Notes: generated by a model from the letters alone, not told the origin. Positions 1-64,000 are shown, counted from the first letter of the stretch. The stretch is 64,000 nt of DNA from a virus (IMGVR_UViG_3300042449_000993:64001-128000), one strand, 5' to 3'. A program made the numbers and translations.

Positions 1-1
1 G

Positions 2-3000
2 TCTGGTGCACAAGGCGTATCAGGTCCACAGGGAACTGGTCCGTCAGGTCCACAAGGAACTCAAGGTGTTTCTGGTCCAAGTGGTCCACAAGGAGATCCA
101 GGTGGTCCATCTGGTCCGTCAGGTCCACAAGGTCCGCAAGGTCCACCAAATGGTCCATCTGGTCCAAGTGGTCCACAAGGTCCTTCTGGTCCAACTGGTG
201 ACAAATATTCTACATCTAGTACATCGACATTTACGATTGCTCAAAATATAAACATCACGATTACAGTCGGCACTGGTTTATCTTGGACGCCTGGACGTGG
301 TGCTCTTATTCGACACGATGGATTTAACTTTATATACGGAAGTGTTGAAGCATATAATCCAGCCACTGGTGAATTTACATTCTTCTCAGATCCAATTCTT
401 GACTCTGCAGCAGGTGTAGGAAATTCATTTAGCAGTTGGAAAGTTGATGTTGCAATAATATTCTCAACAGTAGAAGGTCCTACTGGTCCATCAGGTGCTG
501 CATCTACCATTTCTGGTCCAACTGGTCCGTCAGGTCCATCGGGTCCATCTGGCGCTGCCTCTACAGTTTCTGGACCATCAGGTCCGAGTGGTCCAAGAGG
601 TGCATCAGGTCCATCTGGTCCATCAGGTCCACAAGGACCAAATGATGCAGCATCAATCAATTACATCCAAGATGGCACAGGTGCTGTTAGCAGAACAGTT
701 CAAGCAGGATTGAGAGATCGAATTAGTGTATTTGATTTCATGACAACTGCTGAAATCACCGATGTTGAAAATAGATCGTTTACTCTTGATGTAACATCAA
801 AAATTAAAGCAGCGATCGACGCTGCATCAGCACAAAGAAAAGATCTGTTCATTCCAGCAGGATTGTATAAGATCGTTCCAGCAACAGCATCTGAGTGGGC
901 TGGTGGTGCTGCTGACTCTGGTCCAGTTTATGTTGCATTTACAATACAAAATAATATGTCTATTGTTGCTGAGGAAGGTGCAGTATTTAAACTTGCAGAC
1001 AATTTCTCAGTTGTTGGTGCTGTGAAAGCGCATGCGATGTTCTTTACAAATGTCCCAACTGCAAATGTCTCCTTCTATGGTTTGACAATGGACATGAATG
1101 GAAATAACAATGATGGTATCGCGCCATTCCCTGGAGACAATAATCCACAAATCTTTATTAGTGGTAAAACACCACGCTATTCTATTCCATCAAGAAGAGC
1201 AACAAGCACCTCAACCAACACAATTGGAACAGGATCAAAATCATTCACCATAGAAACTGGTAAAAGTTTTAGTGTTGGTGAAGATATTGGTATGTTAGTT
1301 GCTTCAGGAACTGGAGCATCATTATGGTCTATGCATGGAACCGTCACATCGTATAATAGTGGCAGCGGTGCTCTAGTGGTAAATGTAACTCAAACTAGCA
1401 TATATGGAGTTGGTCAAAGCGTCGGTGGAAGTTCTGGTGGCGCGCCTCGTTGGGCAATTGGTGATGGTATTGGAGCATATATTGACGATGTTGTAATTGA
1501 AAAGTGCATCTTCTTGAATAATATGGGTAAAACTGTTCTTGGTTGTGCTCAATTAGATGGCGCAACGAAAATAAAATTAGGAAAAAATTGGAAAGTTCTG
1601 AACTGCACATTTAAAAATAATGGTAAACGTGCTGCGGACCACTCAACATTTTACGGTATGGTTGATGATTTGACTGTAGAAGGATGTTCATTCACAGCAG
1701 ATTCAATGTTCCCAAATGGTTCAACTGGACCATATGCTGATGGTGGTGGAACAATAACATGTGGTACACTTGTTGCGATTGAAACTCACGGAAGCAATCA
1801 CAGATATAGTAACAATTTATTTGAAAATTACTATCAAGGATTTTGGATTGCCTCAAACGGAGCATTTGAAGCAAACAATATTGTAATTGCGCAAAATAAT
1901 TTCAAAGTATTGACTTATGGAATGGGTTCGTATAGACGCGAAGGTGGTCCAACAATTATTCGAAATGTGAATATTTCTGACAATACATTCATATATGACA
2001 ATACTTCTAGCGCAGATGGCGTTCCTAAAGTGGGTGTTCTTATTGCTGAAGATGAAGAGATTGAAGATTGGAGCATCTGTAACAACATTGCTAGAAAAGA
2101 AGTGCCTGCTGGGCAATCAAATTATCAATCTTATTTTATAGGAATATTCACTGCACGTGTAAGCGGCGTGATGGATCGAATTGTTATTGATGGTAACTAT
2201 TGCACTGGATTTGCTCGCGGCATTGTTTTGTATAGTGCTGTATCAGGAAAGAGTTTAGGAACAATTCGAATCACGAACAATACCATTTTAAATCCAAACA
2301 CCACTTCATCATTCCCATCTGGTGCATATGGAATTTTGGCTTATACAACTGGTGGTGCATCTACAGTCAAAGAATTAATTATCGATAATAACTCATTTAT
2401 TGATAATCGTGCTTCGCCACAAATGCAATATGGGATTAGATTATCTGGTGATTGGACAGTTAATAATCTTTGGAGAGATGGGAACAAATACTATGGATCA
2501 ACAGTAGCAGATTTTGATTCAACTGGAGCGGTTATCACAAATACACGATCTGCAGATGGCGGTGGTGCAACTGGTCCGCAAGGCGCACAAGGTCCATCTG
2601 GTCCAACTGGTGCACAAGGCTCACAAGGACCAAGTGGACCAACATCAGGTGCTTCAAGCATCACGAATTTCACACCAACTTGGTATAATCAAGAATTTGG
2701 TTCTCCGCAAACAGCTGTAACGATTGGAAACGGAAACAACGTTGGGTATTATAGTTTGAATGGAAATGAAGTTACAGTTGTCGCAACATTATTGTTGGGA
2801 AGTACAACAAGTATTGCCACCAAATCAACATCAGGATATGTATATCTTGCATTACCCTTTGCCTCTGCTTATGCAGGATTAAGTTATAATGGTGTCTGGA
2901 GAATTTACGACGATAGTGTCGCTAAATTTTATAGTGGATCTGCGTTTGTCGATGGTGGTGGTAGTACTGTCTCTTTGGCTGTTGATAATGGTTTGTTCGT

Positions 3001-3085
3001 TCGAAATGCTGCAGGTTCTGAGAATCCTGTAAATTTTGCTGCGGGAGACGCATTGTCCGTGCAATTAACATATTTCAAGACATAA
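2..3085 (+). CDS. Collagen-like tail fibre / tailspike with pectate-lyase-like beta-helix (5'-truncated by the window edge)
   Basis: Frame is open from position 2 into the listed 710..3085 ORF; Gly-X-Y repeats (GPSGPQG); tailspike linker [26 protein letters not shown]; DLFIPAGLY; many I-x-x-N-x-F beta-helix rungs. Confidence 0.8.
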
Positions 3086-3090
3086 TCAAC

Positions 3091-3146
3091 TTGATTTTGG
3101 CGTAAATTTAACGTAGAATATAGGGATGTTTCGATCCTTATAAATA
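3091..3146 (+). promoter_or_regulatory. Sigma70-like promoter (TTGATT-17-TAGAAT, 3091-3119) followed by T4 late promoter TATAAATA (3139-3146)
   Basis: Motifs read directly in the gap upstream of 3170. Confidence 0.6.
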
Positions 3147-3169
3147 TAAAAAAGATTTTTGGGATTACT

Positions 3170-4339
3170 ATGTCAGATTTAAATAAAACTTGGCTCCCTG
3201 GACCTTCGAGAGGAACGACTACCGTAACCTCTCCAGGAAACGTTACAATCCCATATGGTCGTTTTGTTGGTACAGTTTCAGGAAAGGGTGCTCCTGGAAA
3301 CTCTCCAGTAACAGCAGGTTGGGTGACAAACTATAACACCAATTATAATGTTGCGTATCCAATCGCCAATCAGCCGATCGCAAATCAGCCACTGGCGAAT
3401 CAGCCAGCAACTGCTTGGACAACCAATTACAATACAAACTATAACACCAATTATAATGTTGCGTACCCAATCGCGAATCAACCAATCGCCAATCGTCCAA
3501 TCGCAAATCAACCAGCAACTGCTTGGACAACAAACTACAATACCAATTATAATACGAACTATTTCGTAACATATCCATTTGCTGGATTCGGTTTTGGACA
3601 CTTCTCGTTTGGTGGAAATAATCCAGGTGTTTATTTCGTGAACTCTTATCGATATTGGACTTACGGTATCTATCAAAACCAAGCTGGTCCTCCAGGATAT
3701 GTTCAAAGTACCAGTTACAACTTCGACGACTCTCAATGTCCATCGCACTTTGCATTCGATCAAACAAATCCATTACAATATCAGTGGCACTGGGTTTACT
3801 TTCAATGCTGGCATCAATTTGCACCAGGAAATGCATTCTTTTTCACAAATTACAATACAGAATATAACGTCGCATATCCTGTTGCAAATCAACCAGTGGC
3901 AAATCAACCAATTGCAAACCAGCCTATAACTGCTTGGACGACAAACTATAATACCAATTATAATACGAACTACAACGTTGCTTATCCAATTGCCAACCAA
4001 CCAATCGCAACTCAGCCACTGGCGAATCAACCAATAACTGCTTGGACGACAAACTATAATACAAATTATAATACCAACTACAATGTCGCGTATCCAATTG
4101 CGAATCAACCAATTGCAAATCAACCAGCCACAGGATTTACTCCTGGAAACATTGGTGCTTCTGCTTCTGCTCTTGGTGTGACATTACCTGGCGGTGCAGT
4201 TGGTAATGTGATTGATGGTGGTCCAATTCCAGCGACACCAATTTCACCAACAACAGTAAGTTACTGGACTTACCCAGATAATTCAACATATCCTGTTACA
4301 GCCCCTTCTGGATCGGAAGTCGTAATTAAACTTGAATAA
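3170..4339 (+). CDS. Repeat-rich putative virion adhesin/fibre protein (WTTNYNTNYN / YPIANQPIANQP repeats flanking an aromatic-rich core)
   Basis: 389 aa ORF after a late promoter; two repeat blocks around a F/Y/W-rich segment. Confidence 0.6.
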   Translation: MSDLNKTWLPGPSRGTTTVTSPGNVTIPYGRFVGTVSGKGAPGNSPVTAGWVTNYNTNYNVAYPIANQPIANQPLANQPATAWTTNYNTNYNTNYNVAYPIANQPIANRPIANQPATAWTTNYNTNYNTNYFVTYPFAGFGFGHFSFGGNNPGVYFVNSYRYWTYGIYQNQAGPPGYVQSTSYNFDDSQCPSHFAFDQTNPLQYQWHWVYFQCWHQFAPGNAFFFTNYNTEYNVAYPVANQPVANQPIANQPITAWTTNYNTNYNTNYNVAYPIANQPIATQPLANQPITAWTTNYNTNYNTNYNVAYPIANQPIANQPATGFTPGNIGASASALGVTLPGGAVGNVIDGGPIPATPISPTTVSYWTYPDNSTYPVTAPSGSEVVIKLE

Positions 4340-4363
4340 TTAATTGAGAGTGGAGTGAATATT

Positions 4364-4954
4364 ATGTTTAAGATTGATAAATTCAAAAGACAGTTTCCTA
4401 AATTCTGTCATGTTGAACAAGTCTTTTCTAAAGAAGAAGTAAAAAGAATTTATGATTTGGAAGATTTAGAAAAATTCCGAAGAGGAATGGTTGGATCTAA
4501 TAATTCTGAAGGTGAGGTTAAACTCGAATCTCGAGATTCTGAGATTATGTGGGTTAATCCTAATCATGAATCAGGTTGGATCTTTGATCGTTTTGCTCAA
4601 GTCTTAGCAAACGTGAACTATGATTTCTTCAATAGTAATATTAATCATATGGGTCCATTTCAATATACTCTTTATCGCGAAAATCAATATTATAACTGGC
4701 ATGTTGATTCAGATTCCATGTATGCTGATTTAACTCGAAAAATTAGTGCAACAATTATGTTATCTGATGCTTCTGATTATGTTGGTGGTGAGTTCGAATT
4801 GATTGCAAATGGTAATGTGGAACAGCCAATAATGCTTCGACCAAATGCAGGTGATATTATTTTCTTCGCCTCTCACATGCCTCATCGTGTTCGAGCAGTT
4901 ACACAAGGTGTGCGGAAATCGCTAGTGAATTGGATATATGGACCATGGGATTAA
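4364..4954 (+). CDS. 2OG-Fe(II) oxygenase, prolyl-4-hydroxylase/PKHD-like
   Basis: YNWHVD (HxD), RKISATIMLS, YVGGEFE, PHRVRAV, RKSLVNW; GGAG RBS favours ATG 4364. Confidence 0.85.
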   Translation: MFKIDKFKRQFPKFCHVEQVFSKEEVKRIYDLEDLEKFRRGMVGSNNSEGEVKLESRDSEIMWVNPNHESGWIFDRFAQVLANVNYDFFNSNINHMGPFQYTLYRENQYYNWHVDSDSMYADLTRKISATIMLSDASDYVGGEFELIANGNVEQPIMLRPNAGDIIFFASHMPHRVRAVTQGVRKSLVNWIYGPWD

Positions 4955-4964
4955 TGGATAAATT

Positions 4965-5711
4965 ATGGATCTCTCAAAGTTCACAAAACTCAAGTTTTGG
5001 TCAAATAACATCATTGAATTTTATTGTAGAAAAGAATTCGAAGGTGTAATTCCTGAACCAAAACCAGCAGCGAAATACTTTCCAGAATGGTTTAAAAATC
5101 TAGAACCATACATTGCTGCTAGAGATAAAAGCAGTGGTGATAAAAGAATCATGACTGCGAAAAGATGTCTGCCTCTCATCGATGCAATGTCATTGGGTTT
5201 TGTTATCCCTCTTGCTGCTGATTGCCACGTTTTAACAAATCATGACAATTCTCAAATACTTTTTAATGGATTGGCTGGATCATTCCCAATTATTGAATCT
5301 CATGATAAGCGACAAGTCGGAGGTCACAGCACAATTAAAAGAAATAATGGAGATGCTCTTAAATTCCTAAATTATTGGGTTGTGAAAACTGCTCCAGGAT
5401 GGTCAAGCCTTTTTATTCCTCCGATTAATAATTTCTCACAGCCGTTTACCTGTTTAGGTGGAATGGTTGATACTGACAAATATACAAAAGAAGTGAATTT
5501 TCCAGCAGTTTGGCATGCTCATAATTTTGATGGAATGATTTATGCAGGAACACCGCTTATTACTGTAATACCAATTAAAAGAAATATTTTTGATAAGAAA
5601 CCTGTTATTCGAAAAATGACTAAAAAAGAACAAGAAACTCATAATCAAATGAATCGAATTCAAAATAGTCGTCTTAGTTATTATACAAATGAGTTGAGGG
5701 TTAAGAAATGA
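4965..5711 (+). CDS. Conserved phage protein (DUF6065-like)
   Basis: PKPAAKYFPEWFK, TAKRCLPLIDAMSLGFVIP, WVVKTAPGWSSLF, GMVDTDKY, GTPLITVIP. Confidence 0.55.
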   Translation: MDLSKFTKLKFWSNNIIEFYCRKEFEGVIPEPKPAAKYFPEWFKNLEPYIAARDKSSGDKRIMTAKRCLPLIDAMSLGFVIPLAADCHVLTNHDNSQILFNGLAGSFPIIESHDKRQVGGHSTIKRNNGDALKFLNYWVVKTAPGWSSLFIPPINNFSQPFTCLGGMVDTDKYTKEVNFPAVWHAHNFDGMIYAGTPLITVIPIKRNIFDKKPVIRKMTKKEQETHNQMNRIQNSRLSYYTNELRVKK

Positions 5712-6493
5712 GATTTATTAAGTATTTTATGGGTGATAATAATGACATTTTGGACAATGGCATTCATCCAAAAAAAGACGATATTGAGTTTATCTGTTTC
5801 ATGGGTCAGGCTGCGTCTCATGAACAAACTCGAGTTAAACTTGCAAAAGAAGTCGACACAAAATTTAAAAAGTATCAAGTCGAAAAGCATGGATCGTACA
5901 CCTTTGCTCAATGTCCAGGAATGTTAGATTATTCCCGTCTAGGATATATCATTCCAGCATGGACCAACTTTGAGTTCATGTACAACTCTGCAGGTGTAGA
6001 GATATTTGATGGAACAATCGATTCTAGAGTTCGCTCTAAAATTCCATTAAGAGGATTCGATCCAACTATTTTCGATGGCGCAATTAAAAACGACGATGGA
6101 TCTAAAACTGAAATCTATAACATTCAAGCACCTTGGCATATTCGATGCAAGCCTGGAGTCCATATGATGATTATGCCTGCATTCTATCATAGCAATATTC
6201 TAGATGATTTTCATATCCTTCCAGGTGTTATTGATTATGGTAGCGGATTTCATACGATTAATTTCTTAACTGGACCAAAGAGATATGGTCAGTTTAAGAT
6301 TATGATGGGCGAGCCTCTATTCCACATCATTCCTCTCAAGAATGTCCCATTCACTGCTTCTTATGGACTTGTTGATAATTATAAAAATGTCTATAAAGAA
6401 GATGAGTTTTTTGGTAAAATTAAGAGTTTCTATAGAAAATTTTATTGCGGAAAGAGAAAATTCTCCTTACGAAAGGAGATGGGAGATAAATGA
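5708..6493 (+). CDS. Paralogue of the upstream gene (DUF6065-like)
   Basis: Same motif order: CPGMLDYSRLGYIIP, PWHIRCKPG, PGVIDY, GEPLFHIIP. Confidence 0.5.
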   Translation: MRFIKYFMGDNNDILDNGIHPKKDDIEFICFMGQAASHEQTRVKLAKEVDTKFKKYQVEKHGSYTFAQCPGMLDYSRLGYIIPAWTNFEFMYNSAGVEIFDGTIDSRVRSKIPLRGFDPTIFDGAIKNDDGSKTEIYNIQAPWHIRCKPGVHMMIMPAFYHSNILDDFHILPGVIDYGSGFHTINFLTGPKRYGQFKIMMGEPLFHIIPLKNVPFTASYGLVDNYKNVYKEDEFFGKIKSFYRKFYCGKRKFSLRKEMGDK

Positions 6494-7473
6494 AAACTAT
6501 TTTCGTAAGCATTGCTTCATATAGAGATAAACTTCTTTTAGCAACTCTGAACTCATTAAGGCAAAATGAGTCTGGTCGAAATAAGATCGTTTATGGTGTT
6601 TTCGAACAGACCAAAAAAGAAGACAGTTTAGAGACAAAAGCACCAGAGTTGCTAGACAATGCTGCGATTCGATACAAAAGAATAGACCCAGAATATGCTG
6701 ATGGAGTCGTCTGGGCTCGAGCAATCAACGCCATGCAGCACTATGATGAAGAGTTTTTCTATCAGATCGACTCTCATATGCTCTTTGATAAAGACTGGGA
6801 TAACACTCTTTTGTGGGACTATCAACAAGCATCTAGGCTTGCAAATAACCCTAAAGTTATTTTAACAACAGGCACGAAGAATTTCGAGTATTTCTCAAAT
6901 TATATCACAAAACATACACTAACTCGTGATATAACAGTGAATTTTAAGTATTGGCAATTTGATAAGGAATTATGTCTAAAGGTTCATGGTCCTTGGATTG
7001 CCGCGACTGATACTGTTGTTCCTGGAATCCATACGATCGCAGGTAACTTTTTCGCACCTGCTACCTGGATTAAAGATGTCGGATTCAACACTAGATTGTT
7101 TTTTGAGTATGAAGAACAATATATGTCTCTTACATCCATATTGGCTGGATATAAAATCTATCATCAGAGAAAGATCCAATGCTATCATTATCTGGATTCT
7201 GCGAAATCAACAACTCGCCAAGAGAACGATCCAGTTCGTCCGTCGAAGATCTTTGACAATAAGAAGCGAGAGAAGGAGGAATTTATCAATTATATATACT
7301 CTTTAGGTGAGGAGAAACTTGAAGAATATCGAAGATTGACAGGAGTTGATTATATAAATAGAAAATTAGAAGAGCGCGCAATCACCAGAACCGTTCCTCC
7401 AACAATTCCTGTTGATTGGGAATTGCCTCAACCACCAGAACCAGCAAAAGACGAAGAGAAAAATGAGCCTTGA
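6490..7473 (+). CDS. GT60-like glycosyltransferase ([Skp1]-hydroxyproline GlcNAc transferase family)
   Basis: N-terminal TIFVSIASYRD, GVVWAR, YQIDSHMLFDKDWD, AGNFFA, FFEYEE motifs typical of the Gnt1/GT60 family. Confidence 0.8.
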   Translation: MKTIFVSIASYRDKLLLATLNSLRQNESGRNKIVYGVFEQTKKEDSLETKAPELLDNAAIRYKRIDPEYADGVVWARAINAMQHYDEEFFYQIDSHMLFDKDWDNTLLWDYQQASRLANNPKVILTTGTKNFEYFSNYITKHTLTRDITVNFKYWQFDKELCLKVHGPWIAATDTVVPGIHTIAGNFFAPATWIKDVGFNTRLFFEYEEQYMSLTSILAGYKIYHQRKIQCYHYLDSAKSTTRQENDPVRPSKIFDNKKREKEEFINYIYSLGEEKLEEYRRLTGVDYINRKLEERAITRTVPPTIPVDWELPQPPEPAKDEEKNEP

Positions 7474-8149
7474 AAATGATTTTAAAGAAGTATTTTCATA
7501 TTCAATGCATGCTGGTGGTGGGACCAATCTAAATTTCGATGACATTGATAAAAATCTCTATAATACTCGAAAAATTGATCGATACTTTCTAGAAGGTATC
7601 AAGATCGACCCAAAGATCCACTCTACTCAAATGTTTTTAGCCAATAGTTTTTATTTTCTAGTGGCTGGAGAGATTGATATTAAATATCAAGACGGATCCG
7701 ACGATCGCGTTTCTGGTTCTTATTATAATTCGAATGATTGGGTTTCCTATAAAAAATTCTGGACTGAGAATAAGCCATGTAAGATTATTCCTTCTCAGAA
7801 TGCATGTTTATATAAAATTCAGAGAATAAAAGAAATACAGAATGATTCGCCTCTCAACGATCTATCAAACTTAAATGTGATAGTTAAAAAAGTGAGTGCA
7901 GATAACGTTTCTTTCACTACAACAGGTAATAGCATTCTTCTAGTGTTTAATGCTAGCATGGAAGAATTTACTTTAAGAAATGAAACAATTGTGTTTAATA
8001 CCTCAACTGAATCTGATTATTGCGAAATTCTTATTGACAAGAATCCGCAGTTTATAAAATTTAAAAATTATTATAGATTCTCAGTTAACGGAAATTGCAC
8101 ATTTTCTACTGCAAACTCTTGTCATTTAGTTTTGTTGACACCAAAGTAA
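7463..8149 (+). CDS. Hypothetical protein
   Basis: ORF, start re-assigned to ATG 7463 (MSLEND); TATAAATA at 7353-7360 upstream. Confidence 0.55.
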   Translation: MSLENDFKEVFSYSMHAGGGTNLNFDDIDKNLYNTRKIDRYFLEGIKIDPKIHSTQMFLANSFYFLVAGEIDIKYQDGSDDRVSGSYYNSNDWVSYKKFWTENKPCKIIPSQNACLYKIQRIKEIQNDSPLNDLSNLNVIVKKVSADNVSFTTTGNSILLVFNASMEEFTLRNETIVFNTSTESDYCEILIDKNPQFIKFKNYYRFSVNGNCTFSTANSCHLVLLTPK

Positions 8150-8165
8150 AGAATAGGAAAATAGC

Positions 8166-8504
8166 ATGGCAAGTCAAGTAGAATTATTTTGCGATCAAGG
8201 ATCTACATTTTCCTACACGATAGATATTGCAAATGACGACGGCACAAAAATTAATGTTGCTGGATATTCATTCTCATCATCTATTCGTAAATCATATTAT
8301 TCAAATAAAGTTGCTGCGAATTTAACCGTGGCAACTACAGACGCCGCAAACGGAAACGTTGCATTATCTATGAATGCAGCAACTACAGCAAACATTAAAG
8401 CTGGCAGATATCTTTATGACGTTAGAATGGTAGACACATCAAATGTTGTTACACGTGTGATTGAAGGAGTCATTACTGTCTACCCACAAGTAACAAAGTC
8501 ATAA
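8166..8504 (+). CDS. Small virion structural/adaptor protein common in T4-like aquatic phages
   Basis: DQGSTFS...IRKSYYS...AGRYLYDV...RVIEGVITVYPQVT; lies directly before the fibre genes. Confidence 0.6.
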   Translation: MASQVELFCDQGSTFSYTIDIANDDGTKINVAGYSFSSSIRKSYYSNKVAANLTVATTDAANGNVALSMNAATTANIKAGRYLYDVRMVDTSNVVTRVIEGVITVYPQVTKS

Positions 8505-8508
8505 AGAA

Positions 8509-11118
8509 ATGAAGGTAACGGTTGGATCAAATAGTAATACATCATTCCAACCAGCAACAGACAGAGGTTCTGGTGCTGCCATAACTGTCAATCCACCTGC
8601 AGGTTCTACTGTTAAAATCTCAACAGTTGGTGGTGCTGGCACAGGACCTGCATACGATCAAGCAAACATTGCTAGATCTACTGCGAATAGTGCTTATGGA
8701 CAAGCCAACGCTGCATACAATGCGGCAAATAGCGCCAAAGTCACGGTGTATGCAAATAGTGGTGCAGCCAACGCAACCACACAAAATATTAATTTTGTAA
8801 ACACATCGTCGATTCTTGTCACAGTTGCAAATACAAACGGAAATGCAAATATTTCGTTTGCAGTCACTGGTGCTGCTGCTGGTGATGCGTATGATCAAGC
8901 AAATGCGGCAAGAGACCAAGCAAATACAGCACTTAATGTTGCTAATGGCGCATATAGTCAAGCCAACGGAGCATATGCCCAAGCAAATGGTGCTTACTCG
9001 CAAGCAAACGGAGCATATAATCAGGCTAATGGTGCATATGCTCAAGCCAATGGTGCATATGCTCAGGCTAATGGAGCATACTCTCAAGCAAATAGTGCTT
9101 ACAATCAAGCCAATGATGCATACAGTCAAGCGAATGCTGGATATGCAACTGCTAATGCGGCTTATGCGACAGCAAACACTAAATTAAGTTTATCTGGTGG
9201 TACAATTACAGGACCAATTAGTGGATTAGGAAATTCTAAACTAGACCTTACTACTTTCGGAGCCAACACCGCATATCTAACAACTACTGATAATGATTCT
9301 ACTGCATTGTTTATGGGAGCGGTGTCTGCTGAGTTATACGCTAATACATATGTTCAAATTAGAGCCAATACTGGAGGAGCATCACAAAACTGGACATTTG
9401 GTGCAGATGGTACATTAACATTTCCAGACACAACAGTACAAACTACAGCCTTTACAACCGAATTAACTAATGCAATCTCAAATACGGTATCAACTGTATC
9501 GACAATTGCAAATGCCGCATACGATAAAGCAAACACTGCACTAGATATCGCGAACGGCGCATATGGTCAAGCCAACGTTGCGCGCACTACTGCAAACGAT
9601 GCATATGATCAAGCGAATACCGCTAGAAACACTTCCAACAGCGCATATCTACAAGCAAATAATGCTTATGATACAGCCAATTTAAAACTTAATATTTCTG
9701 GTGGAACCATTAATGGTTCATTGAATATCAGTGGAAATTTATTTGTTAGTGGCAACACATCATATATTAATGTTTCAACATTTGTTGTTGATGATGCATT
9801 AATTTATCTCGGCGCAAATAATACTCTTAGCGATGTTGTTGACATAGGATTTATTGGTGCGAAAAACAGTGGTCCATCAGTAACTCATACTGGTCTTGTT
9901 CGTGATGCTGGAGATGGTACTTGGTATTTGTTCGATAATTTGCCAGATTCAGGTCATCAAAATAACGTAGTTGATTTTGCAAACACCACGCTTGCAACAC
10001 TTCGAGCAAATATCGCTGCAAATAGTATTCTTTTAGTTGGAAACGTCGTTGCTACTCAAGCCAACTTAACTCTTGCGTTCAATCAAGCAAACACGGCGAG
10101 AACAACTGCCAACGATGCATATGGACAAGCCAATTCTGCTAGAGACCAAGCGAACACCGCTAGAGATCAAGCCAATACCGCCAGAAATCAAGCAAATTCA
10201 GCCTACGCAGATTCTAATACTCGAGTCTTAAAATCTGGCGATACAATGACAGGTCAATTGAACATCAGTTCAGGTGGCTTGATTGTTACTGGTAATATTA
10301 CCACAACAGGAGCAAGTGGTGATATTAGTGGCGTTAATACAATATATGCTGGAACTTTCTCAACAACTGCTGGGTTGAATGTAACTGCTCAAGCAGCAAA
10401 TGCATACGATCAGGCAAATAATGCCAGAAATCAAGCGAACACAGCTCGCGATCAAGCGAATACCGCCAGAACAACGGCGAATGATTCTTATGGCGCAGCA
10501 AATACAGCAAACACTAATGCATTAAATGCTTATGCTCAAGCCAATGCCGCTTATGATGCAGCCAATAATGCTAAAATAACGGTATTCCAGAACAATGCTT
10601 CAGGAATAACCACTCAAAATCTAAATTTTGTCAATACATCAACTGTAACTGTAAGTGTTCAGAATAGTAGTGGAAACGCAAATATATCATTCACCTCTAT
10701 CGGTGGTGTTCAAGATTATTCTTATAATACGACTTCAACCTCTACCGAAACTGTAGATTCGTGGTCAACTACAGCCTTCCGAAGCGGTAAGTATCAAATT
10801 CAAGTCTCCAGCTCTGTGGGTTATTTGACTTGCGAGATCGCTCTGCTTCATGCAGGAAATGTCACAAACATGTTACAGTATGGAAACGTTTCTATTGGTG
10901 CACCAGTTGGCGTATTCACATCGGATGTAAATAACGGTAATGTTCGTCTTCGATTTGCAGCAACCGACATTACGACAAGAATTAGATACTTCAGATCATT
11001 GTTAATTAATGATTCTGGATTCGACCCAGAAGTTCTCCCAACAGATCTCATGACTGGTATCGACACATACGATCTGATGGAAGTTCTCTACCTCATACCG
11101 ACAGATCTAAATGCATAG
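8509..11118 (+). CDS. Long fibre protein with A-x-x-Q-A-N-x heptad coiled-coil repeats
   Basis: 869 aa; AYxQANG/ARDQANT heptads alternating with GGTITG / GDTMTG beta knobs. Confidence 0.7.
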   Translation: MKVTVGSNSNTSFQPATDRGSGAAITVNPPAGSTVKISTVGGAGTGPAYDQANIARSTANSAYGQANAAYNAANSAKVTVYANSGAANATTQNINFVNTSSILVTVANTNGNANISFAVTGAAAGDAYDQANAARDQANTALNVANGAYSQANGAYAQANGAYSQANGAYNQANGAYAQANGAYAQANGAYSQANSAYNQANDAYSQANAGYATANAAYATANTKLSLSGGTITGPISGLGNSKLDLTTFGANTAYLTTTDNDSTALFMGAVSAELYANTYVQIRANTGGASQNWTFGADGTLTFPDTTVQTTAFTTELTNAISNTVSTVSTIANAAYDKANTALDIANGAYGQANVARTTANDAYDQANTARNTSNSAYLQANNAYDTANLKLNISGGTINGSLNISGNLFVSGNTSYINVSTFVVDDALIYLGANNTLSDVVDIGFIGAKNSGPSVTHTGLVRDAGDGTWYLFDNLPDSGHQNNVVDFANTTLATLRANIAANSILLVGNVVATQANLTLAFNQANTARTTANDAYGQANSARDQANTARDQANTARNQANSAYADSNTRVLKSGDTMTGQLNISSGGLIVTGNITTTGASGDISGVNTIYAGTFSTTAGLNVTAQAANAYDQANNARNQANTARDQANTARTTANDSYGAANTANTNALNAYAQANAAYDAANNAKITVFQNNASGITTQNLNFVNTSTVTVSVQNSSGNANISFTSIGGVQDYSYNTTSTSTETVDSWSTTAFRSGKYQIQVSSSVGYLTCEIALLHAGNVTNMLQYGNVSIGAPVGVFTSDVNNGNVRLRFAATDITTRIRYFRSLLINDSGFDPEVLPTDLMTGIDTYDLMEVLYLIPTDLNA

Positions 11119-11132
11119 GTCTTATAGGATTT

Positions 11133-11140
11133 TATAAATA
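11133..11140 (+). promoter_or_regulatory. T4-type late promoter
   Basis: TATAAATA upstream of ATG 11178. Confidence 0.75.
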
Positions 11141-11177
11141 TATCGTTGATTAAAACTAGAATTTAAGAGTACTCTAA

Positions 11178-14100
11178 ATGCCAACAACATTACAATTTAG
11201 AAGATACGATACAGCAAATATTGCCAATACAACTGGTGCTGTTGGTGAAATCTTCATTGATATGGATAAAGACACTATCGTTGTTCAGGATGGTGTTACT
11301 TCTGGTGGATTTCCTCTGGCTAGAGAGTCTGCTCTTATTTCTGCATATGGTGGTGCTAATGCAGCCTACGATCAAGCCAACAGTGCTCGAGATCAAGCCA
11401 ATACTGCCAGAGACCAGGCAAATACTGCTCGAACAACCGCCAACGATGCGTACAATACAGCAAATACAAAACTTTCAAGTTCTGGTGGAACAATCAGTGG
11501 AAATCTTGTAATTTCTGGAAATTTAGAAGTTTTAGGAAATAGCACCACACTTAATGTTGAAACTCTTCTCGTTGAAGATAATGAAATTGTTCTAAATGCG
11601 AACGTGGTCGGCGCACCATCATTAAATGCGTTCATTACGGTAAATCGCGGATCAAATCAAAATTCAGCTCTAGTTTGGTCTGAAGTTGGAATTGGGTATT
11701 GGGGTTGGTCTGACGGTGATGGAGTTATCTACTTCGATTCGTTAAGAGCAGCCACTGTTGCAACAAATACTGCTCTTAATCAAATAAACGCAACAATTGT
11801 CAATGTTAACACAAATGTTGCCACAGTTTATGATCAAGCAAATGCCGCTCGCAATCAAGCAAATACGGCTAACACTAATGCGAGTACCGCCAAAGGACAA
11901 GCAGATATAGCTCGAGATCAAGCGAACGTTGCTCGTACGACTGCTAATGATTCATATGGTCAAGCGAACACTGCTAGAGACCAAGCAAACACCGCACGCG
12001 ATACTGCTAATGGAGCATACGACCAAGCAAATGGTGCGTATGGTCAGGCTAACGGCGCATATGCTCATGCAAATATTGTTTACGATCAAGCGAATACTGC
12101 TCGTAATCAGGCAAATACTGCGCGAGACACAGCAAACGGCGCATACGATCAAGCAAACGCAGCATATGGCGACGCCAATACTCGAGTGTTGAAGGCTGGC
12201 GATACAATGACTGGTGCACTAAATGTACAGTCAAATGTAACAGCTGTTGGATTCTTGAGCAGCAAAACAACTCTTCAAGCACCAAGCACCACAAACTTTA
12301 ATGGTGAACGTGTTCGTCTTTATGACTTTAACGAAGCAGGTCACCCAAACTATGCAATTGGCGTTGAAACAAACTTTATTTGGAGTGGCACAGACGAAAA
12401 TAACGGTCAAACTGGTTTCGCGTGGTATGGAAATACTACACGAAATGCTATTATGCGTTCCAATGGTACGTTGCAATTAAGCAATACTGTTGAAGCAAAA
12501 GTTATTCGCGCTAATGGTACTGGCACTGCAATTGATGCAAGTCAAGGTAACATTCTAACAAATGAAGTCACTGGTACGAAGTTTAAATTCCTTGCTGGTG
12601 CAAATACAGTAACTGTTGATGCCTCTGGTGCTCTAGCAAATTACACATTTAATCTACCGCCAACAGGTGGTGTTGCTGGTCAAGTGCTTGAAACAGATGG
12701 TAATGGAGACACTATTTGGAGCAGTAACGTTTATTCATTGACGAATACAGTTTATGATCAAGCAAATACTGCTAGAAACCAAGCCAATACTTCCAGAGAT
12801 CAAGCAAATACTGCTAGAGATCAGGCGAATAGTGCTACTGTTATTGGTGAGAATGCATACGCTCAAGCCAATACAGCTCGAGATATTGCCAATGCATCTT
12901 ATGGTCAAGCAAATGCTGCATATGATGATGCAAATACCAGAGTATTGAAATCTGGCGATACGATGACAGGAACATTAAATGTCGCTGCGTCATTAATCAC
13001 ACAGAACATTGTTCCAAATCTAAATGTAACTTACGACATTGGTACAGCTGATAAAAGATTCAATGATCTTTATCTTTCAAACAGTTCTATCTATCTTGGT
13101 GATGCAGTTCTAACTGCAAATGGTCCAGTTCTTGTTGTTTCTGGAATTGAAATTGATGGAAGTGGAAATCTAGTTGCTGCATTCGAGTCATATAATCAAG
13201 CCAATGCTGCCAGAGATCAGGCGAATACTGCCAGAGATACTGCGAATGGAGCATACGGTCAAGCAAATGGTGCTTATGCTCATGCAAACATCGTATACGA
13301 TCAAGCAAATACTGCACGTGACGCAGCTAATGCATCTTATGGGCAAGCGAATGCCGCTAGAGATCAAGCGAATACGGCTCGCGACGTTGCCAATGCATCT
13401 TATGGACAGGCAAACACTGGAAGCACTCAAGCAACTGCCGCCAGAGATCAAGCGAACGTTGCTCGTACAACTGCAAATGATTCTTATGGACAGGCGAACA
13501 CTGCTAGAGATCAGGCTAATACCGCACGCGATACTGCTAATGGAGCATACGACCAAGCAAATACTGCTCGTGACACTGCAAACAGTGCTTACAATGCAGC
13601 AAATAACGCACAAGTAACTGTTTACGCAAACAGTGCTTCTGATGTCACAACTCAGAAAATCAACTTTGTTAATACCTCCACGATTACCGTATCAGTAACA
13701 AATAGTGCTGGGAATGCAAACATTGCATTCACGGCAACTGGTGGTGCTGCTTACGATCAAGCCAATGCTGCTTACGATCAAGCAAACACTGCACGTAGTA
13801 CTGCAAATGATTCTTATGGACAAGCAAACACTGCTCGCGATGTAGCAAATGCTTCTTATGGTCAAGCAAATACCGCCAACACCAATGCATTGAATGCTTA
13901 TGATCAAGCAAATACTGCCAGAGACCAAGCGAATACTGCTCGAACAACAGCTAATGATTCATATGCTCAAGCGAATACCGCTCGCAATACTGCAAACGAC
14001 TCATATAGCCAGGCAAATACTGCTCGCAACACTGCTAATGATTCGTATGGACAAGCCAATACTGCTAGAGATACAGCCAATGGTGCGTATGGACAAGCGA

Positions 14101-16571
14101 ATACTGCTCGTGATACAGCCAATGATGCTTATGGTCAAGCAAATACCGCTAGAGATCAGGCAAATACTGCTCGCAATACCGCAAATGGTGCATATGGTCA
14201 AGCGAACACTGCTCGTGATACAGCGAATTCTGGATATGGGCAAGCAAACTCTGCGCGCGATCAAGCCAATACTGCTCGAGCAACAGCAAATGATGCTTAC
14301 GGTGCAGCAAACACTAAATTGTCGACTTCTGGTGGATCTATCAGCGGAGACTTGACAATTTCTGGTAATCTTGTTATTCAAGGTAATGCAACGACGATCA
14401 ATGTCAGCAGCTTGTCAGTTAATGACTCTATAATTTTGTTGTCAGCAAATAGTACTGGTGACGCAGAGGATATTGGTTTTGTTGGACATTATACTAATGG
14501 CGCGACAAATACTCACGCTGGTTTCTTCAGAAAAGCAACAGAAAATCAATTTTATGTCTTTGACAATTATGAAACTGAACCAACAAATAATGTCATTGAT
14601 ATTGCAAATAATAATTTTAGAATTGGTAATGTTAGACTTGGAATTTTAAATGCGAATAGCGTTTTGTTGCTCGGCAATTCAGTTGCAACTCAAGCAAATC
14701 TAACATTGGCTTACAATCAAGCCAATAGCGCAAGAGACCAAGCCAACACCGCTCGCACGACTGCAAACGATGCATATGCAGAGGCAAATAGTGCGGAAAC
14801 AATTGCGCTCAATTCATATGGTCAAGCCAATACTGCTCGCGATCAAGCGAATACTGCTCGTAATACAGCGAATTCTGGATATGGTCAAGCCAATACCGCA
14901 CGTGACACTGCAAATGGCGCTTATGGTCAGGCTAACGGCGCATATGCTCAGGCAAACACTGCTCGCGATCAGGCAAACACTGCTCGCGATCAGGCAAACA
15001 CTGCTCGTACGACTGCAAATGATTCATACGCTCAAGCGAATACTGCAAGAAATACTGCAAATGATGCATATGCTGGTGCTAATACGGCAAATACCAATGC
15101 ATTGAATGCTTATGCTCAAGCCAATAACGCTAGAGATCAGGCAAACACTGCTCGCACTACAGCCAATGATGCTTATGGTCAAGCAAATACCGCTAGAGAT
15201 CAGGCAAATACTGCTCGCACTCAAGCAAATACTGCTTACGCTCAAGCCAATGGTGCTTATGCCCATGCGAACATTGTTTATGCTCAAGCAAATACAGCAT
15301 ACGATCAAGCAAATTCTGCTCGTAACCAGGCAAATACAGCAAGAGATACTGGCAACAATGCATACGGTCAGGCAAATACTGCTCGTGACCAAGCAAATAC
15401 TGCTCGAACAACCGCCAACGATGCGTACATTCAAGCAAATTCAAATTACCAGCCAGCAGTCACAAGGCTGAATGTGACAAATAGTGGAACATCTGATTAT
15501 TTGTTTGATCAATACTCAGGCGGTGATCCAACACTTTATGTCCGTGCTGGTGAAACTATTGCATTTAATTTAAACGTTTCAGGACATCCATTCTTAATTC
15601 GTGTTTCAAGTGGTGGAGCGTTATATAACACTGGACTTACTCACGTTGCAACAAACGGAACTGTGTCCACTGAAGGCAGTGCTCAGGCTAAAGAAAGTGG
15701 AACATTATATTGGAAGGTTCCATATAACTTACTTGGAAACACTTACGTTTATCAATGTCAAGTTCATGCTGGAATGGTTGGCAATATTGTAATTGAACCA
15801 CCTGGAACAATTGCATATGCACAAGCCAACGCTGCGTATGGGCAAGCAAACTCAGCCAGAGATCAAGCAAATACCGCTCGTACTCAAGCAAACACAGCAC
15901 GCGATACTGCAAATGCTGCGTATGGACAAGCGAACACGGCTCGTGACACAGCGAATGCTGCTTACGGCGCAGCAAATACAGCTGGTACAAATGCGCTAAA
16001 CGCATACGAACAAGCAAATACCGCTAGAGGTCAAGCGAATACTGCTAGAGACCAAGCAAACACCGCTCGTACTCAAGCGAATACGGCTTACGGACAAGCC
16101 AACGCCGCCTATGGTCAAGCGAATGCTGCTTATGGTCAAGCGAATTCTGCTTATGGTGCAGCAAACAATGCAGTATTGAAGGCTGGCGACACCATGACTG
16201 GTGTGTTGGTTGTTCCAGGTATTCGTAATTCAGGTAACTTGATTCTTGGTACTGTTGCAAATACAAATACCAATGGCGCCAATACATTGAATCTTGCTCA
16301 ATCAAACTTCTTTACAAGAACTTTGACAGCAAACTCCACGATCACCTTCTCAAATGCTCCAGCAAGTGGCAACTCGCAGTCGTTCACGCTTGTTATTGTT
16401 CAAGATGGTGTGGGTAATCGCGGCATAACTTGGGCAAATACGATTTATTGGGCAGGTGGCGAAGTTCCTCCGCAAACTTTGACAGCAAACTACCGAGACG
16501 TTTGGCAGTTTGCGACATATGATGGTGGATCAACCTACTTTGGAACTTTGGCTATTAAGGATGCACGCTAA
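11178..16571 (+). CDS. Giant tail fibre: Mtd_N-like N-terminus, heptad stalk, cupredoxin-like domain
   Basis: 1797 aa; LQFRR...GAVGEIFIDMDKDTIVVQDGVTSGG at the N-terminus; extensive ARDQANT heptads; GHPF...YQCQVHAGMVG. Confidence 0.75.
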   Translation: MPTTLQFRRYDTANIANTTGAVGEIFIDMDKDTIVVQDGVTSGGFPLARESALISAYGGANAAYDQANSARDQANTARDQANTARTTANDAYNTANTKLSSSGGTISGNLVISGNLEVLGNSTTLNVETLLVEDNEIVLNANVVGAPSLNAFITVNRGSNQNSALVWSEVGIGYWGWSDGDGVIYFDSLRAATVATNTALNQINATIVNVNTNVATVYDQANAARNQANTANTNASTAKGQADIARDQANVARTTANDSYGQANTARDQANTARDTANGAYDQANGAYGQANGAYAHANIVYDQANTARNQANTARDTANGAYDQANAAYGDANTRVLKAGDTMTGALNVQSNVTAVGFLSSKTTLQAPSTTNFNGERVRLYDFNEAGHPNYAIGVETNFIWSGTDENNGQTGFAWYGNTTRNAIMRSNGTLQLSNTVEAKVIRANGTGTAIDASQGNILTNEVTGTKFKFLAGANTVTVDASGALANYTFNLPPTGGVAGQVLETDGNGDTIWSSNVYSLTNTVYDQANTARNQANTSRDQANTARDQANSATVIGENAYAQANTARDIANASYGQANAAYDDANTRVLKSGDTMTGTLNVAASLITQNIVPNLNVTYDIGTADKRFNDLYLSNSSIYLGDAVLTANGPVLVVSGIEIDGSGNLVAAFESYNQANAARDQANTARDTANGAYGQANGAYAHANIVYDQANTARDAANASYGQANAARDQANTARDVANASYGQANTGSTQATAARDQANVARTTANDSYGQANTARDQANTARDTANGAYDQANTARDTANSAYNAANNAQVTVYANSASDVTTQKINFVNTSTITVSVTNSAGNANIAFTATGGAAYDQANAAYDQANTARSTANDSYGQANTARDVANASYGQANTANTNALNAYDQANTARDQANTARTTANDSYAQANTARNTANDSYSQANTARNTANDSYGQANTARDTANGAYGQANTARDTANDAYGQANTARDQANTARNTANGAYGQANTARDTANSGYGQANSARDQANTARATANDAYGAANTKLSTSGGSISGDLTISGNLVIQGNATTINVSSLSVNDSIILLSANSTGDAEDIGFVGHYTNGATNTHAGFFRKATENQFYVFDNYETEPTNNVIDIANNNFRIGNVRLGILNANSVLLLGNSVATQANLTLAYNQANSARDQANTARTTANDAYAEANSAETIALNSYGQANTARDQANTARNTANSGYGQANTARDTANGAYGQANGAYAQANTARDQANTARDQANTARTTANDSYAQANTARNTANDAYAGANTANTNALNAYAQANNARDQANTARTTANDAYGQANTARDQANTARTQANTAYAQANGAYAHANIVYAQANTAYDQANSARNQANTARDTGNNAYGQANTARDQANTARTTANDAYIQANSNYQPAVTRLNVTNSGTSDYLFDQYSGGDPTLYVRAGETIAFNLNVSGHPFLIRVSSGGALYNTGLTHVATNGTVSTEGSAQAKESGTLYWKVPYNLLGNTYVYQCQVHAGMVGNIVIEPPGTIAYAQANAAYGQANSARDQANTARTQANTARDTANAAYGQANTARDTANAAYGAANTAGTNALNAYEQANTARGQANTARDQANTARTQANTAYGQANAAYGQANAAYGQANSAYGAANNAVLKAGDTMTGVLVVPGIRNSGNLILGTVANTNTNGANTLNLAQSNFFTRTLTANSTITFSNAPASGNSQSFTLVIVQDGVGNRGITWANTIYWAGGEVPPQTLTANYRDVWQFATYDGGSTYFGTLAIKDAR
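14949..15007 (+). repeat. Exact 21-bp tandem repeat (caggcaaacactgctcgcgat, about 2.8 copies) in the fibre gene
   Basis: Read directly. Confidence 0.85.
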
Positions 16572-16603
16572 ATAAATTATAATTAACGATATGTGATTTT
16601 ATT

Positions 16604-17617
16604 ATGAAGATACATGTACTTGCTATTCCAACCAAGCCAACTGGTTTAATGGATCGCATGGAAGCATTTTCCGTGCATGCCTACAAATACATTAAACATC
16701 TCTCACCTCATTTTGAAATGATTCATTATGGGCTTGAGGGATCTACAGTTGATTGTAGACATATTGATGTTGCAGCGCATGACAATAATGATCTTGAAAA
16801 ATTCAATCGATCTGCTGCTCAAGCAATACAAAAGAATAAATCGCCTGGTGATATTATTGCCTGCTTCTATGGCACAGAAAATCAACTGGCATGCGATTTA
16901 AATTCAGATTGTCAATCTCTTGAGCCATCAATTGGTTATAGAACCAGCTGTGTGTTTGCCAAATATAAAGCATTCACATCATACGCTCACATGCATATGT
17001 TTTATGGCGAGCGAAATATGGTAAACAACCCTTCTTGGTATGATACAGTAATTCCAAATCCATTTACTATTTCTGAATTCGATTATCAATCTAAAAAACA
17101 TGACTACTATGTTTGCATGGGCAGAGTTGTTCCAGAAAAGGGTATACATTTGGCAATTCAAGCGACGCAACAACTTAATCGTAAACTTGTAATCGCAGGA
17201 CCAGCAACAGATTTAAAACATTTAGGATACGATAAAATTCCAGACCACGTTGAATTGGTTGGTTATCTAGAACCGAAAAAGAGAAATGAATTGCTTGGTA
17301 GAGCAAAGGCACTTTTAGGTCTAACTTATTATGTTGAGCCATTTGGAAATATGGTTATTGAAGCAAATTTGTGCGGCACTCCAGTAATTACAACAGATTG
17401 GGGTGCATTTCCAGAAACCGTATTTGAAGGAAAAACTGGATATAGAGTTAATGATTTTAAATCGTTGATTCAAGCCATGATTAATGTTGAAAGCGGTGTA
17501 ATGATTAATCCTCGCGATTGTAGATTTTGGGGAGAAAGATTCTCAGATGAAATCGTTCATGAAAAACATAAAGCCTATCTAGAAAAAATTATAACAAATA
17601 ATTTTTATGCGCTCTAA
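16604..17617 (+). CDS. Glycosyltransferase family 4 (GT-B)
   Basis: GRVVPEKGIH, EPFGNMVIEANLCGTPVI. Confidence 0.9.
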   Translation: MKIHVLAIPTKPTGLMDRMEAFSVHAYKYIKHLSPHFEMIHYGLEGSTVDCRHIDVAAHDNNDLEKFNRSAAQAIQKNKSPGDIIACFYGTENQLACDLNSDCQSLEPSIGYRTSCVFAKYKAFTSYAHMHMFYGERNMVNNPSWYDTVIPNPFTISEFDYQSKKHDYYVCMGRVVPEKGIHLAIQATQQLNRKLVIAGPATDLKHLGYDKIPDHVELVGYLEPKKRNELLGRAKALLGLTYYVEPFGNMVIEANLCGTPVITTDWGAFPETVFEGKTGYRVNDFKSLIQAMINVESGVMINPRDCRFWGERFSDEIVHEKHKAYLEKIITNNFYAL

Positions 17618-18356
17618 ACTATTTGTAATCACCTCTGTAATTGAACCGACTGCAGCACCATTAACATATAGTAATAGTCGCTCATTTTTTACAACGGAAG
17701 AAAGACTTCGGCAAACGTTTTCTACAGTAAATAGTATTCAAAATGCTTTTCCTGATGCAAATATTGTATTGCTAGATGGCTCAAATACAAATTTCTCAGG
17801 ATATTTTGGTTATATCAAAAACTTTAAATATGTCTCATTAAAAGAAATAGACTCTGATGTTTGCGAGATTGTAAATAATCATAAACATAAATCATATTGT
17901 GAATGTCTTATGCTTAAAACATTCTACGAGAAATTTAAAGATTATATTCTTGAGCATGACTATACGTTTAAAGTTAGTGGAAGATATCTTGTTTTTGATA
18001 TGAACAATCATTTGTTTACGGAAGAAAACAAAAACAAAATCTTTTTTAAGAATAAATTGATTCATGAATGGCAAGATTATTGGGGATATAATTACGTTGA
18101 TCGGAGAGAGCAACAACAGAATAATAAGTTGTATCAATACTCTACCGTATTATATGGATTTGGAACTCAACAATTAGATACTTTTATTGAGTTGCATAAT
18201 AAAACGATTGATTTTTTATCTGATTCGAATAATCATCATTTTGATATGGAAACATTATTCTATTTTTATATGAGAGATCATGAAGATAAAATAATCGAAA
18301 CAGATTGGAGAGTTTCGGGATGGCTAGGACCGTGCGGAACATTTGTGTTCTATTGA
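17607..18356 (+). CDS. Hypothetical protein, possibly glycosyltransferase-like
   Basis: 249 aa overlapping the GT4 gene; FVITS, LLDGS, FKVSGRY. Confidence 0.45.
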   Translation: MRSKLFVITSVIEPTAAPLTYSNSRSFFTTEERLRQTFSTVNSIQNAFPDANIVLLDGSNTNFSGYFGYIKNFKYVSLKEIDSDVCEIVNNHKHKSYCECLMLKTFYEKFKDYILEHDYTFKVSGRYLVFDMNNHLFTEENKNKIFFKNKLIHEWQDYWGYNYVDRREQQQNNKLYQYSTVLYGFGTQQLDTFIELHNKTIDFLSDSNNHHFDMETLFYFYMRDHEDKIIETDWRVSGWLGPCGTFVFY

Positions 18357-18365
18357 GGTAATATT

Positions 18366-18914
18366 ATGAAAGTAAATCTTATTATTGTAGACAATTTTTA
18401 TATCAATCCAGATTCGGTTCGAAGTTATGCTCTTTCTCAGCCATTTGGAGTCATCGGAAACTACCCTGGAAAGAGAACTGCTCCTTATTTGGGAGATGAT
18501 GTGAAAAATGCTATCCAATCAATCGTTTATAATGCAGGTGGAAAGGTTACAGATTGGCTAGAAAATAGTGGATATGATGGTGCTTTTCAAATTTGCACAT
18601 CTCAAGATAGAACGTGGATTCATGCTGATACTTACAATACTTGGGCTGGAGTTTGTTATTTAAATCCTGATCCACCACTATCCTCTGGAACGGCACTCTA
18701 TCGCTATAAAGAAACGAAAGAGTATGTAAAAACAAACAATGATTACGACGGATATGATTATACCAAGTGGGAGATGACCGATTATGTCTCTAACAGATAT
18801 AATCGGTTAGTTTTGTATCGCGGTGCGCTATATCACTGCTCTCATCACTATTTCGGCACTAATATTTACGATGGACGCCTATTCCAGACCTTCTTCTTCA
18901 ATACAGAATTTTAA
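18366..18914 (+). CDS. 2OG-Fe(II) oxygenase (DUF6445-like)
   Basis: IIVDNFYINPD, YPGKRT, WIHAD, WAGVCYL, NRYNRLVLY, HCS, RLFQTFF. Confidence 0.75.
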   Translation: MKVNLIIVDNFYINPDSVRSYALSQPFGVIGNYPGKRTAPYLGDDVKNAIQSIVYNAGGKVTDWLENSGYDGAFQICTSQDRTWIHADTYNTWAGVCYLNPDPPLSSGTALYRYKETKEYVKTNNDYDGYDYTKWEMTDYVSNRYNRLVLYRGALYHCSHHYFGTNIYDGRLFQTFFFNTEF

Positions 18915-18927
18915 ATTTGTAGAATCG

Positions 18928-18935
18928 ACTAAATA
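18928..18935 (+). promoter_or_regulatory. Late promoter variant ACTAAATA
   Basis: Upstream of gp13; the same variant precedes gp18 and the prohead core genes. Confidence 0.6.
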
Positions 18936-18958
18936 TATCGATAGCAGAGAGGTTTCAA

Positions 18959-19720
18959 ATGGCGCAGCCTTCCACACGCACAGAATTAAAAGACTATTGT
19001 CTTCGAAAACTCGGATTCCCAGTTATTGATATTAACGTTGATGACGATCAGCTCGAAGATCGTATTGACGATGCATTACAACAATTTCGAAACTATCATT
19101 TCGACGGAATTGAGAGAACTTGGTTAGCGCACCAGCTAACCGCAGGAGATATTACGAACAAATATGTTCAACTTGCTGACTCTATTATCGGAGTTTCAAA
19201 AGTATTTCCATATACTGGATCTACTCAATCTTCAACATCATCAGCAGGATTTAACATTTTTGATATTAATTATCAGCTTCGTCTTAATGACTTCTACAAT
19301 CTAACATCTTCTTCCTACACTTATTATGTCATTGCTCGCGAGCATCTCTCAATGCTTGATATGATTATTACAGGCGAATATCCATATACTTTTAACAAAG
19401 TAACTGGAAAATTAAATTTTCAAATTGATATGGATAATCGATTTAAACCTGGAAACTACATGGTGTTTGAGTGCCTTAGAGTTGTTGATGCAGAAGCCTA
19501 CAGCAAAGTTTTTAATGATCTTTGGCTCAAAGCATATACAACTCAATTGTTTAAACGTCAATGGGGCGAAAACTTGAAGAAGTATGATAATTACGTTCTT
19601 CCAGGTGGTCTAGTTATAAATGGTCAGAGAATTTGGGACGAAGCATCAATTGAAGTTGAAAAACTCGAAGAAAAACTTCGTGATACTTACGAAGAACCAA
19701 TTCCATTTTTAGTAGGCTAA
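18959..19720 (+). CDS. gp13: Neck protein gp13
   Basis: ELKDYCLRKLGFPVIDINV, KRQWGENLKKY, LPGGLVING; T4 synteny. Confidence 0.93.
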   Translation: MAQPSTRTELKDYCLRKLGFPVIDINVDDDQLEDRIDDALQQFRNYHFDGIERTWLAHQLTAGDITNKYVQLADSIIGVSKVFPYTGSTQSSTSSAGFNIFDINYQLRLNDFYNLTSSSYTYYVIAREHLSMLDMIITGEYPYTFNKVTGKLNFQIDMDNRFKPGNYMVFECLRVVDAEAYSKVFNDLWLKAYTTQLFKRQWGENLKKYDNYVLPGGLVINGQRIWDEASIEVEKLEEKLRDTYEEPIPFLVG

Positions 19721-19721
19721 A

Positions 19722-20606
19722 ATGGCAACAAGTGTCTATTTTAATAATCAAGATGCAAGAACAGAACAATTTTTGCTTGAAGATTTGATCATTGAATCAA
19801 TTCGAAATCACGGAATAGATGTATATTATATTCCAAGATATTCACAATCTTCTACTGATGAACTATTTGGTGATGATCCCGTTAAAACGTTCACTGGTGC
19901 ATATAAAATGGAAATGTATCTTGAAACGTTTAAAGATTATGAGGGCAACAAAGAATTTTACTCTAAATTTGGTTTAGAAATTCAAGAAACTGCTCGTGTA
20001 TGTGTTGCTCGTAGAACATTTGAAAAGTATGTCACATCAATTGTTGGTTCGCGCGCAAATACACCAAAAGAAGGCGATTTAATTTATCTTCCTGTTCAAT
20101 TTAAATTGATGGAAATTAAATTCGTGGAAGAAGAAAAAAACTTTTTCCAGTTAGGTAAAGACGCTAAAAATCCATACATGTATGGGTTAACAGTTGAGGC
20201 GTTTAAGTATAATGGCGAATTACTTCAAACTGGTGTTGATGCAATTGATCGTATTGCAGATTTACAAGCTGTCACTGTCAATTATACAATGCAAGCTGGT
20301 GGAACAGGAACATATCAAGACTTTGAATGGGCATATCAGGGGTCATCTCTTGCAACAGCCACAGCAAAGGGTGTTGTTGCTTCGTGGGACAAACCAACTC
20401 GTATTTTAGAATTGAGAAATATCAAAGGCTCGTTTACAAACAACGTTGCAATAATTGGCGAATCGAGCGGTGCTTCTTGGATACACACCACTTCTGATCC
20501 AATGCAAAATGGAAATGACACAAGTATGCAAGATAATTATCGCATGGAAACCGAAGCAGACAACATCATTGACTTCTCTGAAGTCAATCCATTTGGTGAA
20601 CCATAA
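19722..20606 (+). CDS. gp14: Neck protein gp14
   Basis: EDLIIESI, DVYYIPR, SKFGLEI, PKEGDLIY, DFSEVNPFG. Confidence 0.93.
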   Translation: MATSVYFNNQDARTEQFLLEDLIIESIRNHGIDVYYIPRYSQSSTDELFGDDPVKTFTGAYKMEMYLETFKDYEGNKEFYSKFGLEIQETARVCVARRTFEKYVTSIVGSRANTPKEGDLIYLPVQFKLMEIKFVEEEKNFFQLGKDAKNPYMYGLTVEAFKYNGELLQTGVDAIDRIADLQAVTVNYTMQAGGTGTYQDFEWAYQGSSLATATAKGVVASWDKPTRILELRNIKGSFTNNVAIIGESSGASWIHTTSDPMQNGNDTSMQDNYRMETEADNIIDFSEVNPFGEP

Positions 20607-21613
20607 TGTTTTCAAACGTTCATTTTTATCATCGTATTACTCGAAAAATGGTTGTGGCATTCGGCACACTTTTTAATAATATTCGTTTGGTGCGCTATAA
20701 TAAAGCAGGCACAACTGAGATTGAAAGAATTGTTGTGCCACTACAATATGCCCAAAAAGAAAAGTTTTATCAACGCATCACACAAGATCCTGAATTAACA
20801 AAAGAAGTTCAAATGACTCTCCCAAGAATGAGTTTTGAACTAACTGCAATTACATATGATCCAAGTAGAAAACGAAATTTATTTTCTGAAAGTTTTTCTG
20901 CTGAGTCAAACACAACAGTTAAGATTGTACGAACAACACCATATAATTTTGAATTTACTTTATACATATATGTTCGTAATACAGAAGATGGAACGCAAAT
21001 TGTTGAGCAAATTCTTCCATACTTTAATCCCGATTATAATTTAACACTAGACATGGTTGGTCTTGCAGATCAAAAAGTTGATGTGCCATTCATTCTTCAA
21101 AATATCAATTACAACGTTGAAGATATTGGAGACGGAGAAACAACACGTGTTCTTGTATGGAGTTTAACATTTACTGCTAAAGGTTATATGTTTGGTCCAA
21201 TTACATCTGCAAATGTTATTCGCAAAGTTACTGCAAATACATACAATATGGTCACAGCAGATACTCAAGAATCTCAGCGTTTGCTGTATACTGCGAACAC
21301 TGGCTTTGGAACATTTAAAATTGGTGAGTTGGTATATCAAGGTGAGAGTTTATCAGCAGCAAACTCAACTGCATTTGTTGATGCTTGGGATCCAACATCA
21401 TATAGATTAGTTGTCTCTGATGTTGCAGGAGTTTTGAAAGTTGGTCAAAATATAACTGGTGCAATTTCTAATGCATCGTATAATTTAACTTCATTTGGAG
21501 TAAATGATTATCAACTATTTAAACTTCAAATTACTCCAGATCCAACAACAGCAAATGCTCAAACTGCATTTGGGTTTGACGAAATTATTCAATATGCACC
21601 AAATATAACATGA
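20606..21613 (+). CDS. gp15: Tail sheath stabiliser / tail terminator gp15
   Basis: RKMVVAFGTLFNNI, TLPRMSFE, QIVEQILPYFNP. Confidence 0.93.
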   Translation: MFSNVHFYHRITRKMVVAFGTLFNNIRLVRYNKAGTTEIERIVVPLQYAQKEKFYQRITQDPELTKEVQMTLPRMSFELTAITYDPSRKRNLFSESFSAESNTTVKIVRTTPYNFEFTLYIYVRNTEDGTQIVEQILPYFNPDYNLTLDMVGLADQKVDVPFILQNINYNVEDIGDGETTRVLVWSLTFTAKGYMFGPITSANVIRKVTANTYNMVTADTQESQRLLYTANTGFGTFKIGELVYQGESLSAANSTAFVDAWDPTSYRLVVSDVAGVLKVGQNITGAISNASYNLTSFGVNDYQLFKLQITPDPTTANAQTAFGFDEIIQYAPNIT

Positions 21614-22026
21614 GTAAAATTGATCATAATTTATCTGAAGTTTTAAACACTGATTATATCCCCGTAATAGCTGAGGAACATAAAAGTGTTACTATTCATG
21701 AGCCAGACAGATCAGCTGATAATCCTGACGCTGACTATTCTCGGGCTAATTATTACAATCTTATCGAAAAGGGTAATGAGGCTTTGGACGGCATTCTTGA
21801 AGTGGCGAAAGAATCGCAGCACCCAAGAGCGTATGAAGTAGCAGCAAACATGATCAAAAATCTCTCTGACGTTACAGAGAAATTGATGATTCTACAAAAG
21901 CAGCAACAAGAACTTCAACCAAAAGAATCAGCAGCATCAACTAATATCAATGTAGACAAAGCAGTGTTCGTTGGCAGCACCGCTGAGTTATTGCGACAAT
22001 TAAAGAATGAATCAAATAGCGGCTAA
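21610..22026 (+). CDS. gp16: Terminase small subunit gp16
   Basis: DYSRANYYNLI, HPRAYEVA, VFVGSTAEL. Confidence 0.92.
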   Translation: MSKIDHNLSEVLNTDYIPVIAEEHKSVTIHEPDRSADNPDADYSRANYYNLIEKGNEALDGILEVAKESQHPRAYEVAANMIKNLSDVTEKLMILQKQQQELQPKESAASTNINVDKAVFVGSTAELLRQLKNESNSG

Positions 22027-23641
22027 ACTGAAGCATTATCTTGGCAATCCCAAGCTGAAGCGAGTTAACATGGCGATGAATCTTACGGAGGATCAAATCC
22101 GTGAGTTCGTCAAATGCGCTCAAGATCCAACATACTTTATCGAAAACTATGTTAAGATCATTACACTTGATAAAGGTTTCGTTCAGATTGAACTTTATCC
22201 GTTTCAAAAACAAGTTGTTACTGATATTAACGAAAATCGTCGCGTGATTGTAAAGGCAGGTCGTCAGGTTGGTAAGACGACGATCATTGTAGGTTATATC
22301 CTTTGGTACATTCTATTCAATCAAGATAAAACTGTTGCGATTCTTGCGAACAAAGCCAGTACGTCAAGAGAAATTCTTGCTCGCATTAAACTCGCATATG
22401 AAGCATTGCCAATGTGGATTCAGCAAGGTGTGAAGGTTTGGAACAAAGGTGACATTGAACTTGAAAATGGATGTCGTGTGATTGCTAATTCAACTGCCTC
22501 TAGCGCAATTCGTGGTTTTTCTATTTCGCTTCTATACCTTGACGAATTTGCATTCGTTCCAAGTAATATTGCCGAAGAATTTTTTACATCTGTTTATCCA
22601 ACGATTTCTTCTGGTACGACTTCGAAGATTTTAATTTCTTCAACGCCAAATGGCATGAATCACTTTTATAAAATGTGGACCGAAGCCGTTGAAGGTCAAA
22701 ATGGATTTACACACTGTGAAGCGAACTGGCGTCAAGTTCCAGGGAGAACTCAACAATGGGCAGATGAACAACGTCGCGTTCTTGGTGAACAAAAGTTTCT
22801 TCAGGAAATGGAATGCGAATTTATGGGTTCATCAGGAACTCTACTTTCAGCCGCTGCACTTAAATCTCTTGCGTTCGTGAAACCATTACATCTAACTGAA
22901 AATGGAATTAAGATTTATCAAGCACCGATCCCTCAGCATAATTATATGATAGTTGCAGACACCTCTCGCGGAAAAGGATTGGACTATTCCGCATTTAGTG
23001 TTATAGATGTTACAAGTATTCCTTATCGTCAGGTTTGTACATATAAAGATAATAATATAAGCCCTCTTGTGTATCCATCAATCATTAAACGCATGGGCGA
23101 TTACTATAATCAGGCTTATGTTCTTGTTGAAATTAATGACAATGGGCAGCAGGTAGTTGATTCTTTATTCGAAGATTATGAATATGAAAATATTCTTTCG
23201 ACCGTTGATATAAAGGGGAAAACTGCAGTTACATGGGGCTATGGAAATAAATCATATCGTGGAATTCGAACGACGAAATCTGTCAAACGTTTGGGTTGCT
23301 CATTGATGAAAAACTTGATTGAGGGTGAGAAACTCATTGTTCAAGATTTCGAAACAATCTCAGAGCTCTCAACTTTTATTTCGAAAGGAACGAGTTTTGA
23401 ATCGGAAGAAGGAAGTCATGACGATTTAGTGATGACTCTTGTTCTCTTTTCATGGATGACGAATCAACAATTTTTTGCTGACATGACGAATACTGACATA
23501 CGACTTCGACTTCATGAAGAACAAATGAAACAGATCGAAGAGGAGTCTCTGCCCACATTTTTGGCTGGACATGTTGATGTCGACGAGGGTGATAACAGAT
23601 TTGTCTCAGATGGATCAGTTTGGGATGTCGTAAATCGTTAA
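22007..23641 (+). CDS. gp17: Terminase large subunit gp17
   Basis: RQVGKTT, LYLDEFAFV, SSTPNG, DTSRGKGLDYS, HDDLVM. Confidence 0.97.
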   Translation: MNQIAAKLKHYLGNPKLKRVNMAMNLTEDQIREFVKCAQDPTYFIENYVKIITLDKGFVQIELYPFQKQVVTDINENRRVIVKAGRQVGKTTIIVGYILWYILFNQDKTVAILANKASTSREILARIKLAYEALPMWIQQGVKVWNKGDIELENGCRVIANSTASSAIRGFSISLLYLDEFAFVPSNIAEEFFTSVYPTISSGTTSKILISSTPNGMNHFYKMWTEAVEGQNGFTHCEANWRQVPGRTQQWADEQRRVLGEQKFLQEMECEFMGSSGTLLSAAALKSLAFVKPLHLTENGIKIYQAPIPQHNYMIVADTSRGKGLDYSAFSVIDVTSIPYRQVCTYKDNNISPLVYPSIIKRMGDYYNQAYVLVEINDNGQQVVDSLFEDYEYENILSTVDIKGKTAVTWGYGNKSYRGIRTTKSVKRLGCSLMKNLIEGEKLIVQDFETISELSTFISKGTSFESEEGSHDDLVMTLVLFSWMTNQQFFADMTNTDIRLRLHEEQMKQIEEESLPTFLAGHVDVDEGDNRFVSDGSVWDVVNR

Positions 23642-23653
23642 AATCCTCCTTTT

Positions 23654-23661
23654 ACTAAATA
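23654..23661 (+). promoter_or_regulatory. Late promoter variant ACTAAATA
   Basis: Upstream of gp18. Confidence 0.6.
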
Positions 23662-23703
23662 TTCAGTAGATTTCTTAATTCTCCATTCATAGGAGCATAA
23701 AAC

Positions 23704-25413
23704 ATGGCTTTTCAAGTATCTCCTGGTGTTGTTACATCTGAAGTTGATTTAACAACAGTCGTTCCAGCGGTTGCAACAACGACTGGTGCGTTTTGCGGTA
23801 ATTTTAATTGGGGTCCAGCCGAAATTGCAATTGCAGTTTCCGACGAAAACAAACTGGTTGAGTTTTTCGGCAAACCAGACAATAATACAGCAGTTTCATT
23901 CTATACAGCTGCAAATTTCTTGTCATATGGCAGTGACCTTCGCGTAGTTCGTGCAGTTAATGGAATAAACACTAATACTGCAGTTTCGAACTCAAGTTCA
24001 AATGTTCTCATCAAGAACGATGAAACATACTTCAACACCTACTACAACTCAAACAGTGCAACAGTTGGTGCATGGGCTGCACGTTATGCTGGCGCAAGGG
24101 GAAACTCTCTAAAGATTTCTGTTTGGGCAAATACAAATACATCACTATTCTCTGCTTGGGCATATGCTCCATATTTCTCAAGTGCTCCAGGAACATCTAC
24201 TTACGCTTCAAGTGTCGGTGGTTCAAACGACGAACTTCACGTTATCGTTGTTGACGAAGATGGATTGTTTACAGGAACTCAAAATACGGTTCTTGAAGTT
24301 TATCCATTCCTATCAAAAGCATCTGATGCCAAGGATAGCGTTGGTAACTCAAACTACTATCGCGACGTAATCTATCGTCAATCAAAATACGTCCACTGGA
24401 CAGATCACCCAGATACTGTAAACACTTCAGCAACATGGGGTAAGAGTGCAACCAACAGAGCATTTAGCGATCTAGTCAATGTTACTGGTCTACACACAAT
24501 ATCTCTTGTGAACGGTACTGATGGTTATCCAGTTGCTGGAAACGTTCAAACAGGATATTCTAAGTTTGTGAATCCTGAAGAAATTGATGTATCATTAATT
24601 CTAACAGGCGATCACTCACCTGCAACGGTTCTCTACGCAATTCAAACTGTCGCTGAAGCAAGAAAAGACGCAGTAGCATTCGTTTCACCAACACTCGCTA
24701 ACTGCCAATCAACAACAGCAACAGACGATATCGTAAATTATCGTAAGAATGCTCTTGCAAATGTCAGCTCTTCATACGCAGTGATGGATAGTGGTTGGAA
24801 GTATCAATACGACAAGTACAACGATGTTTATCGTTGGATTCCATTGAACGGTGATATTGGTGGTATTTGCGCAAGAACTGACGCTGTTCGTGACCCATGG
24901 TTCTCACCAGCAGGATCTGCTCGTGGTCAAGTCAAGAATATCGTAAAACTTGCTTACTATCCAACTTCAACACAACGCGACACTCTTTATAAGAATGCGA
25001 TCAACCCAGTTGTAAGTTTCCCAGGAGAAGGAACGATTCTCTTCGGCGATAAGACAATGCTTGGTAAGCCAAGTGCTTTTGATCGTATTAATGTTCGTCG
25101 CTTGTTTATTGTTCTAGAAAAAGCAATTGCGATCGCTGCACGTTCAAGCCTCTTCGAATTCAATGATGAATTTACAAGAGCACAGTTTGTCTCGCTTGTT
25201 GAGCCATTCTTGAGAACGGTTAAGGGTCGTCGCGGTATCTTTGATTATCGCGTGGTTTGCGACACAACGAACAATACTCCAGAAGTCATTGACCGTAATG
25301 AGTTTATTGGAGATATCTACGTTAAACCAGCTAGAAGCATTAACTTTATCCAGTTGAACTTTGTCGCTGTAAGAACTGGCGTAGCCTTCGAGGAAATCGT
25401 TGGTAGAGCCTAA
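23704..25413 (+). CDS. gp18: Tail sheath protein gp18
   Basis: SPGVVTSEVDLT, PWFSPAG, FDRINVRRLF, KPARSINFI. Confidence 0.97.
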   Translation: MAFQVSPGVVTSEVDLTTVVPAVATTTGAFCGNFNWGPAEIAIAVSDENKLVEFFGKPDNNTAVSFYTAANFLSYGSDLRVVRAVNGINTNTAVSNSSSNVLIKNDETYFNTYYNSNSATVGAWAARYAGARGNSLKISVWANTNTSLFSAWAYAPYFSSAPGTSTYASSVGGSNDELHVIVVDEDGLFTGTQNTVLEVYPFLSKASDAKDSVGNSNYYRDVIYRQSKYVHWTDHPDTVNTSATWGKSATNRAFSDLVNVTGLHTISLVNGTDGYPVAGNVQTGYSKFVNPEEIDVSLILTGDHSPATVLYAIQTVAEARKDAVAFVSPTLANCQSTTATDDIVNYRKNALANVSSSYAVMDSGWKYQYDKYNDVYRWIPLNGDIGGICARTDAVRDPWFSPAGSARGQVKNIVKLAYYPTSTQRDTLYKNAINPVVSFPGEGTILFGDKTMLGKPSAFDRINVRRLFIVLEKAIAIAARSSLFEFNDEFTRAQFVSLVEPFLRTVKGRRGIFDYRVVCDTTNNTPEVIDRNEFIGDIYVKPARSINFIQLNFVAVRTGVAFEEIVGRA

Positions 25414-25422
25414 TCTAACGAA

Positions 25423-25430
25423 GATAAATA
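25423..25430 (+). promoter_or_regulatory. Late promoter variant GATAAATA
   Basis: Upstream of gp19. Confidence 0.55.
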
Positions 25431-25455
25431 GATAAAGTTTCAGGAGAAATAAACA

Positions 25456-25965
25456 ATGCCATTTAATATTTCAGAATTTACTTCTACATTTACTGGTGAT
25501 GGCGCACGTCCTAATCTGTTTGAGGTTCAAATCAACAGATTAGGACCAAACTTTAACTTCTTGTGTAAAGCAGCGCAGTTGCCAGGTTCAACAGTTGGAC
25601 TCGTTGAAGTTCCATACTTTGGACGTAATGTGAAATATGCTGGTAACAGAACATTTGCTGATTGGACTGTAACGATCCTCAATGATGAAGACTTTGCAAT
25701 TCGCAATGCTCTTGAGTTGTTGATGCAAGATATTAACAGTCACGAAGATAACTTGGCTGCTGTTCTAGCAGACGGTTATCAATTCGACGCGCTTGTGACT
25801 CAATATTCAAAAGTTGGTGCAATTATTAAAGAATATCAATTTAGAGGAATGTTCCCAATTGATATTTCACCAATTGAATTGGATTGGGGCGCAAACGACA
25901 CGATTGAAGAGTACCAAGTTACATTTGCATACCAGTACTGGACTTCAGCAAGCAGCGCAACCTAA
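25456..25965 (+). CDS. gp19: Tail tube protein gp19
   Basis: GARPNLFEV, AGNRTFADWTVT, IEEYQVTFAYQYW. Confidence 0.95.
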   Translation: MPFNISEFTSTFTGDGARPNLFEVQINRLGPNFNFLCKAAQLPGSTVGLVEVPYFGRNVKYAGNRTFADWTVTILNDEDFAIRNALELLMQDINSHEDNLAAVLADGYQFDALVTQYSKVGAIIKEYQFRGMFPIDISPIELDWGANDTIEEYQVTFAYQYWTSASSAT

Positions 25966-25977
25966 TAGGAGGTCGCT

Positions 25978-26286
25978 ATGAGTTTCTTTAAGAGTCTTGT
26001 ACGTCGTGTAAAGCGTACTGTAAAAGCACAAGTAACATCACAAGTTACTGGGTTTGTTGGAAGAGCAGCATCTAGTGTTACCAGTGCAGCAACATCTAGA
26101 GTGACGGGTGCTGTGAATTCTAGAATTGGCGGCACAATCAACACTTTGAAAGATAGAGTTACTGCTGCTGGCGTAGCATCTAGAAGATCTGGACTAAATC
26201 CATTTGCAAATGCTGCTGCTAATCGTGTTGCCAAAGGCGCAATTGCTCGAGCAAAAGGTGAAAAAATTGTTGATCCATTCGGTTAA
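25978..26286 (+). CDS. Small basic Ala/Arg/Ser/Thr-rich hypothetical protein
   Basis: Strong AGGAGG RBS; fills the gp19-gp20 gap. Confidence 0.7.
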   Translation: MSFFKSLVRRVKRTVKAQVTSQVTGFVGRAASSVTSAATSRVTGAVNSRIGGTINTLKDRVTAAGVASRRSGLNPFANAAANRVAKGAIARAKGEKIVDPFG

Positions 26287-26318
26287 CAATTAATTTTTAT
26301 TATGATGGGTAAAAAAAT

Positions 26319-27908
26319 ATGGCAATAAATCTTTTCGGCTTCGAAATTCTTCGCAAAAAACCTGAGGTTGAACTTCAGCCTCAGGTTGCTGCACCTATAA
26401 ACGACGATGGTGCAATTACTGTCACCTCTGGCGGTTATTTTGGCACATATCTTGATCTAGAAGCCAGTTTCAAAAACGAAAATGATCTTATCTCTCGTTA
26501 TCGTGAAATGTCGATGCAGCCAGAACTGGAATCAGCAATTGACGATATTGTGAATGAAGCAATCGTCCACGACGTTACTGGTAAATCTGTGACAATTCTT
26601 TTAGATGATCTCGAACAACCAGACAATATTAAAGAAATGATTCGCGATGAATTTCAAAATGTTCTTCGCATGTTAGACTTCTCAAACTCTGGATCAGATA
26701 TTTTCCGTAATTGGTACATTGATGGTCGTTTATTCTATCAAGTATTGATTGACGAAAAGCAACCAAAACTTGGCATTCAAGAAATTCTCTATCTTGACCC
26801 ACGTAAGATTCGCAAAGTTCGTAGTATTATTCGTAAAAAAGATCCACGCACAGGAGTTGAAGTAACTGCTGGCGTTCAAGAGTTTTACGTCTACAATGAA
26901 AAAGCGATGAATCAGGGTCAAACATTGATCACATCACCAACTGATTCAGGATTAAAAATTGCAACTGATGCAATTGTAAATGTCAATTCTGGATTGATGG
27001 ATCCAAAAAGATCACTCGTATTATCGTACCTTCACAAAGCGATAAAGCCCCTCAACCAGCTCCGAATGGTTGAGGATGCTGTTGTGATCTATCGTTTGTC
27101 ACGTGCACCAGAACGTCGTGTGTTCTATATTGACGTTGGTAACATGCCAAAAGTTAAATCAGAACAATATCTTCGTGACATTATGACCAAGTTTAGAAAC
27201 AAGGTTGTTTATGATTCTGCCACAGGCGAAATCAAAGATGATCGTAAGTTTATGTCAATGATGGAAGACTTTTGGATTCCGCGTCGCGGCGAAGGCAAGT
27301 CAACGGAAATTACAACGTTGCCAGCAGGACAAAATCTTGGTGAGTTGTCTGATGTAAATTATTTTGAAAAGAAACTGTACAAAGCATTGAATGTTCCAGT
27401 TTCTCGTCTTGAATCACAAACAGGATTCACACTCGGTCGTTCAACAGAAATCACACGCGATGAATTAAAATTCAGTAAGTTTATTGATAGATTGAGAGCG
27501 AAGTTTTCAGTACTATTCGATGAACTTATGCAACGTCAACTTGCTCTCAAGGGAATCTGTTCTGTTGATGAATGGCAAGAATTAAAAGAAAAGATTCACT
27601 ATGACTTCCTTAAAGATAATAACTTTATGGAACTTAAAGAAGCAGAATTGATGGCTTCTCGATTGCAACTTATGCAACAAATTGATCCATACGTTGGAGT
27701 TTATTTCTCGAAAGCGTGGGTCAAGAAGCATGTTCTTCATTTCGATGAAGAAGGTATTGAGCGTATGGATAAAGAATTGTCAGATGAGCAAGCGGGTATT
27801 GAAGCAAGCGAAAATGCACAACCAACTCCAATGACTCAAGGTCAAGAAGTTGCACAAGCCCAAGCAAATGATATTAATTCTGTATTTAACGCACAAATTA
27901 CTAAATAA
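26319..27908 (+). CDS. gp20: Portal protein gp20
   Basis: WYIDGRL, YRLSRAPERRVFYIDVGNMPK, EDFWIPRRG. Confidence 0.97.
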   Translation: MAINLFGFEILRKKPEVELQPQVAAPINDDGAITVTSGGYFGTYLDLEASFKNENDLISRYREMSMQPELESAIDDIVNEAIVHDVTGKSVTILLDDLEQPDNIKEMIRDEFQNVLRMLDFSNSGSDIFRNWYIDGRLFYQVLIDEKQPKLGIQEILYLDPRKIRKVRSIIRKKDPRTGVEVTAGVQEFYVYNEKAMNQGQTLITSPTDSGLKIATDAIVNVNSGLMDPKRSLVLSYLHKAIKPLNQLRMVEDAVVIYRLSRAPERRVFYIDVGNMPKVKSEQYLRDIMTKFRNKVVYDSATGEIKDDRKFMSMMEDFWIPRRGEGKSTEITTLPAGQNLGELSDVNYFEKKLYKALNVPVSRLESQTGFTLGRSTEITRDELKFSKFIDRLRAKFSVLFDELMQRQLALKGICSVDEWQELKEKIHYDFLKDNNFMELKEAELMASRLQLMQQIDPYVGVYFSKAWVKKHVLHFDEEGIERMDKELSDEQAGIEASENAQPTPMTQGQEVAQAQANDINSVFNAQITK

Positions 27909-27923
27909 TAATTGGAGAAAATT

Positions 27924-28163
27924 ATGAGCAATGATGGGTATTCATTAGACGCAGTGACAGCAGCAATTGCTGGCAATAAAGAAGGATTTGTAAATGCTTT
28001 CAATAGCGCAATTGCATCCAAAGTAACTGACGCACTTGAAGTAAAAAAAGTTGAAGTTGCATCCAATTTACTCGGACAAGAAGAAGTAACGAATGAAATT
28101 GAAGGATCTGAAACAGAAGTTGACGGAAGCAGCGATGCAGCCGTCGACAGCACAGAAGAATAA
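27924..28163 (+). CDS. Small acidic prohead core protein (gp67-like)
   Basis: Directly after the portal gene; acidic tail; ACTAAATA at 27900-27907 and GGAG RBS. Confidence 0.6.
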   Translation: MSNDGYSLDAVTAAIAGNKEGFVNAFNSAIASKVTDALEVKKVEVASNLLGQEEVTNEIEGSETEVDGSSDAAVDSTEE

Positions 28164-28974
28164 GGTTTCTGCAACTCAAAAATCTGACGGAAGCGTTAGG
28201 TCAAGAGTTATGGCAGCAAAGTCTGCATTAGGGTTGAAAGATCTTAATGCATCAGCTGCAGCAACAGGTCACAAACTTTATACGCAATTGTCTTCACAAA
28301 ATCCAAACTTGCAACAAAATCAAGTTTTAAATCGAATTAGCCCAAGTGCTCGTAAACATTATATGAAGTTGAGTTCTATTGTTCCATCAGAATTCTTATC
28401 AGATAAGATTCCAATGAATCAATTTAGAGCAACTTTAAATCGTATTAAAGCAGCTCAAAATATTTCAAAACAATTGAACAATCATTATGAGATTCTTGAC
28501 ACAGAACAAGAAACAATGTCAATTGATGAATCATTTTATCCGCCACAAATGATGGTGTTGCGTAGAACTGGCGTTCGTATTTTCCCAGATGGTCGTCGAG
28601 TTGCTCTTTATAGCAATGACAAACTTGGATTAGTTTTCACAGTTCCATTTAAATCTTCTGGTGTTACAGATACATTACCAAACGTAACAGCAGAAGAAGT
28701 TGAAGTTGACAATTTAATGGAAAGTCTTGAACAAGTCGCAGCATATGCTTCACAAGAAAATCCAAAGTCTACAGCAAAACATATGAAGTTTGCTGATGGA
28801 TCTAAAATGAAAGTCAGTCATGGTGCAGCAAAAGCCATTCATATGGTTCACGATGCATTAAATGACGAAAATAAAAAGAAGTTTGCTGACATGCTTACAA
28901 CTCCAAAAAGTTTTGAAAAGGCAGCACACTTTGCATTGAGCAGAGTTAAATTTACAATCGGAGACGAACAATGA
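28093..28974 (+). CDS. Hypothetical head-module protein
   Basis: 293 aa ORF between portal and protease genes. Confidence 0.6.
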   Translation: MKLKDLKQKLTEAAMQPSTAQKNKVSATQKSDGSVRSRVMAAKSALGLKDLNASAAATGHKLYTQLSSQNPNLQQNQVLNRISPSARKHYMKLSSIVPSEFLSDKIPMNQFRATLNRIKAAQNISKQLNNHYEILDTEQETMSIDESFYPPQMMVLRRTGVRIFPDGRRVALYSNDKLGLVFTVPFKSSGVTDTLPNVTAEEVEVDNLMESLEQVAAYASQENPKSTAKHMKFADGSKMKVSHGAAKAIHMVHDALNDENKKKFADMLTTPKSFEKAAHFALSRVKFTIGDEQ

Positions 28975-29270
28975 GTTTAGTTTCTGACATCGTAAGAGAA
29001 ATTATCGCAGAAGCCAACGTTCAAAAAATTGGACGTAAAAAACTTATTCGTTTAAGAGTTCGTGGTGGCAAAGTTCAACGACGCAAAATTGTATCTGGCG
29101 TTAAGGGTTATACAATTCGTGGTGGCAAGATGATTCGCATGTCATCTAGCGAAAGAATTAAGAGAAAAATTGGTGCTCGTCGCGCAAAAATTAAACGCAG
29201 AGCAAAACTCGCAAGAGCATTAATTAAAAGAAAGCGTTCATTAAGAAAACGCACATCATTGGGGCTATAA
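28971..29270 (+). CDS. Highly basic prohead core protein (gp68-like)
   Basis: K/R-rich, 99 aa, immediately before gp21. Confidence 0.55.
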   Translation: MSLVSDIVREIIAEANVQKIGRKKLIRLRVRGGKVQRRKIVSGVKGYTIRGGKMIRMSSSERIKRKIGARRAKIKRRAKLARALIKRKRSLRKRTSLGL

Positions 29271-29272
29271 AA

Positions 29273-29917
29273 ATGAAATTAATCACAGAAACAGTTGAAG
29301 CAGTGAAGATGATCACCGAAGAAAAGAACGGTGTGAAAAGTCTCTTCATTCAAGGTCCATTTCTTGTTGCTGAAAAAAAGAATCGTAACGGTCGCATCTA
29401 TCCAGTAGAAACTCTTTCGAAAGAAGTGAAGCGTTATGATGAAGACTATGTTCAAAAGAATCGCGCATTCGGCGAATTGGGTCATCCTGATTCACCAACG
29501 ATTAATCTAGATCGCGTATCACATCTTATCACTAATCTCAAACAAGAAGGTAATGTTTGGATTGGTAAAGCAAAAATTCTTGAAACACCAATGGGTAAAA
29601 TCGCCAAGTCTCTTATGGAAGGCGGTGCAATTCTTGGTGTGTCATGTCGTGGCATGGGCTCTCTCAAAAACGAGAACGGTGTCAACGTCGTGCAAGATGA
29701 CTATTATCTGGCCACAGCGGCTGATATTGTAGCGGATCCATCCGCACCAGGTGCTTTCGTTCAAGGTATTATGGAAGGTAAAGAGTGGGTTTGGGATAAT
29801 GGCATTGTAAAAGAATTAGATGTCAATGCTTATTATAATCAAATCAAGAATGTAAAGCAAAAACAAATTGACGAAATCTCATTGAAGATCTTTGAGAATT
29901 TCTTGTCAAAACTTTAA
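29273..29917 (+). CDS. gp21: Prohead protease gp21
   Basis: NRNGRIYP, GELGHP, GVSCRGMGSL, DIVADPSAP. Confidence 0.95.
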   Translation: MKLITETVEAVKMITEEKNGVKSLFIQGPFLVAEKKNRNGRIYPVETLSKEVKRYDEDYVQKNRAFGELGHPDSPTINLDRVSHLITNLKQEGNVWIGKAKILETPMGKIAKSLMEGGAILGVSCRGMGSLKNENGVNVVQDDYYLATAADIVADPSAPGAFVQGIMEGKEWVWDNGIVKELDVNAYYNQIKNVKQKQIDEISLKIFENFLSKL

Positions 29918-29921
29918 AATT

Positions 29922-29929
29922 TATAAATA
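29922..29929 (+). promoter_or_regulatory. T4-type late promoter
   Basis: TATAAATA upstream of gp22. Confidence 0.8.
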
Positions 29930-29956
29930 ATATTACTTCTTCAGGAGTTAAAACAA

Positions 29957-31198
29957 ATGGCTAAGACATTATCAGAATCCGCTGCAGAAATTCTAAGAGC
30001 ATCAATGAATGCTGCAGGAAAAGAACCAGCAGCAAAATTGCCAGGCGAGATGGAAGATCTCGGTGGACAAACCCCAGAATCACTACCAAATGACTATGGT
30101 CTTAAAGCATCGGCTGAAATGAAACCAGCTGCAAAGCCAGGTCACGAAGGTGTTCCAGCAGAACCAATGAAGAAACTTCCTGGTTCAGATGCTAAGAAAC
30201 TCGCTGACGAAGGAGAAGGTCTTAAGAAGAATCCAGTAGATGCTGGCGAATATAAGACTGAAGAAACAGAAATCGAAGGCGAAGTTGTCGCAGAAGGCGG
30301 CACAAAGGTTCCAATGCCACTTCCTGTCAAGAAACTCGGCGAAGCTGAATCTGAAGAAGATGAAGATAAGGACGAGGAAGAAGAAGAAGAGGAAGACGAA
30401 GACGAAAAGGAAATGAAAGAAGCCTGGAAGAAAGACATGGTCAAGAAGCACAGCAAGTCAATGGCTGAAGACGTTGATGCTCTCTTCAATGGCGAATCTC
30501 TATCCGAAGAATTCCGCACAAAAGCAACAACGATTTTTGAAGCAGCCGTAAATTCTCGCGTTGAATCAATCGTTGAAGATATGGCAGCAGAGAATGATCA
30601 AATTCTTGCTGAAGCATATGAAGCAATGCAAACACAACTAGCTGAACAAGTAGATGAATATCTAAACTATGTTGTTGAGCAATGGATGGAAGAAAATAAA
30701 GTTGCAATCGAAGCAGGTCTCCGTTCTGAATTGACGGAAGACTTTATCAACGGTCTCAAGAATCTCTTTGCAGAACACTACATCGAGATCCCAGAAGAGA
30801 AGGTTGAGGTTGCAGAAACTCTAGCAGTTCGCGTTGCAGAACTCGAAGAAGCAGTCACAACTCTTGCATCAGATGCTGATGCTAAGATCACTGCTCTTAC
30901 AGAGGAACTTAACGTTGCAAAGAGAAATGAAGCAATTCGCAAGATCTGTGAAGGACTAACCGAAGTACAGGTCGAGAAAATGAAATCGCTCGCAGAGGGC
31001 GTGGAGTTCACCACAGAAGGTGAGTTTAATAGCAAACTCGCAGTAATTCGCGAGAACTACTTCCCAGTAAATAAAGTGAAAAGTGAGGTAAAGGCACTTC
31101 AAGAGACGACGGTCACTGAAGATAAGCCAGAAGTAGAAGTTCATGGTCTAATGAAACATTATGTGCAAGCAATTACAAAAACGGCTCCAAAAGCCTAA
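29957..31198 (+). CDS. gp22: Prohead scaffold gp22
   Basis: LSEEFRTKATTIFEAA, YLNYVVEQWMEEN; acidic coiled coil. Confidence 0.92.
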   Translation: MAKTLSESAAEILRASMNAAGKEPAAKLPGEMEDLGGQTPESLPNDYGLKASAEMKPAAKPGHEGVPAEPMKKLPGSDAKKLADEGEGLKKNPVDAGEYKTEETEIEGEVVAEGGTKVPMPLPVKKLGEAESEEDEDKDEEEEEEEDEDEKEMKEAWKKDMVKKHSKSMAEDVDALFNGESLSEEFRTKATTIFEAAVNSRVESIVEDMAAENDQILAEAYEAMQTQLAEQVDEYLNYVVEQWMEENKVAIEAGLRSELTEDFINGLKNLFAEHYIEIPEEKVEVAETLAVRVAELEEAVTTLASDADAKITALTEELNVAKRNEAIRKICEGLTEVQVEKMKSLAEGVEFTTEGEFNSKLAVIRENYFPVNKVKSEVKALQETTVTEDKPEVEVHGLMKHYVQAITKTAPKA

Positions 31199-31229
31199 TT
31201 AACTCATCTTTTTTAACGGAGTATTATAA

Positions 31230-32573
31230 ATGTATCTAAATGAAACCATTACAAAAAAGTGGGCTCCAGTTCTTGATCACGGCGATCTTCCAGCGATCTC
31301 TGATCCATACAAGCGTGCAGTTACTGCCCTTGTTCTAGAAAACCAAGAACGTGCCCTTCAAGAAGAAAACCGCTCAATGACAAACCTATGGGAAGCAGCT
31401 CCTGCTAATGCCATGGGTTCAGCAGGCATCAGCGGTCTTGCTTCAACAGTCAACACTGGCGTAACAGGCTTCGACCCAATCCTAATCGGATTGGTCCGTC
31501 GTGCTCTTCCAAACCTAATGGCTTATGACATCTGCGGCGTTCAGCCAATGACTGGTCCAACAGGTTTGATTTTCGCAATGCGCTCAGTCTATGCATCCTC
31601 AACAGCACGTGGCGGTGAAGCTCTCTTCGACGAAGCAAATAACGCCCACTCTGGTAACGGTACAATGACTGCATTCACCAGCACTATAAATCCAGGTAAT
31701 GCTAACTCATCAATCTACGGTCTTGCAAACACTGGCTTCGGTCTCGACACCGCATCTGGTGAAGATCTAACGATGAAGTATATGGGCTTCCAAATCGATC
31801 GTGTTGCTGTTACAGCAAATACACGCGGCTTGCAAGCAGCATACACGCTAGAACTTGCACAAGATCTCAAGGCAGTTCACGGTCTCGACGCAGAAACAGA
31901 ATTGACAAATATCTTGTCAACAGAAATTCTTGCTGAAATCAACCGCGAAGTTGTTCGTACGATCTATGCAACAGCAAACGTCGGTATCGTCGGTGTGACA
32001 TCAAATACCTTCAACTTGAATTCAAACGACACCACTGCAGGTGGTACATCAGGTCGTTGGCAAGTTGAGAAGTACAAGTCACTCTTGTTCGCAATCGAAA
32101 GAGCAGCCAACAAGATCGCTAAAGACACCCGTCGTGGTAAGGGTAACTTGCTCATCGTTTCAACCGATGTTGCATCAGCTCTTGCAATGACAGGTCTTCT
32201 AGACTACAACTCAGCATTGTCAAACAACACAAATCTAACAGTTGACGATACAGGCAACACATTCGCTGGTACACTATTCGGTCGTATCAAGGTCTATGTT
32301 GATCCATATTCTGTCGCCAATTCAGACTATGTTGTTGTCGGTTATAAGGGTACAAACGCTTATGACGCTGGCTTGTTCTACTGCCCATACGTTCCTCTAC
32401 AAATGGTACGTGCTATCGATCCAACGACTTACCAACCAAAGGTTGGCTTCAAGACTCGTTACGGTCTCGTTGCAAATCCATTCGCAACAGGTGGCGTAGC
32501 TGGTACAGGAGCTCTTGTAAACGGTAACAACGTTTACTATCGTAAGTTCCAAGTGTTGAACATCAACCAGTAA
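31230..32573 (+). CDS. gp23: Major capsid protein gp23
   Basis: GVQPMTGPTGLIFAMR, ELAQDLKAVHGLDAE, FYCPYVPL, GFKTRYG. Confidence 0.98.
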   Translation: MYLNETITKKWAPVLDHGDLPAISDPYKRAVTALVLENQERALQEENRSMTNLWEAAPANAMGSAGISGLASTVNTGVTGFDPILIGLVRRALPNLMAYDICGVQPMTGPTGLIFAMRSVYASSTARGGEALFDEANNAHSGNGTMTAFTSTINPGNANSSIYGLANTGFGLDTASGEDLTMKYMGFQIDRVAVTANTRGLQAAYTLELAQDLKAVHGLDAETELTNILSTEILAEINREVVRTIYATANVGIVGVTSNTFNLNSNDTTAGGTSGRWQVEKYKSLLFAIERAANKIAKDTRRGKGNLLIVSTDVASALAMTGLLDYNSALSNNTNLTVDDTGNTFAGTLFGRIKVYVDPYSVANSDYVVVGYKGTNAYDAGLFYCPYVPLQMVRAIDPTTYQPKVGFKTRYGLVANPFATGGVAGTGALVNGNNVYYRKFQVLNINQ

Positions 32574-32617
32574 TAGTTATTACCGACTTTATAAAAATAA
32601 TAAGGTAATGTGACTCG

Positions 32618-32650
32618 GGGGGAGCAGAAATGCTCCCCCTTTTTTATTTT
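32618..32650 (+). terminator. Rho-independent terminator after gp23
   Basis: gggggagca-gaaa-tgctccccc followed by a T run. Confidence 0.9.
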
Positions 32651-32651
32651 C

Positions 32652-32659
32652 TATAAATA
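32652..32659 (+). promoter_or_regulatory. T4-type late promoter
   Basis: TATAAATA upstream of the gp3-like gene. Confidence 0.75.
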
Positions 32660-32686
32660 GATTAGTTGACTTACGGAATTTTTTCA

Positions 32687-33232
32687 ATGACTGCATTAAC
32701 TAGATCTCCAACTAATACAGACTTACTCCAAAGTACCAAATTTAGAGTAACATTTGATCGTTTGCCTGGATCCACATATTATTGTCAAGCAGCAAATGTT
32801 CCTGGAGTTTCATTAACAGAAATTGTTAGACCAACACCATTTATTGACTTATATCATCCTGGCGAAAAGATGATATATGATACATTTACAATTACATTTT
32901 TAGTTGATGAAGATATGCGCGCATTTACTGAAATTCATGATTGGATTCGTGCTATGACATTTCCGACTGATTTCAAAGAATATAGAGATTTGGAAAGGCT
33001 TGCAAGAGCTCCATATCTTTTTGGAACTGCACCAAAAGGCAAGCCACAATATTCTGAAGCAATTATGACACTACACTCGAATAAGAACAATCCCAAATTC
33101 AGAGTCAAATTTTATGATTTGTTTCCAACGACATTATCATCATTAATGTTCAACTCGCAAGATACAGCAGAGAACATTGTCGTTGCAGATGCAACTTTTC
33201 GATTTGCTTATTATGAATACGAAAGAATTTAA
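32687..33232 (+). CDS. gp3: Tail tube terminator / completion protein gp3-like
   Basis: CQAANVPGVSL, ITFLVDEDM, EIHDWI, FPTTLS; gp23-gp3-uvsY-uvsW order as in aquatic T4-like phages. Confidence 0.8.
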   Translation: MTALTRSPTNTDLLQSTKFRVTFDRLPGSTYYCQAANVPGVSLTEIVRPTPFIDLYHPGEKMIYDTFTITFLVDEDMRAFTEIHDWIRAMTFPTDFKEYRDLERLARAPYLFGTAPKGKPQYSEAIMTLHSNKNNPKFRVKFYDLFPTTLSSLMFNSQDTAENIVVADATFRFAYYEYERI

Positions 33233-33281
33233 TAGATACTAGATATAATCTATTGGTACTTCGTTCAAACCACACATAGTG

Positions 33282-33310
33282 ATTATACTGTTTAATTATA
33301 CAAGAGTAAA
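33282..33310 (-). promoter_or_regulatory. Antisense sigma70/T4-early-like promoter (TTTACT-17-TATAAT on the minus strand)
   Basis: agtaaa 33305-33310 and attata 33282-33287 on the + strand. Confidence 0.45.
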
Positions 33311-33334
33311 TTCTTGCTAGAGCTTCGGCAGGAG

Positions 33335-33363
33335 TTTACTTACAAATGATAATAGTGTATAAT
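33335..33363 (+). promoter_or_regulatory. T4-early-like promoter for uvsY (GTTTACT-17-TATAAT)
   Basis: Read directly. Confidence 0.7.
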
Positions 33364-33391
33364 AGAACTATCTTATCACACTTGTATTAAT

Positions 33392-33841
33392 ATGAAAATT
33401 GAAACTCCACCACTTGAAGAATTGATGGTTCAATGGGAAAGGGATTCTGAAGTAGATACCACAGAACCTGGCAAAGAAATCTTGCGTATTCCTATTCTTC
33501 ACAACAAGTATAACAAATATTTGTCTTTGCATAATCTTGCTGCAAAAAGAGCAGCGATGGAATATGACAAACTCAAGAAATTGAAGTGGATGTACTATAA
33601 CGGCAAACTTGATCAAGATGAATTGGATAAACTTGGTTGGGAGCCATTTAGATTCACCCTCAAGTCAGACATTCAAGTGTATCTTGATGGTGATGATGAT
33701 TTGACAAAACTTAAACGAAAAAAAGCCTATCATGAAGAGTCAGCAAATTTTTGTACCAACGTTATGAAAGAATTGAATAATCGTACTTGGCAATTGAAAG
33801 AATACATGGGCTGGGAAAAGTTCATTCAAGGTGCACGTTAA
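33392..33841 (+). CDS. uvsY: Recombination mediator UvsY
   Basis: IPILHNKY, KWMYYNGK, LKSDIQVYLDGD, WEKFIQG. Confidence 0.9.
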   Translation: MKIETPPLEELMVQWERDSEVDTTEPGKEILRIPILHNKYNKYLSLHNLAAKRAAMEYDKLKKLKWMYYNGKLDQDELDKLGWEPFRFTLKSDIQVYLDGDDDLTKLKRKKAYHEESANFCTNVMKELNNRTWQLKEYMGWEKFIQGAR

Positions 33842-34413
33842 TGTTTGAAAATAAAATACTTATTGTTGATAATTTTTACGAAGATCCAGATTCTGTTAGA
33901 AGTTTTGCTCTTAAACAAAATTTCACTTCAAACTATAATGACAATGGTGCCAAGATTCCTGGAGTTCGTACTGATGAAATACAAACATTGAGTTTAAAGT
34001 ATTTCAATTTATTGAAAAGCACTCTATTCAACAATTTGTTCGGCTACCCTAAACACTTTGTTTCTATAGATGAGATGATGCTTTCTAGGTATCAAGTATG
34101 TTTAGAAAGCGATGGTGATAGTTGGCCACATTATGATAAAAAGACAGTTGCAGGTTTAGTGTACCTAACCCCAAATCCTCCACCAAATAGTGGCACAATT
34201 TTCTATGATGTAGATCCAAATGATCCATCAAATAAAGAAAACATTACTGTAAAACAGGTTGTACAAAATGTTTACAATCGTGCAATAATTTATTCTGGTA
34301 CTGTTCTTCACAAATCAGAAAATTATTTTGGTGATACATTAGAAAATGGTAGACTAATCAATCCATTTTTTATTGATATTATGAACATTGATATTCAACG
34401 AGATAATTCATGA
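33841..34413 (+). CDS. 2OG-Fe(II) oxygenase (DUF6445-like)
   Basis: IVDNFYEDPD, PGVRT, WPHYD, AGLVYL, NVYNRAIIY, LHKS; paralogue of 18366..18914; start at the TAATG overlap. Confidence 0.7.
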   Translation: MFENKILIVDNFYEDPDSVRSFALKQNFTSNYNDNGAKIPGVRTDEIQTLSLKYFNLLKSTLFNNLFGYPKHFVSIDEMMLSRYQVCLESDGDSWPHYDKKTVAGLVYLTPNPPPNSGTIFYDVDPNDPSNKENITVKQVVQNVYNRAIIYSGTVLHKSENYFGDTLENGRLINPFFIDIMNIDIQRDNS

Positions 34414-35240
34414 AAGTTATTGATACTTTTATGTTCTGTAATGAACTTGATATGCTTGAAGGTAGACTTGAATACCTTTACGATCATGTTGATCATTTTG
34501 TTTTGGTTGAAGCGCCAATCACGCAAAGTGGGCATGAAAAGCCGATGCACTTCATGAATAACATCTCCAGATATAAAAAGTACATAGACAAAATCATCTA
34601 CTTTCCCTTTGTGTGCAAAAGAAGTGATTTTGATTTCGATAAAATTCCAAACCACGAGAGAGACTATAACACAGGACCATGGCAAGTTGAGAATGGTCAA
34701 CGCGATCACATAACAGAATGTCTTGGATTATTCTCAGATGACTCACTTATCTTTATAAGTGACTGCGATGAAATCTATCATAAAGATTGCATTGGAATTG
34801 CAAAAGATTGTTTCGCAAGTGGTTATGAAGCGTTATCCATTCAAATGGATCATTATCAGTTTAATTTTGAAAACAAATCTAAGAATAATCAAATACTCTT
34901 TAGTACCGTCTCAACAAATGCATACACTAAAAGAGAAAGAGCCAAAAACGTCCACAATAACAGATATTCTCATGCAGTAATTCATAATGGTGGATGGCAT
35001 TTAAGTTGGTGGTTGGATCCAAAAGCAATTCAGTATAAGATTGAAACATTTGCTCATCAGGAAAAGAATCAAGAACAATTTAAGAGCATGGAGTATATAA
35101 ACAAGAAACTTCAAGAAGGTGGCGATATCTTTAATCGCGACCCTAATGTTCATGCATTTGAGAAAGGTGATGTTGCTAACATCCCAGAAAATGTCTATAG
35201 AATTTTCAATGGTATTCAGCAGAAAATTGATGATCTATGA
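34410..35240 (+). CDS. Glycosyltransferase family 17-like (beta-1,4-GlcNAc transferase)
   Basis: IDTFMFCNELDMLEGRL, VDHFVLVEA, ENGQRD, ISDCDEI, GGWHLSW, KIETFAH. Confidence 0.85.
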   Translation: MKVIDTFMFCNELDMLEGRLEYLYDHVDHFVLVEAPITQSGHEKPMHFMNNISRYKKYIDKIIYFPFVCKRSDFDFDKIPNHERDYNTGPWQVENGQRDHITECLGLFSDDSLIFISDCDEIYHKDCIGIAKDCFASGYEALSIQMDHYQFNFENKSKNNQILFSTVSTNAYTKRERAKNVHNNRYSHAVIHNGGWHLSWWLDPKAIQYKIETFAHQEKNQEQFKSMEYINKKLQEGGDIFNRDPNVHAFEKGDVANIPENVYRIFNGIQQKIDDL

Positions 35241-36703
35241 TTGAGCACGTTGTAATTGAAAAAGTAAATAACATCTATGTCCAAGTGACTGCTGAACCTG
35301 CCATCTTGCAAGAGATGTCAGAGTTCTTTACATTTTCAACTCCAGGCTATCAATTTTCTCCAGCATTTCGCAATAAATACTGGGACGGAAAGATTCGACT
35401 CTTGAATCTGAATACAAGACAAATTTATCTTGGTTTAGTTCCGTATATCAAAAAGTTTTGCAAGGATAGCAACTACACCTGTGAGTACATCGATGAAGAA
35501 AAGGAAATCTATCCTGTTGACACCAAAAATCTGGCTTCGGCTCTTTCTTTGTCAATTGAACCCAGAGATTATCAACTCCTTGCGTCAAGCGTCGGACTTA
35601 CGAAGAAGAGAACTGTACTCATTTCACCAACAGCGTCAGGAAAATCACTAATCATCTATATGATGATCCGCCACCTGTTGAACACAGGTAAGAAGCGTGG
35701 ATTGTTGATTGTTCCTACGATTAATCTCGTCACTCAGATGCATTCTGACTTTAAGAACTATTCATCTATAAATGGATGGGATGTAGACAAGTATTGTCAG
35801 AAGATTTATGGTGGTGAAAGCAAGATACCTGATAGTGATCTTGTAATATCAACTTGGCAATCTATCTATGAGATGCCAAAGAAATACTTTGCGCAGTTTG
35901 ATTTCATCATTGGCGACGAAGCACATACATTTAAAGCCAAGTCATTAACTTCTATCATGACTAAACTCATCAACTGTGATGTGCGTATTGGCACGACAGG
36001 TACACTTGATGATAGCAAGGTCAATAAACTAGTTCTTGAAGGATTATTCGGTCCTACGTTCAAAGTTATTTCCACAAAAGAACTCATTGAGCGTAAACAA
36101 CTCGCCAACTTCAGCATCAAGTGCATTGTATTGAAGTATCCAGAAATAGTTTGTAAAACAGTTAAAGGTTTTACTTATCAGGACGAGATGGGGTTTCTCG
36201 TTCAACACGAAGGGCGCAATCGCTTCATCACTGATCTTGCGTTGAATCTCAAAGGCAATAGTCTTGTTTTATTTACTTATGTTGAAAAACACGGTAAACT
36301 ATTATTCGAATGGATAACTGAAAAAGCAAATGGTCGAAAAGTATTTTTTATTCATGGTGGGGTTGAAGCAGAAGATCGCGAAGCAGTAAGACATATCACT
36401 GAACAAGAAAACGATGCGATCATTGTGGCAAGTTACGGAACATTCTCTACTGGAGTAAACATTCGTAACCTACATAATATTATATTCTCCTCTCCAACAA
36501 AGAGTAAAATTCGAGCATTGCAGTCCATTGGGCGTGTGCTGCGTCTAGGTGAAAATAAAGAAGCAGCAACACTGTACGATATCGCTGATGATCTACGTTA
36601 TGGTCCTTATACAAACTTCACATTGAAGCACTATGAGGAACGGGTGAAGATCTACAGTGAAGAAAAATTTCCTTTCACAACGAATAACGTAAGGATAAAT
36701 TAA
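35237..36703 (+). CDS. uvsW: UvsW SF2 helicase
   Basis: WDGKIRL, SPTASGKS, DEAH, QSIGRVLR. Confidence 0.95.
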   Translation: MIEHVVIEKVNNIYVQVTAEPAILQEMSEFFTFSTPGYQFSPAFRNKYWDGKIRLLNLNTRQIYLGLVPYIKKFCKDSNYTCEYIDEEKEIYPVDTKNLASALSLSIEPRDYQLLASSVGLTKKRTVLISPTASGKSLIIYMMIRHLLNTGKKRGLLIVPTINLVTQMHSDFKNYSSINGWDVDKYCQKIYGGESKIPDSDLVISTWQSIYEMPKKYFAQFDFIIGDEAHTFKAKSLTSIMTKLINCDVRIGTTGTLDDSKVNKLVLEGLFGPTFKVISTKELIERKQLANFSIKCIVLKYPEIVCKTVKGFTYQDEMGFLVQHEGRNRFITDLALNLKGNSLVLFTYVEKHGKLLFEWITEKANGRKVFFIHGGVEAEDREAVRHITEQENDAIIVASYGTFSTGVNIRNLHNIIFSSPTKSKIRALQSIGRVLRLGENKEAATLYDIADDLRYGPYTNFTLKHYEERVKIYSEEKFPFTTNNVRIN

Positions 36704-37149
36704 TGTCTGAAGATAAACCAGAATATAAACCAAGAGGTGAACTGCGATTCATTCGCTTGCGTTCTATCCCAGATGACATCATTGGATATGTAACTTATAA
36801 AGAAGGATACATCACAGTAGAGTTGCCTCTGAGAATTGAAATTGAAACTATATTTGATGAAGGTCGGCAAATCTTAGCGATGCAAGAGTACCTCCCTCAA
36901 TCAGTAATCGAGATCAAAGAAGTAGATTTTGATGATTATGAGGTATTATTTGCTTCACCAGTTCGCGCTGAATTTGTTGAACAATATGAATACGTTGCTG
37001 ATTTTTTCTATAATAACACAGCGCAAATTAAAACACCAGTTAAGAAAAAGACAACTGCTGACATTACTGCTAATACATCTGAAACAATGACAAAGGTTGT
37101 GTCAATTCTCGAAGCAATGCAAGCAAAAAAAGATAAACCAGTCCATTAA
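36703..37149 (+). CDS. Hypothetical protein between uvsW and gp55
   Basis: 148 aa ORF, translationally coupled to uvsW. Confidence 0.6.
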   Translation: MSEDKPEYKPRGELRFIRLRSIPDDIIGYVTYKEGYITVELPLRIEIETIFDEGRQILAMQEYLPQSVIEIKEVDFDDYEVLFASPVRAEFVEQYEYVADFFYNNTAQIKTPVKKKTTADITANTSETMTKVVSILEAMQAKKDKPVH

Positions 37150-37151
37150 TT

Positions 37152-37763
37152 ATGAAACGTTTAAACATTGAAATTAAAAAAGAACCATTCACTCATGTCA
37201 TTTTACATGATGTATATGAAAAACATGAATATGAAGGTGTTTGGTCTGAATTATTATTCTTACAAAAAAGAATGGTTCCTGGCTATATGACTGGAGCAGC
37301 AGGTGATAGTCTTGGGATCACTAAAAAACGAAACGCTGGGATATTTTTAAACGATGTTTATAGAAATCCAGAGTTCTCAAGCATCATGGTTTGCGCTCGG
37401 AATACAATCGCAGACCCCCATCTAAAGCATATTATTGATGGAATTGATGATACATACTTTGATCTTTACGATTCAATAAATTCAGATTCTACTATAGTTC
37501 AGTCATATGCTAATGGAGATTTTTATAAACCACACCGCGATGAATGTATCTTTACATCTATTTGTTGTTTATACAAAAAACCAAAAGCCTTTTCTGGTGG
37601 ATTATTACATTTTCCCAAATATGACTTTTTTATTGATTTAGAAGATAATCAATGCGTTATTTTCCCATCAAGAATTGAACATGGTGTCACAGAAATTAAA
37701 ACAAATGAATCAAATCCTGAATACAACAGATTCTCAATTAGTAACTTTATGAAGATTGTTTAA
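37152..37763 (+). CDS. 2OG-Fe(II) oxygenase (P4H-like)
   Basis: YKPHRD, FSGGLLHF, FPSRIEHGV, NRFSISNF. Confidence 0.85.
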   Translation: MKRLNIEIKKEPFTHVILHDVYEKHEYEGVWSELLFLQKRMVPGYMTGAAGDSLGITKKRNAGIFLNDVYRNPEFSSIMVCARNTIADPHLKHIIDGIDDTYFDLYDSINSDSTIVQSYANGDFYKPHRDECIFTSICCLYKKPKAFSGGLLHFPKYDFFIDLEDNQCVIFPSRIEHGVTEIKTNESNPEYNRFSISNFMKIV

Positions 37764-37765
37764 TT

Positions 37766-38305
37766 ATGGCAAAAAATCACTATATCAATAATAAAGATTT
37801 CCTGAAAGAAATGACTGCGTATAGAACAGCAATACGCAAAGCAAAACGAGCAGGACAACCAAAGCCACAGATTCCTCGATACGTCGCTGAATGCTTTATG
37901 AAGATTGCTGAGAATCTTTCACACAAACCCAATTTCTTGTCTTATACTTTTCGAGATGAAATGGTTGCTGACGCGATTGAAAACTGCGTAATGTACGTTG
38001 ACAATTTTGACCCAGCAAAATCAAGCAATCCATTTGCCTATTTCACTCAAATAGTATATTATGCATTCTTACGTCGCATTCAGAAAGAAAAGAAACAATT
38101 GTATGTTAAGTACAAGGCTACTGAGACTGCTGGCATTCTTGATGAGTTTGAACTTAATGAAAATGAAGATGGAACCTTTAGACAATTTGAGTTATACGAA
38201 AACATTTCAGAGTTTATTGTAAATTACGAAAATGCTCGTAAAGAAAAGAAAATCAAGAAGGCAGGTTTGGAGAAGTTTGTAGATGAAGATAGCAATATTG
38301 GGTGA
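37766..38305 (+). CDS. gp55: Late sigma factor gp55
   Basis: HYINNKDF, NPFAYFTQIVYYAFLRRIQKEKKQ. Confidence 0.95.
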   Translation: MAKNHYINNKDFLKEMTAYRTAIRKAKRAGQPKPQIPRYVAECFMKIAENLSHKPNFLSYTFRDEMVADAIENCVMYVDNFDPAKSSNPFAYFTQIVYYAFLRRIQKEKKQLYVKYKATETAGILDEFELNENEDGTFRQFELYENISEFIVNYENARKEKKIKKAGLEKFVDEDSNIG

Positions 38306-39335
38306 CACACATTTTGGTATGAGAGGCGATAGCATTGCCTTTCATAATCATTATCGTGAGTTTTATACGAAACATTTTTTCCCTTATTTGGTGGACCATG
38401 GAGTTAGGACCATCTTTCAACTTGGTGATCTATTTGATCGTCGGAAGTATATTTCTTTTCAGTCTCTTGCTCTTTGCCGCAAGTATTTTTTTGATAAACT
38501 GGTTGAACATAATATAGAGATGCATACGTTGCTTGGCAACCATGACATCACATTCAAGAATACACTCGAAGTCAATTCGCCAGAGTTACTGCTCAAAGAC
38601 TATCCAAACGTTATTGTTTACAATGAACCAACGGAATGGCAAGGTATTGATATCATTCCTTGGATCTGTAAGGATAATGAACTGGAAATTCTTGATTTTA
38701 TCAAGAGAAGCACCAACCACGTTTGTTTTGGTCACTTTGAACTGCAAGGGTTTGAGATGGATCGTGGCAGCATTTGTCACGAAGGTATGGATCCTGCTCA
38801 ACTTCAGAAGTATGATCTTGTTCTCTCAGGTCACTTCCATCACAAGAGCAACAGCGGCAGCATTGTATATGTTGGCACTCCTGGAGAGATGACTTGGGCT
38901 GATTATAATGATGAGCGTGGGTTTCACATCTATGATACTGAGACTCGTCAATTAGAATTCATCAAAAATCCATTGAACATGTTCTACAAGATTCAATACA
39001 ATGATGATGAATTGTATTACAATGATCTTGTCAATGCAGATTATTCTCATTTGACAAGCAAGTATGTGAAGATTGTTGTTGAGAAGCGCAACAATTCATT
39101 CTTGTTCGATACACTATTGGATTCTCTTGCCAAAGTCAATCCTCTTGAAGTTTCTGTGGTTGAAGACTTTTCAGAGATCACTGAAAATGTCGAAGTTGAT
39201 ATTGACCAAGCAGAAGATACAATGTCAATTCTAAGTAAATACGTTGATGGTTTGACTTTACCTGTAGAATCAGATAAAATAAAGACCGTATTGCGTGAAG
39301 TGTACAATGAAGCATTGTCTATGGAGACAACGTGA
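38283..39335 (+). CDS. gp47: Recombination nuclease gp47 (Mre11/SbcD-like)
   Basis: GDTHFG, GDLFDRR, GNHD, SGHFH. Confidence 0.95.
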   Translation: MKIAILGDTHFGMRGDSIAFHNHYREFYTKHFFPYLVDHGVRTIFQLGDLFDRRKYISFQSLALCRKYFFDKLVEHNIEMHTLLGNHDITFKNTLEVNSPELLLKDYPNVIVYNEPTEWQGIDIIPWICKDNELEILDFIKRSTNHVCFGHFELQGFEMDRGSICHEGMDPAQLQKYDLVLSGHFHHKSNSGSIVYVGTPGEMTWADYNDERGFHIYDTETRQLEFIKNPLNMFYKIQYNDDELYYNDLVNADYSHLTSKYVKIVVEKRNNSFLFDTLLDSLAKVNPLEVSVVEDFSEITENVEVDIDQAEDTMSILSKYVDGLTLPVESDKIKTVLREVYNEALSMETT

Positions 39336-49064: not shown

Positions 49065-49926
49065 GTCAACGTTTACATATGGTGCTGAGATTGAATGGGG
49101 TGATATTGATCGTCGTATGGAGATTCCCCCAACTCTCGGCAAATGGGAATATGCTGAAACAGACATTGTAAATCTTCATCCACCATTTCAATATCGTGCT
49201 TGTGATCCACTTGGCAAAGAGCCATGGATGGGCGGCGAAGTCAATATGATGCCAACTAAAACTTGGCAGGAACAAGTTGATCGTATCATGCGTTTGAAAG
49301 AAATGTTTATTGAGTATGGCAATATGCCTACTGCTTCCTGCGTCAATCATGGACATATTCATGTCTTTGTTCCAGGATTGAAAAATGATATTGATGGACT
49401 CAAGCGTTTGATTGCTTACATTAAAGACAATCAACAAGATACCATTGAAGCCTGTTATCAATTCTATGAAACTTCTGAGATGAAGCAAGTAGAAGGCGCA
49501 AAGATGTATTTGAAGTTTGATGGTGGTCGTCCAATGCCTGACTATATGTGCGACAACATTATCAATCTTGCAACTGACTTTGATCATTTTATTAAATTAC
49601 ATGCTGCTGGCAAAGATGGCGTATCAATGGGTCGACCATTTAGATTTGCCATTAATACTTACTGCATGAAGCATACTGGTACGATTGAGTTTCGCTGCTT
49701 CCGTTCCACAACTAAACGTGAGGAAATGGAATCTCAGTTTCGATTCGTGGAAAAGTTCGTCGACTCAGCACTGAACCAGGGTCCCTCAGTGAAGGAAATT
49801 CTTTCTGAATCTGATTATAAATTTCCACCATTTAAGTGGAATTTGGATGAATATCATGGATGGCAGCAAACCAAATATCCAAAGGAACGTGGAGAAAAGA
49901 AACGCGAGTTCCATGAGGCTGCGTGA
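49054..49926 (+). CDS. Amidoligase (COOH-NH2 ligase, glutamine-synthetase/GCS fold)
   Basis: TYGAEIEW, GEVN, HGHIHV, TIEFR. Confidence 0.72.
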   Translation: MYDKSTFTYGAEIEWGDIDRRMEIPPTLGKWEYAETDIVNLHPPFQYRACDPLGKEPWMGGEVNMMPTKTWQEQVDRIMRLKEMFIEYGNMPTASCVNHGHIHVFVPGLKNDIDGLKRLIAYIKDNQQDTIEACYQFYETSEMKQVEGAKMYLKFDGGRPMPDYMCDNIINLATDFDHFIKLHAAGKDGVSMGRPFRFAINTYCMKHTGTIEFRCFRSTTKREEMESQFRFVEKFVDSALNQGPSVKEILSESDYKFPPFKWNLDEYHGWQQTKYPKERGEKKREFHEAA

Positions 49927-50419
49927 TACAAGTCGCGATGAATTCGTCGCGCATATCACTGAAGATAAAGCAGACTCTTTTGCCAAGACTTTTGTGGCAA
50001 AGGCTGACATGCAGGAACAATGGCAGTACTGTATTGGGTGTTGGGACGGCGGAGAGTTGGCTGGCGCGATTATCACGACACGATCTAAGAAAACTCCATA
50101 TGTCTTCAATCTACAATTGCTTCATACGTTTGCGAAACATAGACGTAAGGGTGTTGCAAGATTACTCACTCAAGACTCTCTTGATCGCGCACAAGGTCTT
50201 GGCACCAGTTACTATCGCGTTTCAGCAGAGCCTGATGCAGTCGTATTCTATGAATCCATGGGATTCAAATTCTTGGGAAAACAGAAAAGTGGATGTTCGC
50301 TGAGTATGTTCAAGATTAATGGCAAGAATTTCGCCGATGGAATCTATGATCTGAATGATCCTGTTATACATGCAGCAGTGTATAAAAAGGGTAAAGGTGG
50401 ATGTGTGCAAGTTTATTAA
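49913..50419 (+). CDS. GNAT acetyltransferase
   Basis: HRRKGVARLL acetyl-CoA motif, AVVFYESMGF. Confidence 0.85.
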   Translation: MRLRDTSRDEFVAHITEDKADSFAKTFVAKADMQEQWQYCIGCWDGGELAGAIITTRSKKTPYVFNLQLLHTFAKHRRKGVARLLTQDSLDRAQGLGTSYYRVSAEPDAVVFYESMGFKFLGKQKSGCSLSMFKINGKNFADGIYDLNDPVIHAAVYKKGKGGCVQVY

Positions 50420-50427
50420 AATTGCTG

Positions 50428-50456
50428 TTTACTTTTGCGATTAGATAACCTATAAT
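50428..50456 (+). promoter_or_regulatory. T4-early-like promoter GTTTACT-17-TATAAT
   Basis: Read directly. Confidence 0.7.
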
Positions 50457-50526
50457 ATATCTGTCGCTAATAGTGGTGACAATTTAACCTTATATGGCAT
50501 AATGTTATTTGCCGAAGGAGTTTGAT

Positions 50527-51840
50527 ATGTTGACTAGTAAAGTGTGTTATGTTTATGGTTTTCGTAACATTGAAAATGGGATGATGAACATTGGTTATAA
50601 GTCCCCCAAAACCGATAAGTTAGATTATATTTCTTCAATCTCTAGTGCCCAGTTCTGGGACGACTTTTACAAGGGTAAACTTGAAAAGTCTTTATTGTTC
50701 GAAGGTAGTGCGCATGAAGACGATATCGCTCAAACACTTGAGTGGTTTGGTCTTGATTATGGCATGTCTTGGAACAAAAATATGTTCTACAATAAATCAA
50801 ACAATGCGCATTGCATTGATGAGTCATTGCTAACTGAAGAACATAAGCAAACACTCGTAGATTGGATTGAGGGTCGTTCTGAAGGCATCAAGCCAACTGA
50901 CCGCTTTGTTCAAGACAAAACAACTGTAACAACAATTCATGAAGCGATAAAGTCAGGTCAATACAAAGTTGTTCTTGAACCTGTCAAAACTGTTCACGCA
51001 TATAAGAGAAATCAAATTCGCGTTGAACAGATTGACGTTAACCATGTTCGTAAGATCAAATCTCGGTTTGATCAAAACCCCAAAGATGCTTGGGATTGGT
51101 TGATGAAAGATCCTGTAGTTGTCGTTGTTTCTCGTCATAAAAACAAAATTGTATATACCATTCTCAATGGGAATAATCGCCTTGAGGCAGTTTCGAGAAC
51201 TGCGCTCAAAGAGATTCCTGTTGTCTATATAAATGAAACTGAGTTTGGTGCTGATGAGAAAACTCGTAATGCCAACTATGATCTGTTTGGTCTTTTAGAA
51301 AATAAAGAGGACTTTATTGTTCGTAAAACCAATACAGATGGTGACATCAAGAGAAATATCAATAACTTCTTGGTGAGCGAAGGATTTGATCTTTCTGATC
51401 CGCTTCAGGTCGACAGTGCTCGTGAATTGATTTATGAACGATTCTCGTTGATCACTGAAGACAAGAAAAAACTCAATGGTTTGTTTCGTTCTATTATGAA
51501 CGATTTTGCAACTCAACAAAATGCTTTAAAGTATCAAGACAATTTGATTGCCTATGATGACAATTTCTTGAACAACTACAAAGTGAAGAAGTATGAGTTG
51601 AAAGGTGTTGCAGCGATTCATGCAACTGCTTCGAAGGCAGAACATGCTGTTGCCCTTGGTTATATCGTTCACAGAATGTACAATATGAAAAAGAAAAAGG
51701 GTGCTATTGTTTTGTATTTCAAGAGCAAGAATGAATTGGCTATTGATGATCAAGAAAAGCACATTGACAAACTTCGTGATATGATTCAATATATGCAACT
51801 TGATGTAACTGTTGATGTCCTCCCTGCGTTCAACAACTAA
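50527..51840 (+). CDS. Protein with a GIY-YIG-like N-terminus and a ParB/Srx-like central domain
   Basis: CYVYGFRNIENGMMNIGYK; PVVVV...ILNGNNRLEAV...EIPVVYI; AAGGAG RBS. Confidence 0.55.
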   Translation: MLTSKVCYVYGFRNIENGMMNIGYKSPKTDKLDYISSISSAQFWDDFYKGKLEKSLLFEGSAHEDDIAQTLEWFGLDYGMSWNKNMFYNKSNNAHCIDESLLTEEHKQTLVDWIEGRSEGIKPTDRFVQDKTTVTTIHEAIKSGQYKVVLEPVKTVHAYKRNQIRVEQIDVNHVRKIKSRFDQNPKDAWDWLMKDPVVVVVSRHKNKIVYTILNGNNRLEAVSRTALKEIPVVYINETEFGADEKTRNANYDLFGLLENKEDFIVRKTNTDGDIKRNINNFLVSEGFDLSDPLQVDSARELIYERFSLITEDKKKLNGLFRSIMNDFATQQNALKYQDNLIAYDDNFLNNYKVKKYELKGVAAIHATASKAEHAVALGYIVHRMYNMKKKKGAIVLYFKSKNELAIDDQEKHIDKLRDMIQYMQLDVTVDVLPAFNN

Positions 51841-52840
51841 AGAGAGGCGCGAGTCATTCATCCGCTGGTATGCGTGGTCGATGCAGTTTGGCGACTGCGA
51901 TCCAGCGGTATGGATGACAAACTATCTCCACCGTCGATACGAACACAATGATGAGGAAAAACTCTGGCTTGCATGGCTTTATGGTAACACCTATCAATTG
52001 CCAACTGCATGGGTTCTAAAAAATGAATTCCCAGACTATGAACTTGCTACCGTTGATCGTATCGAATGGTGGAATAGTCACAACTACAAAAGACTCAGAT
52101 ACCAAGTTGATACAAAGTGGAACAAAGGTCACTTGCCTGCCATGTTCGCATCTTACCAAAAGTTTATTGGCAAGAAAACTCAACGTGAGGTTCTAGAAAA
52201 TTATTATGGCGACAACGAAACGCAATCTTTCCACAATCTTTGGAATAATCTTAAAACTTCTCTTCACAAATTTGGTCGCTATTCCACTTGGTTTTACCTT
52301 CAGCATCTTGTTCATACTGCTGGCATTGCTTGTGTACCTGACAGCCTCATGCTTGACGATTTTGCAGGCTCTCGCTCTCATCGTAATGGTCTGCATCTCG
52401 CCCTCGGGCAAGATGACAAATATGATGTTAAACTCACTTCTGGGGAATGCGCAGACCTTGAAAGCCATGCCAAAGAAATTCTTGAGGAAACCAGATCTCG
52501 ATTCCCTCAACTGAGCAATCAAATCGATTTCTTCACGATGGAGACTTGCCTTTGCTCATTCAAGAAAATCTTTCGTGAACATCATGGTCGATATCTTGGT
52601 TATTATCTTGATCGCCAGTCTGAAGAAATCAATCAAGCAGAAGGCGACGGTTGGACTGGTATTGAATGGAATGTTTTGTGGCAAGCAAGAAATGAAACTC
52701 TTGATCTCAGACTTGCTCCGAGAAATACAATCAACAAAGAAAAGTTTACTTATTTCTTAAGAACAGGTAGAATAGAACGAATGGATTGGATGTTCGATGA
52801 TGAACAACCAGTGAAAGAAGGTTTGGAGGCATTATGGTAA
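51815..52840 (+). CDS. Amino-acid:DNA transferase (aGPT-Pplase clade 2-like)
   Basis: DCDPAV, KLWLAWLYGNTY, FGRYSTWFYLQ, FTMETCLCSFKK, GRYLGYY. Confidence 0.75.
   Translation: MSSLRSTTKERRESFIRWYAWSMQFGDCDPAVWMTNYLHRRYEHNDEEKLWLAWLYGNTYQLPTAWVLKNEFPDYELATVDRIEWWNSHNYKRLRYQVDTKWNKGHLPAMFASYQKFIGKKTQREVLENYYGDNETQSFHNLWNNLKTSLHKFGRYSTWFYLQHLVHTAGIACVPDSLMLDDFAGSRSHRNGLHLALGQDDKYDVKLTSGECADLESHAKEILEETRSRFPQLSNQIDFFTMETCLCSFKKIFREHHGRYLGYYLDRQSEEINQAEGDGWTGIEWNVLWQARNETLDLRLAPRNTINKEKFTYFLRTGRIERMDWMFDDEQPVKEGLEALW
52745..52773 (+). promoter_or_regulatory. Internal promoter GTTTACT-17-TAGAAT
   Basis: Inside the transferase 3' end, upstream of the kinase. Confidence 0.5.
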
Positions 52841-53415
52841 GAGTGATTGCTATGGGTGGTGAGCCAGCAACTGGCAAAACCACTTTGATGTTTAAATTGA
52901 TTTCCATGGCTGATGATTGGGTTACTTCGAAGCCAGAGAAACTTCTTGATGCAATGTATTCCAAGAAACTGAATCTTTATATTCTTGGCAAGTATGTGAA
53001 TGATGGTAATGTGTTCCAGGGCACTGATCGTTTGTCAATGGCAGTTCAACCAGATGCTACTGCGTTCTTTAGTAATCTTGCATATGAATCAAATGCAGAT
53101 GGTCATAGTGTAAATGTGATCTTCGAAGGTGATCGTTTGTTCAATGGCAAAATGCTTGATCGCCTTTCTGAACTATTCCCAAATGATTTCAAGATTCTAA
53201 TCCTTACAGTCAAGGATAGCACTCTTGATCAACGTCACATTGATCGCAAAGATGATCAAGATGACAAATTCAAAAATTCTCGTAAGACTAAAATCTCGAA
53301 TATCATGGGGTCGCTGACACTCATGGACTATATAGAGACAATGGTCAACGAAAATCTCGATGATCAGTCTAAGATTATTGATCATATTAGAAAATTTTAC
53401 AACTGGAGTGAATAA
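52834..53415 (+). CDS. P-loop nucleotide/DNA kinase of the base-modification-associated type
   Basis: GGEPATGKTT, LGKY, FQGTDRLS, IFEGDRL; overlaps the transferase. Confidence 0.75.
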   Translation: MVRVIAMGGEPATGKTTLMFKLISMADDWVTSKPEKLLDAMYSKKLNLYILGKYVNDGNVFQGTDRLSMAVQPDATAFFSNLAYESNADGHSVNVIFEGDRLFNGKMLDRLSELFPNDFKILILTVKDSTLDQRHIDRKDDQDDKFKNSRKTKISNIMGSLTLMDYIETMVNENLDDQSKIIDHIRKFYNWSE

Positions 53416-53417
53416 TT

Positions 53418-54257
53418 ATGCAGTTAGAAGTTAAGGTTGAGGATTTGCGCAAAAACAAACTCTTTGTCGCAACTCCGATGTACGGTGGTATGGCGCATGG
53501 TATGTATTTGAAGTCTTGTTTAGACTTGCAAGCATTGTGCGCTCAATATGGCATTGAAGTTCGTTTCTCTTTCATCTTCAATGAATCTCTTATCACTCGC
53601 GCTCGCAATTATCTTGTAGATGAATTCCTTCGTGCAGAAGGTTACACTCATCTCTTATTCATCGACGCTGATATTCATTTTGATCCGCGTGATGTTGTTG
53701 CATTGCTTGCTCTTGATAAGGATGTTATTGGTGGTCCATATCCAAAGAAATCCATTAAGTGGGGTGCTGTGAAGGAAGCTGTGAAGCGTCATCCTGACAT
53801 TGAGCCTCTTGAAATGGAAAAGGTTGCTGGTGATTTCGTATTCAATCCAGCACCAGGCACTGAAAAATTCTCTGTTGCTGAACCAATTGAAGTTCTTGAA
53901 ATTGGTACTGGCTTCATGCTCGTCAAACGTGAAGTCTTTGATAAATTTAAAGAAGCCTATCCTGAGTTTAGTTATCGTCCAGACCATGTTGGTCAAGCCA
54001 ACTTCGATGGTAAGCGATACATTCACGCCTATTTCGATACCGTCATTGATCGCAAGCGTGTGGTCATGATGGATGGTATTGAGAAGGAAGTTGGTGGATC
54101 AGATCGCTACTTGTCTGAAGATTATATGTTCTGCCAGTGGTGGCGTCATCTTGGTGGTAAAATTTGGCTCTGCCCATGGATGAAAACACATCATATCGGC
54201 ACTTATGCATTCACTGGTGATATGCCTGCAGTTGCCAATTGGGTCGGTTCTCTTTAA
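53418..54257 (+). CDS. GT-A fold glycosyltransferase-like protein
   Basis: LFVATPMYGG, SLITRARN, LLFIDAD (DxD), GTGFML, LSEDYMFC. Confidence 0.7.
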   Translation: MQLEVKVEDLRKNKLFVATPMYGGMAHGMYLKSCLDLQALCAQYGIEVRFSFIFNESLITRARNYLVDEFLRAEGYTHLLFIDADIHFDPRDVVALLALDKDVIGGPYPKKSIKWGAVKEAVKRHPDIEPLEMEKVAGDFVFNPAPGTEKFSVAEPIEVLEIGTGFMLVKREVFDKFKEAYPEFSYRPDHVGQANFDGKRYIHAYFDTVIDRKRVVMMDGIEKEVGGSDRYLSEDYMFCQWWRHLGGKIWLCPWMKTHHIGTYAFTGDMPAVANWVGSL

Positions 54258-54272
54258 TAAAGAGATTTTGTT

Positions 54273-54941
54273 ATGATTGTAGGTTTAGTTGGCTTTATTG
54301 GAGCAGGTAAAGGCACAGTTGCAGATCTCTTGGTGGATCGTCATGATTTCGTCAAAGAGAGTTATGCGAATAGCGTCAAAGACGCCTGTGCCACGATCTT
54401 CGGTTGGAATCGTTCCATGCTTGAAGGTGACACTCCAGGATCTAGAGCATGGCGTGAGCAGCCAGATAAGTGGTGGTCAGAAAAATTCGGTTGTGAGTTT
54501 TCACCAAGATTGGCTCTCCAACTAATGGGCACAGAGGCAGGTCGTGATGTATTTCACCCTGACCTCTGGGTTCATACTGTGATGCGACGCTGCGAACAAG
54601 CACCATGGAATAACTATGTGATTGCTGATGTTCGTTTCCCAAATGAAATTGATGCAATCGTAAAATCAGGTGGCAAAGTTATTCGCGTTCGTCGTGGTGA
54701 TGATCCTGAGTGGTATAGTCTTGCTCGTGAATGCAATCTTTATAACAAACAAGAAATAATGCGCAATGCATATCCAGAAATTCATTTCAGTGAATGGGCT
54801 TGGATTGGTTCGCATTATGATATTGTGATGGATAATAATTGTTCGTTGGATGAGTTGACTGTGAGAGTTGACAAGTTGGTTGATTCGTTATATAATAATC
54901 GTGTTGAAGCAAATGAGGTCGTTAATTATGAAACTTTCTGA
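54273..54941 (+). CDS. Deoxynucleoside monophosphate kinase (T4 gp1-like)
   Basis: GFIGAGKGT, PRLALQLMGTE, IADVRFPNE. Confidence 0.9.
   Translation: MIVGLVGFIGAGKGTVADLLVDRHDFVKESYANSVKDACATIFGWNRSMLEGDTPGSRAWREQPDKWWSEKFGCEFSPRLALQLMGTEAGRDVFHPDLWVHTVMRRCEQAPWNNYVIADVRFPNEIDAIVKSGGKVIRVRRGDDPEWYSLARECNLYNKQEIMRNAYPEIHFSEWAWIGSHYDIVMDNNCSLDELTVRVDKLVDSLYNNRVEANEVVNYETF
54868..54896 (+). promoter_or_regulatory. Consensus sigma70 promoter TTGACA-17-TATAAT upstream of gp45
   Basis: Perfect consensus inside the kinase 3' end. Confidence 0.75.
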
Positions 54942-55602
54942 TGATACTGTGCAAGTCCTGAAAAACTTTTCAGGCATTAATCAAAGTTTGCAGTTCAAGT
55001 CTGGCAATACTTTGAAAACTATTTCTCCACTCAAGACAATCTTCGTTGAAGCAACTGTTGGTGAGAGTTTTCCAAAAGAGTTCGCTCTTTATGATTTGAA
55101 CAAACTTTTGGCAAAGGTATCTTTGTACAAGGATGCCGAGTTGTCGTTTGACGATGACAAACTCAATATTAGTGCAAACAAGAAGTCTGATTACATCAAG
55201 TATTGCTCGCCGAAAGTTATTGTAACTCCACCTGAGAAGGCAATCACGTTTGGTGAGCCTGATTGTTCATTCAGTCTTTCGCAAGAAGATCTTGATTGGA
55301 TGCGTAAGAGTGCTGGCATCTCTGGTTCGCCCAACTTCGTGTTTGAAAGCGATGGTTCCACAATTCACTTCATTGCTACAGACGTGAAGGATGATTCTGC
55401 TGATCAGTCCAAGATTGAAATTGGTACTGCTGAGAATGGTAAGGAATTCAAAGTTGTGATGAAGGTCGAAAACTTCAAGTTACTTGAAGGTTCGTATGAC
55501 GTTGCAATTGCCAAGAAAGGTCTTGCTCGATTTAAGCACAAAACTGTTGACATCACCTATTACATTGCGATTGAAGCCGCAAGTTCAACTTTCGGAGAAT
55601 AA
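54928..55602 (+). CDS. gp45: Sliding clamp gp45
   Basis: MKLSDDTVQVLKNFSGINQS, FALYDLN, YYIAIE. Confidence 0.94.
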   Translation: MKLSDDTVQVLKNFSGINQSLQFKSGNTLKTISPLKTIFVEATVGESFPKEFALYDLNKLLAKVSLYKDAELSFDDDKLNISANKKSDYIKYCSPKVIVTPPEKAITFGEPDCSFSLSQEDLDWMRKSAGISGSPNFVFESDGSTIHFIATDVKDDSADQSKIEIGTAENGKEFKVVMKVENFKLLEGSYDVAIAKKGLARFKHKTVDITYYIAIEAASSTFGE

Positions 55603-55841
55603 TGATGGCACTTGATAAAGTAAAGGTATTGGGATGCCTTCAAGAAATCTCCAACTCACTCACTCGTATTGAGGCTGAACGTGATCTGATTAAAGACATT
55701 CTTCAGAAGATGCAAGACGAATGTGAGATTCCAAAGAAGTTGGCTCGTAAACTGGCGCGTGTTTACCACAAACGTAATTATGAGGAAGAAGTCGCAGAGC
55801 AGAGCGATTTCCAAACCATTTACGAAAACGTGGCTAAATAA
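55602..55841 (+). CDS. dsDNA-binding protein (T4 DsbA/GapR-like)
   Basis: RIEAERDLIKDI...KLARKLARVYHKRNYEEE. Confidence 0.65.
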   Translation: MMALDKVKVLGCLQEISNSLTRIEAERDLIKDILQKMQDECEIPKKLARKLARVYHKRNYEEEVAEQSDFQTIYENVAK

Positions 55842-55942
55842 AAATATTGGGGTGCAATACTCTAAGTTGACGGCACTATCCGCCAGACTGCTCGCCGTGG
55901 GAGTTCACCTTCCCCACCCCATCTTCTCTTCGGAGTTATATT

Positions 55943-56110
55943 ATGCATAAAGATGATCTAAAAGTATTGATTATTATTCTTTTATTCGCCGCATTCGCTC
56001 TCGTCAACACATTTTTTCTTTGGGTTCCTGCATCAGCACCACCTGTAATGTTGGTGTTGTTCGTTGGATTGTATTCGATATGGGAGCATAAGTATGGCAA
56101 CAAGGCGTAA
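55943..56110 (+). CDS. Small two-TM membrane protein (55 aa, not in the ORF track)
   Basis: GGAG RBS; MHKDDLKVLIIILLFAAFALVNTFFLWVPASAPPVMLVLFVGLYSIWEHKYGNKA. Confidence 0.6.
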   Translation: MHKDDLKVLIIILLFAAFALVNTFFLWVPASAPPVMLVLFVGLYSIWEHKYGNKA

Positions 56111-56414
56111 TTTTTTCAAGTATCTTGGTCTTGCTGGTGGTGTTGCTGGCGGTGGTATTGTAGCCGCCGCCGCTGTTCTTCCTGATGCTGATAAGTGTAA
56201 GGCAATAGAAGAAATTAAAGCCGCTGGTTACAATGGCAAGTTAAACATTGGCACTGAGTATGGTGAACTTGCATCACCAGACGGCACTATCAGTTGTGGT
56301 CCCAAATTTGTTCCAGGAACACAAAAGCATGTAACCGCAAGTATGACCGTCGGTCCTGATGGCGAGATGTACTTGATGACAAACGGAAAATGGCGTAGAA
56401 TAGTGACTGAATAA
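56094..56414 (+). CDS. Small protein with a twin-arginine (Tat) signal peptide
   Basis: MATRRNFFKYLGLAGGVAGGGIVAAAA; GGAG RBS. Confidence 0.7.
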   Translation: MATRRNFFKYLGLAGGVAGGGIVAAAAVLPDADKCKAIEEIKAAGYNGKLNIGTEYGELASPDGTISCGPKFVPGTQKHVTASMTVGPDGEMYLMTNGKWRRIVTE

Positions 56415-56432
56415 ACAATCAGGAGTTACATT

Positions 56433-57371
56433 ATGAATGAAGCGTTGTGGGTTGAAAAATACCGTCCTCATACTATTGCCGATTGTATTCTTCCTGATGA
56501 ATACAAGGCAACTTTCCAATCTTATGTTGATCGCAAAGAGATTCCCCATCTCTTGCTTTGCGGTGGTCCAGGCACAGGCAAGACCACAGTCGCACGTGCA
56601 TTGTGTGATGAAATTGGCTGTGATTATCTAATGATCAATGGCTCGGATGAATCAGGCATTGACACATTCAGAACAAAGATCAAAAACTATGCCAGTGCAA
56701 TGTCAATGACTGGTGGCAAGAAAGTCATCATCATTGATGAAGCAGATTATCTAAATCCAAACTCAACTCAGCCAGCCATGCGTGCGGCAATGGAAGAGTT
56801 TGCGCATAACTGTACGTTCATCATGACTTGTAATTTCAAGAATCGTATCATTGAACCATTGCATAGTCGTTGCGCTGTTATTGAATTTAAACTGCGCAAA
56901 GAGGATAAGCCAAAGATGGCTGCTTCGTTTATGAAGCGTGCTGCTGAGATTTTGGCGAATGAAAAAGTTCCTTATGATAAGGCAGTTCTTGTTGAAGTTG
57001 TCAAGAAGCACTTCCCAGATTATCGTCGCATTCTGAATGAACTTCAGAGATATTCTGTTAGCGGTAGAATTGACACTGGTATTCTCACGAGCATTGCTGA
57101 TGTTTCTTTAAATGATCTTGTGACGTCACTCAAAGATCAAAACTTCAGCGCAATGCGTAAGTGGGTTGCTGACTTTGGTGGTGATGATCCTGCAAAGATC
57201 TATCGTAAAATCTATGACAGTCTGTATGACATTATGGACAAGTCTACGATTCCAAATGCTGTGCTAATCCTCGCCAAGTATCAATATCAAGCAGCGTTTG
57301 TCGCCGATCAGGAACTGAACCTCACCGCATGTCTAACCGAGATGATGGTGGAGTGTAAGTTCAATGGCTGA
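56433..57371 (+). CDS. gp44: Clamp loader large subunit gp44
   Basis: LWVEKYRP, GPGTGKTT, IIDEAD, SRC. Confidence 0.96.
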   Translation: MNEALWVEKYRPHTIADCILPDEYKATFQSYVDRKEIPHLLLCGGPGTGKTTVARALCDEIGCDYLMINGSDESGIDTFRTKIKNYASAMSMTGGKKVIIIDEADYLNPNSTQPAMRAAMEEFAHNCTFIMTCNFKNRIIEPLHSRCAVIEFKLRKEDKPKMAASFMKRAAEILANEKVPYDKAVLVEVVKKHFPDYRRILNELQRYSVSGRIDTGILTSIADVSLNDLVTSLKDQNFSAMRKWVADFGGDDPAKIYRKIYDSLYDIMDKSTIPNAVLILAKYQYQAAFVADQELNLTACLTEMMVECKFNG

Positions 57372-57741
57372 TCTATTTAAAGAAATCATTCCGTCTATTC
57401 TACAGACGAAAGAATATGCGCTCCTGACAGAACAGGATGAAAAGACATATTCATCGTTTATGGTGAATCGTGCACTCTCATTTCATCGCGATACCGTTTT
57501 ATTCGCAAATGAGATGAATAAGTACCCGAATCTCGATAATAAACTCAAATATGACTTTCTCCTAAATATAATACGAGCCCAAAAGCGTCCATACTCAAAG
57601 TGGCACAAGAAGGCTAAAAGCAGTGATTTGGAAGCGGTCAAAGAATATTATGGTTACTCCGATGCAAAGGCAGAGGAAGCATTAAAAATTCTAGACGACG
57701 CTCAAATCGAATTGATAAAAGAACAATTATATAAGGGTTAG
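57364..57741 (+). CDS. gp62: Clamp loader small subunit gp62
   Basis: FMVNRALS, ANEMN, VKEYYGYS. Confidence 0.92.
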   Translation: MADLFKEIIPSILQTKEYALLTEQDEKTYSSFMVNRALSFHRDTVLFANEMNKYPNLDNKLKYDFLLNIIRAQKRPYSKWHKKAKSSDLEAVKEYYGYSDAKAEEALKILDDAQIELIKEQLYKG

Positions 57742-57744
57742 AAC

Positions 57745-58146
57745 ATGAGCGTTGATAAACTAGTTGAAGTCACTCTTGGGCAGCAGGATGATTTTCTAAA
57801 AGTTCGCGAGACACTCACTCGCATTGGTGTAGCAGCAAAAAACGATAACATCCTATACCAATCCTGCCACATTCTTCATAAACAAGGAAAGTATTATATC
57901 GTTCATTTCAAGGAACTCTTTGAATTGGACGGTAAGCCATCAAACATGTCAGATAATGACATTCAGCGACGCAACACGATTGCGAATCTAATGGCTGAGT
58001 GGGGACTAGTCAAACTCGTAGATCCAGATAAGACAAAGGATAATGTCGCACCATTAAGTCAGATTAAAATTCTTCCATTCAAAGAGAAGAACGATTGGCA
58101 ATTGGTTTCCAAGTATACAATCGGGAAGAAAAAGAAGGAAGGATAA
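57745..58146 (+). CDS. regA: Translational repressor RegA
   Basis: DFLKVRETLTRIG, LYQSCHILHKQGKYYIVHFKELF. Confidence 0.96.
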   Translation: MSVDKLVEVTLGQQDDFLKVRETLTRIGVAAKNDNILYQSCHILHKQGKYYIVHFKELFELDGKPSNMSDNDIQRRNTIANLMAEWGLVKLVDPDKTKDNVAPLSQIKILPFKEKNDWQLVSKYTIGKKKKEG

Positions 58147-58149
58147 TTT

Positions 58150-58779
58150 ATGCTTGTGATGAATGTGTATAAACTTCGTGATGATATTGAACTTCCAACA
58201 TACGGCACTTCTTTAGCAAACTGTTTTGATTTGTCATTCCAACCAACATCAAATGTTGTAAATGGATATGATTCATTTAACGCACCTGTTGAAAGAGAAG
58301 TAAATGGATTTGGTGAAGTTTCTATCTATCCTGGTGATCGTTTATTGATCCCAACTGGATTAATTTTCAAAATCGAACGTTATGTTACGATTGAAACATT
58401 TGCAGACATTGCACGACATGATGCTGAACTTCCGCTTCAGAACTATAGCATTCGTCTTCATCCTCGCTCAGGACTTTCGCTTAAGAAAGGATTGATCCTA
58501 GCAAACAGCGAAGGCATCGTTGATGTTGATTATCAAGAAGAAGTGTTTGTGCTTTTGACAAACGTTTCCAAGATGCATCAGACAATTCGTCGCGGCGATC
58601 GTATTGCTCAGGCTGAAGTTGTATCAAACAATCCATTCGCATTTAAAGTTATCGCATTAAGACCAGAGAAGCATTCTGAAAGATCTGGTGGATTTGGTTC
58701 AACTGGGATTTCGTTGAATACAGAAACTCCGCCAATGGAAGAATGGCACGTCGACGGACCAACAGAGTTTCCTAAATAG
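58150..58779 (+). CDS. dut: Trimeric dUTPase
   Basis: PRSGLS, GIVDVDY, GDRIAQ, RSGGFGSTG. Confidence 0.92.
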   Translation: MLVMNVYKLRDDIELPTYGTSLANCFDLSFQPTSNVVNGYDSFNAPVEREVNGFGEVSIYPGDRLLIPTGLIFKIERYVTIETFADIARHDAELPLQNYSIRLHPRSGLSLKKGLILANSEGIVDVDYQEEVFVLLTNVSKMHQTIRRGDRIAQAEVVSNNPFAFKVIALRPEKHSERSGGFGSTGISLNTETPPMEEWHVDGPTEFPK

Positions 58780-58846
58780 AATTGGAATGCCCATTTGGGG
58801 TTCCGTTTCTAAAATGTCACTTGCTTATTAAAGGAGTACACAAATG
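58778..58846 (+). promoter_or_regulatory. ROSE-like RNA thermometer in the hsp20 5' UTR, downstream of a CTAAATA late promoter
   Basis: ACUUGCUU-auua-AAGGAGU hairpin with bulged G opposite the SD, plus an upstream hairpin. Confidence 0.6.
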
Positions 58847-59284
58847 ACAAATATCACTACACTTTCGTCAACCTACGGACTCGATCGTCTTCTACCAACC
58901 GCTCTTGGGTTTGAGAATTCGTTCGCAGCTCTCGATAATGCTGCTCATCTATTTACAGCATCTCAAACTGCATTTCCTCCAGTGAACATCGTCAAGAAAG
59001 ACGAATACAACTTTATCATTGAACTTGCAGTTGCTGGATACAAACAAGATGAGATTGAAATCACTGCCGAGAGAAACTCTCTCAAAGTCACAGGCAAAAA
59101 GTCAGAAGAAGAAGATCGCAATTATCTTGTAAAGGGTATTGCTGGTCGTAAATTCTCACGCCAATTTGTTTTGTCTGACACAGTAGTGGTTCGTGATGCA
59201 AACCTTGCTGATGGTATTCTTTCTATTGAACTAGAAAATGTCATTCCTGAAGAACAGAAGCCTCGTAAGATTGAAATCAAATAA
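58844..59284 (+). CDS. hsp20: Small heat-shock protein (Hsp20/IbpA-like)
   Basis: FPPVNI, IELAVAG, GIAGRKFSRQF, GILSIEL, PEEQKPRKIEI. Confidence 0.94.
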   Translation: MTNITTLSSTYGLDRLLPTALGFENSFAALDNAAHLFTASQTAFPPVNIVKKDEYNFIIELAVAGYKQDEIEITAERNSLKVTGKKSEEEDRNYLVKGIAGRKFSRQFVLSDTVVVRDANLADGILSIELENVIPEEQKPRKIEIK

Positions 59285-59394
59285 TGCAATCACTAGAAAT
59301 CTTTATCTTACTTTTAATTGGTGCTTTTAGCATCGCATATTTCTTTAGAGATAAATCTAAAAATAGGGAAAAAGAAGATAACTGGTTTCTATAA
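59284..59394 (+). CDS. Single-TM microprotein (36 aa, not in the ORF track)
   Basis: TAATG coupling to hsp20; MQSLEIFILLLIGAFSIAYFFRDKSK... Confidence 0.45.
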   Translation: MQSLEIFILLLIGAFSIAYFFRDKSKNREKEDNWFL

Positions 59395-59409
59395 CTGAGA
59401 AAACATATT

Positions 59410-59889
59410 ATGCATAATGATGAATTAACGTGGGATGAATTGTTTATCTTACAGGCTACTCTGATCTCTCAGAAAAGCAAGGACCCGTCGACAAAGGTGG
59501 GGTGTATTATTGTCAATGATGATAATGTCATCTTGTCGACGGGTTTTAATGGATTCCCTCGAGGAATCGAAGAAGATTGGAAAGATCGATGGAAGAGTCC
59601 AGAAAAGTATCACTGGGTTGAGCATGCTGAACGCAATGCAATCTTCAACGCCGCACGTGTTGGTGTTTCACTCAACAATTCTCGTGCATATCTAAACTGG
59701 GAACCAAAGCCATGCGCTGATTGCACACGCGCATTGATCCAAGCAGGAATCAAGGAAGTCATCGGACCAAACCGACCATTCTCTGGTAAGGGTGCAGGAA
59801 AGCATTACTCGATCGAGCACGCAGAAGTCATGCTGCGCGAGGCTGGTGTTAAAATTAGAACATGGGATATGCCAAAAGAACTCATATGA
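59410..59889 (+). CDS. cd: dCMP deaminase
   Basis: SKDPSTKVG, GFNGFPRG, HAERNAI, PCADC. Confidence 0.92.
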   Translation: MHNDELTWDELFILQATLISQKSKDPSTKVGCIIVNDDNVILSTGFNGFPRGIEEDWKDRWKSPEKYHWVEHAERNAIFNAARVGVSLNNSRAYLNWEPKPCADCTRALIQAGIKEVIGPNRPFSGKGAGKHYSIEHAEVMLREAGVKIRTWDMPKELI

Positions 59890-60350
59890 GTATACACGAC
59901 CCTCATGAATTCATAAAATATAAATTGTCAGCTGACACTCATGTTCGCGATGGAAGAAATCTATACGAACATTTATGCAATGTTGAAAAAATTCTCAAAA
60001 TTTGTGGATGTGATGACAGCGTTTGTTTAGCTGGATTATTTCATAGTGTTTATGGCACATCAAAATGGCGTCATGAAAGTATTAGAGATAGAGAATTGGT
60101 TAGAAGTATCATTGGAGAAAGAGCAGAACATCTTGTTTGGATTTTCAGTAATGCAAAAAGACCATTTTGTTGGTTGTTTGGAGAAAATATTCCAATGACT
60201 GATGGATCATTTGCTCGCGTTGATCGTGATACATTGCATGACCTTCATATGATTGAGGGTGCGAATCTCCTCGAGCAACAGGGTGGGTTGGTTGAGATAC
60301 TTTCATTCGCCTCTATGCAGAGCCCAGAGGAACTCCGAGGAGAGAGATAA
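59886..60350 (+). CDS. HD-like domain protein (DUF6817-like)
   Basis: LYEHL, LAGLFHSVYGT, IGERAEHLV. Confidence 0.6.
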   Translation: MSIHDPHEFIKYKLSADTHVRDGRNLYEHLCNVEKILKICGCDDSVCLAGLFHSVYGTSKWRHESIRDRELVRSIIGERAEHLVWIFSNAKRPFCWLFGENIPMTDGSFARVDRDTLHDLHMIEGANLLEQQGGLVEILSFASMQSPEELRGER

Positions 60351-60407
60351 GGGTATCGGGAACCCTAAAACAACGCCGCTCTCTCGGCTCTCTCCTCGGC
60401 GAGAGAG
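60335..60407. repeat. GC-rich nested inverted repeats
   Basis: ccgaggagagag 60335-46 / ctctctcctcgg 60388-99; ctctctcg 60379-86 / cgagagag 60400-07. Confidence 0.8.
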
Positions 60408-60412
60408 GATGC

Positions 60413-60480
60413 CGTAAGTTATTGATTTTATTCGATTTTTCTCTGTTGTGTTTTCCTGTGATTCAGGTAGAATATGCAAT
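60413..60480 (+). promoter_or_regulatory. Repeated promoter unit copy 4 (TTGTGT-16-TAGAAT)
   Basis: Same motif and 33-nt offset to the -35. Confidence 0.72.
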
Positions 60481-60666
60481 ATGAGTAAGCAATATCACTT
60501 TATCGACGCCCAAAACGACAAGTTCGGTGCCCGACACACACTCTGGCATGTTGGGAATTATCACTATCAGATTGAATGCCGCTCTACTGGCAACAAAATC
60601 GACCTTCCTGACACCAGTTTCGAACAGGCAAAACAGGTGTTCGAGGACGTGCTCGTAAGTTATTGA
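60481..60666 (+). CDS. Small hypothetical early protein
   Basis: ATG at the predicted TSS; ends inside repeat copy 5. Confidence 0.6.
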   Translation: MSKQYHFIDAQNDKFGARHTLWHVGNYHYQIECRSTGNKIDLPDTSFEQAKQVFEDVLVSY

Positions 60667-60720
60667 TTTTATTCGGTTTTTTCCTATTGCGTTTTTCTTG
60701 GTTTCAGTTAGAATATAATT
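60654..60720 (+). promoter_or_regulatory. Repeated promoter unit copy 5 (TTGCGT-16-TAGAAT)
   Basis: Same motif and 33-nt offset to the -35. Confidence 0.72.
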
Positions 60721-60993
60721 ATGAAAAGCGAAAACACTATTGTAAAAATCGGTGACGTTGTTAAGTCTCTTGACTTCGTTGGTATCAATGACTGTTATTA
60801 TGTCGGTCTCGTGGTCGGCATCAGCAAGATGGATGGCACTTTCCGCGCCAAGACCATCAAGCGTGTGTGGCAGGGTCAGTTGGACAAGAAGTTTCCGTCT
60901 GACTTCTTCACTGCTCCGCTTCCTGGCAATTCTTTCTTCGACGATATGGCTGAAGAAAAGGGTGTCGATTCTCGCGTGCAGGTGGTTGCCTAA
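60721..60993 (+). CDS. Hypothetical protein (SH3/KOW-like beta pattern)
   Basis: VKIGDVVKSLDF...YYVGLV. Confidence 0.6.
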   Translation: MKSENTIVKIGDVVKSLDFVGINDCYYVGLVVGISKMDGTFRAKTIKRVWQGQLDKKFPSDFFTAPLPGNSFFDDMAEEKGVDSRVQVVA

Positions 60994-61217
60994 TGAACAT
61001 CGATGACCGACATGGTAGTCCGTATGATCGTGGTCGCGCTGACAGTTATTATCGTCGCGCTCGAAGTCCGCACTATATGAAAAGTGACATCAATGGTTAT
61101 GTGACTTTCAATAGTGCTCGCGTGTTCGAGAAAGAAATGACTGCGAAACAAATTGTTGAGTACAATCTTGGCTTCGACGTGAATGAAGCAGAACAAAATT
61201 TTAAGGAGTGGGAATAA
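60993..61217 (+). CDS. Conserved phage hypothetical protein
   Basis: RHGSPYDRGRADSYYRR; TAATG coupling. Confidence 0.65.
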   Translation: MNIDDRHGSPYDRGRADSYYRRARSPHYMKSDINGYVTFNSARVFEKEMTAKQIVEYNLGFDVNEAEQNFKEWE

Positions 61218-61218
61218 T

Positions 61219-61443
61219 ATGAGAAAGCAAACTGAAACTTTGCTGAGTGAGGCGATCGATCTGGTGAACGGTGTCGATCATGTTCTGGCGAACACCATGA
61301 CTCAGTATGATCTGAGTGCCAAGGATTGCTACAACATGGCAGAGAAACTTGAGCGTGCGTGTCATGCACTGCTTGTTGTTGGTGATCGCAAGACGCAACA
61401 GGATCTGAACAAGATTCCGATGGGTGAAGGAGTGCCGTTCTAA
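61219..61443 (+). CDS. Hypothetical protein
   Basis: ORF in a tightly packed run. Confidence 0.55.
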   Translation: MRKQTETLLSEAIDLVNGVDHVLANTMTQYDLSAKDCYNMAEKLERACHALLVVGDRKTQQDLNKIPMGEGVPF

Positions 61444-61676
61444 TGGGATACTTCAAAAATTTAGAAATTGATGTCATTGAGATGTATCGCGTTGATGGTC
61501 TCAAGGAAGCAGAGATTGCAAAGATCACTGGCTTGTTATTGAGTGAAGTCAACGAGATTCTTGCTGCGTATGAGAATCGCGATGCTGACTACAATGAATA
61601 TGATACTGACATGGTCAGTTACGATGATCTGTCTTTTGATCCAGGTGACATTGACTACAATGCGGAGCATTACTAA
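61443..61676 (+). CDS. Small acidic protein with an HTH-like segment
   Basis: GLKEAEIAKITGLLLSEVNEIL; TAATG coupling. Confidence 0.55.
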   Translation: MGYFKNLEIDVIEMYRVDGLKEAEIAKITGLLLSEVNEILAAYENRDADYNEYDTDMVSYDDLSFDPGDIDYNAEHY

Positions 61677-61867
61677 TGGAAGACATGATGACAGAAAGCG
61701 AAATCTTTGCACTTTGCGTTAAAATGCAACATCTTGGGTATGCAGTTATTTGCTTCACTCCAGAAGAATTGCGTGGTGCAGATCCTGGTCATGTTCAAGA
61801 TCGTTTGGTTGAATTGGGTTGGGATGTAATTGATACTCTTGCCACTGAACCACGTGAGGGCGAATAA
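61676..61867 (+). CDS. Hypothetical protein
   Basis: Coupled ORF. Confidence 0.55.
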   Translation: MEDMMTESEIFALCVKMQHLGYAVICFTPEELRGADPGHVQDRLVELGWDVIDTLATEPREGE

Positions 61868-62088
61868 TGACAAACGAGTATCGTCGTTCTGTTCTTGCCC
61901 CCAAAGAGCGAGTAAAGTTTGATCCCCGCAATCGCAAGCACATGCTTGATTTTGCTAAATTTGTGAAGTATAATAGTTGGACAAACGGTTGCTCTTATTT
62001 CTTAGAAGATCCATACACGGATATTCCTTCCATGATTCGAGCAAAAATTGCTGATCACACATTATCTAAACTGGTGGAAAAAGTATGA
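61867..62088 (+). CDS. Hypothetical protein
   Basis: Coupled ORF. Confidence 0.55.
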   Translation: MTNEYRRSVLAPKERVKFDPRNRKHMLDFAKFVKYNSWTNGCSYFLEDPYTDIPSMIRAKIADHTLSKLVEKV

Positions 62089-62273
62089 GCGAAGGTGACT
62101 TTGAAGTATTAACACTCGGCACAATCGAAGAACTTCGAACTCTTCGAAAATTTGCAAAAGAAATGATTGCATTCAGTAAAATACATGACATGCCTCTGCC
62201 GCATGAGATGCGTGTAGGAATTACTGCATTAGAAGAGTTTTATCAAAGTCACATTGAGAAGTATCCGCAATGA
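62085..62273 (+). CDS. Hypothetical protein
   Basis: ATGA overlap. Confidence 0.5.
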   Translation: MSEGDFEVLTLGTIEELRTLRKFAKEMIAFSKIHDMPLPHEMRVGITALEEFYQSHIEKYPQ

Positions 62274-62590
62274 TGGTCTACTGCGCTGCGCGTTTCAAAC
62301 CAAAGAAGAAGCGCAAACCGAAAGGTATCATTGCGAAGAAGTATAACAAGTCCTCGGCGATTCTCGGTGTTGAGAAGTTGCCGAGTTTGTCTTATGGTTC
62401 ACGAGTTGGGGCTGATGCTGCTCGCAGTGTTCAGTCGCTCAACTCTGATAAGATCTTTACAGAAAAAAGAGAGAGCCTGATGTACACAGGTTCTTTGGTG
62501 AAGGGTATTGCTACGATGCACAAATCAAACGCAGTGCCTGTAATCGACGAAGAGCAAATGAAAGATATCTCTCGCATGAGGCGAGGCTAA
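62270..62590 (+). CDS. Conserved basic phage protein
   Basis: YTGSLVKGIATMHKSNAVPV...DISRMRR. Confidence 0.65.
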   Translation: MMVYCAARFKPKKKRKPKGIIAKKYNKSSAILGVEKLPSLSYGSRVGADAARSVQSLNSDKIFTEKRESLMYTGSLVKGIATMHKSNAVPVIDEEQMKDISRMRRG

Positions 62591-62605
62591 CATAGGAGAT
62601 TTTTT

Positions 62606-62815
62606 ATGAGTATTCGTTCAAAGGCTATTATTGAAACTGCTAAAACACTTGCGGCATTAATTGTTGCTGGTGTTGCATTCTATTTCATTCTTGATATTCT
62701 TGGACCAACAGTTGGGTTGATTCTAATGCTTGTTTCTTTGGTTGGATGGTTCACTTGGCTAACATATGATTTTTATGTTCACAAGTTCACTCTCCAAGAT
62801 AAGTGGAAACTCTGA
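62606..62815 (+). CDS. Small two-TM membrane protein
   Basis: AGGAG RBS; two hydrophobic stretches. Confidence 0.6.
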   Translation: MSIRSKAIIETAKTLAALIVAGVAFYFILDILGPTVGLILMLVSLVGWFTWLTYDFYVHKFTLQDKWKL

Positions 62816-63012
62816 TCAGTCCTTGTAAGGGAATCTGCAAATTAGACACCCAACGTGAGTATTGCGTTGGGTGTTTTCGCACAACTGCAGAAATAACTGC
62901 TTGGACAAAGTTGCCTTTGTTCGAAAAAGAGCGTATAATCAAAGAATGTAAAGAACGCGAAGAGAATTTTATAAATGATGGGAAAATTTCTTTGTCTAAT
63001 TGGAATTCATAA
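62803..63012 (+). CDS. DUF1289-family Cys-rich protein
   Basis: SPCKGICKLD...CVGCFRTTAEITAW. Confidence 0.8.
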   Translation: METLISPCKGICKLDTQREYCVGCFRTTAEITAWTKLPLFEKERIIKECKEREENFINDGKISLSNWNS

Positions 63013-63142
63013 TTGGGAAAAGTTGTGGAGACCAAGTCGCTGCCCATACCACACAGCAGAAATTCTTGTGAGTAAGACTTGCACACGATGCGGCAAAACG
63101 GTGGAAGCACCGCCGCCAAAGCATTCATCTGACGAAGATTGA
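62975..63142 (+). CDS. Small putative Zn-binding protein (55 aa, not in the ORF track)
   Basis: LCLIGIHNW...CTRCGK; fills the gap before 63144. Confidence 0.55.
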   Translation: MMGKFLCLIGIHNWEKLWRPSRCPYHTAEILVSKTCTRCGKTVEAPPPKHSSDED

Positions 63143-63143
63143 T

Positions 63144-63746
63144 ATGAGTAAAGGTATTCACATGCATGAATTGTTTGTCACACCAATGTGGCATTCTTCT
63201 CTTGCTGACTATGGAACTCATAAAGAAGGAATTTTAAATTATCTCAATGAGGTTCGCAAAACGCAACCAAGTGCATTGAGATCAAACATGAATGCGTATC
63301 AGTCGCATCCAACGTTGATCCTAACAGAAGAATTGGCTCCTGTCTTTAAGCATATCATGGAAGATATGATGAGAGTTGTGATTCAAGATTGTGAATTAAA
63401 AGTTACTTCAGCGTCTCTGACGTATGCTTGGGTCAACTTTAATGACAATAGAAGTGCATTTAATATGCCTCATACTCATGCTGAAACTTTTTCTGGAGTT
63501 TTTTATGCGCAAATCCCAGAGAACAGCGGAGTGCTTGTAATCAATAATGACGCATCAAATTCTTTATGGGATGGAAATAACTTTTCCGATATGACGAATA
63601 AATACCTTCGGGCGAATTATCCAATTTTCCCGAAAGAGGGTGACATTTATATTTGGCCATCTTATTTGGAACATTTTGTAACTCCGAATAATCATGACGA
63701 TTGTAGAGTCTCCATTTCTTTCAATATCAAATGTGCAAATTCGTAA
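63144..63746 (+). CDS. 2OG-Fe(II) oxygenase (TIGR02466-like)
   Basis: AWVN, PHTH, FSGVFY, PKEGDIYIWPSYLEHFV, RVSISFN. Confidence 0.82.
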   Translation: MSKGIHMHELFVTPMWHSSLADYGTHKEGILNYLNEVRKTQPSALRSNMNAYQSHPTLILTEELAPVFKHIMEDMMRVVIQDCELKVTSASLTYAWVNFNDNRSAFNMPHTHAETFSGVFYAQIPENSGVLVINNDASNSLWDGNNFSDMTNKYLRANYPIFPKEGDIYIWPSYLEHFVTPNNHDDCRVSISFNIKCANS

Positions 63747-63755
63747 AGGTGATTT

Positions 63756-64000
63756 ATGGCTAATGTTAAATTTGAATACACAGGTAAGTTGAGCGACGGT
63801 CGTTTCTTCGATGAAGATTCGAAAAAGAAAGTTGTTATTGAACTTGATGATAGCGATTTGACTGTTGATGAAATGCTTGAAGAGTTTATGAACTTTATGC
63901 AAGCAATCGGATACAAGTTCGAAATCGGTGATCGTTTCGAAGTCACTAATGACTTTAAAAATTTTGAAGAGCGATTAAATCCAAACTCTCAAGATTCTGG
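63756..64000 (+). CDS. Hypothetical protein, 3'-truncated by the window edge
   Basis: AAGGT RBS; open to the end (MANVKFEYTG...). Confidence 0.55.
   Translation, partial: MANVKFEYTGKLSDGRFFDEDSKKKVVIELDDSDLTVDEMLEEFMNFMQAIGYKFEIGDRFEVTNDFKNFEERLNPNSQDS

Follow-up and report, generated by a model that had tools for sequence, protein, structure and literature searches.

An uncultured T4-like phage carries, among its tail-fibre genes, a single late operon of five genes that encode a repeat protein, a 2OG-Fe(II) oxygenase, two DUF6065 proteins (dufA and dufB) and a GT60-like glycosyltransferase. The set remains linked in considerably more than 100 phage contigs, and the phage therefore probably decorates its own fibre protein. 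We consider it somewhat more likely than not that the cassette is expressed late and tailors one fibre-like protein of the phage. The features of the cassette and its surroundings are given below, counted from the first letter of the window (the whole 64,000-nt stretch of DNA that was analysed, IMGVR_UViG_3300042449_000993:64001-128000).

2..3085, plus strand: collagen-repeat tail fibre (context), matching PF01391 and tail-fibre PHROGs; its 5' end lies beyond the window
3139..3146, plus strand: late promoter box of T4 type, TATAAATA; the ATG of the repeat protein follows after 23 nt
3170..4339, plus strand: ANQP/NYN repeat protein, 389 aa, the putative substrate; it begins with a conserved N-terminal domain of about 50 aa
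3326-3552, plus strand: repeat arm 1
about 3553-3844, plus strand: non-repeat aromatic core with two Cys, between the arms
3845-4126, plus strand: repeat arm 2
4139-4336, plus strand: conserved C-terminal domain of the repeat protein, about 65 aa
4355..4954, plus strand: P4H-like (PKHD-type) 2OG-Fe(II) oxygenase, 199 aa, start at GTG 4355 or ATG 4364
4965..5711, plus strand: dufA, DUF6065 protein, 248 aa, predicted dUTPase fold, invariant Cys68
5708..6493, plus strand: dufB, divergent DUF6065 paralogue, 261 aa, which keeps the Cys (C69)
6490..7473, plus strand: GT60-like (PF11397) retaining GT-A glycosyltransferase, 327 aa, DxH motif (D94, H96)
8166..8504, plus strand: small tail-fibre-assembly-like protein (context), phrog_1084 and phrog_3304
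16604..17617, plus strand: second glycosyltransferase, GT4-type (context), PF00534

The preliminary description of this DNA had placed the five genes behind one promoter region, and the operon structure agrees. All five ORFs lie on the plus strand at the positions it gave, behind one T4-type late promoter at 3139, and they are tightly packed, with gaps between successive genes of 15, 10, -4 and -4 nt. The window contains five TATAAATA boxes, all on the plus strand (3139, 7353, 11133, 29922 and 32652), a count that by itself is not above chance, as at least five matches occurred in 18 of 100 shuffles. The boxes at 3139, 11133, 29922 and 32652 each lie shortly 5' of a gene start; the next box after 3139, that at 7353, lies inside the GT60 gene at its 3' end and precedes an ORF at 7412-8149 by 52 nt. 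The product of 8166-8504 is found 3' of the cassette in the clade of the window, at 55-65% identity, and the glycosyltransferase at 16604-17617 is co-conserved with the ORF at 17607-18356 in many related loci.

The check that had been proposed, neighbourhood conservation in related phages, gave a strongly positive result whether the search started from the enzymes or from the repeat protein. A search based on the GT60 gene gave 80 viral loci; oxygenase, dufA and dufB were present in all those with sufficient sequence, and a repeat-family gene was present wherever the upstream sequence extends to it (67 loci). The order is one or two repeat genes, oxygenase, dufA, dufB and GT60 in 61 of the 80 loci and is permuted in six, where GT60 adjoins the repeat gene; the other 13 are mostly interrupted by a contig end. 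Searching with the C-terminal domain of the repeat protein gave 75 loci, every one with the oxygenase and 66 with the full cassette. A repeat-family gene stands immediately 5' of the oxygenase in every locus with upstream sequence. The module is placed variously in T4-like genomes and is still intact, for example in the baseplate module (locus L043) or after a collagen-like fibre (L071). The collagen-like fibre that had been named alongside the repeat protein does lie directly upstream here, but its relatives elsewhere are at variable positions or absent, and the conserved partner of the cassette is the repeat protein. No cassette member was found in a cultured phage.

The invariant core consists of the repeat protein, the oxygenase, dufA and dufB, and it also occurs without any GT60 (loci L142, L108 and L128). 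Where GT60 is missing, its place is filled by a carbohydrate-type sulfotransferase (PF03567), and other phages carry both. The two enzymes alike require a hydroxyl acceptor, and this exchange or joint presence fits a scheme in which a hydroxyl is made and then decorated.

The oxygenase matches PF13640 (2OG-FeII_Oxy_3; E 2e-15, 58 bits, cut-off 27) and phrog_61 (E 6e-32), and 23 orthologues all share the iron and 2OG ligands of the HxD...H...R motif (H116, D118, H177 and R187). By motif the enzyme is catalytically intact, it is P4H-like, as had been claimed, and peptidyl-proline hydroxylation is its putative activity. NCBIfam models for PRK05467 (YbiX-type) match below their equivalog cut-offs. 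A profile search of the PDB gave PiuC/PKHD hydroxylases at 3e-11, with PiuC and Sbal_3634 as best matches, followed by the P4H of chlorovirus PBCV-1 (5c5t, 6e-7), 4iw3 (4e-6), presumably PPHD, the PHD homologue of Pseudomonas, and the Chlamydomonas P4H (5e-4). Nearly all solved relatives whose substrate is known are prolyl hydroxylases; three weak phytanoyl-CoA dioxygenase matches form the exception. We know of no assigned substrate for the PiuC/YbiX-type hydroxylases, PiuC and Sbal_3634 included.

The transferase belongs by Pfam to PF11397/GT60 (E 2.5e-26, 93.4 bits, cut-off 21), and both motifs cited for it earlier are present (IFVSIASYRD at aa 4-13 and QIDSH at aa 92-96). D94, S95, H96 and H233 do not vary among 22 homologues, and the homologues listed in the search all carry PF11397. 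Its AF2 model (pLDDT 91.6) has a predicted GT27-like, polypeptide-glycosyltransferase fold: among the matches listed in the top 50 ranks of a Foldseek search of the PDB, all are GT27 polypeptide GalNAc-transferases (E from 2e-11). A search by sequence found no solved GT60 structure.

The DUF6065 pair had been thought possible further tailoring enzymes; both proteins instead belong to the invariant core with the oxygenase and share a predicted dUTPase fold, and they are no optional step. dufA matches PF19541 (DUF6065; 33 bits, cut-off 26.6) and phrog_7084 (1e-56). The best 22 structural matches of its AF2 model (pLDDT 91) are all dUTPase or dCTP deaminase chains at Z 6.5-10.6, with Z about 5 thereafter, and Foldseek gives E 6e-4 to dUTPase-type chains. 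The motif G-x-VDTD-x-Y of dufA aligns to dUTPase motif III; against the phage's own dUTPase only motifs III (VDTD-x-Y) and IV align, and weakly (hhalign E 0.015). The C-terminus of dufA is helical in the model and has no Gly-rich motif V. dufB has no match in Pfam and, by column comparison, lacks H113, Q117, K133, D171 and R206 of the family consensus; it counts as a divergent DUF6065 member because it matches phrog_7084 (4e-17) and is 25% identical to dufA over 155 aa (BLASTP, E 6e-7). Natural tandem fusions of two DUF6065 domains occur (P0276, P0269 and P0322). DUF6065 is modelled as a beta-barrel of the trimeric dUTPase/dCTP deaminase superfamily with an invariant Cys and is not an oxygenase.

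The repeat protein has no match in Pfam, PHROG or NCBIfam and no detected similarity to known virion proteins; it is the late promoter and the gene position that suggest its putative place in the virion. Its 14 A[NT][QR]P and 16 [YF]N motifs sit in the two arms, which are arrays of a 108-nt (36-aa) unit. Across the family the arms are hypervariable and the terminal domains conserved. Pro makes up between 4 and 32% of the repeats, whose content of Asn, Ser/Thr and Tyr/Phe is constant, which leaves hydroxyproline no more than a plausible candidate for the sugar acceptor. Together with the long Pro-free repeats of some linked proteins, this range indicates that Pro is not obligatory in each unit. 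Pro is a putative site of hydroxylation and of the glycosylation that would follow.

In the proposed mechanism, the P4H-like 2OG/Fe(II) oxygenase would hydroxylate side chains of the repeats, most likely Pro, acting jointly with the dufA/dufB pair, itself probably a hetero-oligomer of dUTPase-fold proteins with a conserved Cys. The GT60-type, Mn-dependent retaining transferase would put a sugar, probably from a UDP-HexNAc donor, on a peptide hydroxyl, either the new one or that of Ser/Thr. In some phages a sulfotransferase would replace or supplement the sugar-transfer step. The hydroxylate-then-glycosylate interpretation of the preliminary description holds for the gene identities, the oxygenase, the transferase and the linkage, and gives way on the role of the DUF6065 pair and on the collagen-like fibre as partner; Pro as the modified residue and a virion location of the repeat protein stay putative.

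A narrower version of this reading, which we regard as unlikely, has strict Skp1-type chemistry, with 4-hydroxyproline formed in ANQP-type motifs and GT60 adding alpha-GlcNAc to that hydroxyproline. PF11397 is the family of Gnt1, the Skp1 Hyp GlcNAc-transferase, and the predominance of prolyl hydroxylases among the solved oxygenase relatives of known substrate also suits this version. In addition, the oxygenase and GT60 are inherited together, and Pro follows [YF]N by 0-3 residues in most repeat types. However, two loci with the full cassette (L040 and L045) have repeat proteins with 4-6% Pro and long Pro-free units, GT60 is lost or replaced where the oxygenase and the DUF6065 pair are retained, and GT60 also includes Thr-specific enzymes (Trypanosoma cruzi). 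The Skp1 pathway of Dictyostelium and Toxoplasma (PhyA and Gnt1) likewise pairs a P4H-superfamily 2OG oxygenase with a PF11397/GT60 enzyme bearing DxH, and it has soluble cytoplasmic enzymes and the same hydroxylate-then-glycosylate logic. The phage oxygenase is nevertheless PKHD/PiuC-like rather than PHD-like, and in the PDB search no chain of the PHD family, such as PHD2, came ahead of the matches to PiuC and to the viral and algal P4H. The phage module also differs in its putative substrate, a hypervariable repeat protein with tens of candidate sites, in its two obligatory dUTPase-fold partners, in its clustering in one operon and in a transferase exchangeable for a sulfotransferase, and it contains no Skp1-like gene. 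The module may work like the Skp1 pathway but is no member of it.

Two independent modifications of the one protein are likewise improbable in our estimation: GT60 would act on Ser/Thr in mucin-type fashion, and the oxygenase and DUF6065 pair would make a separate change, for instance hydroxylate Pro, Asn or an aromatic residue or form a cross-link via the conserved Cys. GT27 enzymes and some GT60 enzymes glycosylate Thr/Ser with no need of prior hydroxylation, and the listed matches of the transferase model are exclusively Ser/Thr-specific. Ser and Thr together make up a steady 13-21% of the repeats, often adjoining an aromatic residue or preceding Pro, and the existence of the GT60-free core also suits separate activities. 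The substitution of a sulfotransferase for GT60 is left unexplained, although it would also fit Ser/Thr/Tyr acceptors. GT27 enzymes, which perform mucin-type O-glycosylation, offer the closest solved fold and share the D-S-H metal motif, but the phage transferase is only 13-16% identical to them, has no lectin domain and belongs to PF11397/GT60.

It is quite improbable that the enzymes ignore the repeat protein, its gene being a mere neighbour, and instead serve to produce or alter a small molecule or a peptide metabolite, or to modify the host envelope or host proteins. Iyer, Abhiman, de Souza and Aravind 2010 (PMC2938197) took phage arrays of dioxygenases, halogenases and dUTPase-fold proteins as secondary-metabolite clusters. 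Haloarchaeal viruses and bacteria also have DUF6065 on its own, without a repeat protein in the neighbourhood, and the genome encodes four further PF13640-type oxygenases outside the cassette. Against this stand the linkage to one protein family, complete in both search directions despite relocations and permuted orders, the polypeptide-specific fold predicted for the transferase, and the late promoter and position inside the tail-fibre module. The many near-identical short units and the tailoring enzymes adjoining the repeat gene could recall a RiPP-like precursor with multiple cores, which would be modified before its cleavage into numerous short peptides, but we give this very little credence, as no protease or exporter was found within or beside the cassette, a folded protein is suggested by the conserved terminal domains and the structured core between the arms, and the promoter indicates late expression among structural genes.

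The tailoring of a virus's own repeat proteins, as we favour here, has parallels. The P4H of PBCV-1, whose structure the phage oxygenase matches significantly, and L230 of Mimivirus are thought to hydroxylate Pro-rich or collagen-like repeat proteins of their own viruses; L230 is a collagen hydroxylase/glycosyltransferase in which hydroxylation precedes glycosylation. These are giant eukaryotic viruses, however, without DUF6065 partners or GT60, and L230 is a single bifunctional protein that targets Lys. For bacterial operons with a dioxygenase and a sulfotransferase, Iyer et al. 2010 (PMC2938197) predicted that tail-collar and collagen-like proteins are first hydroxylated and then sulfated, which matches the sulfotransferase variants of the phage cassette; neither a glycosyltransferase nor a dedicated repeat-protein family is mentioned there. 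The same paper noted a dUTPase-fold Cys protein, its gene unnamed, in a dioxygenase array of cyanophage Syn9. This appears to be Syn9 gp43, a weak DUF6065 relative that lies among 2OG oxygenases (array roughly gp41-gp54) beside a tail-fibre assembly gene. Unlike the Syn9 arrays, which Iyer et al. read as metabolite clusters, the phage module is compact, made up of a single oxygenase, the DUF6065 pair and one decorating enzyme, and is strictly tied to one substrate-like gene.

We tentatively propose, with rather less than even confidence, that T4-like phages of aquatic bacteria share a portable toolkit, consisting of a hydroxylase, a dUTPase-fold Cys-protein pair with a novel function and a swappable O-glycosyl- or O-sulfo-transferase, which would mark a hypervariable, hairpin-shaped fibre with dozens of hydroxy, glycosyl or sulfate groups. 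Phage virions would in that case bear an appendage decorated in the manner of mucins or extensins, and some of the viral 2OG oxygenases, which are very abundant and unexplained, would gain a function.

Five genes lie behind a late-promoter box in the window. They encode a repeat protein (rep), a prolyl 4-hydroxylase-like 2OG-Fe(II) oxygenase (oxy), two DUF6065 (PF19541) paralogues (dufA, dufB) and a PF11397 transferase (GT60). The source record is 172,991 bp long and rated complete in IMG/VR, and the phage, a T4-like myovirus, has genes for neck, sheath stabiliser and tail fibre directly downstream of the cassette. The genome lacks psbA, and its host is therefore probably not a cyanobacterium.

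Features of the cassette region (window positions)
ends at 3085, plus strand: collagen-repeat tail fibre, upstream of the cassette
3139-3146, plus strand: late-promoter box TATAAATA, 5' of the cassette
3170-4339, plus strand: rep
4355-4954, plus strand: oxy
4965-5711, plus strand: dufA
5708-6493, plus strand: dufB
6490-7473, plus strand: GT60
7353-7360, plus strand: second late-promoter box, within the 3' end of the GT60 gene

Successive cassette genes are spaced by 15, 10, -4 and -4 nt. Since one late box precedes five packed genes and the next stands at 7353, the arrangement first read from the sequence, one promoter region and then five genes, holds. The second box is followed by a 245-aa ORF (7412-8149, TTG start), which lacks homologues in all related loci and matches no family.

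The strongest evidence is the co-inheritance of the cassette genes. Conservation of the neighbourhood in related phages was found both from the GT60 side, in 80 viral loci, and from the rep side, in a second set of 75 loci seeded with the rep C-terminal domain. In the latter the four enzymes are complete in 66 loci and the oxygenase is present in all 75.

Gene order in the 80 GT60-seeded loci
rep-oxy-dufA-dufB-GT60: 47
rep-rep-oxy-dufA-dufB-GT60: 14
GT60 on the opposite side of rep, still adjoining it: 6
partial sets, mostly ended by a contig edge: 13

Many relatives (L004, L008, L009, L031-L037) carry two or three tandem rep paralogues before one enzyme set. The location of the module varies: in the window and in locus L071 it follows a collagen-like fibre, and in L043 it stands between neck and baseplate genes. 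The constant partner of the enzymes is therefore rep, and the collagen-like fibre, earlier suggested as a target, is not implicated. Searches of cultured phages gave neither a blastn match for the region nor a tblastn match for GT60 or rep. Across 185,579 prokaryote genomes, a scan with a GT60 pattern gave a single match, a 4365 bp contig (L085, DOMR01000007.1) of a MAG labelled Chitinophagaceae. The entire contig consists of the rep C-terminus, oxy, dufA, dufB, GT60 and a tail-fibre assembly gene, and is best taken as phage DNA that binning placed in a bacterial MAG, not as a bacterial copy. No study of the cassette was found among the papers searched.

In five loci (L108, L112, L114, L128, L129) the order is rep-oxy-sulfotransferase (PF03567)-dufA-dufB and GT60 is absent within 7 kb; L142 carries rep-oxy-dufA-dufB alone. 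From these variants lacking GT60, the invariant core is rep, oxygenase, dufA and dufB. Three further loci have an additional gene between rep and the oxygenase with GT60 also present; this gene matches PF03567 in L039 and L040, and in L045 is an ORF without a Pfam match. In L071 a sulfotransferase lies a few genes downstream of the cassette.

Sulfotransferase genes (PF03567 or PF00685) in or beside the cassette
L108: 7773-8396
L128: 7801-8502
L039: 1860-2552
L071: 10804-11508

GT60 and the sulfotransferase make up a pair of interchangeable O-decorating enzymes, of which the sulfotransferase would require PAPS as donor. The exchange of GT60 and sulfotransferase matches the prediction of a pathway that creates a hydroxyl and then caps it, and decoration of native Ser, Thr or Tyr hydroxyls is equally compatible with it. 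The sulfotransferase-bearing variants match a scheme of hydroxylation and then sulfation that Iyer et al. (PMC2938197) proposed for tail-collar and collagen-like proteins of bacteria.

The rep product (389 aa) has no match in Pfam, PHROG or NCBIfam. Its A[NT][QR]P (14) and [YF]N (16) motifs form two mirror-like arrays built from a 36-aa unit (nt 3326-3552 and 3845-4126), which flank an aromatic, non-repeat core with two cysteines, C190 and C213 (window 3553-3844, aa about 130-230). Comparison with rep shows that related phages have genes of one family upstream of the oxygenase, with a well-conserved N-terminal domain of ~50 aa, a well-conserved C-terminal domain of ~65 aa and a hypervariable middle, often with a central aromatic patch. 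Repeat units differ widely between members; recurring examples are NYNVAYPIANQP, YNTVPGTTNP, FNAPTNGPQN, YNAGNPAS, YNAPTGQTSTGT, SYNAQNVA and FTPGGTNPPNPGN. Two-Cys aromatic cores similar to that in the window are also present in the homologues from L040 and L045. Across the family, Asn (8-28% overall, 19-26% in five tabulated loci), Tyr+Phe (10-22%) and Ser+Thr (about 13-29%) are retained in the repeats, and Pro varies from 4% (L040) to 32% (L128). The symmetric layout suggests a structure in which the conserved ends meet at the base and the tip is formed by the aromatic core; the fibre may be shaped like a hairpin, with this core as its distal end. The Atlas model of rep has a pLDDT of 0.31, and Atlas look-ups for dufA and rep returned nothing informative.

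The oxygenase matches PF13640 (58 bits) and phrog_61, and all of 23 orthologues retain H116, D118, H177 and R187. A profile built from these orthologues matched PiuC/PKHD-type hydroxylases in the PDB (3e-11), followed by the PBCV-1 prolyl 4-hydroxylase 5c5t (6e-7), 4iw3 (4e-6), presumably PPHD, the PHD homologue of Pseudomonas, the Chlamydomonas P4H (5e-4) and prolyl 3-hydroxylase 1 (0.012). The invariant residues and profile matches show oxy to be an intact member of the prolyl-hydroxylase-like superfamily. We know of no assigned substrate for the PiuC/PKHD-type subfamily nearest to it, and prolyl hydroxylase is a best guess for oxy, not a result. Enzymes of the 2OG-Fe(II) class are among the commonest unexplained genes in marine and freshwater T4-like phages, and this genome has five, including that of the cassette. 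The four further PF13640-type matches lie at genome positions (G000:C1) 14027-14287, 17066-17284, 19749-19979 and 101497-101751, three of them clustered upstream of the window.

GT60 matches PF11397 with 93 bits and has 235 homologues, with the PF11397 annotation on all among the matches listed; D94-S95-H96 and H233 are invariant in 22 homologues. When its model (pLDDT 91.6) is compared with the PDB by Foldseek, every chain listed in the top 50 ranks is a polypeptide GalNAc-transferase. Together, the family match, invariant residues and structural matches identify GT60 as a protein-type, metal-dependent GT-A enzyme. The GT60 family spans the Hyp-specific Gnt1 and Thr-specific trypanosome enzymes, and family membership therefore cannot tell the acceptor. 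A GT4-type glycosyltransferase (PF00534, window 16604-17617) is co-conserved in many cassette-bearing loci at 59-63% identity, as is a neighbouring 249-aa ORF (17607-18356) at 46-58%. The GT4-type enzyme could extend a glycan.

DUF6065 is a dUTPase-fold family of about 2,000 sequence clusters. dufA scores above the Pfam threshold; dufB does not, but it hits the PHROG that dufA matches and shares 25% identity with dufA. The Foldseek matches listed for a dufA model from 61 diverse relatives (pLDDT 91) were dUTPases and one dCTP deaminase. An all-against-all structural search, run independently, gave dUTPase/dCTP deaminase folds for each of the 22 best chains (Z 6.5-10.6), the next match having Z of about 5. 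The G-x-VDTD-x-Y motif shared by the family aligns weakly with motif III of the dUTPase that the phage itself encodes (window 58150-58779). C68 of dufA is invariant (61/61 sequences) and retained in dufB, which has lost most other family-wide polar residues. The two proteins are obligatory dUTPase-fold partners in the cassette and not optional additions for tailoring. Natural tandem two-domain DUF6065 proteins of 450-480 aa exist (P0269, P0276, P0322), with which a dufA/dufB hetero-oligomer fits; such fusions back the idea of the paralogues acting as a pair. Service to the transferase, for example UDP removal, is rejected as the main role because the pair persists with the oxygenase in cassettes without GT60, and the fold search speaks against a third oxygenase or cupin.

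Outside the cassette, Syn9 gp43 is a weak match of dufA; its gene is flanked by those for halogenases and 2OG oxygenases and comes a few genes past a tail-fibre assembly gene. Halovirus HF1 (L083, 48119-49003) has a solitary DUF6065 gene between a ribonucleotide reductase gene and the tail module, with no oxygenase or GT60 homologue at the locus by tblastn. Solitary genes, 33-37% identical to dufA, are found in HF1 and about 50 other haloarchaeal tailed viruses. In one Bacteroidota genome DUF6065 adjoins the NADH dehydrogenase operon. The HF1 and Bacteroidota contexts are uninformative.

The best reading of the cassette, held with moderate confidence, is a hydroxylase-plus-transferase system dedicated to rep. 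The preliminary description is confirmed as an observation and supported in part as an interpretation: it stands in tying such a set to rep and fails on the DUF6065 role and the collagen-like fibre. Its Hyp-GlcNAc chemistry and one other version are about equally likely, each rather doubtful taken singly. No bacteriophage is known to decorate a fibre chemically by hydroxylation followed by glycosylation or sulfation. The underlying concept, in which fibre-like proteins are hydroxylated and afterwards decorated, goes back to a prediction of 2010 (PMC2938197); the contribution of the present analysis may be the split between core and decorator seen in the sulfotransferase variants, together with the Pro-poor repeat proteins. 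The cassette supplies a concrete functional context for DUF6065, and a genetically linked, dedicated substrate would make the function of the phage 2OG-Fe(II) oxygenases testable. Decoration of the fibre could affect host recognition, protease resistance or stickiness in the water column.
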